The position numbers and the translations under genes are program-made. The notes below the pieces were generated by a model that was not told where the DNA came from, searched no databases, and worked only from the letters and a program-made list of their open reading frames with translations. This document shows positions 1 to 64,000 of a stretch of DNA of 64,000 nucleotides, piece after piece. Source of the stretch: a virus; IMG/VR virus record IMGVR_UViG_3300025009_000051, positions 64,001 to 128,000 of that record. The stretch is one strand, 5' to 3'. The first letter of the stretch is position 1. Each line of letters starts with the position of its first letter.

Positions 1-647
1 AATCTAAAATGCACTATTTCATAATCTTGAAAAGTTTTAATTTTATATGACGGAGCCATTTGCAAACTTAATGAAGGATCATATTTAAACGAAACATCTC
101 CATTGTCTCCATCTAATCTTTGTATTGCATAACAAGATAATGGATAAGCATTGGTAATACCAATTTTTTCAGTAATATCTAATTTTAAAAATAAATCTCC
201 ATATTTTACTAATATTCTAACCCAAGGCCATAAATTAAATTCTATGTTTAATATATCATAAAATAAATTTTCTAATGCATTTTTAATATTTTCATCTTCT
301 GTATCTATATGAATTATTTCTCCGAACTCGTTCCGAGTTGAGGCCTCATCCGAATATATGTCGAGCGCCGAAGATAGTCTGGCATCTGCATCCATTGCTT
401 CATAATCCATATACAAATTCTTTCTGGTAACTTGTATTCCATGCATTAAAATATTATCTGCATAAGAAGATTTCAAAAACCCAGAAGTCGTGTCTGCATT
501 AACTATGTTTGTATCTAATTTTAATTTTGATTGAATTTTATCAATATCAAAGTTTCTTATCTTTGCATATTCTTGTCCTTTTAATAATATTCCTTTTCTG
601 AATATTTTTTCTAATCTGTCGAAAAATGTATTGTTTTGTTCTGCCAT
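1..647 (-). CDS. gp20: T4-like portal protein, N-terminal part (runs off the window start; absent from the ORF track)
   Basis: Hand translation from ATG at 647: MAEQNNTFFDRLEKIF...YMDYEAMDADARLSSALDIYSDEASTRNEFGEIIHI...LFYDILNIEFNLWPWVRILVKYGDFYLK...EIVHFR, matching the gp20-type portal pattern. Confidence 0.9.
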   Translation of the reverse strand, partial: MAEQNNTFFDRLEKIFRKGILLKGQEYAKIRNFDIDKIQSKLKLDTNIVNADTTSGFLKSSYADNILMHGIQVTRKNLYMDYEAMDADARLSSALDIYSDEASTRNEFGEIIHIDTEDENIKNALENLFYDILNIEFNLWPWVRILVKYGDLFLKLDITEKIGITNAYPLSCYAIQRLDGDNGDVSFKYDPSLSLQMAPSYKIKTFQDYEIVHFR

Positions 648-694
648 TGTTGATTTATTTTATAAATAAATATATGTTTGTTTTATTTCCTTAC

Positions 695-1129
695 TTAAAT
701 TCTACTCTTGTATTCTTTTAATAATGTATTTATCAATTCTGATTTTTTAATGTGTTTATTTTCCAACCAGTCAATTATATCTTTATCCAGAGTTATTTGA
801 ATATTTTTTTTAAGATTAGCGGGAGAAGATAATTTTCTTGATTCATTGTATTTTGGTTTGTGCTTTCTACCTTGTTGCCTATTATACGTATCAGAACGGT
901 TTATAAACTCCCATGTCAATAGTTCTGCTTCTTTTTCTCTCATCTGTTCCTCATCATCATAATCATATAAAATTTCTTTCTTAAAATTTTGAAATCCATC
1001 TTGTAATATTGCTTCTGTTAATTCCTTTCCTTTTCCAATATATCCGTCTTGAATGTCTTCTGTTATATGTGAGCCAATGTAGATTTTACCATTTAATTGA
1101 TTTGTAAGCTGGTAGATTAAATAATGCAT
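695..1129 (-). CDS. Short GIY-YIG endonuclease-like protein with a C-terminal ribbon-helix-helix-like segment
   Basis: LIYQLTNQLNGKIYIGSH...YIGKG...FKKEIL...E...TYN is a GIY-YIG pattern; the tail IQITLDKDIIDWL...KSELINTLLKEY resembles an RHH domain. Confidence 0.7.
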   Translation of the reverse strand: MHYLIYQLTNQLNGKIYIGSHITEDIQDGYIGKGKELTEAILQDGFQNFKKEILYDYDDEEQMREKEAELLTWEFINRSDTYNRQQGRKHKPKYNESRKLSSPANLKKNIQITLDKDIIDWLENKHIKKSELINTLLKEYKSRI

Positions 1130-1140
1130 ATAATTATTTT

Positions 1141-1452
1141 TTAGTTTGATATGAATGCTCTAATTATATTTTGTTCGTTTATTAATTTTCCGTCTGAGTG
1201 AGCCATTAAAACAATTTTTTTATCTTGATATAAATTTAAAAAATTTGAAAAATTTAGTTCTTCATTTAATGTATAAGATAAAACTTGTTTTATTTCACTA
1301 TTTGTGGGTATTTCTTCTAAAGCCGAAATTTCAGTTTCTATTACTTTATCGCCATCCCACAAAAAACAAGGCTTATCAGTTATAGAAATATTTGAATGCC
1401 CCAAAAGAATTAATAATTCATTTACCATTTGTTTGTCTACGAAAGATTTCAT
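1141..1452 (-). CDS. Hypothetical protein
   Basis: 103-aa ORF with a TATATTTATA motif upstream. Confidence 0.6.
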   Translation of the reverse strand: MKSFVDKQMVNELLILLGHSNISITDKPCFLWDGDKVIETEISALEEIPTNSEIKQVLSYTLNEELNFSNFLNLYQDKKIVLMAHSDGKLINEQNIIRAFISN

Positions 1453-1695
1453 ATTTTTATTATTAAATTTGTTTATAATTGTATATAAATATAAGAAATA
1501 AAAAAAGAACTTAATTTTTTCATCTAACTTATATTTATTTTATAAAAGAAGTCTTTTCGGTTTTTTTAATCTTTTTCGTATTTTATTTTTTTATTTTATA
1601 TTTATTTAAAAATAATTAACTTTTTTTAATAGAAAACATCTATCATTTTCACATATCACAGAAGAAAAATAACGAAAAATAAAAATACTGTCAAT

Positions 1696-2547
1696 ATGGC
1701 AAAAAATTTTCATAAGAAATTAAAAAATACCGGAATTATATTTGAGTTGTTAATGAAACAAGTAACCTCAGATATCTTGTCCAACAAATCCAGCAAAGCG
1801 AAAAATATTCTTCAAAAATATTTTAATAAAGATACTGAATTAAGTAAAGAATTATTATTGTATCAAACTCTTGCTGAAGACAAATTCAAAAAATATAAAG
1901 ATGCAGAAATGTTATTAAACCTTTCTGTAAAATCTTTTAGAACTCTTAATTATAAGAAATTACAGAAAGAAAAATATATGCTAATCGGAGAAATTCGAGA
2001 TACATATGAAATGAAAGATTTCTTAAAAAGCAAGGTCAATAATTATGTTCTTTTAGCTTCTATCTATAAACTGTTAGAAAATGCTAAAATTAATATTTCT
2101 CCTTCTGAACTTGTTAAAGCAAAATCATTTTTAATTGAACATATATTAACAAATAAGGCAGCTAATAAAATTCAAACAGAATTAGAAGATTATAAAGGAT
2201 TAAATGAAGATTTAAGAATGCTTACTTATAAGATAATTGTTCAGAAATTTAATGATAAATATAAAGATTTAGATGATAAGCAAAAAAGTATATTGAAAGA
2301 ATATATTAATAATATTTCTGATTCAACTAAACTGAAAGAATATGTTGATAAACAAGCTTTAAATGCTAAGGTGATATTGACTAAATTAATTAAGAAAGTT
2401 AAAGAAGGAAATTTAAAGGTGAAATTAGAAGTAGTGTTGAATGAAATGGAAAATAAATTTAAAGGTAATGTCGCATCAGACGATCAAATATTGAACTTGA
2501 TGAGATATTATGAAATAATTAAAAATTTGAAAACTATTATAATCTAA
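1696..2547 (+). CDS. Conserved head-module protein of jumbo phages (probable prohead core/structural)
   Basis: HKKLKNTGIIFELLMKQV N-terminus; helical; first gene of the operon containing the prohead protease. Confidence 0.55.
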   Translation: MAKNFHKKLKNTGIIFELLMKQVTSDILSNKSSKAKNILQKYFNKDTELSKELLLYQTLAEDKFKKYKDAEMLLNLSVKSFRTLNYKKLQKEKYMLIGEIRDTYEMKDFLKSKVNNYVLLASIYKLLENAKINISPSELVKAKSFLIEHILTNKAANKIQTELEDYKGLNEDLRMLTYKIIVQKFNDKYKDLDDKQKSILKEYINNISDSTKLKEYVDKQALNAKVILTKLIKKVKEGNLKVKLEVVLNEMENKFKGNVASDDQILNLMRYYEIIKNLKTIII

Positions 2548-2555
2548 AAAATATA

Positions 2556-3065
2556 ATGAACATAAAACTCTTAAATAAATACATCAAAAAATATTTAGAG
2601 GAAATAACCACTACTGCAAATGTAGCTGGATATAATACTCCGAATGCTTTTTCTACCGATATGACTCAACAAAAGAAAAGAGCTAAGAAGCAAGGGTATA
2701 AAGTTTTAGATGATTTAACTGGAAATAAAAAATCAGATTTAAAACCAAGAAAAACAAAGAAACCAGAAAAGATAATGAATGTTCCTTCTAATGTAATTGG
2801 TACAATAGATATTGAAAAATTGACCGAAGCAAATTATAAAGAGTTTAAATCAGATGATAAATTATCCACCAAGAAAAAAATTAATCAAGCAGTTTCTAAG
2901 ATAAACGGAGATTTATTTAGATTAGATAGAATGGTAAATCAAATTTATAAATTAAAAACTGAAACAGAATTCAGTTCAGAAAAATATTGGGCGTCTACTA
3001 AAAATAACTTGAATAAAGCCCAAGATAAATTGACTAAATTATTAATTAAAATGAAAAAAATATAA
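2556..3065 (+). CDS. Probable internal head protein
   Basis: YLEE-ITTTANVAGYNTPNAF; LxE sites; located in the head operon. Confidence 0.5.
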   Translation: MNIKLLNKYIKKYLEEITTTANVAGYNTPNAFSTDMTQQKKRAKKQGYKVLDDLTGNKKSDLKPRKTKKPEKIMNVPSNVIGTIDIEKLTEANYKEFKSDDKLSTKKKINQAVSKINGDLFRLDRMVNQIYKLKTETEFSSEKYWASTKNNLNKAQDKLTKLLIKMKKI

Positions 3066-3068
3066 ATC

Positions 3069-3347
3069 ATGAATAAAAACGAAATTAAACTTAGAACAAT
3101 CATTCGAGAAGAATTGAAGAAACAATTAACAGAAGCAGTTGACGACAAATGGAAAAAATCAGACTACTCCGTAAATAAAATTAAAAATTTGCATTTTGAT
3201 TTATTTCAAAAATTAATGAAATCTATTCAAGTAGACAATGCAAAATCTACACCAAAAGAAGAATTTGATTTTATTTGGGAATCTTTAACTGCTTTATTTA
3301 ATAATACTAAATTTAGAGATGAAGTTTTTAAAGAAAATAATAAATAA
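3069..3347 (+). CDS. Small protein with the shared leader MNKNEIKLRTIIREELKKQLTE (probable internal head protein)
   Basis: Leader repeated at 4204, 5316 and 48862(-). Confidence 0.6.
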   Translation: MNKNEIKLRTIIREELKKQLTEAVDDKWKKSDYSVNKIKNLHFDLFQKLMKSIQVDNAKSTPKEEFDFIWESLTALFNNTKFRDEVFKENNK

Positions 3348-3367
3348 TATTTTTTAAAACAAAAAAC

Positions 3368-3973
3368 ATGAAAGAATTATTAACATCTGAAATAGTACAA
3401 ATAAGAGTATCTGCTCAATTAATCAATGAATCCAAATTACAAAATAATGGAAGATTAATATTAAGAGGAGTAATTCTTCAAAGAGCAAATGCAAAAAATG
3501 CTAATGGAAGAATATATCCAAAACCGGTATTATTGAGAGAAGCAAATAAATATCAAAAAAACTATATCTCAATAAATAACGCCATTGGGGAATTGGATCA
3601 TCCTGACTCATCTACAATTTCTTTAAGTCGCGGTGCATTAAATGTAGTTAAGATGTGGTGGGAAGGCGACGATTTAAAAGGAGATGTTGAAGTATTAACT
3701 AATCTTCCAAATGGGAAAATCCTGGAAGGTTACCTTCTGCACGGAATAACTGTTGGTATTTCAAGTAGAGGATTGGGGTCAGTAAAAGAATCTGCAAATA
3801 ATACAGTTGAAGTTCAAGATGATTTTGATCTTGTCGCTTTTGATTGTGTGAGTACTCCTTCAACTCAAGGAGCATATATGAGATTGACAGAAGGAAAAAA
3901 TATGAACGCTGTTAATGAATATACTAAAGCATTAGAAACTTTGAACCAACTAATTGATGAAATTATATTTTAA
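3368..3973 (+). CDS. gp21: Prohead core maturation protease (T4 gp21-like)
   Basis: NANGRIYP, GELDHP, GISSRGLGS, FDCVSTPSTQGAYM motifs. Confidence 0.92.
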   Translation: MKELLTSEIVQIRVSAQLINESKLQNNGRLILRGVILQRANAKNANGRIYPKPVLLREANKYQKNYISINNAIGELDHPDSSTISLSRGALNVVKMWWEGDDLKGDVEVLTNLPNGKILEGYLLHGITVGISSRGLGSVKESANNTVEVQDDFDLVAFDCVSTPSTQGAYMRLTEGKNMNAVNEYTKALETLNQLIDEIIF

Positions 3974-3978
3974 AAAAT

Positions 3979-4449
3979 ATGAATACAAAAGAAAAAATTG
4001 AATCATTGTTTAATTATTCGGGTGTAAGAGTAAAGCAAGCAAAAAACTATTTTGAAGTATTAAATCTTTCCGCCAGTAAGCACGATTATAAATCTGTAAT
4101 TAATGACATAGAAAAAGCTACAAATAAAAAAGTAGTAGATTTCCAATCTGATATGTTTTCAATTAAATTTGAATTAAAAGAATCTTTAAATAAAAAAAAT
4201 AATATGAAACAAAACGAAATAAAACTTAGAACGATAATTCGAGAAGAATTGAAGAAACAATTATCAGAAGGAAAAAACTTTGAACATATAATAAATGATA
4301 CATTATATCAAAAAGCAACTAAAGAAAAATTAAATGATAAAGAAGCTGAAGAATTAGGTAAGCTTCTTAATTGGTCATTAAAAAATCTTTGGTCTTCAAT
4401 TTCTTCTTATGGATATAGTCTTAATTATTCTTCTGATGAAGCAGGGTAA
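3979..4449 (+). CDS. Hypothetical protein with an internal copy of the leader (ATG 4204); frame stays open after the TAA to 4545
   Basis: MKQNEIKLRTIIREELKKQLSE begins at 4204. Confidence 0.55.
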   Translation: MNTKEKIESLFNYSGVRVKQAKNYFEVLNLSASKHDYKSVINDIEKATNKKVVDFQSDMFSIKFELKESLNKKNNMKQNEIKLRTIIREELKKQLSEGKNFEHIINDTLYQKATKEKLNDKEAEELGKLLNWSLKNLWSSISSYGYSLNYSSDEAG

Positions 4450-4611
4450 GGTGAAAGGGATAGAATATTAATAGGATTAAAAGGGGTTTTAAAACTGAAT
4501 GCACCAGTTAATGATATGATTAAAATATATGAAAAATTAAAATAAACAATAATTTTCAAACTTTTTATATTTATAATAAGTAAAAAACAAAAAATTTAAA
4601 CACAAATCAAT

Positions 4612-5106
4612 ATGAAAACATTCGTAGACAAAAAAGGTAATATCATTGAACCTTCAGATGAAATTATAATCAACACCAAAAAAGGAAATTTAAAAGGAAC
4701 GATTATATCATTAAAGGAAGGAAAAATAAAAGTAAAAATAGGTAGCAAAGTAAAAGATTTAGATTATAATACATATAAAAATTTAATCTTAATCGAAAAT
4801 ATTTCTGACGCTTATTCAGATAATGGACATAATATTAATCCAATATTAAATGAATTATTAAATGATACAAGAAAAGGAGAAAAAAGAGACGATTCAATTC
4901 AATTAGATGAAATGTTTGGTAAAGGTATTTCTACTATTTCTGTAAATACACCTAAAGCTAAATTTTTGTATAAGAAAAATAAATTGATTGCTTTGATTAA
5001 AGAAGCTAAATCATTAACAAGAGATTATAAAGAATTATTGCCGTTGACAGAACAGTTTAATAAGATGCTGAAACAATTGTCAGATTCAAAAAAAAAAATT
5101 AAATGA
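4612..5106 (+). CDS. Probable virion protein; may extend to 5314 through a frameshift at A11
   Basis: TATATTTATA at 4566; A11 at 5088-5098; +1 frame open 5099-5314. Confidence 0.55.
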   Translation: MKTFVDKKGNIIEPSDEIIINTKKGNLKGTIISLKEGKIKVKIGSKVKDLDYNTYKNLILIENISDAYSDNGHNINPILNELLNDTRKGEKRDDSIQLDEMFGKGISTISVNTPKAKFLYKKNKLIALIKEAKSLTRDYKELLPLTEQFNKMLKQLSDSKKKIK

Positions 5107-5315
5107 AGGAACCGAATATAAGGAAGGAGATATTATTAAATTCAAAGACGGTGAAGAATGGATTGTAATAAAATCAAGTAAACTAAGAACACACGGGCAG
5201 GTTGGATATGGAGATACAATTGCTATAAAGCCTTACAATAAACTCGCTAAAGATAGAAATATTAGTTTAGGAATTGAAGTAACTTCAGATTACATTGAAA
5301 AAAATACAAAATAAA

Positions 5316-5738
5316 ATGAATAAAAACGAAATTAAACTTAGAACGATAATTCGAGAAGAATTGAAAAAACAATTGAATGAAGCAATGGAAGGATTTGACA
5401 TTAAATCAGTTCCTTTGGCACCATTAGAAAATAAAATTAAATCTCTTACAGGTGTAGCAATTAAATTTGATAAGGTAGAAGAAACCAATGGAGGATATTT
5501 TTCACTTTCAACAACAAAAAATCTTGTTTCACAAACTGGCATATTTAAAACAGTTTTTAAAGAAGTTTCAATGGGCACTGTTAATGCACAATACAACGAT
5601 AATGTCGAATCTAGTCCGTATTATTGGATGCCAATATATATATCATATAGACATAACGAACGCGGATCAAAAGGTATAAGAATTTTGACTGCTTTGTATC
5701 ATCCAAAAACAGATAAATGGGATTTTGAATTAGAATAA
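5316..5738 (+). CDS. Leader-module protein (probable internal head protein); start corrected to ATG 5316
   Basis: MNKNEIKLRTIIREELKKQLNE followed by an unrelated domain. Confidence 0.6.
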   Translation: MNKNEIKLRTIIREELKKQLNEAMEGFDIKSVPLAPLENKIKSLTGVAIKFDKVEETNGGYFSLSTTKNLVSQTGIFKTVFKEVSMGTVNAQYNDNVESSPYYWMPIYISYRHNERGSKGIRILTALYHPKTDKWDFELE

Positions 5739-5769
5739 TTTTTTTGAAGAATGAGTATAAAATTTATAC

Positions 5770-6273
5770 TCATTCTTCATCTAATAATCTTGCACAATAT
5801 TCAGACACAATCGAGTTATGTTCATTAGCTCTTCCAACAGATAAATGAAATCCATAAAATGGTTCACCCAATCCGAGTCCATTTCTTAAATACAAAAAAT
5901 ATTCTTCTGATTCTGGTAATAATTCTAACCACCAATGTTTACCATTACTTCTAATTTCATTAGATAAATAAACATCAATTATCTTATCATTACATTCATC
6001 CTTAAATTTATTCCAATATTCAGTAATAATCAAATCATTTTCTATTCCTAAACCAAATTTTATATCTTTAACACTATCATTGATTAAGGATATATGGCTA
6101 CCACGAATAGGTTTATTTAATTTTAAAAGATATTTCTTATAGATAAACCAAGAATAATAATCACATAAATCATCATCAAAAGAAATAATAGACATTCTTT
6201 TCCATTCAGATTGTTTTCTATGCTTATTAGTTATATCGTCTGGTTCTACTATAATTTTACCTTGAATGAGCAT
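5770..6273 (-). CDS. 2H phosphoesterase family protein
   Basis: Two Hx(S/T) motifs, GSHISLI and FHLSVG, about 85 aa apart in a 167-aa protein. Confidence 0.65.
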   Translation of the reverse strand: MLIQGKIIVEPDDITNKHRKQSEWKRMSIISFDDDLCDYYSWFIYKKYLLKLNKPIRGSHISLINDSVKDIKFGLGIENDLIITEYWNKFKDECNDKIIDVYLSNEIRSNGKHWWLELLPESEEYFLYLRNGLGLGEPFYGFHLSVGRANEHNSIVSEYCARLLDEE

Positions 6274-7256
6274 AAATAAGAATCTAAAATATTTTTTATT
6301 TCTTCATTATAAAAATCACCTGTTGTTTTTCTTTTAAGTTCTGATATATAATCTCGAATAATAAATCCAATTTCTGGAATTGTATGATTTTCTTTTAAAA
6401 ATATAAGAACTTCTTCAAAAGTATCTAATTTAAAATTCTTTTTAATACTATATACTTCAGAGACTATATTCTTCCAATAAGGTATTCTATTATTTATTTT
6501 ATAAGGAATTTTTTCAAATAGTCCTTCAGTAAACGTATGTTCTATATCAGGATGAACAAATCCATATCTTGTTCTTAGAATATTATTATTTGTAAGATAA
6601 TCTTTTATATTCAATTTTTCTAATAAATCATATAATTCTTTCCAATGTTCTTGAATTTCTTCTTTATGAGCAGAATTAAATTTTTTAGTGATAAAAGATA
6701 AATATTGTTCATTGGTATTAAAAATTCCATTAGCTTTCAAACCAAATTTATTTATATTAGAAGTACCGATACTCAATCCTTTTGCTTTAAGCATACTTCT
6801 AATTAATTCTGTACGATGTAATCCTTTTAAAAATGGTTTTGTTTCATTAGAATAAAATCTTAATTCAGTAAGATAACTAAAATTATTTTTATTATTATCA
6901 GATATCATTAAATCTATTTGATATGTATTTTCATCTTGGTTAAGATATAAAGTAATGACATTTGAAAATATAATTTTTCTTGAATCTCCTTCTCTTAAAC
7001 TTACATTATATTCTTTTAATTTTATTTCTAATTCTGGAATTAAATCTTTAAGTTCTTCTTTCTTAAAATTTGAATTTAATTTAATTGCAAAATCTAAATC
7101 TTTTGATTCATCTTTACCCTTTCCTTGTAACATTAATCTGGTACTGCCTAAAGGAGTTAATGAAGTAATATCAAAATATTCTATTTTTTCTAATACAGAC
7201 AATAATTCATTAAAGATACGATATATATTATCTTTGGTTATAACAGTTGTTTCCAT
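6249..7256 (-). CDS. Pol-beta superfamily nucleotidyltransferase
   Basis: hGS motif (PLGST), then DxD (KDLDFAI) and a third carboxylate in QIDLMI. Confidence 0.65.
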   Translation of the reverse strand: METTVITKDNIYRIFNELLSVLEKIEYFDITSLTPLGSTRLMLQGKGKDESKDLDFAIKLNSNFKKEELKDLIPELEIKLKEYNVSLREGDSRKIIFSNVITLYLNQDENTYQIDLMISDNNKNNFSYLTELRFYSNETKPFLKGLHRTELIRSMLKAKGLSIGTSNINKFGLKANGIFNTNEQYLSFITKKFNSAHKEEIQEHWKELYDLLEKLNIKDYLTNNNILRTRYGFVHPDIEHTFTEGLFEKIPYKINNRIPYWKNIVSEVYSIKKNFKLDTFEEVLIFLKENHTIPEIGFIIRDYISELKRKTTGDFYNEEIKNILDSYLCSFKVKL

Positions 7257-7259
7257 TTC

Positions 7260-8066
7260 TTATTCTTTAAATTTTTCTAAATATTGAGATATCTTAATAT
7301 AATCTTCCAATTCAAATTTATTTTTAATCACTGCAATCAATGTTTCATCAAATGTAAAATCACTTTGAATAAATTCTAAAAAAGAAGTTATTTGTTTAGT
7401 ATTAATAAATCTATTCATTTCTTGTTCTATATACTCTTCTCGAGTGAACATGGCTAAATCAACAATTTTAGTAATAATATCTACATCTATATCAGGAAAA
7501 TTAAATCTATGTAATTCTATTTCTTCTTCTTTATTTAATATATCCATGTCTATATCAATAAATCTTTCTTTAAATGCTCTGTCCAATTCTCTTGTAGAAG
7601 TATATTCATTTCCAATGTTTGCAGTTGCTAAAAAACAAACTCCGTTTGCTACATATATTTCTGGAGTATCTTTACTTTCATCTATTCTTAAAAATCTTTG
7701 TTGTTCGTCTAATACTGACATAAGAATTCTTTCAGCATCCATACTTGACCTTGAAATTTCTTCAAGTAATATTATTGCATTTTTTGTTTGAATTGCATTT
7801 ACAAAATAAGATGAAACCACAAATGTTCCTATCGTAGGATTATAATGTGTATTTCCAATTAGAGTAGCTCTTGCATCTTGGGATGAACCCATTGGTATAT
7901 TAAAAAAAGGACGTTCTGGAAATGTTTCCTTTAATTTGTACATTGTTTTCGTTTTACCTGTGCCTGTTGGACCAGTCAATAATACATTTTTTCCTTTTTC
8001 TATAGCAAAATTCAATATCTTCCAATTAAGGTTTGATATTTTCAAATCTTTCGGTATCTCTCTCAT
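7260..8066 (-). CDS. MoxR/CbbQ-type AAA+ ATPase
   Basis: Walker A GPTGTGKT, Walker B-like ILLEEISR, FLATANIG, LDRAFKERF. Confidence 0.85.
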   Translation of the reverse strand: MREIPKDLKISNLNWKILNFAIEKGKNVLLTGPTGTGKTKTMYKLKETFPERPFFNIPMGSSQDARATLIGNTHYNPTIGTFVVSSYFVNAIQTKNAIILLEEISRSSMDAERILMSVLDEQQRFLRIDESKDTPEIYVANGVCFLATANIGNEYTSTRELDRAFKERFIDIDMDILNKEEEIELHRFNFPDIDVDIITKIVDLAMFTREEYIEQEMNRFINTKQITSFLEFIQSDFTFDETLIAVIKNKFELEDYIKISQYLEKFKE

Positions 8067-8089
8067 TCTTTAAATATTTTATTAAATAA

Positions 8090-8413
8090 TTATTTCTTTG
8101 TATTTAAATCTCGAATTTTTTTATTTACTTCAAATAAAGTTTTATCAAACTGTTTAAATCTTTCTGTGATTTTTATTGCTTCTTCTTCTGAAGTTTTGTT
8201 TATTTTATTTAAATCTTTTTTAATGCTTTGAATAGCATCAAAGTATCCTTTGATAGTTTTTCTATCTTCCTTGAATACAGATATAAATTCAATAAATTTG
8301 TCTTCGACAAGCTTTAATTCAGTTTCAATTACTTTTTTTCTACGATTGTTTCTTATATGAAGAAATAATGCAGTGACACATGCCATTGCAATGGCAATTT
8401 CTAAAATTATCAT
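8090..8413 (-). CDS. Membrane-anchored coiled-coil hypothetical protein
   Basis: Hydrophobic N-terminus followed by heptad-rich helix. Confidence 0.5.
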   Translation of the reverse strand: MIILEIAIAMACVTALFLHIRNNRRKKVIETELKLVEDKFIEFISVFKEDRKTIKGYFDAIQSIKKDLNKINKTSEEEAIKITERFKQFDKTLFEVNKKIRDLNTKK

Positions 8414-8428
8414 ATGATTGTTATTTAG

Positions 8429-8677
8429 TTAGGTTTCTTTTTTTTGTGAGTTAATATAATAGTCTTCAAGTTTGTCCATCACTTTTGTATATGCTTTTAC
8501 AATTGCAGTATATTCTTTTTCAAAAAAATCTTCTGAAATATTAATATCTCCAACTGTAATATAAAACCCTTCATCTGGATTCATTGGTAAAATGCCGCTT
8601 CCCAATAGTTGAGATTTATAGGCATTTTCTTTCATCCATTTTTCTTTTCTTTCGATTTTATCTTGTTCATAATCCAT
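8429..8677 (-). CDS. Hypothetical protein
   Basis: 82-aa ORF in a co-directional run. Confidence 0.5.
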   Translation of the reverse strand: MDYEQDKIERKEKWMKENAYKSQLLGSGILPMNPDEGFYITVGDINISEDFFEKEYTAIVKAYTKVMDKLEDYYINSQKKET

Positions 8678-8688
8678 ATTCTAAAATT

Positions 8689-9195
8689 TTAAGGTTTATA
8701 GTTATCACATTTTTCAAAAGCAATTATATCATCAAAATATTTTAATCCTCTAAATTCTCTCCATTTTTTCTTAGAATAAATTCCAGATACAAAGTCGTGA
8801 GCTTTCAAATGATTTCTAATTATTGTTTCTACTTTAATCCAATTAATTGGTAAATCATCAAACAAATGTTTCCATTTACTAATATAAGGTAAAGCCAATA
8901 ATTCATGATTTAAATGACTTACTTTTATATGTGCTAATCCAGTTTTTTCATCTATCACTAATTCTTTTTCTGCTGTATCATCTTTAGCAATATCATGAAA
9001 AATAGCACAAATTTTTAAATCTATATCATCTCCAAAAAATCTTTCTACATTTTCAAATACATTTTTTATATGAATATCTACCCAAATTTCCGGATGATGT
9101 TTTTTACTTTGATATGTACCTGATAGACTGATTCGTTTCCAAATCGGAATTCTTTCCCAATAATCGTAAAATGTCATATTCTTAATTTGTATCAT
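8689..9195 (-). CDS. HD-domain phosphohydrolase
   Basis: KHHPE...IHIKNV...AIFHDIAK...HE...H...D; resembles HD domains of tRNA nucleotidyltransferases. Confidence 0.75.
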   Translation of the reverse strand: MIQIKNMTFYDYWERIPIWKRISLSGTYQSKKHHPEIWVDIHIKNVFENVERFFGDDIDLKICAIFHDIAKDDTAEKELVIDEKTGLAHIKVSHLNHELLALPYISKWKHLFDDLPINWIKVETIIRNHLKAHDFVSGIYSKKKWREFRGLKYFDDIIAFEKCDNYKP

Positions 9196-9199
9196 ATTA

Positions 9200-9230
9200 C
9201 AAATATAACAATTTTTTTGAACTTAACAAA
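9200..9230 (-). promoter_or_regulatory. Bacteroidota sigma-A type promoter
   Basis: Minus strand TTTG-N19-TATATTTG upstream of the HD gene. Confidence 0.75.
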
Positions 9231-9262
9231 AAAAATTTTTTAAAACCGTTGTATTATTTCAT

Positions 9263-9526
9263 TTAGAAGATATATTCCAACAAACATTCTTCAAGCACTA
9301 CATTTATTGGTTTTTTTAGCATCCTTTCATTATAATTTGATAGTTTGGCTTTTCCATTATCTTTACCACCTTGTAAAACAATTATATATTTTTGGAGTGT
9401 TACATTCTGTTCCTTTATCAAACTTTCAACAATATCTTCCATAACTTCATCTTCGTTATGTGTGGAGGTAGTTGTAGTGCTTACCGACCGTTCATTAATA
9501 ATAATTGTAAGTTTAAATTTTTTCAT
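9263..9526 (-). CDS. Hypothetical protein
   Basis: 87-aa ORF. Confidence 0.5.
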   Translation of the reverse strand: MKKFKLTIIINERSVSTTTTSTHNEDEVMEDIVESLIKEQNVTLQKYIIVLQGGKDNGKAKLSNYNERMLKKPINVVLEECLLEYIF

Positions 9527-9687
9527 ATTAATTTTTCTTTTCTACTTCTATTGTAAATAAATTTGGCTAATTCTTCCGGTGCAGCTGTATCTACCAACGC
9601 AAATATTCCGAACCATTCACTATCCCATATATTTGAACTAATGTTTTTAAACCCAATTTGCAATAAAATTTCTTGTGTTTCTTTCAT
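9523..9687 (-). CDS. Small hypothetical protein (54 aa; not in the ORF track)
   Basis: MKETQEILLQIGFKNISSNIWDSEWFGIF...; ATGA overlap with the next gene. Confidence 0.45.
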   Translation of the reverse strand: MKETQEILLQIGFKNISSNIWDSEWFGIFALVDTAAPEELAKFIYNRSRKEKLI

Positions 9688-9725
9688 AATTTTTTTGTAA
9701 TATGTTTATATTTCATATGTAAAAA

Positions 9726-9983
9726 TTATTCGAAGTTCTCTGCATAATAATTGCCATAGCTAACATTTTCAGTGAGTACTTCTTTAGTAACTTTGTTGAA
9801 CAAAATTAATTCATCTATATTAGATTTACATAAACATACTTTATGATTTTCAAACACAATTTCGGTCATATAAAAATCATCATATTTGAAACGACCTCTA
9901 TCAGAAGTAAATCTTACTTTTTTAGTTGTATTAATTTTTACTGAATGATTTTTATTTGTTGTATTATTCGGTAGATTACGCAA
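9726..9983 (-). pseudogene. 3' remnant of a hypothetical gene whose start was apparently lost at the junction with the tnpB fragment
   Basis: Frame is open upstream of the called start (IEENKFEELRNLP) and merges into tnpB coding sequence. Confidence 0.4.
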
Positions 9984-10767
9984 TTCTTCGAATTTGTTTT
10001 CTTCAATTTTTGAATTTTATTAGAAGTATTTTTATTATTTACAGTTTTAGTAATCGATTTTAATTTAGATAATTCTTTGTTAAAATATCTATTTTTAGAT
10101 TTAATTAATTTCCCATCAAATAATATTGGTTTTTTATTAACATTATCAATACAAGCCAATAAATTATTAACTCCCAAATCAATGCTAATAAAATTATCAT
10201 TTTTTCCTATTTGTTTATATTCATTTAAATCTTTATAAATATATTGAATTTCAAACCATTTACCATTAAAAATTGGAACAATTCTAATTTCTTTAATTTC
10301 TTTATTTTCAAATAAATTTGAATTAATATTTAATTCCAATTGTTTTAAATTGTATTTTTGCTTAAATTCTTTGCTTAAAGTTAATAATAATTTATCTTTT
10401 TTTATTCTGAAATGGGCAGGAGTAAAAATTAAAACAAAGTAATCATCTTTATTTAGGTATCTTGGTAATTTAATTTTTCTATTATAATTCCCAAGATTTC
10501 TTTTTTTTAATAAACCAAAAAATGATTTAAATGTTCTATCAACTATTTTTAAAGTTTGTTGAGCAGTTTGACTCGGCAATAATTTATAATTTTCGTTTAT
10601 TTTTGCAATATGATAATTTGATTCATATGTTAAATAATTTGAAGTTTGAAAATAATGTTGCCTAATATTATACAATGCTACATTTTAGAAATATGACTCA
10701 TTTCTTTGATAATTTCATAAGAAATATTATCGTAAAATTTTAATCTATTTTTAATTGTTTTAAACAT
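9938..10767 (-). pseudogene. tnpB: Degraded IS200/IS605-family tnpB (frameshifted and truncated)
   Basis: ATG 10767 gives MFKTIKNRL...MSHISK, then a frameshift at ~10680 into NVALYNIRQ; RuvC-I ISIDLGVNN is present, RuvC-II/III and the Zn finger are missing. Confidence 0.8.
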
Positions 10768-10820
10768 TATCTTATAATATATATAATAAATAATTCTTAT
10801 CACATATAAATATAAGATAA

Positions 10821-10851
10821 AAAAAGAAAACATATTTTATGTTTTCTTTTT
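10821..10851. repeat. Perfect 14-bp inverted repeat (hairpin) upstream of the broken tnpB
   Basis: aaaaagaaaacata-ttt-tatgttttcttttt; possible IS left-end hairpin or terminator. Confidence 0.6.
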
Positions 10852-10872
10852 AAAAAACTATGAAAAAGAAGC

Positions 10873-11310
10873 TCAATAAAAATACCCAGTAAAAATATAT
10901 AGAACAATTCCCAACAATAACCATCTCCAAACCGTAACAATATTTCTAAGCATTGCTCCATGCTTTTCTGGTTGTTTTAATTTTAAGTATAAAATAGAAT
11001 CATAATTAAACTCATCAATTCCATTCATTGGAAGTTTATTGAATAAATTAAAAGCTATATAGAATCCAGAACTAAATCTTAAAATTAAAAATCCTAATGT
11101 AGCAATTATCATGTCCACAAAATTTAATCCGGTTGTTTGATTAATTGTAAATCCAACCAATAAAATTAAAAGAAAGGTTACAAAAATATTTAACGACTTT
11201 GATAATTTCTTTGACGAAAGGTCTGTTGAATTATCATGCCATACTTGTAAATATATAGTAGCACAAAAATTCAAACCCAATGCAATAATAGCAATTAAAA
11301 ATAAATTCAT
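10873..11310 (-). CDS. Multi-pass membrane protein
   Basis: About four hydrophobic segments. Confidence 0.6.
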   Translation of the reverse strand: MNLFLIAIIALGLNFCATIYLQVWHDNSTDLSSKKLSKSLNIFVTFLLILLVGFTINQTTGLNFVDMIIATLGFLILRFSSGFYIAFNLFNKLPMNGIDEFNYDSILYLKLKQPEKHGAMLRNIVTVWRWLLLGIVLYIFTGYFY

Positions 11311-11351
11311 ATCAATTATTATTTAAGTTTGTATATAAATATAAAGTTTTT

Positions 11352-12407
11352 TTATTTTTTTAAACTCACCGAAAAAACACAATTTCTATCTTCTTTCCAA
11401 GAAAAGCTGGAATATCTAATAAAAGATAATTTTGATTTTAAATCTTGTGGATCTTTTAAAATTAAATATTTTGATTTGTCAATTAATATCATATAATTAA
11501 ATTTCGTTAAATGTTGATAATAATCAAACTGAAGAATAAGAAAATTATCTAAAAATTCTTGTCCTTTATTTTCTTTAATATCATCTATTAATTTATCAAT
11601 ATATTTGGTTAATAAAGCTTCTGAAATATCAGTATAAATCATTTTAAAAGTATGAAATAATAAATCAAAAATTTGTTCATATTCACACGCTTTTAATTTT
11701 ATTAATTTTTGAAATCTATTTATTATCCAATCAATTGTTGATTTATTAAAATTCCAGGTATTAGGATCTTCTAATTTATATTCTTCAATTAATAGTTGAT
11801 TATTGTTTAATTTATTCAATATTTCTTGTTTAAAATAATTCCAAGCTATTCTTACTGAATTATATCCATTTACATGCTTAAATCTTGAGAAGTCAGCTTT
11901 CACTTCAATATTTTCTTCATTTATTTTTAAATCTCCAATTAGACTTGATTTCTTTAATTGGGATAGCATTCCTAAAAATAATTCTCCTTTTCCAATACCA
12001 TTGTAATTATATTCAAATAATTCTTTAAAGAAATCTTCCTCATAATAAGAAGAGTAATAATTTGTAATATCTGAAATACTTGATGTGCAATTACTATTTA
12101 AATCTACTTGATATGGATATTTCTTTAATGTATTATCTACTTGAATTAAATCTTTCTTTTTATTTAATTTTAAATATTTTTTATTCAACTCAAAAATTCT
12201 AGAAGAATGCTGTTTAGAAATAAAATTATTCTCCTCCAATTGATTAACAGTAAAAGAATAAATTTCAGATGATAAAGACATATTATTAATTTCATTCAAT
12301 AGAATATGGTTAGTAATATCAATTTCTCCAAATTCTATTATATTGAAATTCTTATATTCTTTCTTTATCTTCTTTAATAAATTTTCTGATATAGATATTA
12401 GTTTCAT
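11352..12407 (-). CDS. Putative PD-(D/E)xK nuclease-like protein
   Basis: GIGKGELFL...GDLKINEENIEVK pattern. Confidence 0.45.
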   Translation of the reverse strand: MKLISISENLLKKIKKEYKNFNIIEFGEIDITNHILLNEINNMSLSSEIYSFTVNQLEENNFISKQHSSRIFELNKKYLKLNKKKDLIQVDNTLKKYPYQVDLNSNCTSSISDITNYYSSYYEEDFFKELFEYNYNGIGKGELFLGMLSQLKKSSLIGDLKINEENIEVKADFSRFKHVNGYNSVRIAWNYFKQEILNKLNNNQLLIEEYKLEDPNTWNFNKSTIDWIINRFQKLIKLKACEYEQIFDLLFHTFKMIYTDISEALLTKYIDKLIDDIKENKGQEFLDNFLILQFDYYQHLTKFNYMILIDKSKYLILKDPQDLKSKLSFIRYSSFSWKEDRNCVFSVSLKK

Positions 12408-12479
12408 GTTGAAAATATATACAAATTAAATTTAAAAAACAAGAAATTTTATATTTATAATAAAAGAAATAGAATTTTT

Positions 12480-14213
12480 ATGAAAACAATGCTTCAAGCA
12501 ATACCTTATCCAGAATATACAACGACTCAAAGAGATGCGCTTACAGGTGTTATAAATAATTTCAGAATAAATAATACGACTACCGGCACTGTTCAAAAAT
12601 ATTATAATGGAAGTTGGACAGAAGACGACGGAAATAACATTTATTCTATACCAGAAGACACTTTAGAATTTTGGGATGATAGTCAGACAGATGCAGGAAA
12701 TGAATATTTAATGATACCGAGAATTACAAGAAATCCAAATAATGGAATGTTAATTACTTGTTATGGAATATATTCTTCTCATACTACTTCTACTCAATAT
12801 TTCTTTTTAAGACAGTCAACAGATAATGGTAAGACATGGACTGGATTATATGGAACCGGAACTCAGACAAGAATTGTTACAACAGATTATGGTAGAAATT
12901 GGACTGCAATGTTTACACAGACCGGAAGATTATTGATATTTTATCAATATCGAACTTCGCCGGATGTAACAGCAACAAAATCAAAGGTATTATATACAGA
13001 TGATGTTGGATTAACTTGGTCAGAACCATATGAAATTGTAAACCCGGACATACCAGATATTATATATCAACCATATTTATTTGATAATAAAGCAATATAT
13101 AATGATTTGGGAAATTTAGTTACTCCTTATTGGGTTAGAATTTCAGAAGTCGGAAGATGTGCAGTATGTTTAGCAGAAAGCGCCGATAATGGTGAAACAT
13201 GGGATCCGGATTATTCTGTTGCATTTATTAATGATACGGGTGATATGAAAGAATTTGGAGAACAATCTATGGTTGATTGTGGAAATGGTATTTTTATAAT
13301 GATTATGAGACTTTCAGCATATGAAAATCCAGATGGAGATAATGTACCTGTTATCATGACATCAAAAGACTATGGTAGAACTTGGGCGGACGGCACAGAA
13401 ACACTCACTCAAACAAATATTAATGATAAAGATTATTTAAGCGGATATGCTTATTTAGAAGGAGTAGGTGTGACAATGGGAACAGTAGTAAATTCATGTT
13501 CGGTATTGCCTCAAATGAATATTATTGAAATAAATAACGAAAAATGGTTGACGATAGATTATTGGATTAGAAACAATGGAGTAGAAGTTCAAACCTGGAA
13601 ATTAACTTTGATTAATTTAAGAGAATTTTTATTAGATGGTGTAGATTCAATAAAAACTGATAATGAATATTTACCATATATTATTAATACTTATACTGAT
13701 AATACTGCGGGATATAAAAATGGAGGAAATGGATGTAGCGTTGTAATTAATAATGAATTATTATTAACAAATTATAATCAATCTACATCCTATAGCGAAG
13801 GAGGAACAACTGAATTATCTTATTCTTATATTAGTAGCAATATTATTAATAAAATGATGTCTGCATATTATTCAACAGGAATAAATGTAAATAAAGAAAT
13901 TACTTTTAATGCCACCGAATCAATTCTCGATTATTCAAAATCTAATAATGCTTCTATTACTCTAACTGCTGACCTTGATTTGCTAACAATAAATAATATT
14001 CCTAATCAAGGTGGAGGAGATATTTTTGTATTGCAAGATGGAACCGGAGGATGGATAATATCTGCAGTAGAAAATGAAGATTTGACTACTAAATACATAG
14101 ATGGAACTCCTCCTATAAGTGGAAGTATAAATACTGAACCAAATGGTTATTCGGTTATTAGTTTTAAAAGATTTAATTCTAATTTATTTGTTACGTATGG
14201 TAAATTTATCTAA
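12480..14213 (+). CDS. Probable receptor-binding protein with an Asp-box (BNR/sialidase-like) beta-propeller
   Basis: Four Asp-boxes (STDNGKTW, TDDVGLTW, SADNGETW, SKDYGRTW); fibre-like N- and C-terminal domains; TATATTTATA upstream. Confidence 0.7.
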   Translation: MKTMLQAIPYPEYTTTQRDALTGVINNFRINNTTTGTVQKYYNGSWTEDDGNNIYSIPEDTLEFWDDSQTDAGNEYLMIPRITRNPNNGMLITCYGIYSSHTTSTQYFFLRQSTDNGKTWTGLYGTGTQTRIVTTDYGRNWTAMFTQTGRLLIFYQYRTSPDVTATKSKVLYTDDVGLTWSEPYEIVNPDIPDIIYQPYLFDNKAIYNDLGNLVTPYWVRISEVGRCAVCLAESADNGETWDPDYSVAFINDTGDMKEFGEQSMVDCGNGIFIMIMRLSAYENPDGDNVPVIMTSKDYGRTWADGTETLTQTNINDKDYLSGYAYLEGVGVTMGTVVNSCSVLPQMNIIEINNEKWLTIDYWIRNNGVEVQTWKLTLINLREFLLDGVDSIKTDNEYLPYIINTYTDNTAGYKNGGNGCSVVINNELLLTNYNQSTSYSEGGTTELSYSYISSNIINKMMSAYYSTGINVNKEITFNATESILDYSKSNNASITLTADLDLLTINNIPNQGGGDIFVLQDGTGGWIISAVENEDLTTKYIDGTPPISGSINTEPNGYSVISFKRFNSNLFVTYGKFI

Positions 14214-14215
14214 TT

Positions 14216-15685
14216 ATGTATTATAATTTATTTTTCTCATTAAATAAAAATCAAGTAGAACCGGCTCCGCCTATACCTGTAAATACATTTTTAACTGATT
14301 TACAAGGATATTGGAAATTTGATGAAAGTAGTGGGGAGCAAGCAATGGATTCATTTGTTTATGAATATGATAGCATTTATAATAATACTTCTTCTTCAGT
14401 TGGTAAAATTAATACTGCTTTTGAATTTTCCGGGTCTTATGTTGATTTAGGAAATGTATTAGCCTTTGATTCTACAGATGCATTTTCATTTTCTGGTTGG
14501 GTAAGTGGGTCTGAATCAAGTGAAACTCAAACTATAATAGCAAATCATATTGGTTCTGGTTCATTAAGAGGATATTTCTTTTTTATTCAAGCAAATGACG
14601 AAGCAACTCCAAATAGTTTAAAATTAGTTTTAAGAAATGACGCAACAAGTGAAAATCAAATTGCGGTTGAAGGAAGCACGGTCGTTCCAGGATGGAATCA
14701 TGTTGCATTTACATATGACGGAAGTTCTACTGCAGAAGGAGTTCATCTGTATTTAAATTCCATTGAAAGTTCTTCAATTGAGTTCAATGTATTGTCTGGT
14801 TCAATAATTTCGTCTGGATCATTAAATTTCGGAATTGTGTCTGGATCCAGTTATCCGTTTAGTGGTAGTATGGATGAATTTGGAATTTGGGGTAAAGAAT
14901 TATCTGAATATGATATAGCAATTTTATATAATAGTGGAAGTGGATTTCCTTTTAGCAACTTTCAAGGAGATACTCCGGTTATAAATAATCTATTAACGAA
15001 TTTACAATCATATTGGAAATTAGACGAGGCGTCTGGAGCACAATCTTTAGATTCCCATGCCAATAATTATGATAGTGTATCTAATACGACGACAAGTGTA
15101 GCAGGTATATTAAATAATTGTGTTAATTGTGATGGCACTCAATATGTATCATACGGAAATGTGTTAGGATATGAAAGAACTCAGCCATTTTCATTTTCTT
15201 GCTGGATAAATCGAGATAATGAAACCTATTTAAATACAATAATAAGTAAAATGGAAGGAGCCGGCGATGGCCGAGGTATGTTATTAATGGCAAGAAATGT
15301 TGGAGCAGCGTTGCAACCAAATAAATTATATTTTTTATTAAGAAATACAACATCAAACTATTTGGCAATTTTTGGAAGTTTGTATGAAATAAATGCTGGG
15401 AGTTGGTATCATATAGTTGTGACATACAACGGCAATTCTTTGTCAACAGGAGTTAAAATGTATGTGAATAATCAATTAGAAGTAAATGATGTATATAATG
15501 ATAATTTATCCAATACGATTATAAATACTTCTAATTTTTGTATTGGTGCGAGACCTACTGCTACTACTCAATATCATATGGGAAAAATAGATGAAGTAGC
15601 ATTTTGGGATAGAGAATTAACTGCTGAGGAAGTAGAGTTATTATATAATAGTGGAGCAGGATTTGCTTATGAAGGGTTTAGTTAA
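14216..15685 (+). CDS. Tandem LamG/concanavalin A-like lectin protein (probable tail/virion appendage)
   Basis: Two repeats of YWKxDExSG...FSFSxW...WxHxxxTY.G...GxxDExxxW.RELxxxExxxLYNSG. Confidence 0.85.
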   Translation: MYYNLFFSLNKNQVEPAPPIPVNTFLTDLQGYWKFDESSGEQAMDSFVYEYDSIYNNTSSSVGKINTAFEFSGSYVDLGNVLAFDSTDAFSFSGWVSGSESSETQTIIANHIGSGSLRGYFFFIQANDEATPNSLKLVLRNDATSENQIAVEGSTVVPGWNHVAFTYDGSSTAEGVHLYLNSIESSSIEFNVLSGSIISSGSLNFGIVSGSSYPFSGSMDEFGIWGKELSEYDIAILYNSGSGFPFSNFQGDTPVINNLLTNLQSYWKLDEASGAQSLDSHANNYDSVSNTTTSVAGILNNCVNCDGTQYVSYGNVLGYERTQPFSFSCWINRDNETYLNTIISKMEGAGDGRGMLLMARNVGAALQPNKLYFLLRNTTSNYLAIFGSLYEINAGSWYHIVVTYNGNSLSTGVKMYVNNQLEVNDVYNDNLSNTIINTSNFCIGARPTATTQYHMGKIDEVAFWDRELTAEEVELLYNSGAGFAYEGFS

Positions 15686-15734
15686 AATAAAAAACTATTT
15701 TTTTATATTTATATTAAAGTAAGAATTAAAAAAC

Positions 15735-17354
15735 ATGAAGTCAATAATACAATCTATATCATATCCTGAATTTACAACTGCAAGTAGAAATGCTTATGTA
15801 GCTGCTACACCGCCACCGGTTAATTTCATTATAAAAAATACAGATTATAATAGATTAGAAAAATGGGATGGAACATATTGGAAAGAAGTGCATAAAACTT
15901 CATTGAAATCTGATTATGAAACACAAAGAGAATTAGCAAATGCCAATGAATTAGACTTTTATGATACAACAAAAGAAATATTAACAATTGCATCTGGAAG
16001 TTTAGGTAATGTTGAATCTTTTACTGAAGCTTATGCGAGATATAGCACAACTCATTTTGGAGACCCGCATGCAATAATTTATCTTAGAGGGCATTTATAT
16101 ATTGGAACAAGGCAAATGCCAGCAAGATTGGCAAAAATAAATGTGAGGGATTTTACTGATTCTACAATTATAACTTTTCCTGGTTCTAATGCTTTATCAT
16201 TATATTCTATTATTGAAACAATTACTTATTCAGAACATACAGATAAATTATATGTTGCATTTTCAGATCCAATAGATGATGGAAGAAAAATAAGAGTTGC
16301 TGAAATTGATCCTGTAGATTTATCATATGAAATAGTAATTGAAGAAACATCTTCAGATTATCAAGCAGGGGTTTGTAAATGTATTGCTAAGAATGATAAA
16401 TTATATGTGGTTACTGCATATGGAACAAAAAAAGTTGTAGAATATGATTTAAATAATTATACAATTTCAAATGAAATAAATATTCCGGTCACAGGAATTG
16501 AAGTTGTTTCATCTGTTGCAATTGATAGTGGTTCATTGTATTTGGCAGAAGTATATGGAGATGCAGCAGTAAAAAAATTAGATTTAGATTCTTTTACCTT
16601 TACAGATAATTACGCATTACCTACCAATGCTTTGGCGAGTAATTTAGTTGTCGTTGGAGATTATGTTTGGGCTTCTTCTTTAAATTCTTTGGATGCGGGA
16701 GCAGATACAAATAGAGGGATTTATAGATTAAATAAAAATGATTTTGCAGATTATATTCATTTATATGTTGAGGATTTAGACGATGCTTGGGGAATGTTGT
16801 ATGATGGGAAATATTTGTGGTGTCCAATGAAAGCTTCTCCTGTAAAATTGTTAAGAGTAAATCCAAATACATTAGAAATAAATTCTGTTACTCTACCAAC
16901 CGGACAAAATAAATTTAATAAATTGGCGACAGATGGAGTTTCATTATTTTTTACAACTTTTGAAAATCCTTGCAATTTAATTAAATTACAAGATACATTT
17001 AGATATGATGAAACATATTTTGCAGATTCTAATTTTGGAGTACCATTTAAAATAGATCATATTTCCGGTTCAATATATTTTGCAGGAAATTTATATGTTT
17101 CTGGTTCTAACTATTTATCTGGTTCCAACTATTTATCGGGTTCAAATTACATGGATGGAACAAACATTATTTCTGGATCTAACTATTTAAATGGTCCGCT
17201 ATATATAAACAATCAAGAATTAGATATTATAAATCCAAATAATAACGATATTATAGCATATAATTCTTCTACCCAAAAATGGGAACATACAACGGTAGAA
17301 GCCGTTACAGGATTAAGTGCGAGTTTCGTAATAGCAATGGCAGCTGCATTATAA
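15735..17354 (+). CDS. Probable receptor-binding/tail fibre protein with a beta-propeller and GSNYLS repeats
   Basis: N-terminal ~45 aa resembles the 12480 gene; propeller-like repeats (YDGKYLW, TDGVSLF); hexapeptide repeats. Confidence 0.6.
   Translation: MKSIIQSISYPEFTTASRNAYVAATPPPVNFIIKNTDYNRLEKWDGTYWKEVHKTSLKSDYETQRELANANELDFYDTTKEILTIASGSLGNVESFTEAYARYSTTHFGDPHAIIYLRGHLYIGTRQMPARLAKINVRDFTDSTIITFPGSNALSLYSIIETITYSEHTDKLYVAFSDPIDDGRKIRVAEIDPVDLSYEIVIEETSSDYQAGVCKCIAKNDKLYVVTAYGTKKVVEYDLNNYTISNEINIPVTGIEVVSSVAIDSGSLYLAEVYGDAAVKKLDLDSFTFTDNYALPTNALASNLVVVGDYVWASSLNSLDAGADTNRGIYRLNKNDFADYIHLYVEDLDDAWGMLYDGKYLWCPMKASPVKLLRVNPNTLEINSVTLPTGQNKFNKLATDGVSLFFTTFENPCNLIKLQDTFRYDETYFADSNFGVPFKIDHISGSIYFAGNLYVSGSNYLSGSNYLSGSNYMDGTNIISGSNYLNGPLYINNQELDIINPNNNDIIAYNSSTQKWEHTTVEAVTGLSASFVIAMAAAL
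17100..17195 (+). repeat. About five 18-bp coding repeats (SGSNYL)
   Basis: tctggttctaactattta tctggttccaactattta tcgggttcaaattacatg ... Confidence 0.8.
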
Positions 17355-17378
17355 AAAAAATAAAATAAAAATTAATTT

Positions 17379-18062
17379 ATGAAAATATTAGTAGGCAAAG
17401 ATATAGGTTCTTATACATTTACTCCAGCATCTGGAAACATAACTCTATCTGGTTTGGAGACAATAAACCTTGAGGATCTGGTTTTAATCACAAACGCCAC
17501 CTCCGGCAGTATTATATATAATTTTGCTTCTCCTACTCAAGGAGGGTCTATATCAAGCAATGTAATTACACTTGAAACAAATACATCTGCAATGTATTCA
17601 ACAGATAATTTACAAATTTTAGTTGAATATGGAGAACCACATATAGATTTTGATATCGGAGCAATGAAAGTATCTGATATATCTCCTTTATATAATAGAT
17701 ATACAGATGTAGAAACTCTTGTATCTGCTCAAAATTTAACAAGCTCATATGCAGATTATGGTGCTGAAATAGATATGAGAGGATACACTCATTTAGGTAT
17801 TTTTGTGGTTGTAGATGCAAACGATAGTCAAGATGCATATATGAAAGCACTTGGAAAACATACAGAAAGTGGAACAGAAGAATTTATTATAGATGGAATT
17901 GGAGAAATTGTTTTATGGGAGAGTAGTTCATTAGATTTCAATAAATATTGGGAATTTGATACAGGTGTAATTCCATACATACAATTACAAGCATATGCGA
18001 CCACAGTTGGAGTGACTCCTGGAGATCTAACAATTTATATTACTAAATATTATAGACCGTAA
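17379..18062 (+). CDS. Probable virion structural protein
   Basis: Beta-rich (SYTFTPASG...LVLITNATSGSIIYNFA); within the appendage operon. Confidence 0.5.
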   Translation: MKILVGKDIGSYTFTPASGNITLSGLETINLEDLVLITNATSGSIIYNFASPTQGGSISSNVITLETNTSAMYSTDNLQILVEYGEPHIDFDIGAMKVSDISPLYNRYTDVETLVSAQNLTSSYADYGAEIDMRGYTHLGIFVVVDANDSQDAYMKALGKHTESGTEEFIIDGIGEIVLWESSSLDFNKYWEFDTGVIPYIQLQAYATTVGVTPGDLTIYITKYYRP

Positions 18063-18064
18063 TT

Positions 18065-18731
18065 ATGGCAGGATTCATTGGAAAACCAAATTTTAAAGCT
18101 GCTTATATTGGTAATATGGGCACCGGAAATTATTTAGAAATAAATGAAAATGGAAATATAAGAGCATATGGGGATGCTATCCAATGGGATGTTATGAAAG
18201 TACCTATTACTTCAACAAAAGCGGGAGGATCAAAAGATCCTGGATTTACAGTTGCGTTTAATAGCGGCTCTTCTCAAGGAGTGTTTACTTGGTTTTTTGA
18301 CCCAGATGTAGAAGAAGAATTATATTTTCCTGTTCAATTACCTCACAATTGGGAGGAAGGAACCAATATAGAAGCCCCATGCACATTGGTTTCCTAAAAC
18401 TAACGGTGGAGCGGGTCAAGATGTCTGTTGGGAGTTGGAATATACTTGGGCCAATATAGGAGGAGTTTTTCCAGATACTCAAATAGTGTATGGAGATGTA
18501 AATAATTTATCTGAAGATTTAATTGCTGAAAAGCATTATATAACTGAAATTGGAACGTTATCAGCTATCGGAAAAACCTTTAGTTCTATGATTTTATGTA
18601 GAATTTTTAGAGATGCGACCAGTGCGAGTGGAACAGACGATTACACAGACGATGCAGGCCTAATAGAAATAGATTTTCATTATAAAATTGACAGCCTCGG
18701 TTCAGATGAAGAATACATAAAATATGAATAA
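18065..18731 (+). pseudogene. Single frameshifted beta-rich virion-type gene (track ORFs 18065-18397 and 18435-18731)
   Basis: Removing one C from CCCC at 18375-18378 gives NIEAHAHWFPKTNGGAGQDVCWELEYTW and a continuous 221-aa frame. Confidence 0.75.
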
Positions 18732-18751
18732 AAACAATTAAATAAAAATAT

Positions 18752-19093
18752 ATGTTTAATATAACAATTTCAAACCATCCTACATTTTCAGAAATTACAA
18801 GAAAGGTAGAAATATATGATCTTAAATTTGATGAAATAAATAAAAGCATTTCTATAGATTTAAAAGTGAAACATTTTATAGACGAAACTTTTATAGGGGA
18901 TTTAGATAGAACAGTTTCTCTTTTTATTAATAATTCGGCAACTTTCCTAGTTGCAGAAGGTAATCCTGTCGGAGACTATGACTACTTTGTGGGAATGGCA
19001 GAAGCGGGTGCACCTCTGAAAAGCTTAATAGAAGCAGGAGTTTCTGTAAGAGATACAGATGGTATAATAAATTCAAAATGTAATTATAGATAA
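18752..19093 (+). CDS. Hypothetical protein
   Basis: 113-aa ORF in the appendage operon. Confidence 0.55.
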   Translation: MFNITISNHPTFSEITRKVEIYDLKFDEINKSISIDLKVKHFIDETFIGDLDRTVSLFINNSATFLVAEGNPVGDYDYFVGMAEAGAPLKSLIEAGVSVRDTDGIINSKCNYR

Positions 19094-19227
19094 TGTCTAA
19101 AAAGAGTTTATATACAGGAGATACACAGTTTTTAGGATTTATAAATCAATATAGAGTTTACAATAGACTCTTATCAGCAGCAGAAATATCACAATTGTAT
19201 AATTATCAAAAAAAGAACTACGAATGA
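19093..19227 (+). pseudogene. 44-aa in-frame remnant of a LamG gene
   Basis: MSKKSLYTGDTQFLGFINQYRVYNRLLSAAEISQLYNYQKKNYE is a start followed by the terminal LamG motif. Confidence 0.7.
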
Positions 19228-21065
19228 GCAAAATATTTGATATAGATTTTAGAAAGGGCAGCTTGCAAGATAGTGTGAGTAGTGTATTGCCTACTATTAC
19301 CGGAACATTTAATATAGCTCAAAATACCAAAGGTAATTGTTTAAGATATGGGTCAACAAATATGTCATTAAATTATGGTCAGATTGTAAATTATGGTACT
19401 TCTGATTTTACGATTGTTTTATATCTACATACCGAAACGTCTGGAATATTATTTTCAAATGGTTATAATCCGGGATTAGCTTGTTACTATCATTCAGTTA
19501 ATAAAACTCTTTTATTCTACTTAAATTCGGGGGGTGCTACATACACAATACCTAATATTTTGAACAATAAAAATCACTGTGTTTTGTTTAAAAGACAATC
19601 AGACGAATTTTTCTATTCTATAAATGGTGCTTCATTTATATCTTTAGGAACAAGTATAAAAGATTTAACATCTCCAACAGATTTTAAATTGGGGACAAAT
19701 GTTGGATTTACATCAACAAGCATAGGTAATAAAATATATGGATTAAAAATAGAGAGTGTAGCTTATACAGAAAGTCAAAAAAATGAAGCATATGCAGACT
19801 TCCTAAAAGGCAAACCATTAGCAAAACCAAAGTCAAACTTCACATATCCTAAACCTATATCATTAAGTAATGAAACAGGATTGTTGGCTGCTTATAATAT
19901 GAAGATAAGCAATAAGAATCAGATATTGGATATTAGCGGAAATGGTAATCACTTAACAGCATATAACAGTCCAGCTTCAAGAAAAAATGGTGTTTTATTT
20001 AATGGTGTTAATAACTATGCAAGCAAGACAGGATTAAATATAGCTGATTGGACAATAACATTTAGATTTTTATATGTTGGAAATGTCGGGGCAGCATATC
20101 ATTATATTATAGGTATTCAGAGCAGTGTTGGGATATTTGTTGGCGGAAGTATTATTGGATATTGGGGGTTTTATGATGCTTCAACTGTTACATCAGTAAA
20201 TACTCAAATTGCTGGAACATATTATACAATTACCGTGACAAAGGTAGGTACTTTATATAATTTTTATAGAGACGGTGAATATCAAACATCGGCAACAAAA
20301 GTAAGTAGAAGTATAACCGATTTATATGTAGCTAAAAGAGATGCCGGGTATGGCAATACCAATTGCATTATAGAAGATATTAGAATCTACAACCGTGCAT
20401 TATCAATTAATGAAATAAAAGATTATCACAATCAATTTGCTAAGAGAGTTAATTTTAAGGAAGATTTTGATTATGAATTGGGGTTAAGTATTAAACCAAA
20501 AGGGTGGATTAAAGGAACGGGTGGATTCAAAATTGAAGAGTTGACAACAGATGATGCTGTATTGACACATTTGAAGAAAGGTAGTAAGATGCTTACTTGT
20601 ACAACAGCAGGTACTATATCGTTTCCGAGTAAGCAGGCATACGGAATTTGGGAGTTTGATATAAGTAAAACCCAAGGAAACGCTGGAATTGGAATAACAT
20701 TTATAAATAATAAAATTACCAATACTTCCAATAACGGTTATACCATTTATATAAATAGTTCAGAGCAGTTAGATTTTGGTAGATATTCAAGTGGAGTTTT
20801 TACAAGATTAGCTTTATCTACTTCAGCATATTTAGAAGATAATAAAATATATAGAGTAAAAATAACAAGAACTATAGCAGGAGTATTTACAATTTATATT
20901 AAAGGTGGAAATTATGGAAATGTATATCAATTAATGACAGTATCTTCTGGTAATAATCCATCAACCGACAATACGCACACTTCATCAATATATTGTGTTA
21001 TAGCAGGTAGTTATGCAGGAGATAAAATAGGCAGCATCAAATTTACCGAAGGAATTGAGGTTTAA
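19224..21065 (+). CDS. Multi-LamG/concanavalin A-like protein
   Basis: DFTIVLY, GLLAAYNM...ILDISGNGNH, IEDIRIYNRALSINEI motifs. Confidence 0.8.
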   Translation: MSKIFDIDFRKGSLQDSVSSVLPTITGTFNIAQNTKGNCLRYGSTNMSLNYGQIVNYGTSDFTIVLYLHTETSGILFSNGYNPGLACYYHSVNKTLLFYLNSGGATYTIPNILNNKNHCVLFKRQSDEFFYSINGASFISLGTSIKDLTSPTDFKLGTNVGFTSTSIGNKIYGLKIESVAYTESQKNEAYADFLKGKPLAKPKSNFTYPKPISLSNETGLLAAYNMKISNKNQILDISGNGNHLTAYNSPASRKNGVLFNGVNNYASKTGLNIADWTITFRFLYVGNVGAAYHYIIGIQSSVGIFVGGSIIGYWGFYDASTVTSVNTQIAGTYYTITVTKVGTLYNFYRDGEYQTSATKVSRSITDLYVAKRDAGYGNTNCIIEDIRIYNRALSINEIKDYHNQFAKRVNFKEDFDYELGLSIKPKGWIKGTGGFKIEELTTDDAVLTHLKKGSKMLTCTTAGTISFPSKQAYGIWEFDISKTQGNAGIGITFINNKITNTSNNGYTIYINSSEQLDFGRYSSGVFTRLALSTSAYLEDNKIYRVKITRTIAGVFTIYIKGGNYGNVYQLMTVSSGNNPSTDNTHTSSIYCVIAGSYAGDKIGSIKFTEGIEV

Positions 21066-21084
21066 AAAATAAATAAAAAACAAC

Positions 21085-21522
21085 ATGAAACATTTAAAAA
21101 AATTAATTTTTATGATAGTTGCAATATTACTATCAACGGTATTATTCCCAATCGGATTAATAACCAATCTAATTCAAATATATAGAGTAGGGCATTTCTT
21201 TACTTATCTATGGAAATTCCTTGTAGAACTCTATAAATTAGTAATGGACTTCTTCTTATGGGTAGCTCTATTCTTTGATAGACTTGGAAATGTAGTCATT
21301 GGAAATATAATGTTATTCAACTATGTTAGAAAAGAATATAGAGATAAAACATTATTCAATCAATCTGAAATTACAATCTCTTGTTCTTTAGGACATTGTT
21401 TAGAAAACAATTATTTAAGTGAAAGCGGAATAAGATTTGTAATGGTAATAGATTTTATATTAGGAAAGAATCATTGTAAAGATGCATATGAATGGCAAAA
21501 GAATATAGATCTGAAAAGATGA
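21085..21522 (+). CDS. Membrane protein
   Basis: Hydrophobic N-terminal helices; TISCSLG...GKNHC. Confidence 0.55.
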   Translation: MKHLKKLIFMIVAILLSTVLFPIGLITNLIQIYRVGHFFTYLWKFLVELYKLVMDFFLWVALFFDRLGNVVIGNIMLFNYVRKEYRDKTLFNQSEITISCSLGHCLENNYLSESGIRFVMVIDFILGKNHCKDAYEWQKNIDLKR

Positions 21523-22073
21523 AATATACAATTTACAAGACGATAAATTTAATTAATAACAAAATTTATATTGGTATGCATTTCACTGAAGATATAAATG
21601 ATGATTATTTAGGATCTGGAAAACATTTACAAAGAGCAATTAATAGATGTGGGAGAGAGAATTTCAAGAAAGAAGTGTTATTTATTTTTGATAATGAACA
21701 AGAAATGATCGAAAAAGAAATTGAACTGGTTAATGAAGATTTTATTAAACGAAACGACACATATAATTTGAAGATTGGTGGATTAGGTGGCGGAGGGAAA
21801 CATTCAGATAAATCAAAAAGAAAAATGAGTAAATCTCCTAAAGGTAAAATATTTTCAGATGAAACTAAACGGAAAATCAGTGAAGCTAATAAAGGTAAAA
21901 AATTATCAGATAAAACCAAAAGAAAAATGAGTAAATCAGCTAAAAATAGACCTCCAGTTTCAGATGAAACTAAAAGAAAAATAAGTTCAACAGAAAAAGG
22001 TAAAATAGTTTCAGATGAAACAAGGCAGAAAATGAGAGAAGCTTGGAAAATCAGAAAAATTAAATCTATATAA
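21519..22073 (+). CDS. GIY-YIG homing endonuclease with NUMOD3 repeats (start corrected to 21519)
   Basis: TIYKTINLINNKIYIGMH...YLGSG; repeated SDETKRKxS; ATGA overlap with the upstream stop. Confidence 0.85.
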   Translation: MKYTIYKTINLINNKIYIGMHFTEDINDDYLGSGKHLQRAINRCGRENFKKEVLFIFDNEQEMIEKEIELVNEDFIKRNDTYNLKIGGLGGGGKHSDKSKRKMSKSPKGKIFSDETKRKISEANKGKKLSDKTKRKMSKSAKNRPPVSDETKRKISSTEKGKIVSDETRQKMREAWKIRKIKSI

Positions 22074-22328
22074 AAATGAATAAGGTGCACCAGATCTATG
22101 TCGGAAGCACTGTTAAATTTACTTAATTCTACATATACAAAAAATGTCATTAATAGATCAGACGATAGTAATATAATTCAATATTTAGATAATAGTAATG
22201 TTCTTCAATATCAAGAAATAAGTTAAAAAAAATAATTATTAATTATATATTACATATGTGTAGGTTTTTTATAAAATTTATTTGTTTTTTTAAAAAAATT
22301 TTAATATATTTCTCAAAATTATTTAATC

Positions 22329-22964
22329 ATGCAAAATGATCCAATTATAAACATTCTAACAAGAACTGCAAGTAGACCAAATTATTTTAGACATTGCAGA
22401 GAAAGCATTTTAAATCAAACCTATTGTAATACTAATCATATATTAGGAATTGATGATATTAAAAGTTTAGATTATATTGATGAATATTATTATTCAAATG
22501 ATAATATTGTAAGATTAGACAGACAAACAAAACAAAATATAAATCACGCTCCTTATAATTTGTATCTTAATACCATGTTAAGAATTGTAAAAGATGGATG
22601 GGTGATTATATTAGATGACGATGATAAATTTATGAAAAATGATGCTTTAGAAATTCTTGTTCCATATATGAATAATGAAAGAAATTTATTATTGTGGAAA
22701 GTACAATTTCCTGGTTATACTATTCCTGGAGCCGCTTATTTTGGAATGAGACCAGTTAGTTGCAACATCAGTATGATTGGATTTTGTTTTCATATTAGTC
22801 AATTAAACAATACAAAATTTAATGATGCTCAAACCGGAGATTTCACATTTATAAATGAACTATATAATAAATTAAATCCTGTTTGGATTAATGACATTTT
22901 AACAGGATTGCAAAGAACAAATTCTGCAGGTGGATTTGGAAGTTTAATAGATTTACAAGAATAA
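22329..22964 (+). CDS. GT2-like glycosyltransferase
   Basis: NILTRT..RP, GWVIILDDDD. Confidence 0.75.
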   Translation: MQNDPIINILTRTASRPNYFRHCRESILNQTYCNTNHILGIDDIKSLDYIDEYYYSNDNIVRLDRQTKQNINHAPYNLYLNTMLRIVKDGWVIILDDDDKFMKNDALEILVPYMNNERNLLLWKVQFPGYTIPGAAYFGMRPVSCNISMIGFCFHISQLNNTKFNDAQTGDFTFINELYNKLNPVWINDILTGLQRTNSAGGFGSLIDLQE

Positions 22965-22977
22965 AAAAATATTTGTT

Positions 22978-23586
22978 ATGTCGATAAATGAAATACCAAA
23001 ATTTTGTATAAATTTAGAAGAGAGAAAAGATAGATGGAATTCTTTTCTTATTCAAAAAGATAACTATCCATTTTTATCTAATACAGAAAGATTTAATGCA
23101 ATAAAGCATGCAAGAGGAGCAGAAGGATGCAAATTGTCATATTTAACTTTGTTTGATCATTGCATTCAAAATAATATCAACGAAGTATTAATTTTAGAAG
23201 ATGATGTTTTATTTTTAAATGATGTAGAAAATACATTACAATTGGCAATAAACCAACTTCCAGAAAATTGGGATTTATTATATCTTGGTTTAAATACACA
23301 TAAAAAATTAGATAGATATTCTGATAATTTATTTAAAGTTAAAAGTTCTTTTGCGACCCATGCTATATTATATAATAATAGAAATAATGTAATGAATTAT
23401 ATAATAGAAAAAAAAGATTCTTGCCCAGTTATAGATGTATTTTATTCTAATGAAATTCAACCTAAATTTCAATGTTTTACCGTCTATCCAATTATAGCCA
23501 CTCAAAATAATTCTTATTCTGATATAGAAAAAAAAGTTATAAATATGAATTTTATTGTTGATCGATTTTATACCAATACACGATGA
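22978..23586 (+). CDS. GT25-like glycosyltransferase
   Basis: CINLEERKDRW, GCKLS, LILEDDV, WDLLYLG, ATHA. Confidence 0.8.
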   Translation: MSINEIPKFCINLEERKDRWNSFLIQKDNYPFLSNTERFNAIKHARGAEGCKLSYLTLFDHCIQNNINEVLILEDDVLFLNDVENTLQLAINQLPENWDLLYLGLNTHKKLDRYSDNLFKVKSSFATHAILYNNRNNVMNYIIEKKDSCPVIDVFYSNEIQPKFQCFTVYPIIATQNNSYSDIEKKVINMNFIVDRFYTNTR

Positions 23587-24365
23587 TAGGATGTAATTTA
23601 AAAGGCGGATTATGCAATATGATGTTTCAAATTGCAACATTAGAATATATTTCTAAAAATTACAATATACCTATAACCTACCCAAACACAGATATTAATT
23701 TAAGAGATATTTCAAATGCGTATGGAAACAATGCAATTGAATACAAAAATATGTTTAAGAATTTTCATTGGAACAATGTTTACATGCAAAATCAAAGAAC
23801 AAAACAATTCCCATTTGAATATTCAGAAGAAATAAAAATACCAATCGAGGATATATTTTATGATGGATTTTTTCAATCAGAAAAATATTTTAATTGTGAT
23901 AAAAATTTTGTATATAATCTGTTTGAACCTGCAGATTTCATAAAAGAAAAATTAAATAGTTTTAAAAAATTATTTAAAGATAAAACAACTTGTTCAATTC
24001 ATGTAAGAAGAGGAGATTATTTAAAATATCCAGATATTCATAATACCCAACCAATAGAATATTATTTAAAAGGAATGAATATAATACCAGTTGACAAATA
24101 CATTATATTCAGTGATGATATTAATTGGTGCAAAAATTATTTTATAGGAGAACAATTTGTGTTCATAGAAAATGAAAAAGATTATGTAGAATTATTTTTA
24201 ATGTCTGTTTGTAATCACAATATTATTTCAAATAGTTCTTTCGGATGGTGGGGAGCATATTTAAATCAAAACATAGAAAAAAAGGTGATAGGACCAATAA
24301 AATGGTTCGAAAACAATACTTATAATAATAAAGATATAATTCCAGAAGCATGGATTCAAATTTAA
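23583..24365 (+). CDS. GT11 alpha-1,2-fucosyltransferase family
   Basis: GGLCNMMFQ, SIHVRRGDY, IISNSSFGWWGAYL. Confidence 0.9.
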   Translation: MIGCNLKGGLCNMMFQIATLEYISKNYNIPITYPNTDINLRDISNAYGNNAIEYKNMFKNFHWNNVYMQNQRTKQFPFEYSEEIKIPIEDIFYDGFFQSEKYFNCDKNFVYNLFEPADFIKEKLNSFKKLFKDKTTCSIHVRRGDYLKYPDIHNTQPIEYYLKGMNIIPVDKYIIFSDDINWCKNYFIGEQFVFIENEKDYVELFLMSVCNHNIISNSSFGWWGAYLNQNIEKKVIGPIKWFENNTYNNKDIIPEAWIQI

Positions 24366-25237
24366 ATATAATACAATTAACAAAATCTAATTCTTTTGAT
24401 TATGATGATATATTTAAGAATTCTTATAATCTAATAAAAAAAAGAAATAAATTAGATTTAAATGTAATAATTCCAGTTCGTGGAAGAAAAGAATTTTTAA
24501 AACCGTTGCTGCATTATTTTATAGAAGCTAAAAAAAATACTTCAAAAAAAATATCATTCACAGTAGTTGAAGATTCACCAGGAAAAGAACATGAAGAAAC
24601 TTGTAAGGAATTTAAGGTAAATTATATTTGGTTAAAATCTAATAAAATATTTAATAAATGTTTAGCACATAATATTGGAGTTTTATTTTCATCTAAATCT
24701 AAATATTTAATGTTTCATGATTTAGATTGTTTGGTACAAAAAGATTTTTTTATAAATGTATTTGAAAATATAAAACAAAAAGAATTGATTGCAATACAAT
24801 GTTTTAATAAAAGAAGAGTATTATATTGCAATGAAAAATTGACTAATTCATTAATAGAATTAAAAACAAATATAAACGATGTCAATATTAATCATCCAGA
24901 TATAAATTTATTTGAAAATGGCAAAGCTCCTGGAGGATCGATTTTATTAAATCGAGAAACATTTTTTAATATTGGAGGATATGATCCAGAATTATTTAAT
25001 GGGTATTCTCCAGAAGATTCTTTCTTCTGGGAAAAGATTGAGACCCTAACCAAAATTGGCAGCTGTGATTCTCCAATTGTAGAAATATTTCATATGCATC
25101 ACCCCCCTTCATATTTTAGAAAGGATGAGGCATTAACTAAAATGCATAAAATAGATAGATTGTATAGAATATCAAAAATGGAAAATAAATTAGAAATTTT
25201 AAAATATAAATCAGATTTAATTAAAAAATATGAATAA
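24350..25237 (+). CDS. GT2/GT7-like galactosyltransferase-type glycosyltransferase
   Basis: VIIPVRGR, FNKCLAHNIG, MFHDLD, GGYD..F.GYSPED. Confidence 0.8.
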   Translation: MDSNLNIIQLTKSNSFDYDDIFKNSYNLIKKRNKLDLNVIIPVRGRKEFLKPLLHYFIEAKKNTSKKISFTVVEDSPGKEHEETCKEFKVNYIWLKSNKIFNKCLAHNIGVLFSSKSKYLMFHDLDCLVQKDFFINVFENIKQKELIAIQCFNKRRVLYCNEKLTNSLIELKTNINDVNINHPDINLFENGKAPGGSILLNRETFFNIGGYDPELFNGYSPEDSFFWEKIETLTKIGSCDSPIVEIFHMHHPPSYFRKDEALTKMHKIDRLYRISKMENKLEILKYKSDLIKKYE

Positions 25238-25847
25238 ATATTTTGATAAAGCATATTGTATTAATTTAAATAAAAGAATTGATAGATGGAACAAAGCTCA
25301 GCAAGAATTTAACAAATATAATTTAGTTGTTGAAAGATTTCCTGCAATTGAAGGAAATATTCAAAATTTAGAAACTGAAATACTACCTGGAAATATAGGA
25401 TGCGTAAACAGTCATTTAAATATAATAAAAAATGCTAGAAAAAATAATTATAAAAGTGTAGCTGTTTTTGAAGATGATGTCGAATTTAAAGAAGATGTTT
25501 TAGAAAAATTTGAAGAATATTATAAACAACTTCCAGAAAATTGGGATATGATTTATTTTGGGGGCAATCACAATGATAGAGAAGGAGAGAATACATTAAT
25601 TAAAATATCGGATAATATTTATAAAGTGACTAAAACTTATACCACGCATGCTTATATTATTAAAAACACCGTGTATGATGAGGTAATAAAATTATTTTCT
25701 AAATATGAACATGAAGTAGATGTATTATATTCTGAATTGCAATTGAAATTTAATTGTTATGTTTTCAGACCTCATTTGGCGTGGCAAAGAGCAGACTTTA
25801 GTGATATAATGAATACATATGCAGATTATACTTCAATATTAAAATAA
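25230..25847 (+). CDS. GT25-like glycosyltransferase (paralog of 22978)
   Basis: CINLNKRIDRW, GCVNSH, VFEDDV, WDMIYFGG, TTHAY. Confidence 0.85.
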   Translation: MNKYFDKAYCINLNKRIDRWNKAQQEFNKYNLVVERFPAIEGNIQNLETEILPGNIGCVNSHLNIIKNARKNNYKSVAVFEDDVEFKEDVLEKFEEYYKQLPENWDMIYFGGNHNDREGENTLIKISDNIYKVTKTYTTHAYIIKNTVYDEVIKLFSKYEHEVDVLYSELQLKFNCYVFRPHLAWQRADFSDIMNTYADYTSILK

Positions 25848-25854
25848 ATATATT

Positions 25855-26457
25855 ATGGATTTAATTCAATTAGAAAAATGGAAAGAAGATAATGGAGACC
25901 AAACTCATAGAATTCAATATGATCTAAATGAATTGTCTACTATAATTGATGTCGGAGGATATAAAGGAGAATGGACCAAATTAATGAGTTCTATTTATAA
26001 GTGCAACATATATACATTTGAGCCAGTTAAAAAGTTCTACGATGAAATGATAATTAATTTATACATGCATGAAAAAATTCATACTTTTAATTTTGGATTT
26101 TCACCTAAAACAGAATATAAAACAATTTATTTAGATGATGATTCTACGTCGTTGTTTGCTCCTTCAAGATATATAAATATTATTCAATTAATAGAATTTA
26201 AAGAATTCTTTATATCTAAGAATTTTCAAACAATAGATTTAATGAAAATTAACATTGAAGGAGAAGAATTTGATTTAATGGATCATATCATAGAAAATAA
26301 TTTACATTTAAAGATAAAAAACTTTCAAATTCAATTTCATGACTGGATGCCGCATGCCGAATATAGAAGACAACAAATATTAGATAAATTATTATTGACT
26401 CATTATCCTACATATCAATATAAATTTGTTTGGGAAAATTATAAATTAAAAGAATAA
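25855..26457 (+). CDS. FkbM-family SAM methyltransferase
   Basis: IIDVGGYKG, YTFEP, IDLMKINIEGEE. Confidence 0.85.
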   Translation: MDLIQLEKWKEDNGDQTHRIQYDLNELSTIIDVGGYKGEWTKLMSSIYKCNIYTFEPVKKFYDEMIINLYMHEKIHTFNFGFSPKTEYKTIYLDDDSTSLFAPSRYINIIQLIEFKEFFISKNFQTIDLMKINIEGEEFDLMDHIIENNLHLKIKNFQIQFHDWMPHAEYRRQQILDKLLLTHYPTYQYKFVWENYKLKE

Positions 26458-26461
26458 AAAA

Positions 26462-26878
26462 ATGGAAAAAATATATTCGAAGATAGAACCAAATAAATTA
26501 CTTCATATAATTTTTAGAAAAGAAGATTTTAAAAGTGGTAGAACAAATTTAATAGATGAAATGGAATTTATTCAATGTTCAGCCTTAAATTTGGTTATTG
26601 GAACAACCTTTAAGCCTCACAAACATATTGAAAGAAATATAACTTTCTCAAATCATATAGCACAAGAAAGTTGGTGTATAATACAAGGTTCAGTGAAATG
26701 TATTTTCTATGATTTAAATGATGAAATTTTAGAAACTCCAATATTAAATGCAGGAGATACATCATTTACGCTTCGCGGCGGCCATACCTATGAAATTTTG
26801 GAAGACGATACGTTAGTCATGGAATATAAAGTAGGGCCTTATTTCGGTCAACAATTAGATAAAATATTTATACAATAA
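26462..26878 (+). CDS. Cupin-fold protein (WbuC-like)
   Basis: PHKH...ESW.IIQG...GGHTYEILEDDTLVMEYKVGPY. Confidence 0.7.
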   Translation: MEKIYSKIEPNKLLHIIFRKEDFKSGRTNLIDEMEFIQCSALNLVIGTTFKPHKHIERNITFSNHIAQESWCIIQGSVKCIFYDLNDEILETPILNAGDTSFTLRGGHTYEILEDDTLVMEYKVGPYFGQQLDKIFIQ

Positions 26879-26881
26879 ACA

Positions 26882-27178
26882 ATGAAAGAAAAAATATTAG
26901 AATATATTAAAGAAAAATATGGAAATCCAATTACAAAAGTACATCAATCACATTGTATGTTTCCAGGTGAAGATTGCTCTTGTCGAAATGTAGAAGAAAT
27001 TACATATGATACCTCTTTAATTCATGGTGGATATGTAGATTCATTAAGTATGGTGCATGTATTAATAATGATTGAAACTCTTTTTAATATTGAAATTCCT
27101 GTAAAAGAATCAATACCAGAAAATTTTGATACTGTAAATAAGATGGTAGAATTGATAAATAGAATAAAAAATGGATAA
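26882..27178 (+). CDS. acpP: Acyl carrier protein
   Basis: GYVDSL phosphopantetheine site; IETLFNIEIP; F.TV..MVELI. Confidence 0.8.
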   Translation: MKEKILEYIKEKYGNPITKVHQSHCMFPGEDCSCRNVEEITYDTSLIHGGYVDSLSMVHVLIMIETLFNIEIPVKESIPENFDTVNKMVELINRIKNG

Positions 27179-28034
27179 ATTAAAAATAGTTATATATTCT
27201 ACATGCCAAGGCAGGGGGTTAGAAACATTTTTAATGCTCCATAAAAAATTTGTTAGTCAATATACGTTTGTGCAAACAATTTTAAATTATTCTTTTTTAC
27301 ATGAAAAAAAAATAATAATAGAAAATAATGTAATGCTTAATAATATAAAAAATGCTGATATTTTTATATATCAACCATTAGATGATATTTATGGTAAAAA
27401 TGCTACAAATTATGTAAAAACATTTTTAAAAGAAACTTGCATTGCAATATCTATACCTTATGTTTATAACACAAGTTTTTGGCCTCTAATAGTTGGAATA
27501 AAAGGAGACACGACAGACGATTGGTCTGCATTAGATAATTACAAGCATGTAATTGAAAACACTGATATATTAGATAATTTAATAAAACTTGGGCATTCTA
27601 AAGATACTATTTTAAATCTATATGATAATAATGAAATAAATTTTAATTATGATATTAGACATAGAGTTAATATGAATATTTTGAAAAATAAAGAAGAAAC
27701 GATAGATATAAAAATGCATGATTTTATTAATGATAATTTAAAAACAAAAAGATTATTTTTATATCATAGTCATCCTACTTCTTCTGTCTTTATTCATATG
27801 GCAAATCAAATTTTAAATATTCTTAATTTAGAACCTTTAGAAGAACATTCTAATATTGATTTAACAAATTTACAATCTGGAACTGTAATGCCAGGTATTT
27901 CTCCCGCTTTAATGGCATTCCCAAGCTCAGCTATTAGACATTTCGGTTTTGAATTTGAAACTCCACAATATGAAGCAATAGCAAATAATTTCTTTAGACA
28001 TACAATATTGACATATTTAAATAATAAAAGATGA
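27171..28034 (+). CDS. WcbI-like polysaccharide biosynthesis protein
   Basis: STCQG, ADIFIYQP, LFLYHSHPT motifs. Confidence 0.65.
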   Translation: MDKLKIVIYSTCQGRGLETFLMLHKKFVSQYTFVQTILNYSFLHEKKIIIENNVMLNNIKNADIFIYQPLDDIYGKNATNYVKTFLKETCIAISIPYVYNTSFWPLIVGIKGDTTDDWSALDNYKHVIENTDILDNLIKLGHSKDTILNLYDNNEINFNYDIRHRVNMNILKNKEETIDIKMHDFINDNLKTKRLFLYHSHPTSSVFIHMANQILNILNLEPLEEHSNIDLTNLQSGTVMPGISPALMAFPSSAIRHFGFEFETPQYEAIANNFFRHTILTYLNNKR

Positions 28035-28960
28035 ATTATACAAAAATAATAGGAACTGGTATTTGCCTACCAGAAGTTTATATAACTAATGACGATTTAA
28101 TAAATAAGTTTAAATTAGATACAACCAATGAATGGATTGTAGAAAATACTAATATTCGACAAAGATATATTTGTAAAGATGGAGAAACATCTACTTCTTT
28201 AGGTTGCACTGCCGTAAAACAAGCTATAGAAAATGCAAATTTAAAAAATGAAGATATTGATATGTTAATTGTAGCCACAACTTCTCCAGATAAAGTTTCT
28301 CCTTCTACAGCCTGTTTAATAAAAGATGAATTAAAATTAGAAAAGGCAATTGCATTTGATATTGCCGCAGTTTGTAGTGGATTTTTATTTGGTATGTCTG
28401 TCGCAGAAAAATATATATCTTCTGGAATGTGTAAAAATATAGTGGTTGTAGGTGTAGATAGGTTTTCAAAGATAACAGATTGGAATCATAAACATAGTAT
28501 CTTTTTTGGAGATGGAGCTGGAGCCGCAGTTTTATCACAATCTAAAACGAAGGGATTTCATGGTTTTACTTTATATTCTGAGAGTGAAAATAAAATTGGA
28601 TTTGAATGTGAATTTAATGAAACATATAAAATGAATACAAAGATGGTTTATGAAGCAGCAATCAAAACAATGCCAATTGCAATCGAAGATGTATTAAATA
28701 ATGAAAATATGAGTATCGATGATATAGATTATTTAATACCTCATCAACCAAGTATTAGAATATTAAAAGAAGTAGCAAAAAGAATAAATATGCCAGAAGA
28801 AAAAGTAATGATGAATATGGATAAATATGCTAATACAGTTTCTGGAACAATTCCTATTCTATTACATGAAACTTGGAGTAAATTAAAACCGGGAGACAAA
28901 ATATTATTTGCTGCTATTGGTTCGGGTTGGACTTATGGTGCGGCTTTATATGAATTTTAA
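28031..28960 (+). CDS. fabH: 3-oxoacyl-ACP synthase III
   Basis: Cys-His-Asn triad (AAVCSG, PHQPS, YANT), FGDGAGA, GSGWTYGA. Confidence 0.92.
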   Translation: MNYTKIIGTGICLPEVYITNDDLINKFKLDTTNEWIVENTNIRQRYICKDGETSTSLGCTAVKQAIENANLKNEDIDMLIVATTSPDKVSPSTACLIKDELKLEKAIAFDIAAVCSGFLFGMSVAEKYISSGMCKNIVVVGVDRFSKITDWNHKHSIFFGDGAGAAVLSQSKTKGFHGFTLYSESENKIGFECEFNETYKMNTKMVYEAAIKTMPIAIEDVLNNENMSIDDIDYLIPHQPSIRILKEVAKRINMPEEKVMMNMDKYANTVSGTIPILLHETWSKLKPGDKILFAAIGSGWTYGAALYEF

Positions 28961-28971
28961 ATAAATTTATT

Positions 28972-29496
28972 ATGAATTTTAAATCAATTGGAGAAGATGT
29001 AAGAATTGATCCAACAGCACAAATAACACGACCAGAATTGATAGAAATTGGTAATCATGTTTCCATTGATATGTGCGTTTATTTTTCTACAGGAGCAAAG
29101 ATAGGAGATTACATTCATATAGCCCCACAAGTCAGTATTATCGGTGGCGCAAAGTCGCGATTAATTATGGAAAATTTTAGTGCTATTGCAACCGGTTCAA
29201 GAATTATATGTGCAAGTGATGATTTCACTCAAGGTTTTCTTTGTCCATTTATTCCTATAGAATTTAGAAATGTAATTAATAAACCAATTACATTTAAAAA
29301 ATATTCTGCATTGGGAGTAAATTCAGTGGTAATGCCAGGAGTAACTCTTGCAGAAGGATCTGTTGTAGGTGCAAATTCAGTCTTAACTCAAGATACAGAA
29401 CCTTGGATGATTTATGTTGGTTCTCCTGCAAGGGCGATTAAAATGAGAGATTCAAAATTAATTTTAGAAGGAGCCAAAAAATTAGGATATGATTGA
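28972..29496 (+). CDS. Left-handed beta-helix (hexapeptide repeat) acyltransferase
   Basis: IGNHVSI...IGDYIHI...GVTLAEGSVVGANS...PWMIYVGSPA. Confidence 0.85.
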   Translation: MNFKSIGEDVRIDPTAQITRPELIEIGNHVSIDMCVYFSTGAKIGDYIHIAPQVSIIGGAKSRLIMENFSAIATGSRIICASDDFTQGFLCPFIPIEFRNVINKPITFKKYSALGVNSVVMPGVTLAEGSVVGANSVLTQDTEPWMIYVGSPARAIKMRDSKLILEGAKKLGYD

Positions 29497-30265
29497 ATTA
29501 TTTAATACTTGGGGGCCAACCTATTTTTTAGAATATAATAAAGATGTAAATGTATTTGTAGATACTATTGGAAAGGTAGAATCAAATAAAAAAAATATCT
29601 TTGTTATTCTTGAACCATTTAACAAATTTTTTATTGATAAAATTAATAAAAATGATTTTGATTTTATTCTTACATATTTCCAAGAAATAATTGATTCTAT
29701 TCCAAATGCAAGATTATTTAATCCATCAAATACTTGGGTGCATCATTATACTTTTCCAACAAAAGAATTTTCAGTTTCTACATTGGTAGGAGGAAAAAAT
29801 ATTCATAATTTATCTGGATATGCTAAACGACACGAGTTGTGGAATAGGCAAAATGAAATAATAATTCCAAAGAAATTTTATTTGAGTAGTGCCAGTAAAT
29901 TGAATAATATTAATTATAGTAATCAGTTAGTATTATACAAATATAAAGAACCGCTATTTGATAGTCAATTTCACATAGTGATAGAAAACGAAACGATGTT
30001 AAATATGTGGTCAGAAAAAATTATAGATTGCTTTCAAACTAAAACTATACCGATATATGTTGGGTGTAAAAATATTGAAAATTTCTTTAATATTGATGGA
30101 ATAATAAAGGTAGAATCCGTTTCAGATATCATTTTAGCGTGTAATGAATTAACGCCGACTTTTTATAAATCTAAAGAAAAAGCATTGAAAGAAAATTTAA
30201 AAATATCAAATAATTATTTGAGTTTTGACAAACAATTAATAAATAAATTAAACGAAATTTTATGA
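29489..30265 (+). CDS. GT10 (alpha-1,3-fucosyltransferase)-like protein
   Basis: FHIVIENE...WSEKIIDCF...TIPIYVG matches the GT10 C-terminal motif. Confidence 0.75.
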   Translation: MIELFNTWGPTYFLEYNKDVNVFVDTIGKVESNKKNIFVILEPFNKFFIDKINKNDFDFILTYFQEIIDSIPNARLFNPSNTWVHHYTFPTKEFSVSTLVGGKNIHNLSGYAKRHELWNRQNEIIIPKKFYLSSASKLNNINYSNQLVLYKYKEPLFDSQFHIVIENETMLNMWSEKIIDCFQTKTIPIYVGCKNIENFFNIDGIIKVESVSDIILACNELTPTFYKSKEKALKENLKISNNYLSFDKQLINKLNEIL

Positions 30266-31329
30266 GCAGAATAGTACAATACTCACCAGTAATAGAAAAA
30301 AAATATATTCGTTCTGTCACCAAACAATTAAAAAGTGGTTGGCTTGGACCTGGAGAAACAACTAAAAAAGTAGAAGAAGAGCTATGTAAAATGACAGGAA
30401 ATAAATATTGTGTTGCAACCACCTCTGGAACCTCCGCATTAATAATGGCTATTCTATCTTTAAATATTCCTAAAGACAAAATAATTTTATTACCTGCATA
30501 TACTTTTATAGCTCCGCACAATGCAGCTAAATTTCTTGGATATAAAATTAGATTGATAGATGTCGATCCAAATACAATGTGCATGGATTATGGTGAATTA
30601 TTAAAGATATATTCTAAACATAAAAATAGCATTGGAGCAATTATTTTTGTAAATCATAATTCATATGCAGAAGGAGAATATTCAAAAATAGTAGATTTTT
30701 GTAACCGATATTCTACTCCCATAATTTCAGATGCATCTCAAGCATTGGGAAATATAAAAGCATTTAAAGGAACGGTTTCAGTAATTAGTTTTTCAGTGCC
30801 AAAAATAGCTACCTGTGGACAAGGCGGTGCAGTAGTAACAAATGATGAAAACATATATTTAGAATTAAAGAAAATACAAGATCATGGAGACGATTGGAGG
30901 AAAGATAGAATACATAAAAATTTAGGTGTTAATTTTAAATTTAATGATATATTAGCATCATATCTTTTACCACAATTAAAAGATATAAATAAATTGATAT
31001 TTAAAAGAGATATGATATTCTCTTGGTATCAAATATATTTGAAAAAAAATATAGTTACATATGGCATGGATTCAACTTGGATGGTTATTTATAAAACTAA
31101 AAAAATCCAACAGATTATAAAAGAATTAGAAGAAAATAACATACAATCCGTTCAATACTATAAACCTATTTCTTGGAATCCTCCATATTATACATCAGAG
31201 TTATTTGTTAATTCTGAAAAAATATATCAAGAATATTTATATTTACCAAGTAGTTTATCATTGACAAAAAATCAAATAAAAAGAATTTGTAGAATAATTT
31301 TAAAAATAGAAAATGGACAAAAAAATTAA
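30262..31329 (+). CDS. DegT/DnrJ/EryC1/StrS PLP aminotransferase (perosamine synthase-like)
   Basis: SGTSAL, PAYTFIA, ISDASQA, SFSVPK (PLP lysine), GQGGAVVT. Confidence 0.9.
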   Translation: MSRIVQYSPVIEKKYIRSVTKQLKSGWLGPGETTKKVEEELCKMTGNKYCVATTSGTSALIMAILSLNIPKDKIILLPAYTFIAPHNAAKFLGYKIRLIDVDPNTMCMDYGELLKIYSKHKNSIGAIIFVNHNSYAEGEYSKIVDFCNRYSTPIISDASQALGNIKAFKGTVSVISFSVPKIATCGQGGAVVTNDENIYLELKKIQDHGDDWRKDRIHKNLGVNFKFNDILASYLLPQLKDINKLIFKRDMIFSWYQIYLKKNIVTYGMDSTWMVIYKTKKIQQIIKELEENNIQSVQYYKPISWNPPYYTSELFVNSEKIYQEYLYLPSSLSLTKNQIKRICRIILKIENGQKN

Positions 31330-32296
31330 AAGTCTTATCATAGGAATATCTGGACAAGATGGAAGTTATCTTTCAGAATATTTATTATCTCTCGATCATG
31401 AAGTGTATGGTATTGTTAGACGGCATTCAGTTGCAGAAAACCAACAATATAGATTAGAAAATATAAAAGAAAATATTCATGTGTTTTATGGAGATTTATT
31501 AGATATTTCTTCTATAGAAAAGGTATTGAGAGAAGTAATGCCAGATTTCATATTTAATTTGGGGGCAATGAGCCATGTGAAAATATCATTTGAAATACCA
31601 TTATTTACTGCGCAGACAAATGCTCTTGGAGTTTTAAGTCTGTTGGAATCTTATAGAACTATTTGCCCAAATGCTAAATTTTACCAAGCTTCAAGTAGCG
31701 AGATGTTCGGATTATCTGTAGATGAAGATATGTATCAAAGAGAAACAACTCCAATGAATCCAACTTCACCTTATGGTATTTCAAAAGTTTTTGCATATAA
31801 TATGGTAAGACATTATCGTAGAGCATATGGATTACATGCAGTAAATGGTATATTGTTTAATCATGAAAGTCCAAGAAGAGGAAGTAATTTTGTGACCAGT
31901 AAAATTATTAAAGGAGCATGTATGATAAAACTCGGAATGCAACCAAATTTAGAATTAGGAAATTTAGATTCATTTCGTGATTGGGGGCATTCATATGACT
32001 ATGTTAGGGGAATGTATAAAATCATAAATCATTCTACTCCAGACGATTTTGTAATTAGTACAATGCAAACTCATTCAGTCAGAGATTTTTGTGAAATAGC
32101 ATTTAAAAGTTTAGATTTAGATTATAAAGATTATGTTGTTCAAAATCCAAAGTATATGAGAGCTGAAGAATTACCCTATTTAAGAGGAGATTCAACAAAA
32201 GCAAGAACAGTATTAGGATGGAAGCCAGAATATACTTTTGAAACAATGATACAGGAAATGGTCAATCATTGGCTACATATTTTGCAGAAAAATTAA
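31313..32296 (+). CDS. gmd: GDP-mannose 4,6-dehydratase
   Basis: GISGQDGSYL, QASSSEMFG, SPYGISK, LFNHESPRRG, RDWGH. Confidence 0.96.
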   Translation: MDKKIKSLIIGISGQDGSYLSEYLLSLDHEVYGIVRRHSVAENQQYRLENIKENIHVFYGDLLDISSIEKVLREVMPDFIFNLGAMSHVKISFEIPLFTAQTNALGVLSLLESYRTICPNAKFYQASSSEMFGLSVDEDMYQRETTPMNPTSPYGISKVFAYNMVRHYRRAYGLHAVNGILFNHESPRRGSNFVTSKIIKGACMIKLGMQPNLELGNLDSFRDWGHSYDYVRGMYKIINHSTPDDFVISTMQTHSVRDFCEIAFKSLDLDYKDYVVQNPKYMRAEELPYLRGDSTKARTVLGWKPEYTFETMIQEMVNHWLHILQKN

Positions 32297-32345
32297 AGAT
32301 TTTTTAAAAAATTTTATATTTATTGTAAATATAAACAATAATCAA

Positions 32346-32900
32346 ATGGCGTATCAACTATATTTAGATAAATCCAAACTATTCGAATGCGACATTAAAT
32401 TAAATGGCGCTTCCATAAAAAATACCACTGCAAGACTTGTATTAGAAAATTCTGATTATAATATCATGTTCTATGGTAAAGTAGATTCAGAGGGAAAATG
32501 TTCTATCCCAATCAAAAAATTAAAGACTTTAATTGAAGAAAAGGAAACAGGAAATATAAAATTAGAAGTAATTGCAGAAGAAACTTATTTCATTCCTTGG
32601 CAAGATACATTTGAAGTATTAACCAGTAAATCCGTTCAAGTAGAAATAAAAAATATTGAAAAACCAGTTGTAGAAGAAAAGAAAGTATCGGTTCAAGTAA
32701 AAGATGATTATAAAATAGATTATATAAGTTTGTTATCTGAAAAGATTACTTCTATGGGATTAAATTATAAAATGATTTCTGAGAATAAAAAACCTGTGTA
32801 TAATATCATGAAACAATATTTTGATTCGTTGAATATATCTGTTAATTTGAAAAAAGAATTCAATGAATTAATGAGAAATTTGAAAAGTCATAAAAAATAA
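32346..32900 (+). CDS. Hypothetical protein, possibly structural
   Basis: TATATTTATT upstream; beta-rich N-terminus. Confidence 0.5.
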   Translation: MAYQLYLDKSKLFECDIKLNGASIKNTTARLVLENSDYNIMFYGKVDSEGKCSIPIKKLKTLIEEKETGNIKLEVIAEETYFIPWQDTFEVLTSKSVQVEIKNIEKPVVEEKKVSVQVKDDYKIDYISLLSEKITSMGLNYKMISENKKPVYNIMKQYFDSLNISVNLKKEFNELMRNLKSHKK

Positions 32901-32942
32901 GTTTGATTTTCATATATTCCCCAGAATGAGATATTTTGGGCC

Positions 32943-32970
32943 AGTCCTTTAGAAATAGAGGACTTTTTGT
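32943..32970 (+). terminator. Probable intrinsic terminator
   Basis: agtcct...aggact stem followed by a T-run. Confidence 0.6.
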
Positions 32971-33068
32971 TTTATATGTTGATCCATATAATCTGCTTCG
33001 TTTGAATTATTTTATATGTTCATACATACACTCCTTAAAAATTAATTAAAAAATAAATTAATTAATTC

Positions 33069-33099
33069 TTTGTTTATTCAAAAAAAATCACTATATTTG
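33069..33099 (+). promoter_or_regulatory. Bacteroidota sigma-A type promoter
   Basis: TTTG-N19-TATATTTG. Confidence 0.8.
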
Positions 33100-33123
33100 T
33101 TTATAAATTTTAAAAAAATAATT

Positions 33124-33705
33124 ATGAAAACACTAAAAAAGATTAAATTTATTCTTATATTTTTGTTTCTTTTTCCGCTATATATTCACCAAACTCCAGT
33201 TTTTTCTGAAAGTGTATATAAATATAATGTGCTAAAAGATCGTTTAAAATATGAGTTTATATATAACAGAATAATACAAAAAATCAAGGAACATGAGACC
33301 TTTAGTGGAGTAAGATATCATACTGGCATAGATACAGATGGTTGGACAATTGGATATGGACACAAAATAAAAGCTACAGATAATATTCCAGATACAATAT
33401 CAGAGGAATATGCAGATAGTTTATTAATAAAAGATTTTGAAGGTGCTATAAGAATGGTAAAATTTTATACTCCAATTTTAAATAAAGAAGAAAATAAATA
33501 TAAGATGTTAGCAATGAGTCATTTTGTATTTGCTAAAGGAATTGGAAATTTTAATAAGAGTAAATTGAAACAATTAGTAGAAGAGGAAAAACCAATAGAT
33601 AAAGAAATACTGAAATGGATAGTGGTTAGAAAAGATGGAGTTATTAAATATAATCAAAGAATGTTAAAGAATAGATTATTAGAAATAGAAATTTATAACT
33701 TATAG
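33124..33705 (+). CDS. GH24-type lysozyme with an N-terminal hydrophobic anchor (start corrected to 33124)
   Basis: KEHE...DTDGWTIGYGH, A..LL.KD, AMSHFVF..GIGNF, R..E. Confidence 0.8.
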   Translation: MKTLKKIKFILIFLFLFPLYIHQTPVFSESVYKYNVLKDRLKYEFIYNRIIQKIKEHETFSGVRYHTGIDTDGWTIGYGHKIKATDNIPDTISEEYADSLLIKDFEGAIRMVKFYTPILNKEENKYKMLAMSHFVFAKGIGNFNKSKLKQLVEEEKPIDKEILKWIVVRKDGVIKYNQRMLKNRLLEIEIYNL

Positions 33706-33963
33706 TAAAAATATTTTTTTATTTCAAAAAATCTACATATATTTGTATAAACTTTAAATATTAAAATTATGTTTGAATATGAATTTTTCTTTAAAAGGAG
33801 TAGTTTCAAAGAAACAAATAAAGTAAAATCTGCAAAAGATTATATTGCAAGGAAAAAAGCTAAGTGTGCAAATCAAACTCATAAAGGTGTAAAAAAAGAA
33901 CATAAATTTGATTTTTTACCTGGAGGGGTATTACATTGTAATTAATCATTAAAAATTAAGAAT

Positions 33964-34425
33964 ATGATACAAGTTAATAGGTATGAAGTGCAACTCGTTG
34001 AAGTGTTCAACAAAAAAGGAAATTCTCTTGGATTTTTAAACGAACATGAATTTAATGATTTAAGATGTCAAATTGCAGAACAAAATGCAATTGGATATTA
34101 TTTAATGTTCGACGGTTCAAAAATAGAAATTGAATCTAATGGAAGAATTAAAAATTGGCCATATGATTTATATAGCATTAATGAACAATTGCTTGCGAGA
34201 TTATTCAAAGCACAATTAATGAAAAAAAACATATACCCGAAAATACCAGTAGAAGAATTTTTAGAAGCGCAGAAACAGTTATTAAACATACCAAATGATA
34301 TTCAGCAAAGTAATCAATTATATTGCAGTGTGGTAGGAGCAGGATTATGTCCATATGAATATGAGAATGGCAAATGTAATTTAGAAAGTAAATGTACAAA
34401 TCAGATCACAAAAGATATAAAATAA
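33964..34425 (+). CDS. Hypothetical protein
   Basis: 153-aa ORF with a Cys-rich tail. Confidence 0.5.
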   Translation: MIQVNRYEVQLVEVFNKKGNSLGFLNEHEFNDLRCQIAEQNAIGYYLMFDGSKIEIESNGRIKNWPYDLYSINEQLLARLFKAQLMKKNIYPKIPVEEFLEAQKQLLNIPNDIQQSNQLYCSVVGAGLCPYEYENGKCNLESKCTNQITKDIK

Positions 34426-34446
34426 TAAAAATAAAAAATAAATATT

Positions 34447-34695
34447 ATGGGAGTCATGTCATGTTCAAGAAAAGATTGTGGTAACATAATGTGTGATACC
34501 TATATTCAATCTATAGGTTATATCTGTTCCTATTGCATATCAGAATTTAAAGATTATTTGGAAAAAAATGAATTAAATCCAAAGACAGAAGGGCAGATAA
34601 TTAATGAATTAGAAAAGTTTATGCAAATTTCTAAAGACAATACAAGCAAAAAAGAAATGTCTGTAAATGAATTTTTTGATATCCATTCAAGATAA
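34447..34695 (+). CDS. Small Cys-rich hypothetical protein
   Basis: CxRxxC..C..CxxC. Confidence 0.55.
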   Translation: MGVMSCSRKDCGNIMCDTYIQSIGYICSYCISEFKDYLEKNELNPKTEGQIINELEKFMQISKDNTSKKEMSVNEFFDIHSR

Positions 34696-34739
34696 AGATA
34701 TTTACAAATTAAAAAATAAAAATCAAATATAATAAAATT

Positions 34740-35153
34740 ATGAAATCACCGGAAGAAAGATTAACAAGAGGCACAAACGCTTTTATTAATTGTACAGATT
34801 ATGATGAGGCCATCAAAGCAATGAAAGAATATGCAATTGAATATCATGCTCAGCAAATAAAAGAATTGGAATATTCAATTAATGAAAATGTAATAGAATT
34901 AAATGAATTAAAAGAAGCAGTGAGAAGAAATCTCATTAAAAATGATATATCAATAGTGAATATAATTGCTGTTGGGCACAATCTCATAAGAGCATATGAA
35001 AGCAAAGATTGGAGTAGAGTTCATAAAAAAATTGTAGATTTTATTGATTCTTACAATTATTTAATAACAGAAATGAATAAAAAAGAAACTCCATTTGAAG
35101 ACAGAATATTAGAATTAGAAGCAAAAATTGAATTATTAAAAAAAATAAATTAA
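34740..35153 (+). CDS. Hypothetical protein
   Basis: 137-aa ORF. Confidence 0.5.
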   Translation: MKSPEERLTRGTNAFINCTDYDEAIKAMKEYAIEYHAQQIKELEYSINENVIELNELKEAVRRNLIKNDISIVNIIAVGHNLIRAYESKDWSRVHKKIVDFIDSYNYLITEMNKKETPFEDRILELEAKIELLKKIN

Positions 35154-35154
35154 T

Positions 35155-35619
35155 ATGAAAATGTATTCAACAAAACAAATTCGAGAGTTTCTTGAAACTC
35201 AATTCATCTATTATTCAGAAGAATTTATTGAAGAAACCATGCAAGAAATTCAAGACAAAAAAATAGAATATTTAAAAATTCATCAAAGATGTTATTTTGT
35301 AGACGAACAAATTGAAGGTGATTTTGAGTATGTGGTATCAAATGATAGAATAAAAGAAAACACGAATACCGTTTCAGAAGGATTGAATGGAGATTGGTGT
35401 TTTAATACTATTCATAAGACAATCTTTCAAGTAGGAGATATTACTAATTATGATTGGAAGATTATTGCAACAAATAATCCAAAATTAAAGTTACCGAAAA
35501 TACCTAAGAATGTTTATGCAATATCAGAATTTTGGAAAGAAATTATAGTAGAATATGAATTTGTAGATAATGAATGGAAACCAAAAATAAATGGAGATAA
35601 TGAAATAATTTTAATTTAA
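35155..35619 (+). CDS. Hypothetical protein
   Basis: 154-aa ORF. Confidence 0.5.
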   Translation: MKMYSTKQIREFLETQFIYYSEEFIEETMQEIQDKKIEYLKIHQRCYFVDEQIEGDFEYVVSNDRIKENTNTVSEGLNGDWCFNTIHKTIFQVGDITNYDWKIIATNNPKLKLPKIPKNVYAISEFWKEIIVEYEFVDNEWKPKINGDNEIILI

Positions 35620-35620
35620 A

Positions 35621-35652
35621 TTTGTTTGTTTCATTTTAATATTGTATATTTG
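35621..35652 (+). promoter_or_regulatory. Bacteroidota sigma-A type promoter
   Basis: TTTG-N20-TATATTTG. Confidence 0.8.
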
Positions 35653-35677
35653 TTTATGAAATTAAAACAAAAAAGAT

Positions 35678-36016
35678 ATGAAAAAAATTAACTTATTATT
35701 CAAAATTATTTTGTGTTCAATATTGATTTTTGGTTTTGCTTCTTGTAATGAAGATGCAGGAATAACCACAAAACGATTAAATGGAGACGAACAATATTTA
35801 CCAGAAGAATTAAAAGGTTTGAAGATATATTCGGTAGCACTCGATCAAGGTGGTTATGTTAAAGTAGCTGTTCTGGATAATAAAATAAATTCAACAACTT
35901 ATCGCGTGAGGAAGGCAGATGAATCAGTAATTATATTGAATAGACAAACCAATAAATTAATTGAAGTAAAAGAAATTTTGGTAGAAAACGATAGCATTAT
36001 TGTATGTAGAAAATAA
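35678..36016 (+). CDS. Predicted lipoprotein
   Basis: Signal peptide with lipobox FASC. Confidence 0.7.
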   Translation: MKKINLLFKIILCSILIFGFASCNEDAGITTKRLNGDEQYLPEELKGLKIYSVALDQGGYVKVAVLDNKINSTTYRVRKADESVIILNRQTNKLIEVKEILVENDSIIVCRK

Positions 36017-36046
36017 TCTATTAGATTTAAATATAAAAAACAAGAA

Positions 36047-36721
36047 ATGAAAACAGAAAACGAAAAATGGTATTGCCCAGTATGTAAATCAGAAGTGGTT
36101 TATGAAAAGCACAGAAATTGTCAAACATTAGATGAGCACGTTTGCGATCCAAATGGAACTCCTTCATCAAAACCAACTTATCATTGTAGCAATCCAAAAT
36201 GTATTTGTAATAAGCAAAAAGTTTTTTGGGATTGGTATGGTGACATGTACGGGGGGTTTAAAATTCCAGACACTACCTTTATAAATGGTAATGATTCTCC
36301 TTTTGGTTCTCACTCAAGAAAACAAAATGTTGAAATTTACAAGAAAGGCTTACCGAGACAAAAATATTTATCTCCTTGGTGGACTCTTAAACTTTGGCAA
36401 CCAATGATTGAATATCATTATAAATCCAATACAGATGGGGAAGTATTAAAGAAATGGACAAAGATTGAATTCCTCAAAAAAACTGCTGGATTCGATAATA
36501 AATATTGTACTCATGTTTCTTTGTGGAGTCACACTTTAAATTTCTTATTGAAGAATGCAAAAAGACATTACAGAACAAACCAAATTGAAAGGCTATTCAA
36601 AAAATCAAACAATCGTGATTTTATATATAGGTTTGCAGAAAAGCTTGTTATACTTCTTTATTTACGAACTTATTTAAAGGAAGGAAAAAAATTGGATAAT
36701 AAACCAGATTTTCGTTGGTAA
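36047..36721 (+). CDS. Hypothetical protein with a Cys/His-rich N-terminus
   Basis: CPVC...HVC...HCSNPKC. Confidence 0.55.
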   Translation: MKTENEKWYCPVCKSEVVYEKHRNCQTLDEHVCDPNGTPSSKPTYHCSNPKCICNKQKVFWDWYGDMYGGFKIPDTTFINGNDSPFGSHSRKQNVEIYKKGLPRQKYLSPWWTLKLWQPMIEYHYKSNTDGEVLKKWTKIEFLKKTAGFDNKYCTHVSLWSHTLNFLLKNAKRHYRTNQIERLFKKSNNRDFIYRFAEKLVILLYLRTYLKEGKKLDNKPDFRW

Positions 36722-36768
36722 AAATAAATTTTGTAATCTTAATTTTTTTAGTTATAATTCTTGCATAT

Positions 36769-36900
36769 AAAACAAAATAGGGCCGAGTAGGTCCGAATTA
36801 ACGCCTTTGGAGAGTAACTCGTTGGAGCCTCATTGAATTAGGAAAAATGAATATAAAGAAATTTATATGAAATTTAATATTATGTTTTCGTTAAACTAAT
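36769..36900 (+). ncRNA. Orphan TnpB omegaRNA-like scaffold plus a distinct guide (non-autonomous IS200/605 right-end copy)
   Basis: About 92 of 110 nt identical by hand alignment to 51111-51220; stems preserved; intergenic with no tnpB beside it. Confidence 0.8.
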
Positions 36901-36903
36901 AAA

Positions 36904-37347
36904 ATGAAACACAAAATCAATTCAGGTAAACTTCCTTTCTATATCGAATCTTTCGAAGTAGAAAAATCTTCTGTTCATATTTCATTTGAAACCTATACTT
37001 GTAAATGGTTAATAGATGGAATTAAAACAGAATATAATATCTTTGAATATCGCATTACTTCTTTATTTGATCTTACTGAAATCGAAGCAATGGATTTAGT
37101 TCAACCAATTATGATTGAGAAAGGAGAAATTATAGACGATGTGACAGGTGAACAATTAAAAGAAGATATGCTCATTGGATTTGAAAATTATATGAAAAAA
37201 CCTAAGCATGCGAATATTATGCATTTTAATTCTGCAATAGATTCTCTAAAATCTTTAATTCAATATGAATATTCAGAATATGATGATTCAAAAAATTATT
37301 TATTGATTATACCAAAACAGTTTAAAAATGGAAATTCTACCACATGA
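36904..37347 (+). CDS. Hypothetical protein
   Basis: 147-aa ORF. Confidence 0.5.
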   Translation: MKHKINSGKLPFYIESFEVEKSSVHISFETYTCKWLIDGIKTEYNIFEYRITSLFDLTEIEAMDLVQPIMIEKGEIIDDVTGEQLKEDMLIGFENYMKKPKHANIMHFNSAIDSLKSLIQYEYSEYDDSKNYLLIIPKQFKNGNSTT

Positions 37348-37966
37348 ACTCACAACGACTAAAAAAATGAAGCAATCCTTTTATAAAAAATATTTAGAGT
37401 ATTCTTGGTTAGATGCTTTCTATTCTTTCTTTCGTTATGAATTAACCAATCTATTTAAAAATATTTGGTTATTCAGAAAAGATTTATGGAAATTTCGTTG
37501 GTATGATTATGGATATACTCTTAATATTCTACAGACATCTTTAGAAGCTATGGAAAAAGGAATGCATAATGGATATGAAGTACCTGAATCAAGAAATAAA
37601 AAAATTGCTAAAATGCAAAGATCAATTCAAATTTTAAATAATATTAAAACAAATAATTATTATGAATTGGCAGAAAATGAATTACATTTAAAATATACTT
37701 ATGTGCCTTTTGATTTTGAGCCATTAAAAAATAACCCAGAATATTTTAAATTAGTGTCTAAAGAATCTAAAGAAGTTAAAGAAACAAATCGTAAAATTAG
37801 TGATAGAGCGAGAGAAATAGAACAATCGGAATGGAATGAATTATGGGATATTTTTAAAGGTCGGGATATTAACGAATACATAAAATTAAGAAAAGAAAAT
37901 GAGAAAGATAATGGATTATACGATAATTGGTTTGACGGATCTGGAATGTTAGGTTGGTGGGATTAA
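37328..37966 (+). CDS. Hypothetical phage protein
   Basis: 212-aa ORF ending GMLGWWD. Confidence 0.55.
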   Translation: MEILPHELTTTKKMKQSFYKKYLEYSWLDAFYSFFRYELTNLFKNIWLFRKDLWKFRWYDYGYTLNILQTSLEAMEKGMHNGYEVPESRNKKIAKMQRSIQILNNIKTNNYYELAENELHLKYTYVPFDFEPLKNNPEYFKLVSKESKEVKETNRKISDRAREIEQSEWNELWDIFKGRDINEYIKLRKENEKDNGLYDNWFDGSGMLGWWD

Positions 37967-38153
37967 AAGATTTTTTACTATAAAAATAAATCAAATGAAA
38001 ATAAAAATCGATAGAATATTGTGTCAATTTTATGTAATTCCTTTCGTTAAAATAACCTATGATAAATGGTTAAATGGAAATTACGAATTAATAATTGGAT
38101 GGCTGAATAGAGAGATTATAATATCTATTCAAGTAATACCGTAAAATAAACAT

Positions 38154-38381
38154 ATGGCAAAAAATAATAAAATGAATAAAGAAATTATTTCAAAATTTAG
38201 AATTGGAAATAAAGCAAGTAAATTAAAAGGTTATAAATTTCCTTGTACCATTGTATCTGTTTTTAAAACCCTGAAAGGTGAAACAAGAGTGGTTGGCGAA
38301 ATGGATGAATATGGATTATTACATATATTCAATGAAGATCAATTAGAAAAAAATATTGATGCTGAGGAATTACCGTTTTAA
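38154..38381 (+). CDS. Small SH3-like hypothetical protein
   Basis: FRIGNKASK.KGYKFP..IVSVF..L.GE.RVV.E. Confidence 0.5.
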   Translation: MAKNNKMNKEIISKFRIGNKASKLKGYKFPCTIVSVFKTLKGETRVVGEMDEYGLLHIFNEDQLEKNIDAEELPF

Positions 38382-38621
38382 CAAAATTAATATGAATGAA
38401 TATTTAATAAAATTATTTGTAAAACTATTAGAATTGCAAGGTTTAAATCGAATAATTAATTTTAATATAACCTCTTCTATAGAACCTACTTCAATAGATA
38501 CAAAAGGAAATGTGAATAATACAATGTATATTGATATAAAATGTCAATCAAAGCAAGATACTCAATATATAAATACTGAATTCGTTATTACTAAAAAAGG
38601 AATTGAATTTAAATAAAATAT

Positions 38622-38822
38622 ATGAATGAAGAATTAAAAACATCTGAAGAATGGCAAAAAATACATTCTCAAATTACTATATTTGATCCAGATGGATGGG
38701 ATAGACAAAATTTTCAATATTCTTGGCATGAAGAATTAATTACAGAAGCAGAGTTTCAAAAAAGAGTATTTAGCTCTACTTGTCTCGGTGCAAGCAGTTT
38801 ATTTCAAACAAAAATAAGATGA
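38622..38822 (+). CDS. Hypothetical protein
   Basis: I.DPDGWDR motif. Confidence 0.5.
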   Translation: MNEELKTSEEWQKIHSQITIFDPDGWDRQNFQYSWHEELITEAEFQKRVFSSTCLGASSLFQTKIR

Positions 38823-39451
38823 CATTAAATGATATAAAAGCAATTTTTTATGCCGAGTGTCTTAAACATACTTCAGACATTCCAAAAATAAATGAATTGT
38901 ATCATACAATAGAACAAGCATACAAAGATAGATATTTTCACAATCTTTATCATTTAAAAAATATGTTTGAAAAATTACTTGAAGTAAAAGGGCACATTCA
39001 AGATTGGAATTCTATAGTTTTTTCTGTATTCTATCATGATATCATTTATGATCCTACTTCATTAATTAATGAAGAAAATAGTGCTTTTTTAGCTGTAGAA
39101 GAATTAAAGAAAATAGGAGTTCAAGAAGAACAATTAAATAAAATTAAACAACAAATTTTATCTACCGGATCACATACCAACCCAACTTCATTATCGGATA
39201 TAGATTATTTAATAGATGCTGATTTTTGTTTGTTGGGATCACCTTGGATAATATATGATAGCAATGGATATCTGATTAGACAAGAATTTGAGTTGTTATC
39301 AGATATAGATTGGAGTAAAGGTAGAAAGAAATTTTTAAAAGGATTATTGAATAGAGATTCAATTTTCTTAACTAAACATTTTATGAACAATTATGAGAAT
39401 AAAGCTATAGAAAATATTACCAGAGACTTAACTAATTTAATGAAAATATGA
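38819..39451 (+). CDS. Predicted HD-superfamily metal-dependent phosphohydrolase (start corrected to 38819)
   Basis: RYFHNLYHL, FYHDIIYDP, NEENSA, DAD..LLG, R.EF. Confidence 0.8.
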   Translation: MTLNDIKAIFYAECLKHTSDIPKINELYHTIEQAYKDRYFHNLYHLKNMFEKLLEVKGHIQDWNSIVFSVFYHDIIYDPTSLINEENSAFLAVEELKKIGVQEEQLNKIKQQILSTGSHTNPTSLSDIDYLIDADFCLLGSPWIIYDSNGYLIRQEFELLSDIDWSKGRKKFLKGLLNRDSIFLTKHFMNNYENKAIENITRDLTNLMKI

Positions 39452-39614
39452 AAAAATATAATATTATTGTGATGTATCCTGGAATGAATAGTTTAAGATA
39501 TACAATTACAGGTAACTTTTTGGGGTCTGATTTTGGTTCTAGGGCATACGTATTCGAATTAGAAAATAAGAAAAGAATGTATTTTCCTGTAAATTTAACT
39601 ATAATAGAAGAACA

Positions 39615-39902
39615 ATGAGACGAGATATCATTACCAAATTATTAGAATCAATTCCATTAGAAACAAGAATAAAAGTTTCTATAGAATGTGCATTTATTAC
39701 TTTAATAACTGAATTGGGATATCGAGAATCAAAAATGTGGACAGATGAAGAACAACCTATATTAGATAAACTGATGAAATTAGCAAAGGAAGAAACAGAT
39801 AGTATTTTAAAGGAAATAGAAGAATGGAAGAAAGGTCAAGATATAAACGAATACATGGAGTTAAGGAAAATAAATGAGAAAGATTCTTGGAAGTATGAAT
39901 GA
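39615..39902 (+). CDS. Hypothetical protein
   Basis: 95-aa ORF. Confidence 0.5.
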   Translation: MRRDIITKLLESIPLETRIKVSIECAFITLITELGYRESKMWTDEEQPILDKLMKLAKEETDSILKEIEEWKKGQDINEYMELRKINEKDSWKYE

Positions 39903-39939
39903 CGTACTACAGAATTAAATAATAATTAACTAAAAAAAT

Positions 39940-40158
39940 ATGGAAGGATTTCATTATAAAGATGGATTATTTTTTAAACGAAATAAAGATAATTCAGTTA
40001 CAATAACACAATTAAAAGAAAACAACATTAATTGCACAGAATCTATTTTTGAAGTTATGATAGATGAAAATGGTTGGGCTTCAATTGTTTCTTCAGTTAG
40101 TAATAAAGGAGAGGAAGATAATAGATTTTGGAGAGCATTACAATTTCACAATGAATAA
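39940..40158 (+). CDS. Hypothetical protein
   Basis: 72-aa ORF. Confidence 0.5.
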   Translation: MEGFHYKDGLFFKRNKDNSVTITQLKENNINCTESIFEVMIDENGWASIVSSVSNKGEEDNRFWRALQFHNE

Positions 40159-40169
40159 ATTTAATAATT

Positions 40170-40604
40170 ATGGAAAATGATTGGCTTAATAAATATATGA
40201 GTTTGCAGCAAGCAATAGAAGCAATGTCAGAAGAAAATGAAAAATCTTGGGATGAATATGTTGATAAAATAATACACCAAGATAAAATATTACAAACACA
40301 ATTAGAAAGATTCCATATAAAATATTCAAATAATTTTTCTGAGATTGTTGAAAAAATAAAAGAAAAATATCAAAGTGATAAATATAGAAGTCATTGGTAT
40401 AATCAAGGAATTGAACCACCTGAACCCCTATATGATTTTTTATTCGATTATGCAACAATATATGGAAGAGAATGCCACGAAGAAGAGTGGAAAAGATTGG
40501 GAGGAATATTCACAACTCAGATATATTTTGTGAATGATTATTATTTTTGTCTGCAACAAGGTCAAGGTGCATATATAAGCATACATAAAAAATTACTTAA
40601 CTAA
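40170..40604 (+). CDS. Hypothetical protein
   Basis: 144-aa ORF. Confidence 0.5.
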   Translation: MENDWLNKYMSLQQAIEAMSEENEKSWDEYVDKIIHQDKILQTQLERFHIKYSNNFSEIVEKIKEKYQSDKYRSHWYNQGIEPPEPLYDFLFDYATIYGRECHEEEWKRLGGIFTTQIYFVNDYYFCLQQGQGAYISIHKKLLN

Positions 40605-40614
40605 AAAATATAAT

Positions 40615-41775
40615 ATGAATATAGATCATCAATACATTGAATTATTAAAAGATATTTTAGAAAATGGAATTAAAAAAGAAGTTAGAACCGGAGTAGGTAC
40701 TCTTTCTGTTTTTGGTAGACAACTCCGACATGATATGAAAGAAGGGTTCCCATTAATTACAACTAAAAAAATGTATTGGGGAGGAATTGTAACTGAATTA
40801 CTTTGGTTCTTGAGAGGAGACACAGATATCAGGTATTTATGGAAAAATAATTGTCATATTTGGGATGGAGATTGGTATAAAGCATATTCTAAATCTTGTT
40901 CTACTCCTTATTCATTAAAAGAAATGATTGAATTTGGATTAGAATGGGAAACAAATACAAGATTTTTTCATAAATCTGTTTGGGAGCTCGGTCCAATTTA
41001 TGGGAAGCAATGGCGGAGTTGGAGTAAGCCGGATCTACTATCAATAGACCAAATCCAACATTTAATCAATACCCTTAAAACAAATCCGGATTCTAGAAGA
41101 TTAATGGTTAATGCTTGGAATGTAGGAGAATTAGATGAAATGGTTCTTCCACCCTGCCATTATGGATTTCAAGTTTATACAAGAGAATTGAGTATAGTTG
41201 AAATGATACGAATTGCCAAATATAAGGATGAACAAATTCTAATAAATCAACGAAAAGAAAGAATAAATGAAATTAGTGAACAACTATTAAAAGATAATAT
41301 TCCAACACGAGCAATCTCTTTAATGTGGAATCAAAGATCGGTAGATACATTTTTAAGACTTCCTTTCAATATTGCTTCATATGGTTTATTACTTGAGATT
41401 ATTGCTAAAGAAGTGAACATGATTCCAGATCAATTAATTGGAAATTTAGGAGATACACATTTATATTTAAATCATATTGAACAAGCTAAAGAACAAATTG
41501 GTCGAGAATTAAGTTGGCCAGAAAGAATTGATAAAATGTATGAAATAAATAAAGACATGGCTAAAAATATATCAGACCAATGGGCGCTAAATCATGCATT
41601 CCTAGATGATTTAAATATTCCTAAAAGAACAAGAGAACCACTTCCATTACCTAAATTAGATAAGTTACCAGAATATTTCCTTAGGGGTTCAGATTGGAGC
41701 TGCTATGAACCAAAAGATATTAAATTATTAAATTACAAATCTCATCCTGAAATTAAAGCACCATTAAATAATTAA
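40615..41775 (+). CDS. thyA: Thymidylate synthase
   Basis: RTGVGT, ELLWFLRG, GPIYGKQWR, SRRLMVNAWN, catalytic LPPCH, RSVD..PFNIASY, GDTHLY. Confidence 0.95.
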   Translation: MNIDHQYIELLKDILENGIKKEVRTGVGTLSVFGRQLRHDMKEGFPLITTKKMYWGGIVTELLWFLRGDTDIRYLWKNNCHIWDGDWYKAYSKSCSTPYSLKEMIEFGLEWETNTRFFHKSVWELGPIYGKQWRSWSKPDLLSIDQIQHLINTLKTNPDSRRLMVNAWNVGELDEMVLPPCHYGFQVYTRELSIVEMIRIAKYKDEQILINQRKERINEISEQLLKDNIPTRAISLMWNQRSVDTFLRLPFNIASYGLLLEIIAKEVNMIPDQLIGNLGDTHLYLNHIEQAKEQIGRELSWPERIDKMYEINKDMAKNISDQWALNHAFLDDLNIPKRTREPLPLPKLDKLPEYFLRGSDWSCYEPKDIKLLNYKSHPEIKAPLNN

Positions 41776-41800
41776 TTTTTAAATATAAACTCAAACAAAA

Positions 41801-42094
41801 ATGAAAAAAACAAATTATCATTTATTCTTCTTCTTTGCACTCGTTATTATATTATTAATATTATTATCAGGTTGTGCAGATGTGACAAATGTTCAATCTT
41901 GTGCAACAACTGATGCCGCAGGATTTTTGAGCGGATTATGGCACGGATTTATATGCTGGGTAAGTTTCTTTGGCAGTTTATTTAGTGATAATATTGCCAT
42001 GTACGAAGTAAATAATACAGGAGGTTGGTACGATTTTGGATTTGTTCTTGGATCAGGAATTTTATTAGGAGGAGTAGGTAGATCATCTAAATAA
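41801..42094 (+). CDS. Small membrane lipoprotein
   Basis: LLSGC lipobox; GLWHG...WYDFGFVLG. Confidence 0.6.
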   Translation: MKKTNYHLFFFFALVIILLILLSGCADVTNVQSCATTDAAGFLSGLWHGFICWVSFFGSLFSDNIAMYEVNNTGGWYDFGFVLGSGILLGGVGRSSK

Positions 42095-42100
42095 AAAATT

Positions 42101-42574
42101 ATGAGAACAAAGTATGATGGAATAGAATACCACTTCTTTTGGAATGGACCATTTAGTAATTGGTATTTTTCTGAATTTGTAATTGATAATATAAAATTTA
42201 TCGGTGGTGAACAATATATGATGTATCAGAAAGCTATTGTTTTTAATGATACTGACACTGCAGAAAAAATTATGGAAGAAATATTCCCAAATAAACAAAA
42301 ATCATTAGGAAGATTAGTTAAGAATTATGATGATAAAGTATGGGCAGAAAAAAGATATGAATTAGTTAAAAAAGGATTGAGAGAAAAATTTAATCAAAAT
42401 CAATCTTTAAAAAATAAATTAAAATCATATCAAGGTTGTATCTTTGTCGAAGCATCTCCTTATGATAGAATTTGGGGTATTGGATTTTATGATGATGTAG
42501 CTTTACAACATATAGATGAATGGGGGCAAAATTTACTTGGTAAAATATTGACAGAACTGTCAAATGAATTATAG
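42101..42574 (+). CDS. NADAR (YbiA/DUF1768) family hydrolase
   Basis: FFWNGPFSNWY, EQYMMYQKA, K.LGR.V, KF.QN, EASPYDRIWGIG, GQNLLG. Confidence 0.92.
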   Translation: MRTKYDGIEYHFFWNGPFSNWYFSEFVIDNIKFIGGEQYMMYQKAIVFNDTDTAEKIMEEIFPNKQKSLGRLVKNYDDKVWAEKRYELVKKGLREKFNQNQSLKNKLKSYQGCIFVEASPYDRIWGIGFYDDVALQHIDEWGQNLLGKILTELSNEL

Positions 42575-44257
42575 ATTGCAGATTACTTCATATTTTAAAC
42601 TACCACAATCCCAAATTCTATCATAACCTAAATTTATCATATTTTCCCATTCTGATAAATCTTTATTTCCATTGTATTTATTAACAATTTGATATTTGGT
42701 AAAATTAAATCTATGTTTTCTTTCCGAATAATTTAATAAATACCAATAATTTGGAGTTCCTTTATCTATTAATTTAAATCCTAATTTTTCATATAAAGTT
42801 GTATTAAGAGTAGAAGACCACCTTCTATCAGCATAACTATGAATTTTATTTGGTTTATATTTAGATATAAAATAATTTAATAGTTTGCCGGCAGTTCCAA
42901 TTGCAATATAATTTTCATTTGCAGCATATCTTATTAATTCATAATCATTTTCTGAATTTTCTTTTTTGCCATATATAATTCTTTTTTTACTAAATGTCAT
43001 AATTGCTATAATTTCATTATTAAAAAAAGCTCCTAATTTAATACTACTTTTATCCTTTCCTTGTATGTGATATTTTTCTAAAAATATATCTTTTTCTTGA
43101 CTCGATATTTCTTTGATAATTGTATTTCTGCCATAAATTCTTTCTTTATTAGTATTTAATTTTAAAATATATTTTAATTTATTTTTTATTAATTCTTTTT
43201 TATTGCACCATTCATCATCAAAAATGTGAATTAATTGAATTCCTTTTTCTTCACATAATTTTGTTTTTGTAATGTGATAATCTTTTAATTTTCCATTCAA
43301 TTCGGAATGCCAGTATAATCCATTAAATTCAATGGCAAGATTAAAATCTGGAAGATAAATATCTATTTCAAATGGATTAATAATAGATTTTGAATGTATT
43401 ACAATATTTTCTATATTTAATGTTTGTAGATATTCTTTAATCTCTATTTCTGGTTTTGATTGAAAAGAAGGAGAATAATTTCCTAATCCTAAAACATAAT
43501 TTTCTGATAATTTATTTTGTGTATTTTTAGATACTATTTCTCCATATTTTTGCTTGTATTCTTTTTGAGAAATATTGTGCAATTTTAAATGACTATTTGT
43601 TAAATATTTTAATTTTTGATTGCATATTTTACATTCGATATAATTTTCAATATTATCAGTTAAAAATTTTTTTCTTTCTAATATATAATGATATTGTTTC
43701 CATAAATAATTATATTCTGGATATTGTTCTAAAAATAAAGATATAGAAACTTTATGTTCTTTTAATAAATGTTGAGTAAACCAACCAGATTTATTTTCTA
43801 TATCAATTGTATTCCAATCACAATATGGGCATTGAAGAATTGGAGAAGTTTCTCTTTCTTCTAGAATATAATATTCTTTAAAATTTTTATCCGAAATATT
43901 GTGTTCATTTCTTAAATGCCTTGTTAATGCACCACTTGCATTTATTGAATCATAAAATATTTTATTGCATATTTTACATTTTAATTGCTTTGTTTTGTCT
44001 CCTTTATCTTTTCTTGCTCTTTTTTGATTTAATTCTACATCTGAATGTTTGCATGTGTTTGAACAATAAACCTTATCTATTGGTGTTTCTCTCTTTCCAC
44101 AAATTTTGCATTTATATAAATTTTCTTCAATTAAAAATTTCTTCTTATATTCATGTTTATCTAATCCATGAATTTTTATATGGTTATAGAAAGAACTCGA
44201 ATTTTGTATTGGTTTATTGCAATATGGACAATAATATAAATATTTTATTTTGATCAT
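42569..44257 (-). CDS. Multi-C2H2 zinc-finger endonuclease (DUF559/Vsr-like core, Hef-like homing endonuclease type)
   Basis: Repeated CxxC...HxxxH; EIDIYLPDFNLAIEFNGLYWH; C-terminal YADRRWS...LGF. Confidence 0.75.
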   Translation of the reverse strand: MIKIKYLYYCPYCNKPIQNSSSFYNHIKIHGLDKHEYKKKFLIEENLYKCKICGKRETPIDKVYCSNTCKHSDVELNQKRARKDKGDKTKQLKCKICNKIFYDSINASGALTRHLRNEHNISDKNFKEYYILEERETSPILQCPYCDWNTIDIENKSGWFTQHLLKEHKVSISLFLEQYPEYNYLWKQYHYILERKKFLTDNIENYIECKICNQKLKYLTNSHLKLHNISQKEYKQKYGEIVSKNTQNKLSENYVLGLGNYSPSFQSKPEIEIKEYLQTLNIENIVIHSKSIINPFEIDIYLPDFNLAIEFNGLYWHSELNGKLKDYHITKTKLCEEKGIQLIHIFDDEWCNKKELIKNKLKYILKLNTNKERIYGRNTIIKEISSQEKDIFLEKYHIQGKDKSSIKLGAFFNNEIIAIMTFSKKRIIYGKKENSENDYELIRYAANENYIAIGTAGKLLNYFISKYKPNKIHSYADRRWSSTLNTTLYEKLGFKLIDKGTPNYWYLLNYSERKHRFNFTKYQIVNKYNGNKDLSEWENMINLGYDRIWDCGSLKYEVICNL

Positions 44258-44292
44258 ATAGAAATATAATAAATTTTTTTATATAAAACAAA

Positions 44293-44320
44293 AAAAGCTA
44301 CTGTTTTAGAGTAGCTTTTT
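44293..44320 (-). terminator. Intrinsic terminator after the major capsid gene
   Basis: aaaagctact-N7-agtagctttt, a perfect 10-bp stem with A/T tails. Confidence 0.8.
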
Positions 44321-44341
44321 CATTAAATATTTAATTATTGA

Positions 44342-45955
44342 TTAAACGTAGTTCAAATCTGCAACGTAGATTTTAGCATAAAATTCAGGTCTTGTTATCA
44401 CCTTAGCGTAGCGTGTCATTACACCCTTTCTTGGAGTCAAGTTATCAGGATCTAAAACAGTAGGAGTCATAATCAAAGGAATATAAGGACAATAAGCGGC
44501 CCCCGTTTCAAGGAATTGTGTTCCTCTAAATCCTTCTAAAATTACATTACTGTTCCAATAAGGAACTTTATAGATGTTGTATCTATTGTTCATCATACCA
44601 ACTTTTTGAACACCCATTGCGAACGAAGTAGTTCCCCAAGCAGTACCATCAGTATCTGCACTAAAACCAGGCATACTTTCCATTACCGTAGCAACGTCAG
44701 GAGAAGTAACTGCGAAGTTTGCTCCACCTCTCATAGTTTTTGTATGAATTTTATTAGAAACTTTTTGCATTTTTGTTCCCAAAGTTTGGAACCAAGTAGG
44801 TTGAGTATAAGCTAAAGCCGAACCTTGATCTGCATCTTGAGTTGTGAATGCACTACCATTCCAAATTGTATTAACTTTTGCTGACCATACATCAGCTGTC
44901 AAAGCGCTAACTGTCAACATTTCTAAAATTTCCAAATCAATTTCCATTGAAACATATTCGCTCATCATACTTGTCAATTCACTTTCAGCGTCAATTGAGT
45001 GATATGCATTTAAATCTTGACTTAATTCTGGAGTCCAAATAGCTTTCAATTTTCTTGTTTTAGCAACAATCGGAATTGATGAATAATCTACTTGTAATTC
45101 AGGAATGTGTAAAGCATTAGTACCCGACCATGCTGGATCACCCTGAGCTTCAAAATCACCTCTTTGATAATCTAACGGTTGTTTATGATAATAAACGGTA
45201 ACAGGAGTAGGAACAGTACCAGCTACAATAAAAGTAATCTTAGTTGTGCTTGCTGTACCATTTTCGTCTACTGCTTTAGTATGTGCGTTATAAACAGTTG
45301 TAATACCAGAACCAGAAACTAAAAATGCATTAATACCAGTAAAATCCGCACTTAACCCAGTCAAATCTACAGTTACCTTTGATAATGAACCAGTTGAAGC
45401 AGCTAATGTAGCATCATAATCAATTTCTGCATAAGTTGTTACTGAACCAGAAGTTGGAGCAATACTTGATGAATAATCGTTAATTGTGTATCCAAATTTA
45501 CCTGAACCGTATAACCCACCAGAAGCATCTGCAGAAGTTTTAGTTACACCAAAAATAGAGTTATCTTGATCAGTTGTTCCTTCACTTGAAGTAAAACCGG
45601 GTTGAGATGTACCATATTTAAAGTCCATATAAAATACCAACCCCGAAGGTAAAGTCATAGGTTGAACACTTACGAAATCTTTTGCAGCTATTTCAGCAAA
45701 AATTCTTCTAACCAACGGCAATGCAATACTTGACCATTCTTCAGCGTTTTGTCCGCCAGTTTTTGAAATTTCGTCAATTAATTGTCTTGCTTGGTTTTCC
45801 AACATAATAGCCATATTATGTTTCTCATATTTTTTGTTCAGTCCTTCTAAAAGTCCTGTTTTCCCCCATTTATTAACCAAACGCTTTGTTTCGTTAATTT
45901 GGCGTCTATAATGGGATTTAGTATCGTTTTGAACGATTTGTAATACTCTTGACAT
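44342..45955 (-). CDS. gp23: Major capsid protein (T4 gp23-like)
   Basis: KWGKTGLLEG, LPLVRR, VQPMT.P.GLVFY, RKLKA.WTPELSQDL.A.H, AAYCPYIPL, TRYA. Confidence 0.96.
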   Translation of the reverse strand: MSRVLQIVQNDTKSHYRRQINETKRLVNKWGKTGLLEGLNKKYEKHNMAIMLENQARQLIDEISKTGGQNAEEWSSIALPLVRRIFAEIAAKDFVSVQPMTLPSGLVFYMDFKYGTSQPGFTSSEGTTDQDNSIFGVTKTSADASGGLYGSGKFGYTINDYSSSIAPTSGSVTTYAEIDYDATLAASTGSLSKVTVDLTGLSADFTGINAFLVSGSGITTVYNAHTKAVDENGTASTTKITFIVAGTVPTPVTVYYHKQPLDYQRGDFEAQGDPAWSGTNALHIPELQVDYSSIPIVAKTRKLKAIWTPELSQDLNAYHSIDAESELTSMMSEYVSMEIDLEILEMLTVSALTADVWSAKVNTIWNGSAFTTQDADQGSALAYTQPTWFQTLGTKMQKVSNKIHTKTMRGGANFAVTSPDVATVMESMPGFSADTDGTAWGTTSFAMGVQKVGMMNNRYNIYKVPYWNSNVILEGFRGTQFLETGAAYCPYIPLIMTPTVLDPDNLTPRKGVMTRYAKVITRPEFYAKIYVADLNYV

Positions 45956-45978
45956 ATGTTTATATTATTTATTAATTA

Positions 45979-47088
45979 TTAATTTTTTGATTTTTTTATT
46001 CCTGCTAATTCTTGTAAGCGTCTTACTTGAGGATCTACATTAGAAACAATCTTTTTCATTGTCGGTTTAATATTTCTTGAACTTAATCCTTCTTGTAATT
46101 TTTTCTTCAAAGGACTGTTTACTTTTTTAGCAGCAACAACTTGTTTTTTATTAGCTAAATTTTCATTTAAAATTCTAAATACCAATTTAACTTCTTTAAC
46201 GGTGTCAGCTTTATCGAATGATTCAACCAATTTTAATTTTTGATCTTTATTCAAATCAAAGTTTTTAAATAATTTGTTCAAGTACAATAATTTTGAATTT
46301 AATAAATTAACTTCTGATAATGTGCTTTTCATTTCTCTAATTACTTTGTAAGCTTCACCTAATTTAGTACGTAATTCAGCAACCGGTTCTTCATCTTCAA
46401 CTTCTTCTTCGTCATCTTCTAATGCTTTTAAAATTTCTGAAATATCTTCATCTTCTTCAGGTTCATCTTCAGTAGTTTCATCTTCTTCAGTTATTTCTTC
46501 TTCATCTTCTTCAGTTCCATCTTCAAGATTTTTTAATATTTCATCTAATTCATCTTCACTAAATTCGTCGGTTTCATCTTCTTCAGTTACTTCTTCATCT
46601 TCGGAATTAAAGTCTTCGTCGTCAGATATGTCTAAATCTTCATCTCCGGTATCTTCAATATCTTCTAAATCTTCGTCTTCAATTTCTTCGATTTCATCTT
46701 CTTCTCCATCTAACATTTCTTCTAAATCATCATCTGATATATCGAAATCATCTTCGTCTTCCATGTTTTCATCTTCTTCAGTTACTTCTTCGTCATCCAT
46801 GTATTCGTCTTCGTCAAAGTTTTCATCTTCTTCAGTTACTTCTTCGTCATCCATGTATTCGTCATCTTCGATTTCGTCTTCTTCTGTGATTTCTTCATCA
46901 TCTGTAATTTCATCTTCAAAGTCATCTTCCATTTCTTGTTTTAAGTTCTTTTTAAATAAACTTTGCAATTGTGGAGTAAATGCTTCTTCTAATTGTGCTT
47001 TAGCGTTGGTTAATGCAGCTTGTTTAATTTGACGAGCATCTGCAATTGCTTCTTCTAACAGCGTTTTTTGCTTAATTTCTTTAGCCAT
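45979..47088 (-). CDS. Prohead scaffold protein with a long acidic insertion
   Basis: Directly upstream of the capsid gene; LLEEAIADA..., LNEVNLLNxKLLY-type segment; D/E-rich centre. Confidence 0.8.
   Translation of the reverse strand: MAKEIKQKTLLEEAIADARQIKQAALTNAKAQLEEAFTPQLQSLFKKNLKQEMEDDFEDEITDDEEITEEDEIEDDEYMDDEEVTEEDENFDEDEYMDDEEVTEEDENMEDEDDFDISDDDLEEMLDGEEDEIEEIEDEDLEDIEDTGDEDLDISDDEDFNSEDEEVTEEDETDEFSEDELDEILKNLEDGTEEDEEEITEEDETTEDEPEEDEDISEILKALEDDEEEVEDEEPVAELRTKLGEAYKVIREMKSTLSEVNLLNSKLLYLNKLFKNFDLNKDQKLKLVESFDKADTVKEVKLVFRILNENLANKKQVVAAKKVNSPLKKKLQEGLSSRNIKPTMKKIVSNVDPQVRRLQELAGIKKSKN
46765..46863 (-). repeat. 45-bp exact duplication with a 54-bp period in the scaffold gene
   Basis: Encodes DEYMDDEEVTEEDEN twice. 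Confidence 0.85.
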
Positions 47089-47099
47089 TTTAATTTGTG

Positions 47100-47332
47100 A
47101 TTTTCTATAGTTACTATGAAACTATAATTCGGATTTTTTGTTTTCGGTTTACTCTATATATGAATAAAGTATTTTTTTCGATAAAGGTATTGAAAACCTT
47201 TAATGTAGTTTTGTTTTGAACTTCTACAACCTAAAGGATGTAAATTCCTATTCTAGACAGGCACAATCCGTAGTTCCTACGGCGATATTTTTTATTTAGT
47301 AGGATTATAATTCCTTCTTTAATATAAGTATA
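47100..47332 (-). promoter_or_regulatory. Long structured 5' leader of the scaffold-capsid operon with the phage-type promoter TATACTTATA at 47323-47332
   Basis: At least six hairpins in about 230 nt with no ORF. Confidence 0.55.
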
Positions 47333-47379
47333 AAATAAAAAAAAAGAACTTAATTTTTTTAATTAATTTTAAAGAAATA

Positions 47380-47411
47380 TTTGTTTATTTCATATTTTCA
47401 ATGTATATTTG
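47380..47411 (+). promoter_or_regulatory. Bacteroidota sigma-A type promoter
   Basis: TTTG-N20-TATATTTG. Confidence 0.8.
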
Positions 47412-47431
47412 TGTGTATAAAAACAAAAATA

Positions 47432-47737
47432 ATGGAAAAAACATTAGAAGAAATTAAAAATATTTTAGCAATTTCTCGAAAATTTAATATTTGGGACAAT
47501 CCAAAAAGACCAAATGAAGTTCAAGAAGGTTGCTGTGAATATTGTGGAAAGAAACATGGTAAAACTCCATTCATGGTTCATGTTACTATTTTAGGAACTT
47601 GCGTACCAAATAATATAACAGAAGAAGATCTTTCCAGAGTAAATGAAGAATCACAAGGAGGTTGGGCAATTGGATCTACATGTGCTAAAAAATTGTTTGG
47701 AGAAAAAATTTTAGAATATTGTACAAAACAGAAATAA
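47432..47737 (+). CDS. Hypothetical Zn-binding protein (start corrected to 47432)
   Basis: CEYCGK...IGSTCAKK. Confidence 0.55.
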   Translation: MEKTLEEIKNILAISRKFNIWDNPKRPNEVQEGCCEYCGKKHGKTPFMVHVTILGTCVPNNITEEDLSRVNEESQGGWAIGSTCAKKLFGEKILEYCTKQK

Positions 47738-47744
47738 ATTAAAA

Positions 47745-48158
47745 ATGATAGTCAAAGAACAAATATCCAATAGAAAAAGAATTAATCATATAATTCTAAC
47801 TCCTACTCCACATATTAAATCTTACGCTGCATTAATATCTTTGAATGATTATTACAGTTCGTTAGATAGGGAAATTTTAGAAGAAATGGATTGGAGATAT
47901 CTTTTTATATTTAAACGTACATGGCTTAGACATAGAAAGGATGATAACGGTAATCATACTTGTGAATATTGTGGAAGAACGGATTTAAAAATTGGACCAA
48001 GGAAGTCTCATCCAGGTAAAAACCAAAAATCTTATATTACCCTCGATCATATAATGCCATTATCTAAAGGTGGAGGAAAATTTGATACTAATAATTTTGC
48101 CAAAGCATGTTTTAATTGCAATACTAAAAAAGGTGATACAATTATAAATTTAAAATAA
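47745..48158 (+). CDS. HNH endonuclease
   Basis: CEYCG...TLDHIMPLSKGG...N...ACFNCN. Confidence 0.88.
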   Translation: MIVKEQISNRKRINHIILTPTPHIKSYAALISLNDYYSSLDREILEEMDWRYLFIFKRTWLRHRKDDNGNHTCEYCGRTDLKIGPRKSHPGKNQKSYITLDHIMPLSKGGGKFDTNNFAKACFNCNTKKGDTIINLK

Positions 48159-48164
48159 ATTAAA

Positions 48165-48410
48165 ATGATTACAAATTTTTATGTCGCTGAATTTAGATTA
48201 GAAGAATTAAAATTGTTTATTCGGTCTAATCTACCAACTGCAAGATTTATTGATAATCCGTATAAAGTAGGAAATAAATATTCTATATCTCTTGAAATGG
48301 AAATAAAAGATGCAAATAAATTAAATTTGCTGCAAAATAAATGGTATGATGAAGACAATGCAATTAACTCTCCATCGAAAAATATATTTAGAAAAATATT
48401 TAAAAAGTAA
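48165..48410 (+). CDS. Hypothetical protein
   Basis: 81-aa ORF. Confidence 0.5.
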   Translation: MITNFYVAEFRLEELKLFIRSNLPTARFIDNPYKVGNKYSISLEMEIKDANKLNLLQNKWYDEDNAINSPSKNIFRKIFKK

Positions 48411-48604
48411 ATTAAATGAATACAAGAATAGCAACTAAAGAAGATTTTAAGGTTGGAACAACTCTTATAGATTCAGAAGGAAATGAATTTACTCTAAGAA
48501 GAAAATATTGTGATGGTATTTGGGAATGCAACCACAGAGTTCATATGGAAGATGAAGCAAGATTTTATAAAATAAAAATTACATAACTTTTCTAAAAAAG
48601 AAGA

Positions 48605-48862
48605 TTAAACTTCCATATCTTTTATTTTCTTGTACATATAGGTAAATTCTTCAATACTTATATCTAATCCTTTTAAAATATTATAGATAATAGCGATTTG
48701 TTGGTTTTTATTTAAATTAATCTTCTTAACTGTATCTGTAAATTTTTCTAAAAACTTTGTAAGATTTCCAGGTATTCTAACTTCTGCATAATCTACTTCT
48801 TTTAATTGTTGCTTTAATTCTTCTCGAATTATTTGTCTGAGCTTGATTTCGTTTTTATCCAT
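48605..48862 (-). CDS. Leader-module protein (probable internal head protein)
   Basis: MDKNEIKLRQIIREELKQQLKE; TATATTTATT upstream. Confidence 0.6.
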   Translation of the reverse strand: MDKNEIKLRQIIREELKQQLKEVDYAEVRIPGNLTKFLEKFTDTVKKINLNKNQQIAIIYNILKGLDISIEEFTYMYKKIKDMEV

Positions 48863-48903
48863 TGTTTTATTTTTAATAATAAATATAAAAATAATTTTTT
48901 TAT

Positions 48904-49782
48904 TTACTTTCTTACTCCTGAACTTCTTCCACTATTTGAATTACCGGAATTACTTCTATTATTATTGGTATTCGTGTTTATATTAAAATTAGAATTATTA
49001 TTTGAATTAGTATTTCTATTATAATTTGTAGAAGAATTTGTATTGGTAGAATAGTTAGAATTTGAATTACTGTAATTTGGTTTTACATTTGTCGTCCTAT
49101 TTGAATTAGAGTAATTATAATTTGGTTTTGTTGTATTGTTTGGTCTGACATAATTATTTTGATTATTCTGATTTGTGTTGGTATTTATTCTATTTTGGTT
49201 TGTAGTATTATTTGTTGATATTCTATTATGATTATTGTTTGTCGTTATATTATTTGAGTTTGTTCTAATCACATTATTTCTATTATCTGAATTAACTGTT
49301 TTATATTCGTGATTTGGTCTGATTGCATCATTTCTAACAATATTATTTCTTTCTCCTACATTTGTTCTATATCTATTTCCATAAGAAGAATAATTCTGAT
49401 AATAATTGTGATAATTGTAATTATAATAACCATTATAATATCCATTCCAATAACCATTATAATATCCATTCCAATAATTTTCATAATAATACCAATTGTA
49501 ATAAGAATATGAATAATAGTAAGAAGGATAATAATAAGTTGGATAATACCAATAATCATAAAAATAATAATCAAAATAAATATAATCTCTATGAAATCTA
49601 TCTATTCTTGAATTATAAGAAGAATAATTATAAATGTAAATGTCTACATCAGATTGATTTGTTTCTACATATATTGTGTCATTATGTTCTGGATAAGAAT
49701 CATCATAATATTGAACTACTTGAGTGGTCATACAAGAACTCAGAATAAATATTATACTGAGTAATAAGAATAATTTTTTCAT
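48904..49782 (-). CDS. Lipoprotein with Tyr-rich and Asn/Ser/Arg-rich low-complexity regions
   Basis: Lipobox LSSC; YWNGYYNG repeats; N-rich tail. Confidence 0.75.
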   Translation of the reverse strand: MKKLFLLLSIIFILSSCMTTQVVQYYDDSYPEHNDTIYVETNQSDVDIYIYNYSSYNSRIDRFHRDYIYFDYYFYDYWYYPTYYYPSYYYSYSYYNWYYYENYWNGYYNGYWNGYYNGYYNYNYHNYYQNYSSYGNRYRTNVGERNNIVRNDAIRPNHEYKTVNSDNRNNVIRTNSNNITTNNNHNRISTNNTTNQNRINTNTNQNNQNNYVRPNNTTKPNYNYSNSNRTTNVKPNYSNSNSNYSTNTNSSTNYNRNTNSNNNSNFNINTNTNNNRSNSGNSNSGRSSGVRK

Positions 49783-49982
49783 TTGATTTAATTTTAATTG
49801 GTTATAATATTATATAAACAAAAAACGTACAAATATTTATTCTTTGTACGTTTTATTCATTTGTATTATATTAATTTAACGAAATTATACAAAAATATAT
49901 TGATTTATATAAATTTATTGTTTGAAAAAAATTAGGTTCTTTTTTTATTTTTTATAGTTATATGTATAAAAAGAATGTATAA

Positions 49983-51176
49983 ATGTTAAAAGCAATTAAA
50001 ATAAGAATATATCCAAATCAAGAACAAATGAATTATATAAATAATTTATTAGGATCTGCAAGATTTGTTTATAACAACTGCTTGGCATTTAAGATTGATT
50101 CTTATAACAACGAAAAGAAAAATGTTGGATTCGCTGAATTAGGTAGATATTTGACTGAATTGAAACAGAAAGAAGAATTTATTTGGTTAAAAGATGTACA
50201 TGCTAAGGTCTTGCAGCAATCTCTAATTAATCTAAATCAAGCTTATTCTAATTTTTTTAAAAATGGATTTGGATTTCCTAATTTCAAGAGTAGGAAAAGC
50301 TACAAGCAATCTTGTAGATTTCCGAAAGATGCAATTGGTAAGATTGAAGAAAATAAAATAACTTTGATTAAACAATTAAAAAATATTCCATTTAGATGCT
50401 CTGAAAGAGATAAAAATTATTTGAACTCTCATCAAGAAAATATTCATTCTGCGACACTCTTAAAAACTAAAACAAATAAATATTATCTTTCAATTTTAAT
50501 TGATTTTGAGTTAAATAAAAAATTAAAAGAAACAGAAAAAATCATTGGAATTGATCTTGGAATTAAAAATTTTATTGTAACTTCTGAGAATGAAAAAATT
50601 GAAAATATTAAAATTATTAGAAACAATCAAGAAAAATTAAAAAAATTACATCAAAATTTATCAAAGAAGAAAAACGGATCAAAAAATAAAGAGAAAGCAA
50701 GGATCAAATTGGCCAGATTCAACGAAAAATTAAACAACAAAAAAGAGTTTTATTTGCATCAAATATCAAATCAATTATTAGATGAAAACCAAGTCATAAT
50801 AATGGAAGATTTAGATATTAAGAGCATGCTTCAAAATCATCAATTAGCTCGAAGTATCCAAGAATTGTCTTTATATACATTTAAATCAATCTTGAAATAC
50901 AAAGCTAAATGGTATAATAGAGACATCATTGAAATCAATAAATTCTTTCCTTCGTCAAAATTATGTTCTTCTTGTGGTTACAAGAAAGATGATTTAGAAT
51001 TAAAAGACAGAAATTGGACCTGTCCAGAATGTGGAGCAGAACATGAAAGAGATTTAAATGCAGCTAAAAATATTTTGAAAGAAGGAAAGAGAATATTAGA
51101 AATAAAAGAAAACAAAATAGGGCTGAGTAGGCCCGAATCAACGCTTGTGGAGAGCAACTCATTAGAGTCTCGTTGA
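49983..51176 (+). CDS. tnpB: TnpB RNA-guided endonuclease (IS200/IS605 OrfB) with an intact catalytic triad
   Basis: HTH KIRIYPN; RuvC-I IGIDLG, RuvC-II IMEDL, Zn ribbon CSSCG...CPECG, RuvC-III RDLNAA. Confidence 0.95.
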   Translation: MLKAIKIRIYPNQEQMNYINNLLGSARFVYNNCLAFKIDSYNNEKKNVGFAELGRYLTELKQKEEFIWLKDVHAKVLQQSLINLNQAYSNFFKNGFGFPNFKSRKSYKQSCRFPKDAIGKIEENKITLIKQLKNIPFRCSERDKNYLNSHQENIHSATLLKTKTNKYYLSILIDFELNKKLKETEKIIGIDLGIKNFIVTSENEKIENIKIIRNNQEKLKKLHQNLSKKKNGSKNKEKARIKLARFNEKLNNKKEFYLHQISNQLLDENQVIIMEDLDIKSMLQNHQLARSIQELSLYTFKSILKYKAKWYNRDIIEINKFFPSSKLCSSCGYKKDDLELKDRNWTCPECGAEHERDLNAAKNILKEGKRILEIKENKIGLSRPESTLVESNSLESR

Positions 51177-51240
51177 AACAAGAAAAAATTCATATAAAGA
51201 TTTTTATATGAAATTTAATACTATATTGACTATAATCTCT
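51111..51240 (+). ncRNA. Cognate omegaRNA/right end overlapping the tnpB 3' end
   Basis: Stem gggct/ggccc, tcaacg/cgttga pairing, terminal hairpin ttcatataaa-gatt-tttatatgaa at 51189-51212; boundary approximate. Confidence 0.75.
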
Positions 51241-51280
51241 AATCTGACTCAAAAGATGTGTGGCACGATCGCCAAATTGT

Positions 51281-51580
51281 CTAATACAGATATAAATCTA
51301 AAACTTCGTCTGAACAAGGTACACATTTTAAAATATTTTCTTTTGAAATTAATTTATCTCCAGAATTTCTAACATATTCTTCATTAAACTTGGACCAGTG
51401 GCAATAAATTGCCCAATCATTTCCATATCCCTTTACCGCAACCCATCTTAATTCTCCCCCAGCTCGTGTCATAAATAATCCTTCTGGACTATTTGGTAAA
51501 ACTCCTGTTCCTATTTCTTCTCCAGGTAAAATTTTATTAAATTCTTCTAAGGTTAATTGTTTCATGTCTTTATTATTCAT
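51281..51580 (-). CDS. Hypothetical phage protein
   Basis: LRWVAVKG...DWAIYC motif. Confidence 0.55.
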   Translation of the reverse strand: MNNKDMKQLTLEEFNKILPGEEIGTGVLPNSPEGLFMTRAGGELRWVAVKGYGNDWAIYCHWSKFNEEYVRNSGDKLISKENILKCVPCSDEVLDLYLY

Positions 51581-51740
51581 ATTTTATTCCTCTCCTTTTT
51601 AATTCATCTATTCCTTCATTCATTAATTTAAAAGAATTGCTACGATATTCCTCTAATTCAGGCTTTCCAGTGCACAAACTGAATACTTCTTTAAGCTTAA
51701 CTGTAAGATCAATTAAACTCGATGTTGGTAATGTTTCCAT
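51573..51740 (-). CDS. Hypothetical protein (start corrected to 51740)
   Basis: Follows a host-type promoter. Confidence 0.5.
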   Translation of the reverse strand: METLPTSSLIDLTVKLKEVFSLCTGKPELEEYRSNSFKLMNEGIDELKRRGIKYE

Positions 51741-51766
51741 GTCTTTATTATTTAATGTTCGTTTTA

Positions 51767-51798
51767 CAAATATATAGATAATAAATGAAAGAAACAAA
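51767..51798 (-). promoter_or_regulatory. Bacteroidota sigma-A type promoter
   Basis: Minus strand TTTG-N20-TATATTTG. Confidence 0.8.
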
Positions 51799-51803
51799 TA
51801 ATT

Positions 51804-51971
51804 TTATTGATCTTCTTCGGTTAATATGTTTAAATCTGTTAAAAAATTTTCCACCTTCTCACATGATTCGCCAAGCAAGAAAAGGTAGGTGGCATCATAA
51901 ATTAAAGTTTTCATTTGTTCGCTTGTTGCACTACTAAATGCTGTTTCTAATTGTTTTGTATCAATTTTCAT
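51804..51971 (-). CDS. 55-aa protein, paralog A (not in the ORF track)
   Basis: MKIDTKQLETAFSSATSEQMKTLIYDA...NFLTDLNIL. Confidence 0.6.
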   Translation of the reverse strand: MKIDTKQLETAFSSATSEQMKTLIYDATYLFLLGESCEKVENFLTDLNILTEEDQ

Positions 51972-52043
51972 AACTAATATATTAGGTTAATAAATATATT
52001 GAATTATAGTAAAAATCTTTGAAAAAACCGAATAATTATCCGC

Positions 52044-52205
52044 CTATTTTTTAATTAAAATTTGTAAATCAATTAGAAAATTTCTATTGCTTTCTGAGGC
52101 GTCTCCAGATAAATAATTATTTACAGCATTGTAAATTAAAGTTTTCAGATGCTCACTTTTTTCAATTTCAAATATTGTTCGTAATAATGTGGTATTAATT
52201 TTCAT
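52044..52205 (-). CDS. 53-aa protein, paralog B (not in the ORF track)
   Basis: MKINTTLLRTIFEIEKSEHLKTLIYNA...NFLIDLQIL. Confidence 0.6.
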   Translation of the reverse strand: MKINTTLLRTIFEIEKSEHLKTLIYNAVNNYLSGDASESNRNFLIDLQILIKK

Positions 52206-52224
52206 AATTCTTATTTTTTAGTTA

Positions 52225-52443
52225 TTAAACAGACTTTTGCAACACTAACCAACTTTCTGGTAAGAACTGACGTATATTGTCAGCATCATACATATAAAAC
52301 CCTTCTTCGTTATAATATGCTTTGGTACTGAAATGAGCGAAAGTTGCTTCTCCGTCTGGAATTAAAAAATAAGCACGTTTCATAACATCGGATATATCTA
52401 ATTCCGATACGTGTCCTAATAAAGTGTTTTCGTTTTCTGGCAT
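52225..52443 (-). CDS. Hypothetical protein
   Basis: 72-aa ORF. Confidence 0.45.
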   Translation of the reverse strand: MPENENTLLGHVSELDISDVMKRAYFLIPDGEATFAHFSTKAYYNEEGFYMYDADNIRQFLPESWLVLQKSV

Positions 52444-52592
52444 TTTTCTATTTATTTAAGTTTATAGTAATTAAAAAATCTGAACTAAAATATATCCAAG
52501 AACAGTTAATAAATATATTGAATTATAGTAAAAATTTTTGAAAAAAACAAATAAAAAATAAAAAAATTATATTTATTTAAAACACTATAAAA

Positions 52593-52889
52593 ATGGCAAA
52601 AACAAAATTAAAATTCAGTGATTGGAGAATATTTGAATTCTTAAAAGAAGATAATGGTAGATTTAGCTCTGCAAGATTATTTGCTTTTTTTATAATATTT
52701 AATGCTATTCTTGAATGGCAAAATGCTATTTGGAAAAGTATAGCTTGGACTCCTTCTTGGGAAGAAATATCATTGATTGCAGGTGTATTAGGATTTAAAA
52801 TAGTTCAAAAATCATTTGAAGAAAAGAAAAGTAACAATAATATTCCTACTAAAGAGGATAAAGAAGAAGCTGAAGAAGTTAAAATCTAA
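52593..52889 (+). CDS. Putative holin-like membrane protein
   Basis: Two hydrophobic helices, charged C-terminus, phage-type promoter, same operon as the amidase. Confidence 0.45.
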   Translation: MAKTKLKFSDWRIFEFLKEDNGRFSSARLFAFFIIFNAILEWQNAIWKSIAWTPSWEEISLIAGVLGFKIVQKSFEEKKSNNNIPTKEDKEEAEEVKI

Positions 52890-52924
52890 AAAATAAACAT
52901 AAATAAACATAAATAATTATAGCT

Positions 52925-53491
52925 ATGGAAAACAAAAAAATCGTTCACTTTTATTATATTTTTAAAAATAATAATAAAATAAATTACATGGTGTCGTTTG
53001 AAGAAAATTCAGAAGATATAAAAGAAAAAATTTCAGATTGGGGCAAAAAAAATGGATTGACAATTTTAAAAATAGAAATTGTTGGATATTCTAATGGATT
53101 TAAAGAAGACACAGGCAATGCAAAAAAATTAGATAATTTAGCGCATAGAGAAGGAAAAAAAGAAGTAGAGAATTATAGAAAGAAAGACATGAATGAGCAA
53201 AAAATAAAAATCATGAAACCAGAATTAAAACTCAAATTACAAAAAATAATCAAAGAAGAATATCAAAAACTTCTTGCTGAAGATGATAGATGGATTCAAA
53301 AAGCAACTAAAGATTCTTCTAAAGGGAATTTACATAAAGCATTAGGAATACCAGTAGATGAGAAAATTGGTATTACAAGAATGAATAAAGAACTTGCTGC
53401 ATTGAAAAAGAAATATCCAGACGGGGGTTATTCTAAAGGAGATTTAAAATTACAACGAATGCTGCAGGCAGCCATAAATATGCAATCATAA
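52925..53491 (+). CDS. Probable internal head protein with an internal leader (ATG 53213)
   Basis: KLQKIIKEEYQKLLAE followed by WIQKA...KGNLHKALGIP. Confidence 0.5.
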   Translation: MENKKIVHFYYIFKNNNKINYMVSFEENSEDIKEKISDWGKKNGLTILKIEIVGYSNGFKEDTGNAKKLDNLAHREGKKEVENYRKKDMNEQKIKIMKPELKLKLQKIIKEEYQKLLAEDDRWIQKATKDSSKGNLHKALGIPVDEKIGITRMNKELAALKKKYPDGGYSKGDLKLQRMLQAAINMQS

Positions 53492-53514
53492 ATAAAAAAT
53501 AAAATAAAAAAGTC

Positions 53515-54165
53515 ATGAGCACAATCACAACTAAATCAATCGTGCAAATAAATTTTCCCGAGTCACAGTTCAAAAAAGTTATCACGGATAAGAATCAAAT
53601 CACACTTCACCATACAGTCAGTGGAGATAACGCACAAGGAGTTGCAGACTGGTGGAAATCAAATCCGGAGCGGGTGGCAACTTGTATTATCATTGAAAAA
53701 TCTGGTGTTCCATTCCAATGCTATAGCTCCCAATATTATGGGTATCATTTGGGCGTGAAAGCAGCTACCTTTAAAAAATATAATTTAGAATATAAATTGC
53801 TCGACATGTATTCGATAGGAGTCGAACTATGCTCTTGGGGAGGATTAGTTAAAAGAGGAGATAAATTTTATAATGCCTATGCTGGGGAAGTTAAAGCTAA
53901 AGATGTTATAGAAATGGATTATAGAGGATATAAATACTTTGATAAATATTCAGATGCACAAATAAATACCTTAAAGGAATTATTAATTTATTGGGGCAAA
54001 ACCTATGATATACCTTTAGACTATTCTGAAGATATGTGGGAATTTAATTTAGATGCCTTGAAGGGAGTTCCTGGAATTTATAGCCATACGAGTTATCGTG
54101 AAGATAAGAGTGATTTGTATCCAGATCCACGAATTATTGAAATGTTAAAATCGTTGAAAAAATAA
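53515..54165 (+). CDS. N-acetylmuramoyl-L-alanine amidase (Amidase_2), probable endolysin
   Basis: ITLHHT, SIGVELC, YSHT..R.DKSD..P. Confidence 0.85.
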   Translation: MSTITTKSIVQINFPESQFKKVITDKNQITLHHTVSGDNAQGVADWWKSNPERVATCIIIEKSGVPFQCYSSQYYGYHLGVKAATFKKYNLEYKLLDMYSIGVELCSWGGLVKRGDKFYNAYAGEVKAKDVIEMDYRGYKYFDKYSDAQINTLKELLIYWGKTYDIPLDYSEDMWEFNLDALKGVPGIYSHTSYREDKSDLYPDPRIIEMLKSLKK

Positions 54166-54175
54166 TTATGGTTGT

Positions 54176-54694
54176 ATGATTAAATTAAAATCATTATTAA
54201 AATTAAATGAAGTCGGCGATGCTTCGGCTCAAGCTTATCCTGTAAAAAATTTAGACCAGGTAATAGAATTGTTTAAAAATTCGGTTAAGATTAAATATGG
54301 AACTCACGATGAAATATTTTTTAAGACGAATTCAAATGACAGATACATTATAGATTTGAACATTACTCTGGAAAATAATAATAATTTTAATTTAGATATT
54401 TCATTTAGTACTTCAAATTCAATAGAAACCGGTTCCTACGATTATTCCTTAACAAATAAACCCAAAGAATTATTTAAGGTTATGTCAACCATTACAACTA
54501 TAATAAAAAAGATTGCAGAAGCAATCCCAGAAATAACTACAATATCATTTGAACCCGCTAAGAAGGAAAGTGAACAAGATACTTCCGCATTAAGAACAGA
54601 TAGGGCTAAACTATATATGGCATTTATTAAGAAGGCAGTTCCAAATGCAAGGGTAATGACTAATGGTTCTGAAATTACTATTAAGATAAGGTAG
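54176..54694 (+). CDS. Probable virion-packaged protein
   Basis: Leader MIKLKSLLKLNE; FKVMSTI...ISFEPAK...RAKLY. Confidence 0.5.
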   Translation: MIKLKSLLKLNEVGDASAQAYPVKNLDQVIELFKNSVKIKYGTHDEIFFKTNSNDRYIIDLNITLENNNNFNLDISFSTSNSIETGSYDYSLTNKPKELFKVMSTITTIIKKIAEAIPEITTISFEPAKKESEQDTSALRTDRAKLYMAFIKKAVPNARVMTNGSEITIKIR

Positions 54695-54726
54695 AATAAA
54701 TTTGATTAAATTTTTAAATAAAAATT

Positions 54727-55635
54727 ATGATAATATATAAAACAATCAATTTAATTAACGGTAAATTTTATATAGGAAAAGATTCAAAAAATAATCCCGA
54801 TTATTTTGGATCAGGAATAATTCTAAAAAAAGCTATTAAAAAATATGGTAAAGAAAATTTTAAAAAAGAAATTCTAGAATATTGTAATTCTGAAAAGGAA
54901 TTAGATCAAAAAGAAATATTTTGGATTAAAAAATTAAATTCCATTGAGAACGGATATAATATTGCTTTGGGAGGAACTGGAGGAGATACATTTACAAATA
55001 ATCCAAATAAAGAAAAAATTATTCAAAATTTAAGTCAAAAATTAACCGGAGGAAAGTTATCAGAAAAAACAAGAAAAAATATGAGTAATGGTAGAAAGGG
55101 AATGAAATTTTCAGAAGAACATAAACAAAATATAAGTAAAGCTCAAATAGGAATAAAATTTATATATAATATTAAAACAAGACAGATAAGAAAAGTAAAA
55201 AAGAACGAATTAGAAGAATTTTTATTAAATAATTCTGATTGGAAATTAGGAAAAGGAATTACATTAACTAAAGAACATAAAGAAAAATTAAATAACTCAA
55301 GAAGAGGCATAAAATCATCTAATGAGACAAAGCAAAAAATAAGTCAATCAAAAAAAGGAATCAAATTAACAGAAAAGCATAAACAAAATATAAGTATAGC
55401 CCTAACAGGTATAAAATTGTCAAATGAACACAGAAAAAATATGAGTATTTCTCATCAAGGAAAGAAAAGAAAACCTTTTAGCGAAGAAACAAAGAAAAAA
55501 ATGAGTAAAGCAGCTAAAAATAGGCCGGACGTTTCAGATGAAACTAAACAGAAATTAAGTGAAGCTAATAAAGGTAGAATACCTTGGAATAAAGGAATTC
55601 ATTATTCTAAAAATATTAAAGAAAATGAATTATAA
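54727..55635 (+). CDS. GIY-YIG homing endonuclease with NUMOD3 repeats
   Basis: IIYKTINLINGKFYIGKD...YFGSG...GYNI..GG; repeated SxExKxKxS. Confidence 0.9.
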   Translation: MIIYKTINLINGKFYIGKDSKNNPDYFGSGIILKKAIKKYGKENFKKEILEYCNSEKELDQKEIFWIKKLNSIENGYNIALGGTGGDTFTNNPNKEKIIQNLSQKLTGGKLSEKTRKNMSNGRKGMKFSEEHKQNISKAQIGIKFIYNIKTRQIRKVKKNELEEFLLNNSDWKLGKGITLTKEHKEKLNNSRRGIKSSNETKQKISQSKKGIKLTEKHKQNISIALTGIKLSNEHRKNMSISHQGKKRKPFSEETKKKMSKAAKNRPDVSDETKQKLSEANKGRIPWNKGIHYSKNIKENEL

Positions 55636-55797
55636 TTGATTTTTGTGTTTTCGGTCTCGATATAACTTCTTTCTTTGACTTTGATGCGGTCCACCTTTAA
55701 TAAGTCCCACATCAATATTTGATTTATTTAACACTTGAAATTGAGTGAGAGCAATATCATTTTTAGTTATCTTATTTTTTGTTTTAGTTCGTTTCAT
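55630..55797 (-). CDS. 55-aa basic protein (not in the ORF track)
   Basis: MKRTKTKNKITKNDIALTQFQVLNKSNIDVGLIKGGPHQSQRKKLYRDRKHKNQL. Confidence 0.5.
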   Translation of the reverse strand: MKRTKTKNKITKNDIALTQFQVLNKSNIDVGLIKGGPHQSQRKKLYRDRKHKNQL

Positions 55798-55800
55798 ATC

Positions 55801-56907
55801 TTAAACAAATTCAATTTTATCAATACTAAAATGAAAGTTATTAAAATATTTCTTATACACTCTAAACACATCTTCAAGAGTCATAGTATCTAAATAATTT
55901 TCTACGTACCATTCTTTATCCATAAAATATTTTCCAACATTTGAAAATCTATTAATATTATCTTTAGCAAATTCAATTCTATTCAATTGTTTAAATATTC
56001 TAAATCTTTCTTCAGTCAAATATTTTTCTGGATTATCTAAAACATAGTTCAATATCTTTTCTATTTTATTAGCTGATTTAATATCATCTGTAAGAGTTTG
56101 AAAATACAATACTCCTTCTTTATTTGTAATTGGTTCTATCAGCATTGATAAATTATAAACCAATCCATATTTTTCTCGAATTAACTTATATAATGGACTA
56201 TTCAATCCTTCACTTAACATTCCAGATATAAAATCTACAATTGCATAATCATCTTTAATAATATTCTTACTTATAGAAATAATAGATACTTTATTAAAAT
56301 GATTCTTATCTTGTGGTTTATAGGTTGGATTATCTTTAAATTCTATTTCTTTATAATCTTTCCTTGGTAAATATTTTATTTGTTCTTTAAATGGATATGA
56401 TTGAGAAACATTTATAATAGCAGTAGGAGCAGAAAAATATTTAGAATAAAATTCATTTGCTTTTTCATATGTCAAACTTTTTAAATCTTTTATACACCCG
56501 ATTGGTCCATAAAAATTTAAATACTTTCTGAATAAATGTTCATGATGGAAAAACGGTTGTTGATCAAAATAATCGGAATATTCTTGTAGAATTATGCTTT
56601 TTTCATTTAAGAATGTTTTTTTATCTACATTAAATGAAGAAATATTTTCTAGAAATTTATATTTAAATCTATCTATTAATTTATCTAATCCTGTAATATG
56701 AAATGCTATTTCAGTGTTGGTCGTAAAAGCATTATTGGAAATTGCGAATTCATCAAATTTATTATATAAATGCTTATTTTGACCGTGCAGCAAATGCTCC
56801 ATTAAATGACTAACTCCTCTAAATCCTATTTCTTCATTTTGAGTGGCACCATTATAAAGTATATAGAATCCAGCTAATTGAGTTTGTGACGAAATATTAT
56901 ATATCAT
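55801..56907 (-). CDS. M16 (insulinase-family) zinc peptidase
   Basis: GVSHLMEH (HxxEH), NAFT, EK.IILQE, SPLY..IREK.GLVY. Confidence 0.9.
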   Translation of the reverse strand: MIYNISSQTQLAGFYILYNGATQNEEIGFRGVSHLMEHLLHGQNKHLYNKFDEFAISNNAFTTNTEIAFHITGLDKLIDRFKYKFLENISSFNVDKKTFLNEKSIILQEYSDYFDQQPFFHHEHLFRKYLNFYGPIGCIKDLKSLTYEKANEFYSKYFSAPTAIINVSQSYPFKEQIKYLPRKDYKEIEFKDNPTYKPQDKNHFNKVSIISISKNIIKDDYAIVDFISGMLSEGLNSPLYKLIREKYGLVYNLSMLIEPITNKEGVLYFQTLTDDIKSANKIEKILNYVLDNPEKYLTEERFRIFKQLNRIEFAKDNINRFSNVGKYFMDKEWYVENYLDTMTLEDVFRVYKKYFNNFHFSIDKIEFV

Positions 56908-56932
56908 TTTATTTTTATTAATAAATATAAAA

Positions 56933-57229
56933 TTAATTTAAAATTTTAATTCTTTTAGCTAAATACCAAATTCCACCTTGCTTCTCAGGTCTATTCATTA
57001 CAATTGGATTATCTTCAATTTCTACTTTCATCCAAACTCTATTTTTCATAGATAAATGCGGAGCATTCGGTGAACCAGTACAATGCCAATAAGGTCTTAT
57101 TTTAAAATTTTTAGTTGGAATATTTTCTGCTTCTAACCATTCATTTACAGGTAATCTTCTTGTATTATTGATGAATAAAGAAGTGATGTTTCCATCTTTT
57201 AATTTTCTAAATAATTTATATGCAATCAT
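56933..57229 (-). CDS. Hypothetical phage protein
   Basis: AYKLFR...RP.WHC...PHL motif. Confidence 0.55.
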   Translation of the reverse strand: MIAYKLFRKLKDGNITSLFINNTRRLPVNEWLEAENIPTKNFKIRPYWHCTGSPNAPHLSMKNRVWMKVEIEDNPIVMNRPEKQGGIWYLAKRIKILN

Positions 57230-57522
57230 CTTCTCATCATTTTTTTAATTGCCTCTTTAGATTGTATAGATGTTTTGACATCTATAAATTTTTGTTTTTC
57301 TTTTTTAGTTAATATTTTTTTAAAATTTTTAGAGATTGGATTAATACCAATTATTGATCTTTGCCCCGTTTCAATATTCGTCCAATTTATTGGATTAGAA
57401 TCAGTCGGAAAATTTTCATAAAGAAATTGTTCCAATTTGCATGCTTCATCAAAAGAATATAACCCTCCGATATGTTTGTTTAAAAATTGTAATTTTGATT
57501 CTATGATTACCATTACAAACAA
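57226..57522 (-). CDS. Hypothetical protein
   Basis: 98-aa ORF. Confidence 0.45.
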   Translation of the reverse strand: MFVMVIIESKLQFLNKHIGGLYSFDEACKLEQFLYENFPTDSNPINWTNIETGQRSIIGINPISKNFKKILTKKEKQKFIDVKTSIQSKEAIKKMMRR

Positions 57523-57710
57523 ATTTTAAATAACTCAATATATTTAATTGTTTTATCTAGACATTCGGCTATTTTCAAAGTATCTTCTTGTTCTTTAGGT
57601 TTATGCCACATTAATTGACCCGTATTTTGTAATATATTCCTTTCATCATTTAACCATTTCAATAGGTCTATTGCGAGCATATTAGAATTGTTTTCTTGTT
57701 TTGTTGACAT
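57513..57710 (-). CDS. Hypothetical protein
   Basis: 65-aa ORF. Confidence 0.45.
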   Translation of the reverse strand: MSTKQENNSNMLAIDLLKWLNDERNILQNTGQLMWHKPKEQEDTLKIAECLDKTIKYIELFKICL

Positions 57711-57721
57711 AATTTTATTAT

Positions 57722-57940
57722 TTATTCTAAAAGATGATTTGTCAATAATAAATAAGTATTTTTAAGATCCTCTAATGAAGTCAATCTTTTAATTGGAAAA
57801 GTTTCTCCTGTCACTTCATCATACTCTGAAAATACCCATCCTTTTCCATCGTGTTCTATACAATAGTCATTATCATAAAATAAGACATCTGATTCTTTAT
57901 TAAAATAGTTTAATGATTCTATTTCTTTTTTAGTTAGCAT
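57722..57940 (-). CDS. Hypothetical protein
   Basis: 72-aa ORF. Confidence 0.45.
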   Translation of the reverse strand: MLTKKEIESLNYFNKESDVLFYDNDYCIEHDGKGWVFSEYDEVTGETFPIKRLTSLEDLKNTYLLLTNHLLE

Positions 57941-59689
57941 TTATTTGATTAATTGATTGATTATGTCTTTAAAAATTGATTGTTTTTTATTTCCAATATA
58001 TTTTGCTTCATATTTTATTCCAGCATTTATTGCATTTGTTATTACCATTTTATCTTCTAATACATCATACATATTAATATCAAATGTATCTGCTCCGAGA
58101 AGGTAATATATGTTTGCAACATTTTCTTGGCCCATCCTATGAATTCTATCCTCCAGCTGCAAAAGATCGTCTGGCATCCAGCTTAATTCTACAACTGCTA
58201 AATTTGAAGCGGCTGTTAGATTAAATCCAACTTTACCACTATCTATATTTAAAACGATTAATTTTTCATTTGGATCATCTTGAAATTTTTGTACATATTC
58301 TTGTCTTTGTTCAACAGGTGTACCACCATAAATTCTATTACATTTAAAATGATCTGCTATTGAATCCAAGATCGCCACATGATAAGCGAAACAAACCAGC
58401 TTTTGCCCACTTTGCAAAAAAGTATATATCCATTCAATAACATTGTTTAATTTTCCATGGGCGGTTAATTGTCTTAAATAATTTGCTCGAATTAATGCTT
58501 CATATTTTGATACTTTATTAATTGCTTCTATCTTCTCTAATTTAGAATTTAAAGCATTTAGAACTGTAGGTATTTCATCATCATTTATATCTTCATTTAC
58601 TACTTTATTTTTTAAAATAAAATTAACCAAATCTCTTTTAGCTAATTCATATTCTTTTCTATTATCAATGTCTAAATATACAATAGAACGAACTTTATCA
58701 GGTAATTCTTTTAATACATCTTTTTTATTTCTTCTGATATAACAAACTTGTCGTAATTTTTCGTGTAATTCTTCAAGATTACTTGCTCCATATTCCCACC
58801 CATAATATCCTTCTTTAGCATCGCAGTATCTTAATTTAAAATTTTGAGAACCTCCAAAATCTTGTAATCTATCTAATATTTTTAATTGATGTACCAAATC
58901 TAAAGGAGCATCTCCCGTAGGAGTTCCTGTCAATAACATTTTATATTCTACTTTTCTGGATAGTGTGAATACAGCTTTAGATCTTTGTGATTTATGTGAT
59001 TTGACGAAATGTGATTCATCTACTATCAATAATTTTATTTTTTTCTTTTCTAATATTTTTAAATACTTTGTCAAAGCTTGATAATGAATGATGATTATAT
59101 CTGCTTCAAAATTATCTTTTTTATTATTTCGTATAACAGATATTCTTTCTTTATCAATATCAATCCATTTTAATATTTCATAATACCAATTTAATTTTAA
59201 ACTATTTGGACATATAATGGTAATAGGATATTTACCTAATGTAAAAAAAGAAGCAATTGCTTGAGGAGTTTTACCTAATCCTTGTTCATCGCCTAATAAT
59301 ACTCTTTTATTTTTAAGAATGTATTGAACCCCAGCAGCTTGAAAAGGTCTTAAGGTTAGTTTTAAATTTGGTATTATAAAATCAGTAGATTCGGCAGCAC
59401 TTAAAATTTTATTTTCTTTGTTCAGTTCTTTTAATTGTTCTACAAATACCTTAAATTCTAAAGGAGTTTCAAAATTATAATAAGAACAAAAAGCATCTAG
59501 ATATTCAAGAGTAGTTTTATTTAAAGGAACTTCCCAAAAATATTCATTCCAATTAAATTTTCTACCGGGTATTTTTTTAATATTTTCTTTTAATTCAGCA
59601 GACATTTCATCATTAAAGAAATGAGGATAATGAATGGTAACATAATGTTTTTTTCTTCTTTCAATTAATTTTATATGATAATCGCTCAT
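57941..59689 (-). CDS. SNF2-family helicase (SMARCAL1/HARP-like)
   Basis: LRPFQ..GV, DEQGLGKT, LIVDESH, LTGTP, QLEDRIHRMGQ; N-terminal HARP-like segment. Confidence 0.9.
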   Translation of the reverse strand: MSDYHIKLIERRKKHYVTIHYPHFFNDEMSAELKENIKKIPGRKFNWNEYFWEVPLNKTTLEYLDAFCSYYNFETPLEFKVFVEQLKELNKENKILSAAESTDFIIPNLKLTLRPFQAAGVQYILKNKRVLLGDEQGLGKTPQAIASFFTLGKYPITIICPNSLKLNWYYEILKWIDIDKERISVIRNNKKDNFEADIIIIHYQALTKYLKILEKKKIKLLIVDESHFVKSHKSQRSKAVFTLSRKVEYKMLLTGTPTGDAPLDLVHQLKILDRLQDFGGSQNFKLRYCDAKEGYYGWEYGASNLEELHEKLRQVCYIRRNKKDVLKELPDKVRSIVYLDIDNRKEYELAKRDLVNFILKNKVVNEDINDDEIPTVLNALNSKLEKIEAINKVSKYEALIRANYLRQLTAHGKLNNVIEWIYTFLQSGQKLVCFAYHVAILDSIADHFKCNRIYGGTPVEQRQEYVQKFQDDPNEKLIVLNIDSGKVGFNLTAASNLAVVELSWMPDDLLQLEDRIHRMGQENVANIYYLLGADTFDINMYDVLEDKMVITNAINAGIKYEAKYIGNKKQSIFKDIINQLIK

Positions 59690-61602
59690 TTAATCTTTTT
59701 CTTAAATTTTTCTGGTAAGTAATCAAAATATGCGTCTTTAGATTTTACTTCTGATAATTCTGTTTCATATCCATTTTCTTGTAAAATATTAATCACATCT
59801 TCAGATAAAAGTAGAGTATTTTCAAATAATTTTTCTGCTATTAATTCTACTAACTGTTTATAATCTTTAATGAGTTTTTCAGTTTCTTTGGAACATTCTT
59901 TTATTATTTTTCTTATCTCTTTATTCTGTTCTTTGATAGAAGAATAAGCATATTCAGATTCTTGTTTATTTTGAACATAAATTAAATCATCATTTAATCC
60001 GTGCTTATAAATTAATGCAGCCAAATTTGTAGCAGAAGAAATATCGGACGCAGTTCCAGTTGAAATGTTTTCACTCCCAAAAAATATTTTCTCTGATATT
60101 GGTCCAGCTAAATAACATTTTATTTTTGATAATATTAATTTTTTGTTTGATTCATGATCCGGATATTCAGTAAAAGTTAATCCAAGACTATCTGCATCTT
60201 TATCTTGTAATGCGATATATTTTGGAATTAATTTGGTATCAATAATATTTACTACCGCGTGCGCGGCCTCATGTATAGAAGTAATGTATTTAATATTTTT
60301 ATCAATTGAAATCGAATCAGAAATATATGGTTTTATAATCCATTGATCATTTTTAAACAAAAGAATATTATTATTCTCTTTGTCATAATCTAAGCTTGAA
60401 GAAGTTGTATTTTCTTCTAATAATTCACTGATAATTAATTCTTCAACATACTGTTTTATATTTTTCTTTATTCTCATTCCTTGAGTAGGAAATACAAATT
60501 TGTCATATAAAAAATCTACAAAATTATCACTATATTTAAATTCAATTAATTTTATTTCTGATAAGAGTTTTTTAATTACTTTGATATAATCTTCTCTTTT
60601 AAATGAATAATAAATAATATGATTGTGACCTAATCTCGCAATGTGTTCTGGATTAAAATATGTTAATAACGCATCTTTAATATTTTTAATAGTGATTTTA
60701 GAAGTAATATCATACAACATATCCGCGGGTATCTTTTCAAATTCAAAACTCATGGTATATAATTGATCCAAATTACCAATCACAAATATCAAACTTTTTC
60801 TTAAATCATATACTTTTGGTTTTAAATCTAGAATAGCATGTTTAGTTAAAATATCAATTATTTCTTTGATAGAGTATTCTTTTTTTCTATTTTCTAATAA
60901 CTTTCTATATTCTAATCTATGATGAATTTTTATTTGCCTTAAAAATTCATCATATATAAAAGATTTTCTTTTTTCTTTTAGTGAAATTGTTTTTCGTTTA
61001 GTAATATTAATGTTAGATCCATAATCATATTCAAGTAATAAATCAAAATATTCAGAATAATTTTCTTCAGGTATTATATTTTTATTTAATTCAATTCCTC
61101 TATTTTGTATTTCTTCTAAAAATTTAATAAATTCTTTAATGCTCGAATGTGAACTATTATACATTGAAACAGTTTCTCCGGTATCTATAAACTTCCAAAT
61201 AAAACTTTTATTTGAATTGCTTTCGATATTATATTGATTTCTTATTGCCGCATATTGAATGTCATCAAATACTATTATTGGAGTATTTGTGTCATACATA
61301 TAACTCATCTTATCAAACTTATAATATAAAGTACCATCGTCTTCATGATAAGAAGGAGCCATATCAAAAGAAGAATATAAATGAGATAAATCCAATTTTT
61401 TAACTAAAGAAGATATCAACTCACTTTTACCTACCCCTGTCATTCCCCATAAATTTATAATGGTAGGAAATGTTTGCTTATCTCGATATAGAAACCAAGG
61501 TTTAATGAAATTAATTAATTGATCAATTTGATAATCAATTCCGACAAATTCTTCTTTTAATTCTTTTTTGACTGTTTCTAATAAAATTATTTTTTCTTGC
61601 AT
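59686..61602 (-). CDS. Soluble AAA+ ATPase fused to an FtsH-type M41 peptidase domain
   Basis: Walker A GMTGVGKS, IVFDD; C-terminal HEAAH, LAG..SE, GTASDI..AT.LA; no obvious TM segment. Confidence 0.75.
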   Translation of the reverse strand: MQEKIILLETVKKELKEEFVGIDYQIDQLINFIKPWFLYRDKQTFPTIINLWGMTGVGKSELISSLVKKLDLSHLYSSFDMAPSYHEDDGTLYYKFDKMSYMYDTNTPIIVFDDIQYAAIRNQYNIESNSNKSFIWKFIDTGETVSMYNSSHSSIKEFIKFLEEIQNRGIELNKNIIPEENYSEYFDLLLEYDYGSNINITKRKTISLKEKRKSFIYDEFLRQIKIHHRLEYRKLLENRKKEYSIKEIIDILTKHAILDLKPKVYDLRKSLIFVIGNLDQLYTMSFEFEKIPADMLYDITSKITIKNIKDALLTYFNPEHIARLGHNHIIYYSFKREDYIKVIKKLLSEIKLIEFKYSDNFVDFLYDKFVFPTQGMRIKKNIKQYVEELIISELLEENTTSSSLDYDKENNNILLFKNDQWIIKPYISDSISIDKNIKYITSIHEAAHAVVNIIDTKLIPKYIALQDKDADSLGLTFTEYPDHESNKKLILSKIKCYLAGPISEKIFFGSENISTGTASDISSATNLAALIYKHGLNDDLIYVQNKQESEYAYSSIKEQNKEIRKIIKECSKETEKLIKDYKQLVELIAEKLFENTLLLSEDVINILQENGYETELSEVKSKDAYFDYLPEKFKKKIK

Positions 61603-61615
61603 TGTTTAAATTTAA

Positions 61616-62908
61616 TTAAAAATGTGTTGGTATATCATCAATCGTAATTATTTCTGCAGCTTTAAGAAATCCAATATCAGTTTTTACCTTGCCTACCATC
61701 TTGCTATTTTGTTTAGAATACTCAGGAAGTTTATCAAAAATTTCTGTCATTATTTTTACTGTTTCGGCTAAAATTTCGAGAGTTATATCTTTTTGATTTG
61801 CCACTGCATATGAAAGAGAAGCGTTTACTAATTCTCGAATTTGTGCTCCTGTCAAATTATTAACTATACTTATAATTAATTTTTCTTTCTGTAAATCTTC
61901 ATTTGAATATATTCCTTTAGCATACAATTTAAAACAATTATAAGCATACTCGCCTGTCAACGACCCCATGTGTATTATTTTATCAATTCTTCCAGGACGC
62001 TTTAAAATTCTATTTTCTATTACTTCTGGATAATTTGTTGACATTAATATATATGCTCCTTCTACCATTCTTGGTTGGTCCATACCATCTAATACATTTA
62101 ATAAGGTAGATCCTCCTTCATTTAATATATATTCCGCATCTTCAAAAATAAGTAGAGTGGATACTTTATACTTCTTGCACAGTTGTAAATGACCAACAAC
62201 CACTCGCATATTATTTGCATAAATTACACATTTTTCTTTGGCATATTTTTGAGCTAATTTTATTCCTGTAATTGTTTTACCTGTTCCGGGTTCTCCAATA
62301 ATTAATCCTTTTCTAATTCCGGGCATATTAAATCTTGTAAATAATTCAACATTGTTGAAATAAAAATCAATATCCTTTTCTATTATACTAAAATTTTGAT
62401 GAATTACTTCGTTGCTAAACAGTTTATCTTTTTTGGTATATATCAATTGGCCGGTTCCTGTCATTTGAAGATCATATATTCCTACTTTTGGTTTTTGCGA
62501 AAGTCGAAACACTTGTTCAGACATTTTTAAATATTTCATCCAAGTTTCTTTTTCTCCAACCACAAGTGATTCAACTCCTCCTGTTTTCTTTAGTCCTGAC
62601 CACCAGTATGAAAACAATAAAAATGAATCATCAGAAAAAACAACTTTAAAAATTCCAGTCTTATCTGTGGCTGAAATTGCTTTCTTTTTATTTAATTTTA
62701 CATTAATCGAAAAACATGGAATCACTTGAGAAGAAATTGGAATTATGTCTTTAACATATAATTTTTTCCGTTTAGAAAATATTTTAAGATTTTCTAATTC
62801 TGAATACCCCATTCTATAAGAATAATCCGCAATCAGAAAATCTTTAGTTGGTTTAATACTTCTATACAATTCCATTAATTCTTTATTTACACTCTGCAAC
62901 TTTGTCAT
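61616..62908 (-). CDS. Classic-clade AAA ATPase
   Basis: GEPGTGKT, LIFEDAE, LLNVLDG, STNYPE...KRPGRID. Confidence 0.88.
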   Translation of the reverse strand: MTKLQSVNKELMELYRSIKPTKDFLIADYSYRMGYSELENLKIFSKRKKLYVKDIIPISSQVIPCFSINVKLNKKKAISATDKTGIFKVVFSDDSFLLFSYWWSGLKKTGGVESLVVGEKETWMKYLKMSEQVFRLSQKPKVGIYDLQMTGTGQLIYTKKDKLFSNEVIHQNFSIIEKDIDFYFNNVELFTRFNMPGIRKGLIIGEPGTGKTITGIKLAQKYAKEKCVIYANNMRVVVGHLQLCKKYKVSTLLIFEDAEYILNEGGSTLLNVLDGMDQPRMVEGAYILMSTNYPEVIENRILKRPGRIDKIIHMGSLTGEYAYNCFKLYAKGIYSNEDLQKEKLIISIVNNLTGAQIRELVNASLSYAVANQKDITLEILAETVKIMTEIFDKLPEYSKQNSKMVGKVKTDIGFLKAAEIITIDDIPTHF

Positions 62909-63272
62909 AATTTCTTATTATTTCAGTTTTTAATTTTAATTCTCCTAATTCAGTTAAATTATATATAATTTCATCCTTTATTTTATTACAGGTATATTTT
63001 CCTCCAAATGATCCGACAGAGTTAGTAATGGTAAGAAAAAATCTATGATACACAATGTGTTCTGACTTCATAAGAATATACAATCCTAATTCAAAAATAC
63101 CGTTACAAATTAAAGAATTTAAAAGAAGAGTATCTTTAGAATTAGAAGTGTATATTTCTACATATGGAGATCTTTCAGAATAACTTATTTTCTTTATTGA
63201 TAGAATTTGAAAAGGTATTTTATTCTTTTCTATTTTTACAATAAAGACAGATGGAATTTCATTTATTGTCAT
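62883..63272 (-). CDS. Hypothetical protein
   Basis: 129-aa ORF. Confidence 0.45.
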   Translation of the reverse strand: MTINEIPSVFIVKIEKNKIPFQILSIKKISYSERSPYVEIYTSNSKDTLLLNSLICNGIFELGLYILMKSEHIVYHRFFLTITNSVGSFGGKYTCNKIKDEIIYNLTELGELKLKTEIIRNYDKVAECK

Positions 63273-63281
63273 ATGATTCTT

Positions 63282-63533
63282 CTACCATCTTTTATTTTTG
63301 AGTGGCATGGTACGATATGCTTCCCAAACTCGACTTCTTAAATTCTTATCAGAAGTGTAAAGTTGCAATGCTCTTGATAAAGATATTTTTCTTCCTTTAT
63401 CTTTTACTCGAGTGTCATCTACACTACATTGAGCGGAAGCGGCTACGATTAATTCATTGGCTTCATAAATTCTACAATAAGTGATTCGGTCTTCATATGA
63501 CCACTTAATTTTTAAATTTTCGATTTTTAACAT
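63282..63533 (-). CDS. Hypothetical phage protein
   Basis: A.CS..D...K.KGRKISL.RA motif. Confidence 0.55.
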   Translation of the reverse strand: MLKIENLKIKWSYEDRITYCRIYEANELIVAASAQCSVDDTRVKDKGRKISLSRALQLYTSDKNLRSRVWEAYRTMPLKNKRW

Positions 63534-63558
63534 AACAGTATATTTTTAAATTGTGAAT

Positions 63559-63771
63559 TTAATATTCGGAATTTATAAGAAATTCTTCAACATCCTTTAC
63601 ACTAAAACATCTTGCGAATTTACCTGTATTTTCATTTAATACTATCACAAAATCAAGTGCACCGTAATTAAACGCCAATTTAGCTGCTTCAATATCAAAT
63701 ACACATAAAGCATTATATTTTGGCATTACTGGCTGGCAATCTGAATATTTTTCATCTAGAATTCTTAACAT
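63559..63771 (-). CDS. Hypothetical protein
   Basis: 70-aa ORF. Confidence 0.45.
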   Translation of the reverse strand: MLRILDEKYSDCQPVMPKYNALCVFDIEAAKLAFNYGALDFVIVLNENTGKFARCFSVKDVEEFLINSEY

Positions 63772-63817
63772 GACAGTATATTTTTAAATTGCGAATTGCG
63801 AATTGTGAATTCTTTTA

Positions 63818-63849
63818 CAAATGTAAATAATTTTTTTGATATTAACAAA
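63818..63849 (-). promoter_or_regulatory. Bacteroidota sigma-A type promoter
   Basis: Minus strand TTTG-N20-TACATTTG. Confidence 0.75.
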
Positions 63850-64000
63850 TTGAATTTGCGATTGCACTATCGTTTGCATAGAAATTCTTTGCTAATTGTA
63901 TTTCTTGTAATTTTATTTTATAAGATTCTTTTATTTGATCAATAACTTCATCAAAATGTTTGCTTGCATTTGCATCAAAGGTAGCCTCTGTAGGATGATC

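Follow-up and report, generated by a model that had tools for sequence, protein, structure and literature searches.

A phage operon predicted to encode a route to a glycan carrying an N-acylated amino-6-deoxyhexose

In Pseudomonas syringae pv. tabaci, the viosamine island (vioA, vioM, vioT, vioS, vioB, vioR and acp) has been proven to yield an N-(3-hydroxybutanoyl)-2-O-methyl 4-amino-4,6-dideoxyhexose, which forms a glycan cap (PMC3927599). In this island, as in the phage operon presented here, aminotransferase, KAS III, acyltransferase, methyltransferase and glycosyltransferase genes are clustered with one for a dedicated acyl carrier protein (ACP) (PMC3927599). The related flagellin glycosylation island of P. 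aeruginosa PAK is grouped with it as a close system. However, the viosamine island is bacterial, builds on dTDP-glucose-derived viosamine and has flagellin as its target, whereas the operon belongs to a phage and would be GDP-mannose-based, via a true GDP-mannose 4,6-dehydratase (Gmd). The VioR reductase, essential in the island, has no counterpart across 184 kb of the phage genome. The island in turn lacks a cupin and a WcbI and acylates with a VioB/PglD-type enzyme, whereas the left-handed beta-helix (LbH) acyltransferase of the phage matches VioB at only 2e-5 and AntD at 1.7e-28.

AntD (PDB 3vbi-3vbp), the N-acyltransferase with which Bacillus cereus/anthracis makes D-anthrose, is the nearest solved relative of the phage LbH protein and matches it over its full length. 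It places a short 3-hydroxyacyl group on the amine at C4 of a 4-amino-4,6-dideoxyhexose that is bound to a nucleotide, and anthrose is 2-O-methylated as well. By contrast with what we propose for the phage, AntD acts on a dTDP-sugar and draws its CoA thioester from leucine catabolism, and the ant operon contains neither FabH nor ACP.

GDP-perosamine is made by Gmd and Per/RfbE, with N-acetylation by PerB in E. coli O157 and Caulobacter; in Vibrio cholerae O1, perosamine receives a tetronate by ACP-dependent acylation. These pathways share with the operon a Gmd adjoining a DegT-type aminotransferase (PDB matches 3bn1 and 3dr4), followed by N-acylation. They differ in serving O-antigen by way of a membrane assembly machinery not present here, in using other acyl donors and in lacking a cupin or FabH.

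Virus-borne nucleotide-sugar enzymes and soluble glycosyltransferases are known from Mimivirus fibril sugars, chlorovirus GMD and mycobacteriophage virion glycosylation (the last from Freeman et al. 2023, as cited in PMC12619734), and the virion is the target wherever this has been tested. In the literature searched, we found neither a FabH/ACP acyl-supply module nor a cupin-DegT-Gmd core in these pathways. Here we present an operon that, with a probability of about 65%, is a phage-encoded route to a glycan carrying an N-acylated amino-6-deoxyhexose.

Organization of the operon

The 64,000-nucleotide stretch of DNA analysed here (the window) comes from the ~292-kb genome of a large uncultured phage with a Bacteroidota-type host; searches for absent genes covered 184 kb of that genome. 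The window contains a single operon of 14 genes at 22329-32296:

22281-22312, + strand: predicted host-type promoter (Bacteroidota -33/-7-like), TTTG-N20-TATATTTC
22329-22964, + strand: GT2 glycosyltransferase (PF00535, above cut-off)
22978-23586, + strand: GT25 glycosyltransferase (PF01755, above cut-off)
23583-24365, + strand: GT11 glycosyltransferase (PF01531, above cut-off)
24350-25237, + strand: GT2 glycosyltransferase (PF10111, above cut-off)
25230-25847, + strand: GT25 glycosyltransferase (PF01755, above cut-off)
25855-26457, + strand: FkbM-family methyltransferase (PF05050, 32.8 bits; TIGR01444, 45.7 bits; both above cut-off)
26462-26878, + strand: WbuC-like cupin metalloprotein (TIGR04366), candidate isomerase/epimerase of a GDP-keto-sugar
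26882-27178, + strand: ACP with an H-x3-C-x6-C-x-C insertion (PF00550, 21.5 bits)
27171-28034, + strand: WcbI-family protein, CoA-binding putative acyl/acetyltransferase (PF18588, 77.6 bits)
28031-28960, + strand: FabH, beta-ketoacyl-ACP synthase III (NF006829, 327 bits)
28972-29496, + strand: AntD-like LbH N-acyltransferase (PF00132, 53 bits; AntD structures)
29489-30265, + strand: GT10-like GT-B glycosyltransferase, candidate transferase for the GDP-sugar (fold and homologues)
30262-31329, + strand: DegT-family PLP aminotransferase, perosamine-synthase-like (PF01041, 202 bits)
31313-32296, + strand: Gmd (PF16363, 370 bits)

A preliminary description of this DNA had recognized the last nine genes (25855-32296) as one tightly coupled island headed by a promoter. 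All nine are present and intact on the + strand and are translationally coupled, with gaps of -17 to +11 nt (the DegT and Gmd reading frames share the 17-nt overlap). They form the 3′ half of the operon, so that the true start of the island lies at 22329, with the five glycosyltransferase genes. The promoter site is real. The window has eight intergenic TTTGTT-N-TATATTTG/C sites that match the Bacteroidota -33/-7 type, this one among them, and the first ATG lies 17 nt downstream of it. This promoter type hints at early expression. No late-type TATATTTAT(A/T) motif was found within the operon on the + strand. Many viral contigs have these genes in matching order, and the run is thus not a chance grouping.

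Enzymes predicted to act on the sugar

Compared with known structures, Gmd is a true GMD (2e-87, versus 1e-40 for GDP-heptose dehydratase), and its GxxGxxG, S-E, YxxxK and NHESPRRG motifs show that the SDR catalytic residues are intact. It is the only SDR-fold enzyme across the 184 kb, which leaves DegT as the sole visible consumer of its product. DegT has the Schiff-base Lys181 (in SFSVPK) and Asp158, and not the His of ColD-type dehydratases. Homologues show 42-57% identity, and those that have a name are all perosamine synthetases in the automatic JGI naming; its match to the perosamine synthetases 3bn1 and 3dr4 (3e-25) is no better than that to UDP- or dTDP-sugar aminotransferases. DegT is a candidate for amination at C4 of GDP-4-keto-6-deoxymannose mainly by its adjacency to Gmd.

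The cupin scores 37.2 bits against the WbuC profile, below the curated cut-off of 42 bits, and its HxH..E and H metal motifs are intact. Its family has at least 4869 members at 62-72% identity, and JGI places the close homologues in the WbuC family, for which we know of no member with a known activity. A structure model confirmed the cupin fold; the nearest folds are, weakly, nucleotide-sugar cupins (Z 8.4 to WbcA), with scores no better than those for unrelated cupins. Because this conserved protein may alter the sugar, the name perosamine is not secured.

The FkbM protein, homologues of which lie between cupin and FabH in related cassettes, probably methylates the sugar. No ManC or other GDP-mannose synthesis gene was found across 184 kb of the ~292-kb genome.

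Predicted acyl supply and transfer

The ACP and FabH that had been ascribed to the phage are both intact at their key residues. The ACP passes PF00550 (cut-off 20.8 bits) and has its DSL serine at residue 55; its insertion is kept in the sole homologue found, from LR756502 (47% identity). FabH matches housekeeping FabH structures at 3e-71 and contains the Cys115/His238/Asn268 triad. WcbI lies well above the PF18588 cut-off of 29.2 bits and matches PDB 4bqn (2e-5); the B. pseudomallei WcbI binds CoA and acetyl-CoA, with no activity demonstrated (PMC4104973).

The best PDB matches of the LbH protein are 3vbi-3vbp, of which 3vbn is AntD, with residues 2-164 aligned to residues 31-193 of 205; the match to QdtC is 2.3e-9. 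The lack of FabG noted in the preliminary description extends across 184 kb of the ~292-kb genome, where we found no 3-oxoacyl reductase of the VioR/FabG type (no adh_short_C2 match and no SDR besides Gmd), and likewise neither an ACP-priming PPTase nor the malonyl transferase FabD.

Glycosyltransferases

No membrane segments were found in the five upstream glycosyltransferases (22329-25847), and a GT25-GT11-GT2-GT25 block also lies 5′ of the cupin in related viral contigs. The earlier GT10-like call is weak by sequence (PF00852, E 0.004, 17.2 bits, below the 23.9-bit cut-off) and is upheld by fold and by homologues, 4 of 13 of which pass PF00852. With the AlphaFold model (pLDDT 80), the top Foldseek matches are GT10 alpha-1,3-fucosyltransferases, namely 2nzw (7e-7), FUT9 and FUT13, with a TM of about 0.52. 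This fold points to a GDP-sugar donor.

Distribution of the cassette

The core cassette of cupin, DegT-type gene and Gmd occurs in at least 394 IMG/VR contigs. Of 45 metagenome loci, 43-44 have all three genes, as do 68-69 of 71 viral loci; cupin and Gmd co-occur in 68 of the 71. Around this core, FabH, reductase, LbH and methyltransferase genes are optional, alongside a conserved glycosyltransferase set. The cassette is widespread among uncultured freshwater and marine viruses, hundreds of which have simpler versions of the gene set; in the phage genome collection searched, the core was present in one uncultured huge phage and in no isolate.

Among 26 related loci fetched for comparison of FabH and LbH, LbH directly follows FabH in 17, and in 7 a single FabG-like SDR gene lies between them; such a gene is present in one related cassette (L001) and seven others. 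LbH without FabH occurs in 56 loci. Median identity to the LbH of the window is 64% for FabH-linked proteins versus 44% for those without FabH. The FabH-linked proteins thus make up a subtype of their own, which includes the window's LbH, and this subtype together with the adjacency ties FabH to the N-acylation step. The core cassette and the coupling of FabH to its own LbH subtype are new here. An ACP of the window's kind is missing from 24 of the 26 cassettes and may therefore be non-essential. The window is unusual in three points: its own ACP with a Cys/His insertion, its WcbI and its full-length DegT. In most relatives the DegT-like protein has 196-200 residues and keeps the lysine.

Proposed pathway and alternatives

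From the gene complement we infer substrates, an order of steps, an acyl chain and a target. Gmd would convert host GDP-mannose to GDP-4-keto-6-deoxymannose, which the cupin might isomerize or epimerize before DegT aminates it, GDP-perosamine being the simplest product. On the phage's ACP, primed and loaded by host enzymes, FabH would carry out the condensation of malonyl-ACP with a short acyl-CoA. The AntD-like LbH protein would then pass the 3-oxoacyl group to the sugar amine, or a 3-hydroxyacyl group if host FabG acted first. FkbM would add an O-methyl group, and WcbI would probably add a further O-acyl group or help in thioester handling. The GT10-like enzyme and the five soluble upstream glycosyltransferases would assemble a small glycan in the cytoplasm. 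The suggestion that the phage uses its own ACP and FabH to make an analogue of the viosamine-island acyl amino-sugar gains support, at the level of sequence, from the matching functions, the AntD-like LbH and the FabH-LbH coupling in the 26 loci. Against this reading stand the equal nearness of DegT to UDP- and dTDP-sugar aminotransferases, the acyl-CoA rather than acyl-ACP donor of AntD, a cupin that could change the product, and the failure to find PPTase, FabD, FabG and ManC across 184 kb of the ~292-kb genome.

The same pathway might yield a sugar other than perosamine, a possibility on the unlikely side, with the cupin acting on GDP-4-keto-6-deoxymannose as a 3,4-ketoisomerase or a 3- or 3,5-epimerase and the product being mycosamine-like, with its amine at C3, or an epimeric 4-amino-6-deoxyhexose. 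The near-constant company of Gmd and a DegT-type gene (68 of 71 viral loci), a level of identity, kept over thousands of proteins, that points to an enzyme under constraint, and the intact His/Glu metal-binding motif all favour this reading, as do structural neighbours that include the GDP-sugar 3-epimerase WbcA, the 3,4-ketoisomerases FdtD and HCAN_0198 (Z 6.8-7.6) and RmlC. However, unrelated cupins score as well, the family offers no characterized member for guidance, and LbH is far nearer to AntD, which acts on a C4 amine, than to QdtC, which acts on a C3 amine. It is improbable that the operon instead combines two separate modules, in which LbH N-acetylates with acetyl-CoA like PerB while ACP, WcbI and FabH serve an O-acyl decoration, a small polyketide or a lipid. 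The latter three genes do form a translationally coupled block, WcbI is a CoA-binding putative acyltransferase without a known partner (PMC4104973), and LbH cassettes without FabH exist, but the FabH-LbH pairs mostly occur without ACP and WcbI, the window's LbH is of the FabH-linked subtype, and its nearest solved relative takes a C5 3-hydroxyacyl donor rather than acetyl.

For the N-acylated glycan itself, virion proteins are the leading candidate target, at slightly less than even odds, and host envelope glycans are a plausible though less probable one. A glycan on phage DNA with hypermodified bases, raised in the preliminary description, is very improbable: phages are known to encode glycosyltransferases that hypermodify DNA (Pyle et al. 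2024, as cited in PMC12619734), but GT2, GT25, GT11 and GT10-like enzymes belong to families of oligosaccharide and LPS assembly, the sole gene of the thymidylate synthase family encodes a genuine thymidylate synthase (1e-66) and no hydroxymethylase was found. A more speculative and rather unlikely possibility is that uncultured aquatic phages by the hundred, the present one among them, coat their virions with a self-made acylated amino-deoxyhexose glycan. They would use two enzyme types that are so far uncharacterized, a strongly conserved WbuC-like cupin acting on a GDP-keto-sugar and, in most relatives, the short lysine-keeping DegT-like protein, along with, here, a private ACP with a zinc-knuckle-like insertion.

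Implications

If the proposed pathway is correct, large phages go beyond single borrowed sugar genes to a full pathway for a glycan with an acylated, methylated amino sugar, including a fatty-acid-type acyl supply of their own. The survey indicates that the cassette is not a one-off, its simpler versions in uncultured aquatic viruses being unstudied. It provides a concrete and cheap enzyme set for in vitro work and a way to approach the function of WbuC cupins, which are often annotated and remain uncharacterized. The cassette also defines a viral glycan family, for which virion shielding, adhesion and host-surface change are candidate roles.

Gene content and limits of the operon

The window spans bases 64001–128000 of a 183.7-kb IMG/VR virus record with ~25% G+C and an estimated completeness of 79%. 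Its proteins are encoded on another contig (292,100 bases) as well, and it also encodes a phage major head protein, a helicase, a lysozyme and homing endonucleases. The nine sugar genes named in the preliminary description were all found on the + strand, with inter-gene gaps of −17 to +11 nt. Their island was placed at 25855–32296, an extent that proved too small: five more glycosyltransferase genes lie upstream, giving a 14-gene unit directly after tail-fibre-like genes.

22329–25847, + strand: GT2, GT25, GT11, GT2 and GT25 glycosyltransferases, coupled as tightly as the remaining island genes
25855–32296, + strand: FkbM, cupin, ACP, WcbI, FabH, LbH (left-handed beta-helix acyltransferase), GT10-like, DegT and Gmd
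32346–32900: gene outside the pathway (184 residues), with a late-type TATATTTAT motif at 32315
32943–32964: terminator-like hairpin after that gene

The 184-residue protein was rejected as a pathway member on account of its own late-type motif and its membership of a family found only in phages, whose N-terminal part is Ig-like. Eight intergenic sites in the window read TTTGTT-N-TATATTTG/C, fitting the Bacteroidota −33/−7 promoter type, and the host-type promoter reported ahead of the island (22281–22312) is one of these, 17 nt upstream of the initial GT2 gene. For the lysozyme gene, the listed TTG start (33070) falls within a host-type promoter site (33069–33099), and translation probably begins at an ATG ~25 nt past that site (region 33069–33124). 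A megablast search of the phage genome collection with the island gave no match.

Enzyme identities

FkbM matches PF05050 and TIGR01444, WcbI matches PF18588 (77.6 bits) and LbH is a hexapeptide-repeat transferase by family match. The ACP matches PF00550, barely over the cut-off, and has the serine of the DSL motif. FabH (NF006829, 327 bits) contains Cys115, His238 and Asn268; this complete triad and a score of 3e-71, as for housekeeping FabH, led us to reject a KAS III-like direct sugar O-acyltransferase of the CerJ type. DegT (202 bits) has the Schiff-base Lys181 together with Asp158, as read from the sequence, and is therefore a transaminase, the lysine excluding a ColD-type dehydratase. 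Gmd (PF16363, 370 bits) retains GxxGxxG, the Ser-Glu pair, YxxxK and NHESPRRG, and scores 2e-87 against true GDP-mannose dehydratases versus 2e-36 against GDP-4-keto-6-deoxymannose reductase (PDB 2pk3); a GDP-heptose dehydratase was rejected at 1e-40. None of the 15 proteins analysed has a membrane segment.

By sequence, the GT10-like protein reaches E 0.004 only, and a PDB sequence search gave no match. A model built with 12 homologues (pLDDT 80) supports the original GT10-like call: its best Foldseek matches (Helicobacter alpha-1,3-fucosyltransferase, human FUT9 and plant FUT13) are all GT10. Among 13 homologues, 4 score above the PF00852 cut-off. GT10 enzymes use GDP-sugars.

The cupin scores 37.2 bits against the WbuC cupin model, under the 42-bit cut-off, and has the metal motif HxH..E plus H. 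With this protein, a PDB sequence search found no match and Foldseek nothing significant; VIA-align placed it among cupins with no decisive neighbour. Its family comprises 4869+ proteins, 62–72% identical, with genes on at least 394 contigs of IMG/VR and over 578 from metagenomes, and in the phage genome collection on LR756511 only, an uncultured huge phage.

A family of related viral cassettes

Single-sequence IMG/VR scans with FabH and WcbI returned no matches, and alignment-based scans were required. Through WcbI homologues we reached two viral contigs that share the gene set: L001, a complete 340-kb phage (GT2, cupin, WcbI, FabH, ..., methyltransferase, ..., FabG-like SDR, LbH, DegT-like, Gmd), and L002 (cupin, LbH, DegT-like, Gmd, WcbI, ..., GT10). 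LbH homologues led to the huge-phage records LR756511, in which cupin-LbH-DegT-Gmd is contiguous, and LR756502 (locus L047). Among 71 viral loci of at least 12 kb, Gmd is present in 68, a short DegT-like gene in 69, LbH in 41, GT11 and the GT10-like gene in 36 each, FabH in 15, FkbM in 12 and a FabG-like SDR in 9; 45 metagenome loci of at least 8 kb, a set that partly overlaps the viral one, give the same picture. The order GT25-GT11-GT2-GT25-cupin-LbH-GT10-like-DegT-like-Gmd recurs, so the glycosyltransferases and sugar genes travel together.

The window stands out within this family. ACP and WcbI genes are inserted between those for cupin and FabH, and DegT is full-length instead of having the short form. 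The ACP has an insertion, H-x3-C-x6-C-x-C, before the DSL motif (26921–26989, residues about 18–36), which looks like a small metal-binding knuckle. The one homologue found, in LR756502 (L047:16219–16518, 47% identity), keeps it; a phmmer search of 4055 small ORFs from all the loci collected gave no further copy of this ACP, and an 87-residue ORF after FabH in L001 was rejected as an ACP. WcbI homologues elsewhere are frequently beside Gmd and GT11 genes. Burkholderia WcbI binds CoA and acetyl-CoA; its activity could not be shown, and a partner has been proposed (PMC4104973).

The short DegT-like protein that precedes Gmd in most related cassettes has ~196–200 residues and is 60–75% identical among viral loci. 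It keeps the PLP lysine context and is missing ~80 internal residues and the entire C-terminal domain.

L117:10433–11023: short DegT-like gene, typical form
L001:18608–19465, L002:8321–9016 and L047:17361–17951: further short DegT-like genes

Individual relatives vary around this plan. In LR756502, a 483-residue ORF (L047:14065–15516) apparently joins LbH to an SDR (epimerase/dehydratase) domain that forms its N-terminal part; a DUF1796-like gene and then the ACP homologue follow. In L001, an MT-A70 methyltransferase gene interrupts the cassette, as do two genes for CapR/DUF723 zinc-finger proteins that resemble homing endonucleases (L001:12105–12680, 15883–17606); the flanking sugar genes are intact. 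In some cassettes a PhyH-type dioxygenase gene separates LbH from the short DegT gene (L117:9526–10443), with a second Gmd and a fucose-synthase-like SDR downstream (L117:11025–13911). Sulfotransferase genes adjoin the cassettes of two relatives (L002:4149–5030, L046:10934–11608), a hint of sulfation in some of these viral glycans.

Outside this family, a tblastn search of the phage genome collection with FabH matched only unannotated records and three Helicobacter phage records. The unannotated matches (OR846837, OR846827, OR849884, OR844991, OR846615 and MT83xxxx gut fragments) are housekeeping-like, at 28–39% identity, and are filed as phages of Listeria, Staphylococcus or Enterococcus or as gut 'Bacteriophage sp.' fragments. 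These and the Helicobacter records look like host DNA and were rejected as phage sugar modules.

Coupling of LbH to FabH and proposed acyl supply

The best solved relatives of LbH are PDB 3vbi–3vbp (E 1.7e-28 over the whole length; next best 2e-10), structures of the anthrose-synthesis N-acyltransferase AntD from Bacillus cereus. AntD reportedly transfers a 3-hydroxy-3-methylbutanoyl group onto the amine at C4 in a 4-amino-4,6-dideoxyhexose. Matches to QdtC, a C3-amine enzyme (2.3e-9), and VioB (2e-5) are weaker. In 26 loci with both FabH and LbH, LbH lies ~30 nt or less past FabH in 17, a FabG-like SDR gene (~650 nt) separates them in 7, and the spacing is wider in 2; FabH without LbH occurs in three loci, all contigs of 2–3.6 kb. 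LbH proteins adjoining FabH are 53–76% identical to that of the window (median 64%), versus 25–59% (median 44%, n = 56) in FabH-less cassettes. The window's LbH, 11 nt from FabH, is of the FabH-linked subtype. That LbH adjoins FabH across loci as a separate subtype argues that FabH would produce the group transferred by LbH, an argument independent of WcbI and ACP. The acyl donor of LbH may be bound to either carrier protein or CoA: AntD takes a CoA thioester, and an ACP is missing from most related cassettes.

The reported lack of FabG extends to the whole 184-kb record, where Gmd is the sole SDR found. The missing reductase is probably genuine rather than an assembly gap, because SDR-less FabH–LbH cassettes are the majority (17/26). 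The record also has no ACP-priming enzyme (PF01648), FabD or sugar-1-phosphate nucleotidyltransferase, and the priming enzyme is missing too from L001, a complete genome, and from three further relatives. The host must therefore supply GDP-mannose and carry out ACP priming and malonyl loading, and the acyl group would either remain 3-oxo or be reduced on the carrier by host FabG.

Proposed pathway and target of the glycan

In the proposed pathway, Gmd would convert GDP-mannose to GDP-4-keto-6-deoxymannose, on which the cupin may act, and DegT would yield a GDP-amino-6-deoxyhexose, with perosamine as the simplest case. LbH would transfer a FabH-made short 3-oxoacyl or 3-hydroxyacyl group onto the amine, FkbM would add an O-methyl group and WcbI possibly an O-acyl group; the GT10-like enzyme would then add the sugar to a glycan assembled by the five other soluble glycosyltransferases. 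Of the acyl-perosamine-type product first suggested, the FabH-made N-acyl group is supported by the LbH linkage, whereas perosamine is not secured: the near-obligate cupin–Gmd linkage and a weak structural resemblance of the cupin to GDP-/dTDP-sugar epimerases and 3,4-ketoisomerases mean that the product may instead be a 3-amino sugar or an epimer. The gene set parallels, gene for gene, the viosamine island of P. syringae, in which mutants showed that an N-(3-hydroxybutanoyl)-2-O-methyl sugar caps the flagellin glycan (PMC3927599). The phage module differs in its GDP-sugar base (dTDP-sugar in the bacterial module) and in its extra parts, namely cupin, WcbI and modified ACP.

The enzymes are all cytoplasmic and soluble, genes for a flippase, polymerase, ligase or polyprenyl-phosphate transferase are absent, and the operon follows tail-fibre-like genes; direct glycosylation of virion proteins, as in mycobacteriophages, would fit. 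Action on host lipid-linked glycans would also fit, given a promoter of host type and glycosyltransferase families of the LPS type. PHROGs searches of the flanks of four related cassettes found glycan genes only and no structural genes, and so give no clue to the target; in three related loci the capsid gene of the window matched only over ~50-residue segments, and these matches were discarded. DNA, also put forward as a target, is unlikely, since the only thymidylate-synthase-family gene is a true thymidylate synthase. This gene (40615–41775) encodes 386 residues versus about 264–316 in relatives, which it matches in two or three separate stretches, and so carries insertions.

The publications found deal with sugar genes of phages and giant viruses and, in general terms, with the glycosyltransferases of large Bacteroidota phages; none of them describes this cassette or a viral FabH/ACP sugar-acylation module. 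The related loci are the main new evidence of the analysis. A known kind of bacterial sugar-tailoring module is here found in a virus, and the window's operon is an elaborate example from a large and unstudied family of such cassettes in viruses.

Follow-up and report, generated by a model that had tools for sequence, protein, structure and literature searches.

A predicted guide-RNA scaffold without a nuclease gene in a large phage

The window analysed here comprises 64,000 bases (positions 64001-128000) of an IMG/VR phage record that is 183.7 kb long and has a G+C content of 26%, and the same phage, 100% identical over the locus, was found in groundwater assemblies of run SRR1658472. The window contains a tnpB gene, whose element is referred to as copy A, and, between an ORF at 36047-36721 and another at 36904-37347, a 165-base intergenic stretch which, as judged from its sequence, is an intact copy of a TnpB guide-RNA scaffold (omegaRNA or reRNA) without a nuclease gene. 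This copy is referred to as O1 (Table 1). An earlier reading made from the sequence alone (the sequence-only reading) had proposed such an orphan scaffold at this place, and the proposal holds in that the copy is intact and has a fold backed by covariation. Its hand alignment of 36771-36879 with 51111-51220, at about 92/110 nt, was reproduced by global alignment with 92 identical positions of 109/110. The match between O1 and copy A has an E value of 4.5e-30 in a BLAST search within the genome and a local alignment score of 128, as compared to 16.8 +/- 2.7 (maximum 30) in 500 shuffles. The stretch 51111-51220 consists of the last 66 bases of the 397-aa ORF (49983-51176) and 44 bases beyond it. 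Absence of a tnpB gene before the orphan had also been claimed, and a tblastn search upstream of O1 indeed matches just 19 residues, which the scaffold itself overlaps.

Table 1. Positions of the cassettes O1 and O2 and of the tnpB element (copy A). Positions are those of the window except for O2, for which genome positions are given; CM, covariance model.
Feature	Position	Strand	Remarks
Left part of cassette O1	36719..36771	+	16-mer shared with O2, then promoter-like motifs
Orphan guide-RNA scaffold O1	36772..36883	+	CM score 99.9 bits, E about 1e-21
Putative guide of O1	36884..36903	+	20 bases from right end to ATG of ORF 36904-37347
Left end of tnpB element (copy A)	49926..49982	+	probable; contains TATAGTTATA and one direct-repeat arm
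tnpB, 397 aa	49983..51176	+	HTH_OrfB_IS605, OrfB_IS605 and Cas12f1-like TNB domains
Guide-RNA scaffold of copy A	51112..51224	+	overlaps last 65 bases of tnpB, extends to ...CTAT; CM score 106.4 bits
Putative guide of copy A	51225..51244	+	flank right after right end; identical in L116
Third copy O2	147439-147550 (genome)	-	outside the window; L002:1501-1612

O1 has, in 5' to 3' order, a 5' stem, a compact core resembling RAGATH-18 (36804-36844), a terminal hairpin and the right end. The right boundary, which had been given with an uncertainty of about 6 nt, is now settled by the family alignment: the right end of the family is ...CTAT, the flanks diverge from the next base onward, and the scaffold ends at 36883 in O1 (where it reads TTAT) and at 51224 in copy A (CTAT). 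A left end of O1 reaching into the upstream ORF was considered and rejected, because this ORF is conserved coding sequence through its end, its C-terminus being kept in the protein family. A Logan contig of this phage (L023, which ends at base 3757) breaks inside O1, 82 bases past the stop of the upstream gene, as is expected where a repeat cannot be crossed by assemblers.

A covariance-model search of the genome, for which the sequence-only reading had called, was performed with a model from the family alignment and finds exactly three copies in the 183.7-kb record, with 106, 102, and 100 bits, the next best match having 20 bits (E 0.24). The further copy, O2, is intergenic and lies between a small ORF that follows a topoisomerase II-like gene and a 491-aa ORF. 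Of the proposal that one nuclease is served by two guides, the single TnpB therefore stands, one intact gene being present in the record, whereas the number of cassettes is three and not two. The sequence that O1 and O2 have in common extends from a 16-mer up to the right end, with unrelated flanks at either side. The scaffolds are identical at 108/112 positions for O1 and O2, at 94/112 for O1 and copy A, and at 95/112 for O2 and copy A. At 8 columns in which O1 differs from copy A, both O1 and O2 show the majority state of the family and copy A shows a derived state. These 8 consensus states, which copy A has lost, rule out that O1 is a copy of the end of the resident element and indicate that O1 and O2 come from a sister lineage and are not derived from copy A.

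Fold of the scaffold and covariation

The substitutions between O1 and copy A had been described as mostly preserving structure, and every one of the changes listed at that time is present. Going from copy A to O1, in the first stem a G-C pair is replaced by G-U and a U-G pair by C-G, in the outer stem U-A is replaced by C-G, the inner CTC/GAG hairpin is unchanged, and the terminal hairpin keeps 7 pairs, with GAAA in place of GATT in its loop. In the outer stem of O1, two inner pairs have become U-U, which is the majority state across the family, and two outer pairs of the terminal hairpin are lost. When four helices were tested on an alignment of 47 sequences of the family, 9 of the 15 pairs had changed on both sides and 86% of the cells were paired. 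The observed values were attained in none of 500 shuffles, and slid controls gave values 4-6 times lower. The fold of the scaffold is maintained by compensatory changes.

The resident TnpB and the left edge of its element

The resident TnpB aligns over its full length with ISDra2 TnpB, the nearest solved structure (E 2e-64), and in alignment with active TnpB its RuvC D/E/D residues and the cysteines of its zinc finger (CxxC pairs) are intact. As the RuvC catalytic residues are all present, an identity as TldR, the nuclease-dead TnpB repressor, is ruled out. The phage had been said to possess a single TnpB, and one with all RuvC residues is what the record contains; no second tnpB, Y1 transposase, or serine-recombinase tnpA was found in the 183.7 kb, which are about 79% complete, and the missing 20% or so of the genome might contain a second tnpB that is cognate to the cassettes.

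A direct repeat of 9-10 bases flanks the tnpB gene of copy A, with arms at 49966-49975 and 51102-51110, and a deletion between these arms would be predicted to create the junction that is found in orphans. The left edge of copy A was put near 49926 because the likeness to L116, a 291.9-kb scaffold from the same project (L116:1-9215 compared with window 49800-55180), stops there. L116 is 100% identical from about 51000 rightwards, over at least 4.2 kb, shows 83-92% identity over the first 1 kb of tnpB, and is unrelated left of about 49926, where a tRNA gene is found together with 1.2 kb of non-coding DNA whose G+C content reaches 36%. Either the assembly of L116 is chimeric across the repeat or a recombination or conversion tract ends inside tnpB, and the edge is placed alike in both cases. 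Further to the left, at 49822-49856, between a divergent gene (48904-49782) and the tnpB element, there is a perfect 9-bp G+C-containing hairpin with flanking A and T runs, which looks like a bidirectional terminator.

Left parts of the cassettes and the genes that follow them

The 16-mer at 36719-36734 overlaps the stop codon of the upstream ORF and has an exact match in O2, where it overlaps the stop codon of the upstream gene as well; the genome has no other occurrence of it. Between the 16-mer and the scaffold there are about 37 bases with poor conservation. The left part of O1 contains TTGTAA-16-TATAAT at 36731-36758, and the similar motifs that had been noticed before the orphan and before tnpB were located as TTTAGTTATA at 36747-36756 and TATAGTTATA at 49954-49963, respectively. 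The promoter-like motifs of O1, including the sigma-70-like match, are equally frequent in shuffles and thus at chance level. A promoter motif of the Bacteroidetes type is perfect before O2 and fits poorly at O1; it is about threefold enriched in the genome (31 versus about 10) and is taken only as a hint. The right end of O1 is complete. Comparison of the left parts with the left end of copy A gave weak similarity (p about 0.02 for O1 and 0.08 for O2). Left-end alignments of copy A with the related contigs L036 and L039 were not significant.

The position of the cassettes raises the question whether they act as mobile promoters or 5' leaders of the next gene, with the scaffold as a passenger. 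The distance from the end of the cassette to the following ATG is 20 bases for O1 (ATG at 36904) and 27 bases for O2, each cassette has the orientation of the gene after it, and no terminator lies between, all of which would suit such a role. However, a co-oriented ORF is found within 80 bases after 4 of 14 orphans as compared to 19 of 46 linked copies, which is no enrichment, and a function as promoter or leader leaves the conservation of the scaffold unexplained. This reading is considered very improbable, the least probable of those discussed here.

Putative guides and insertion sites

The flanks of O1, O2, and copy A are three different sequences, and the difference between the 3' flanks of O1 and copy A that the sequence-only reading had pointed out is thereby confirmed. 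Within the phage record, the guides have no significant second match, and their best matches are at about chance level except for that of O1. For the 20-base flank of O1, the best non-self match in the record has 16/20 identical positions and is located some 100 bases before tnpB, on the opposite strand. The O2 flank (L002:1472-1500) aligns with the same stretch of the window (49859-49912), on the same strand and with a 3-base gap, and two other loci score equally. When 18-mers of the O1 and O2 guides were compared with IMG/VR, 1 and 6 matches were obtained, respectively, which is the number expected by chance; none of them extends, and they have no 5' motif in common.

These results bear on the suggestion that the phage employs a domesticated multi-guide system, in which several dispersed cassettes would supply one TnpB with guides for cutting phage competitors, the host, or a rival element. 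If true, such a use of several guides would be a natural intermediate on the way from transposon nucleases to CRISPR-like systems. The combination of one intact nuclease with three scaffolds that each have a guide of their own, the promoter-like left parts, and the location of the best O1 match shortly before the resident tnpB are compatible with it. So is the contig L093, which likewise combines a tnpB (with its own divergent scaffold) and an orphan of another, consensus-type subtype 1.9 kb away. However, the matches in IMG/VR correspond to chance expectation, the 16/20 match within the genome is mismatched at guide positions 1 and 2 and stands out by a small margin (score 27 versus 24), and each guide is by construction the cassette's own flank, as it would be in any selfish element. 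A domesticated system of this type thus appears very improbable, and the reading of O1 as a weapon, which the sequence-only reading had offered as an option, finds no support, as no significant match to either guide was obtained from the phage or from IMG/VR.

Each cassette is bracketed by a short direct repeat, which has 8 bases in the case of O1 and 11 in that of O2. When the ends of O2 are joined at its repeat, the left end becomes collinear with the region upstream of copy A, so O2 may be a circularly permuted insertion. In a search for cassette-free alleles, no relatives of the flanking genes were found in IMG/VR, and relatives of the upstream gene from the protein database (71% and 53% identity) were discarded as empty sites because the genes downstream of them are not related. 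At least 8 independent insertions of one subfamily have AGTAT before the left end, and the right end there is ACTAT. As a target-adjacent motif for the present copies AGTAT was rejected, since it is not found before O1, before O2, or before the left edge that L116 suggests for copy A. The three left edges have no motif in common before them, which makes intact mobility doubtful.

Relatives of the scaffold and loss of tnpB

With a search pattern drawn from the conserved 5' half of the scaffold, 6 loci were obtained from IMG/VR and 69 from JGI metagenomes. In about 45 loci of the family the scaffold comes directly after a tnpB that is 50-66% identical to the window's, and the scaffold is common to some 70 relatives, a large metagenomic family of about 390-aa TnpBs. 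A serine-recombinase gene is located just upstream of tnpB in 8 related loci (tnpA of L077 matches Pfam Resolvase with E 2e-19) and the scaffold family is therefore considered to be of the IS607 type; the phage's own element consists of tnpB without such an upstream tnpA. In comparison with RAGATH-18 (RF03064), the core of O1 obtained 21.7 bits and that of O2 26 bits, both below the gathering threshold of 44.9, and copy A gave no match at E <= 1. RAGATH-18 shares the outer stem and bulge motifs with the scaffold, and its inner hairpin differs in length (14 nt in the scaffold versus about 44).

Copies without tnpB are common in this family: out of 75 hits, about 17 lack the gene, or about a fifth, as counted where the sequence before the scaffold was 270 bases or longer, a share that says nothing on truncated copies because the pattern demanded the 5' half of the scaffold. 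Loss of tnpB is graded from stubs to complete absence. Residues 128-397 are kept in L032, residues 276-390 in L101, and about 20 first and 13 last codons in L061. L057 corresponds to L072 minus the ORF, so that the promoter region of the left end abuts the scaffold, and the orphans L088 and L081 have retained a long left end; in these relatives the presence of two transposon ends with no ORF is clear. Of the two origins that the sequence-only reading had left open, the non-autonomous element fits these data, since other contigs show the same architecture in about 17 instances, which cover all degrees of tnpB loss. With the covariance model, orphan scaffolds score 96-124 bits and linked ones 90-128 bits.

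Such a series also invites the view that O1 and O2 are inert relics, that is, recent dead remnants of a lost sister element which neither express nor load a guide RNA and are intact only because they are young. Decaying transposons typically show series of internal deletions, two hairpin pairs of O1 are gone and its right end is mutated, and no target, recognisable target-adjacent motif, or transposase turned up in the searches made. However, O1 and O2 are 96% identical in the scaffold and about 62% identical (23/37) in the adjoining bases between the 16-mer and the scaffold, all of their differences are confined to unpaired positions, and, as mentioned, orphans elsewhere score like linked copies. 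We therefore regard an inert state as unlikely, although it deserves to be taken seriously.

Comparison with known systems

Gene-less elements of the IS200/IS605 group, the PATE-like elements of Geobacillus stearothermophilus, encode omegaRNAs (Meers et al., 10.1101/2023.03.14.532601). The cassettes described here resemble them in being protein-less transposon ends that occur in several copies with differing flanks and whose scaffold would need a TnpB in trans. In contrast to PATE-like elements, the relatives of the present cassettes are linked to a serine-recombinase (IS607-type) tnpA, the cassettes reside in a lytic-looking large phage with no transposase in the record, and neither subterminal palindromes nor a target-adjacent motif were recognised in them.

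RAGATH-18-derived RNAs are guide RNAs of IS607 TnpBs, as described for ISFba1, and 36% of RAGATH-18 RNAs are not adjacent to TnpB (Ren et al., PMC11061315). The phage system is similar to ISFba1 with respect to the size of TnpB (about 390 aa) and the order of RNA parts, namely 5' flank, RAGATH-18 core, 3' flank, and guide. It differs in that the core has 41 nt instead of about 73 and obtains 21.7-26 bits as compared to a gathering score of 44.9, that the scaffold overlaps the end of tnpB, that the right end is ...CTAT and not G-rich, and that the phage TnpB is nearer to ISDra2 TnpB (E 2e-64) than to 8iaz (E 2e-39).

A mini-IS of CboIStron/IS607 can be mobilised by TnpA in trans when it has ends of just 40 and 60 bp, and the right end of CboIStron resembles, without being identical to, the target-adjacent motif (Zedaveinyte et al., 10.1101/2023.11.20.567912). 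The pair of AGTAT on the left and ACTAT at the right end in the subfamily mentioned above recalls TGGG versus TCGG in CboIStron. Unlike CboIStron, the phage cassettes have neither a group I intron nor a GG core at their ends, and the phage record has no TnpA. TldR guide-RNA systems occur in prophages and have guides aimed at non-transposon targets (10.1101/2023.11.30.569447). They were considered as a likeness because they are phage-carried, involve domesticated TnpB relatives, and have targets other than transposons; they are nuclease-dead and their RNA is adjacent, whereas the phage described here has dispersed RNA copies and a TnpB with intact RuvC residues. TnpB in phages is already known (PMC12607003). 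O1 is thus an instance of a published phenomenon, that of gene-less RNA elements and RAGATH-18 RNAs away from TnpB, and it is notable for its location in a large phage and for its compact scaffold.

O1 as a probable non-autonomous derivative of a TnpB element

The reading that we favour, and consider somewhat probable, is that O1 is a mini-derivative lacking tnpB, and that any RNA made from it would be loaded in trans by the one TnpB of the record, recognise the sequence at the side of the cassette, and serve the retention or spread of the cassette itself. O1 would be derived from an element of the IS607/IS1341 type, with a left part of about 52 bases fused directly to a complete right-end scaffold of 112 bases, and the 20 bases of local DNA after the scaffold would function as guide. 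The ORF might have been removed by an internal deletion between the arms of the direct repeat. The cassette may be transcribed rightwards from its left part, and by analogy with other systems, for which use in trans is established, the resulting RNA could be taken up in trans by the resident TnpB: tnpB and its RNA are functional from separate promoters (10.1101/2023.11.20.567912), and in the IS605 group gene-less elements encode such guide RNAs for use in trans (10.1101/2023.03.14.532601). The complex of TnpB and RNA would then recognise the cassette-adjacent sequence in genomes without the cassette, and the outcome would be retention or spread of the cassette by homing, not a function for the phage. 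Compatibility of O1 with the resident TnpB is putative, since 18/112 positions differ from copy A, two hairpin pairs are lost, and the right end is TTAT instead of CTAT.

If the cassette RNAs are loaded in trans, the phage would offer a compact natural case in which one TnpB is served by three separately encoded guides, and this would bear on the transition from single-guide transposon nucleases to multi-guide systems and on homing between co-infecting phages. It is also conceivable, although quite improbable, that a large phage with one active TnpB employs in trans at least two promoter-driven cassettes of another scaffold lineage, for example against co-infecting relatives that are free of the cassettes (marker exclusion) or against a rival element. 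Apart from these readings, the family alignment yields a short scaffold of about 112 nt, backed by covariation, for a TnpB of about 397 aa.

Other arrangements of the scaffold

Some loci of the family show arrangements of another type. In four contigs from different samples (L027, L095, L051, L056) a 14-base motif, ACGAAAACCAAGTT, precedes the orphan scaffold at a distance of 30-40 bases; copies linked to tnpB do not have this motif, which may be a different left partner, for example another RNA or element. At L035:700-810, an orphan scaffold without terminal hairpin is immediately preceded by an inverted right end, which places two elements head to head. A second, weaker scaffold match is present near a tnpB-linked copy at L067:7641-7826, in a contig that has a second, 35%-identical tnpB, and another second match (35 bits) is found at L068:752-827, 340 bases after the first scaffold. 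The IMG/VR records G002 and G003, which correspond to L027 and L030 and contain orphan scaffolds, are rated 2-3% complete at 17-27 kb, a rating that implies comparison with very large viral genomes.
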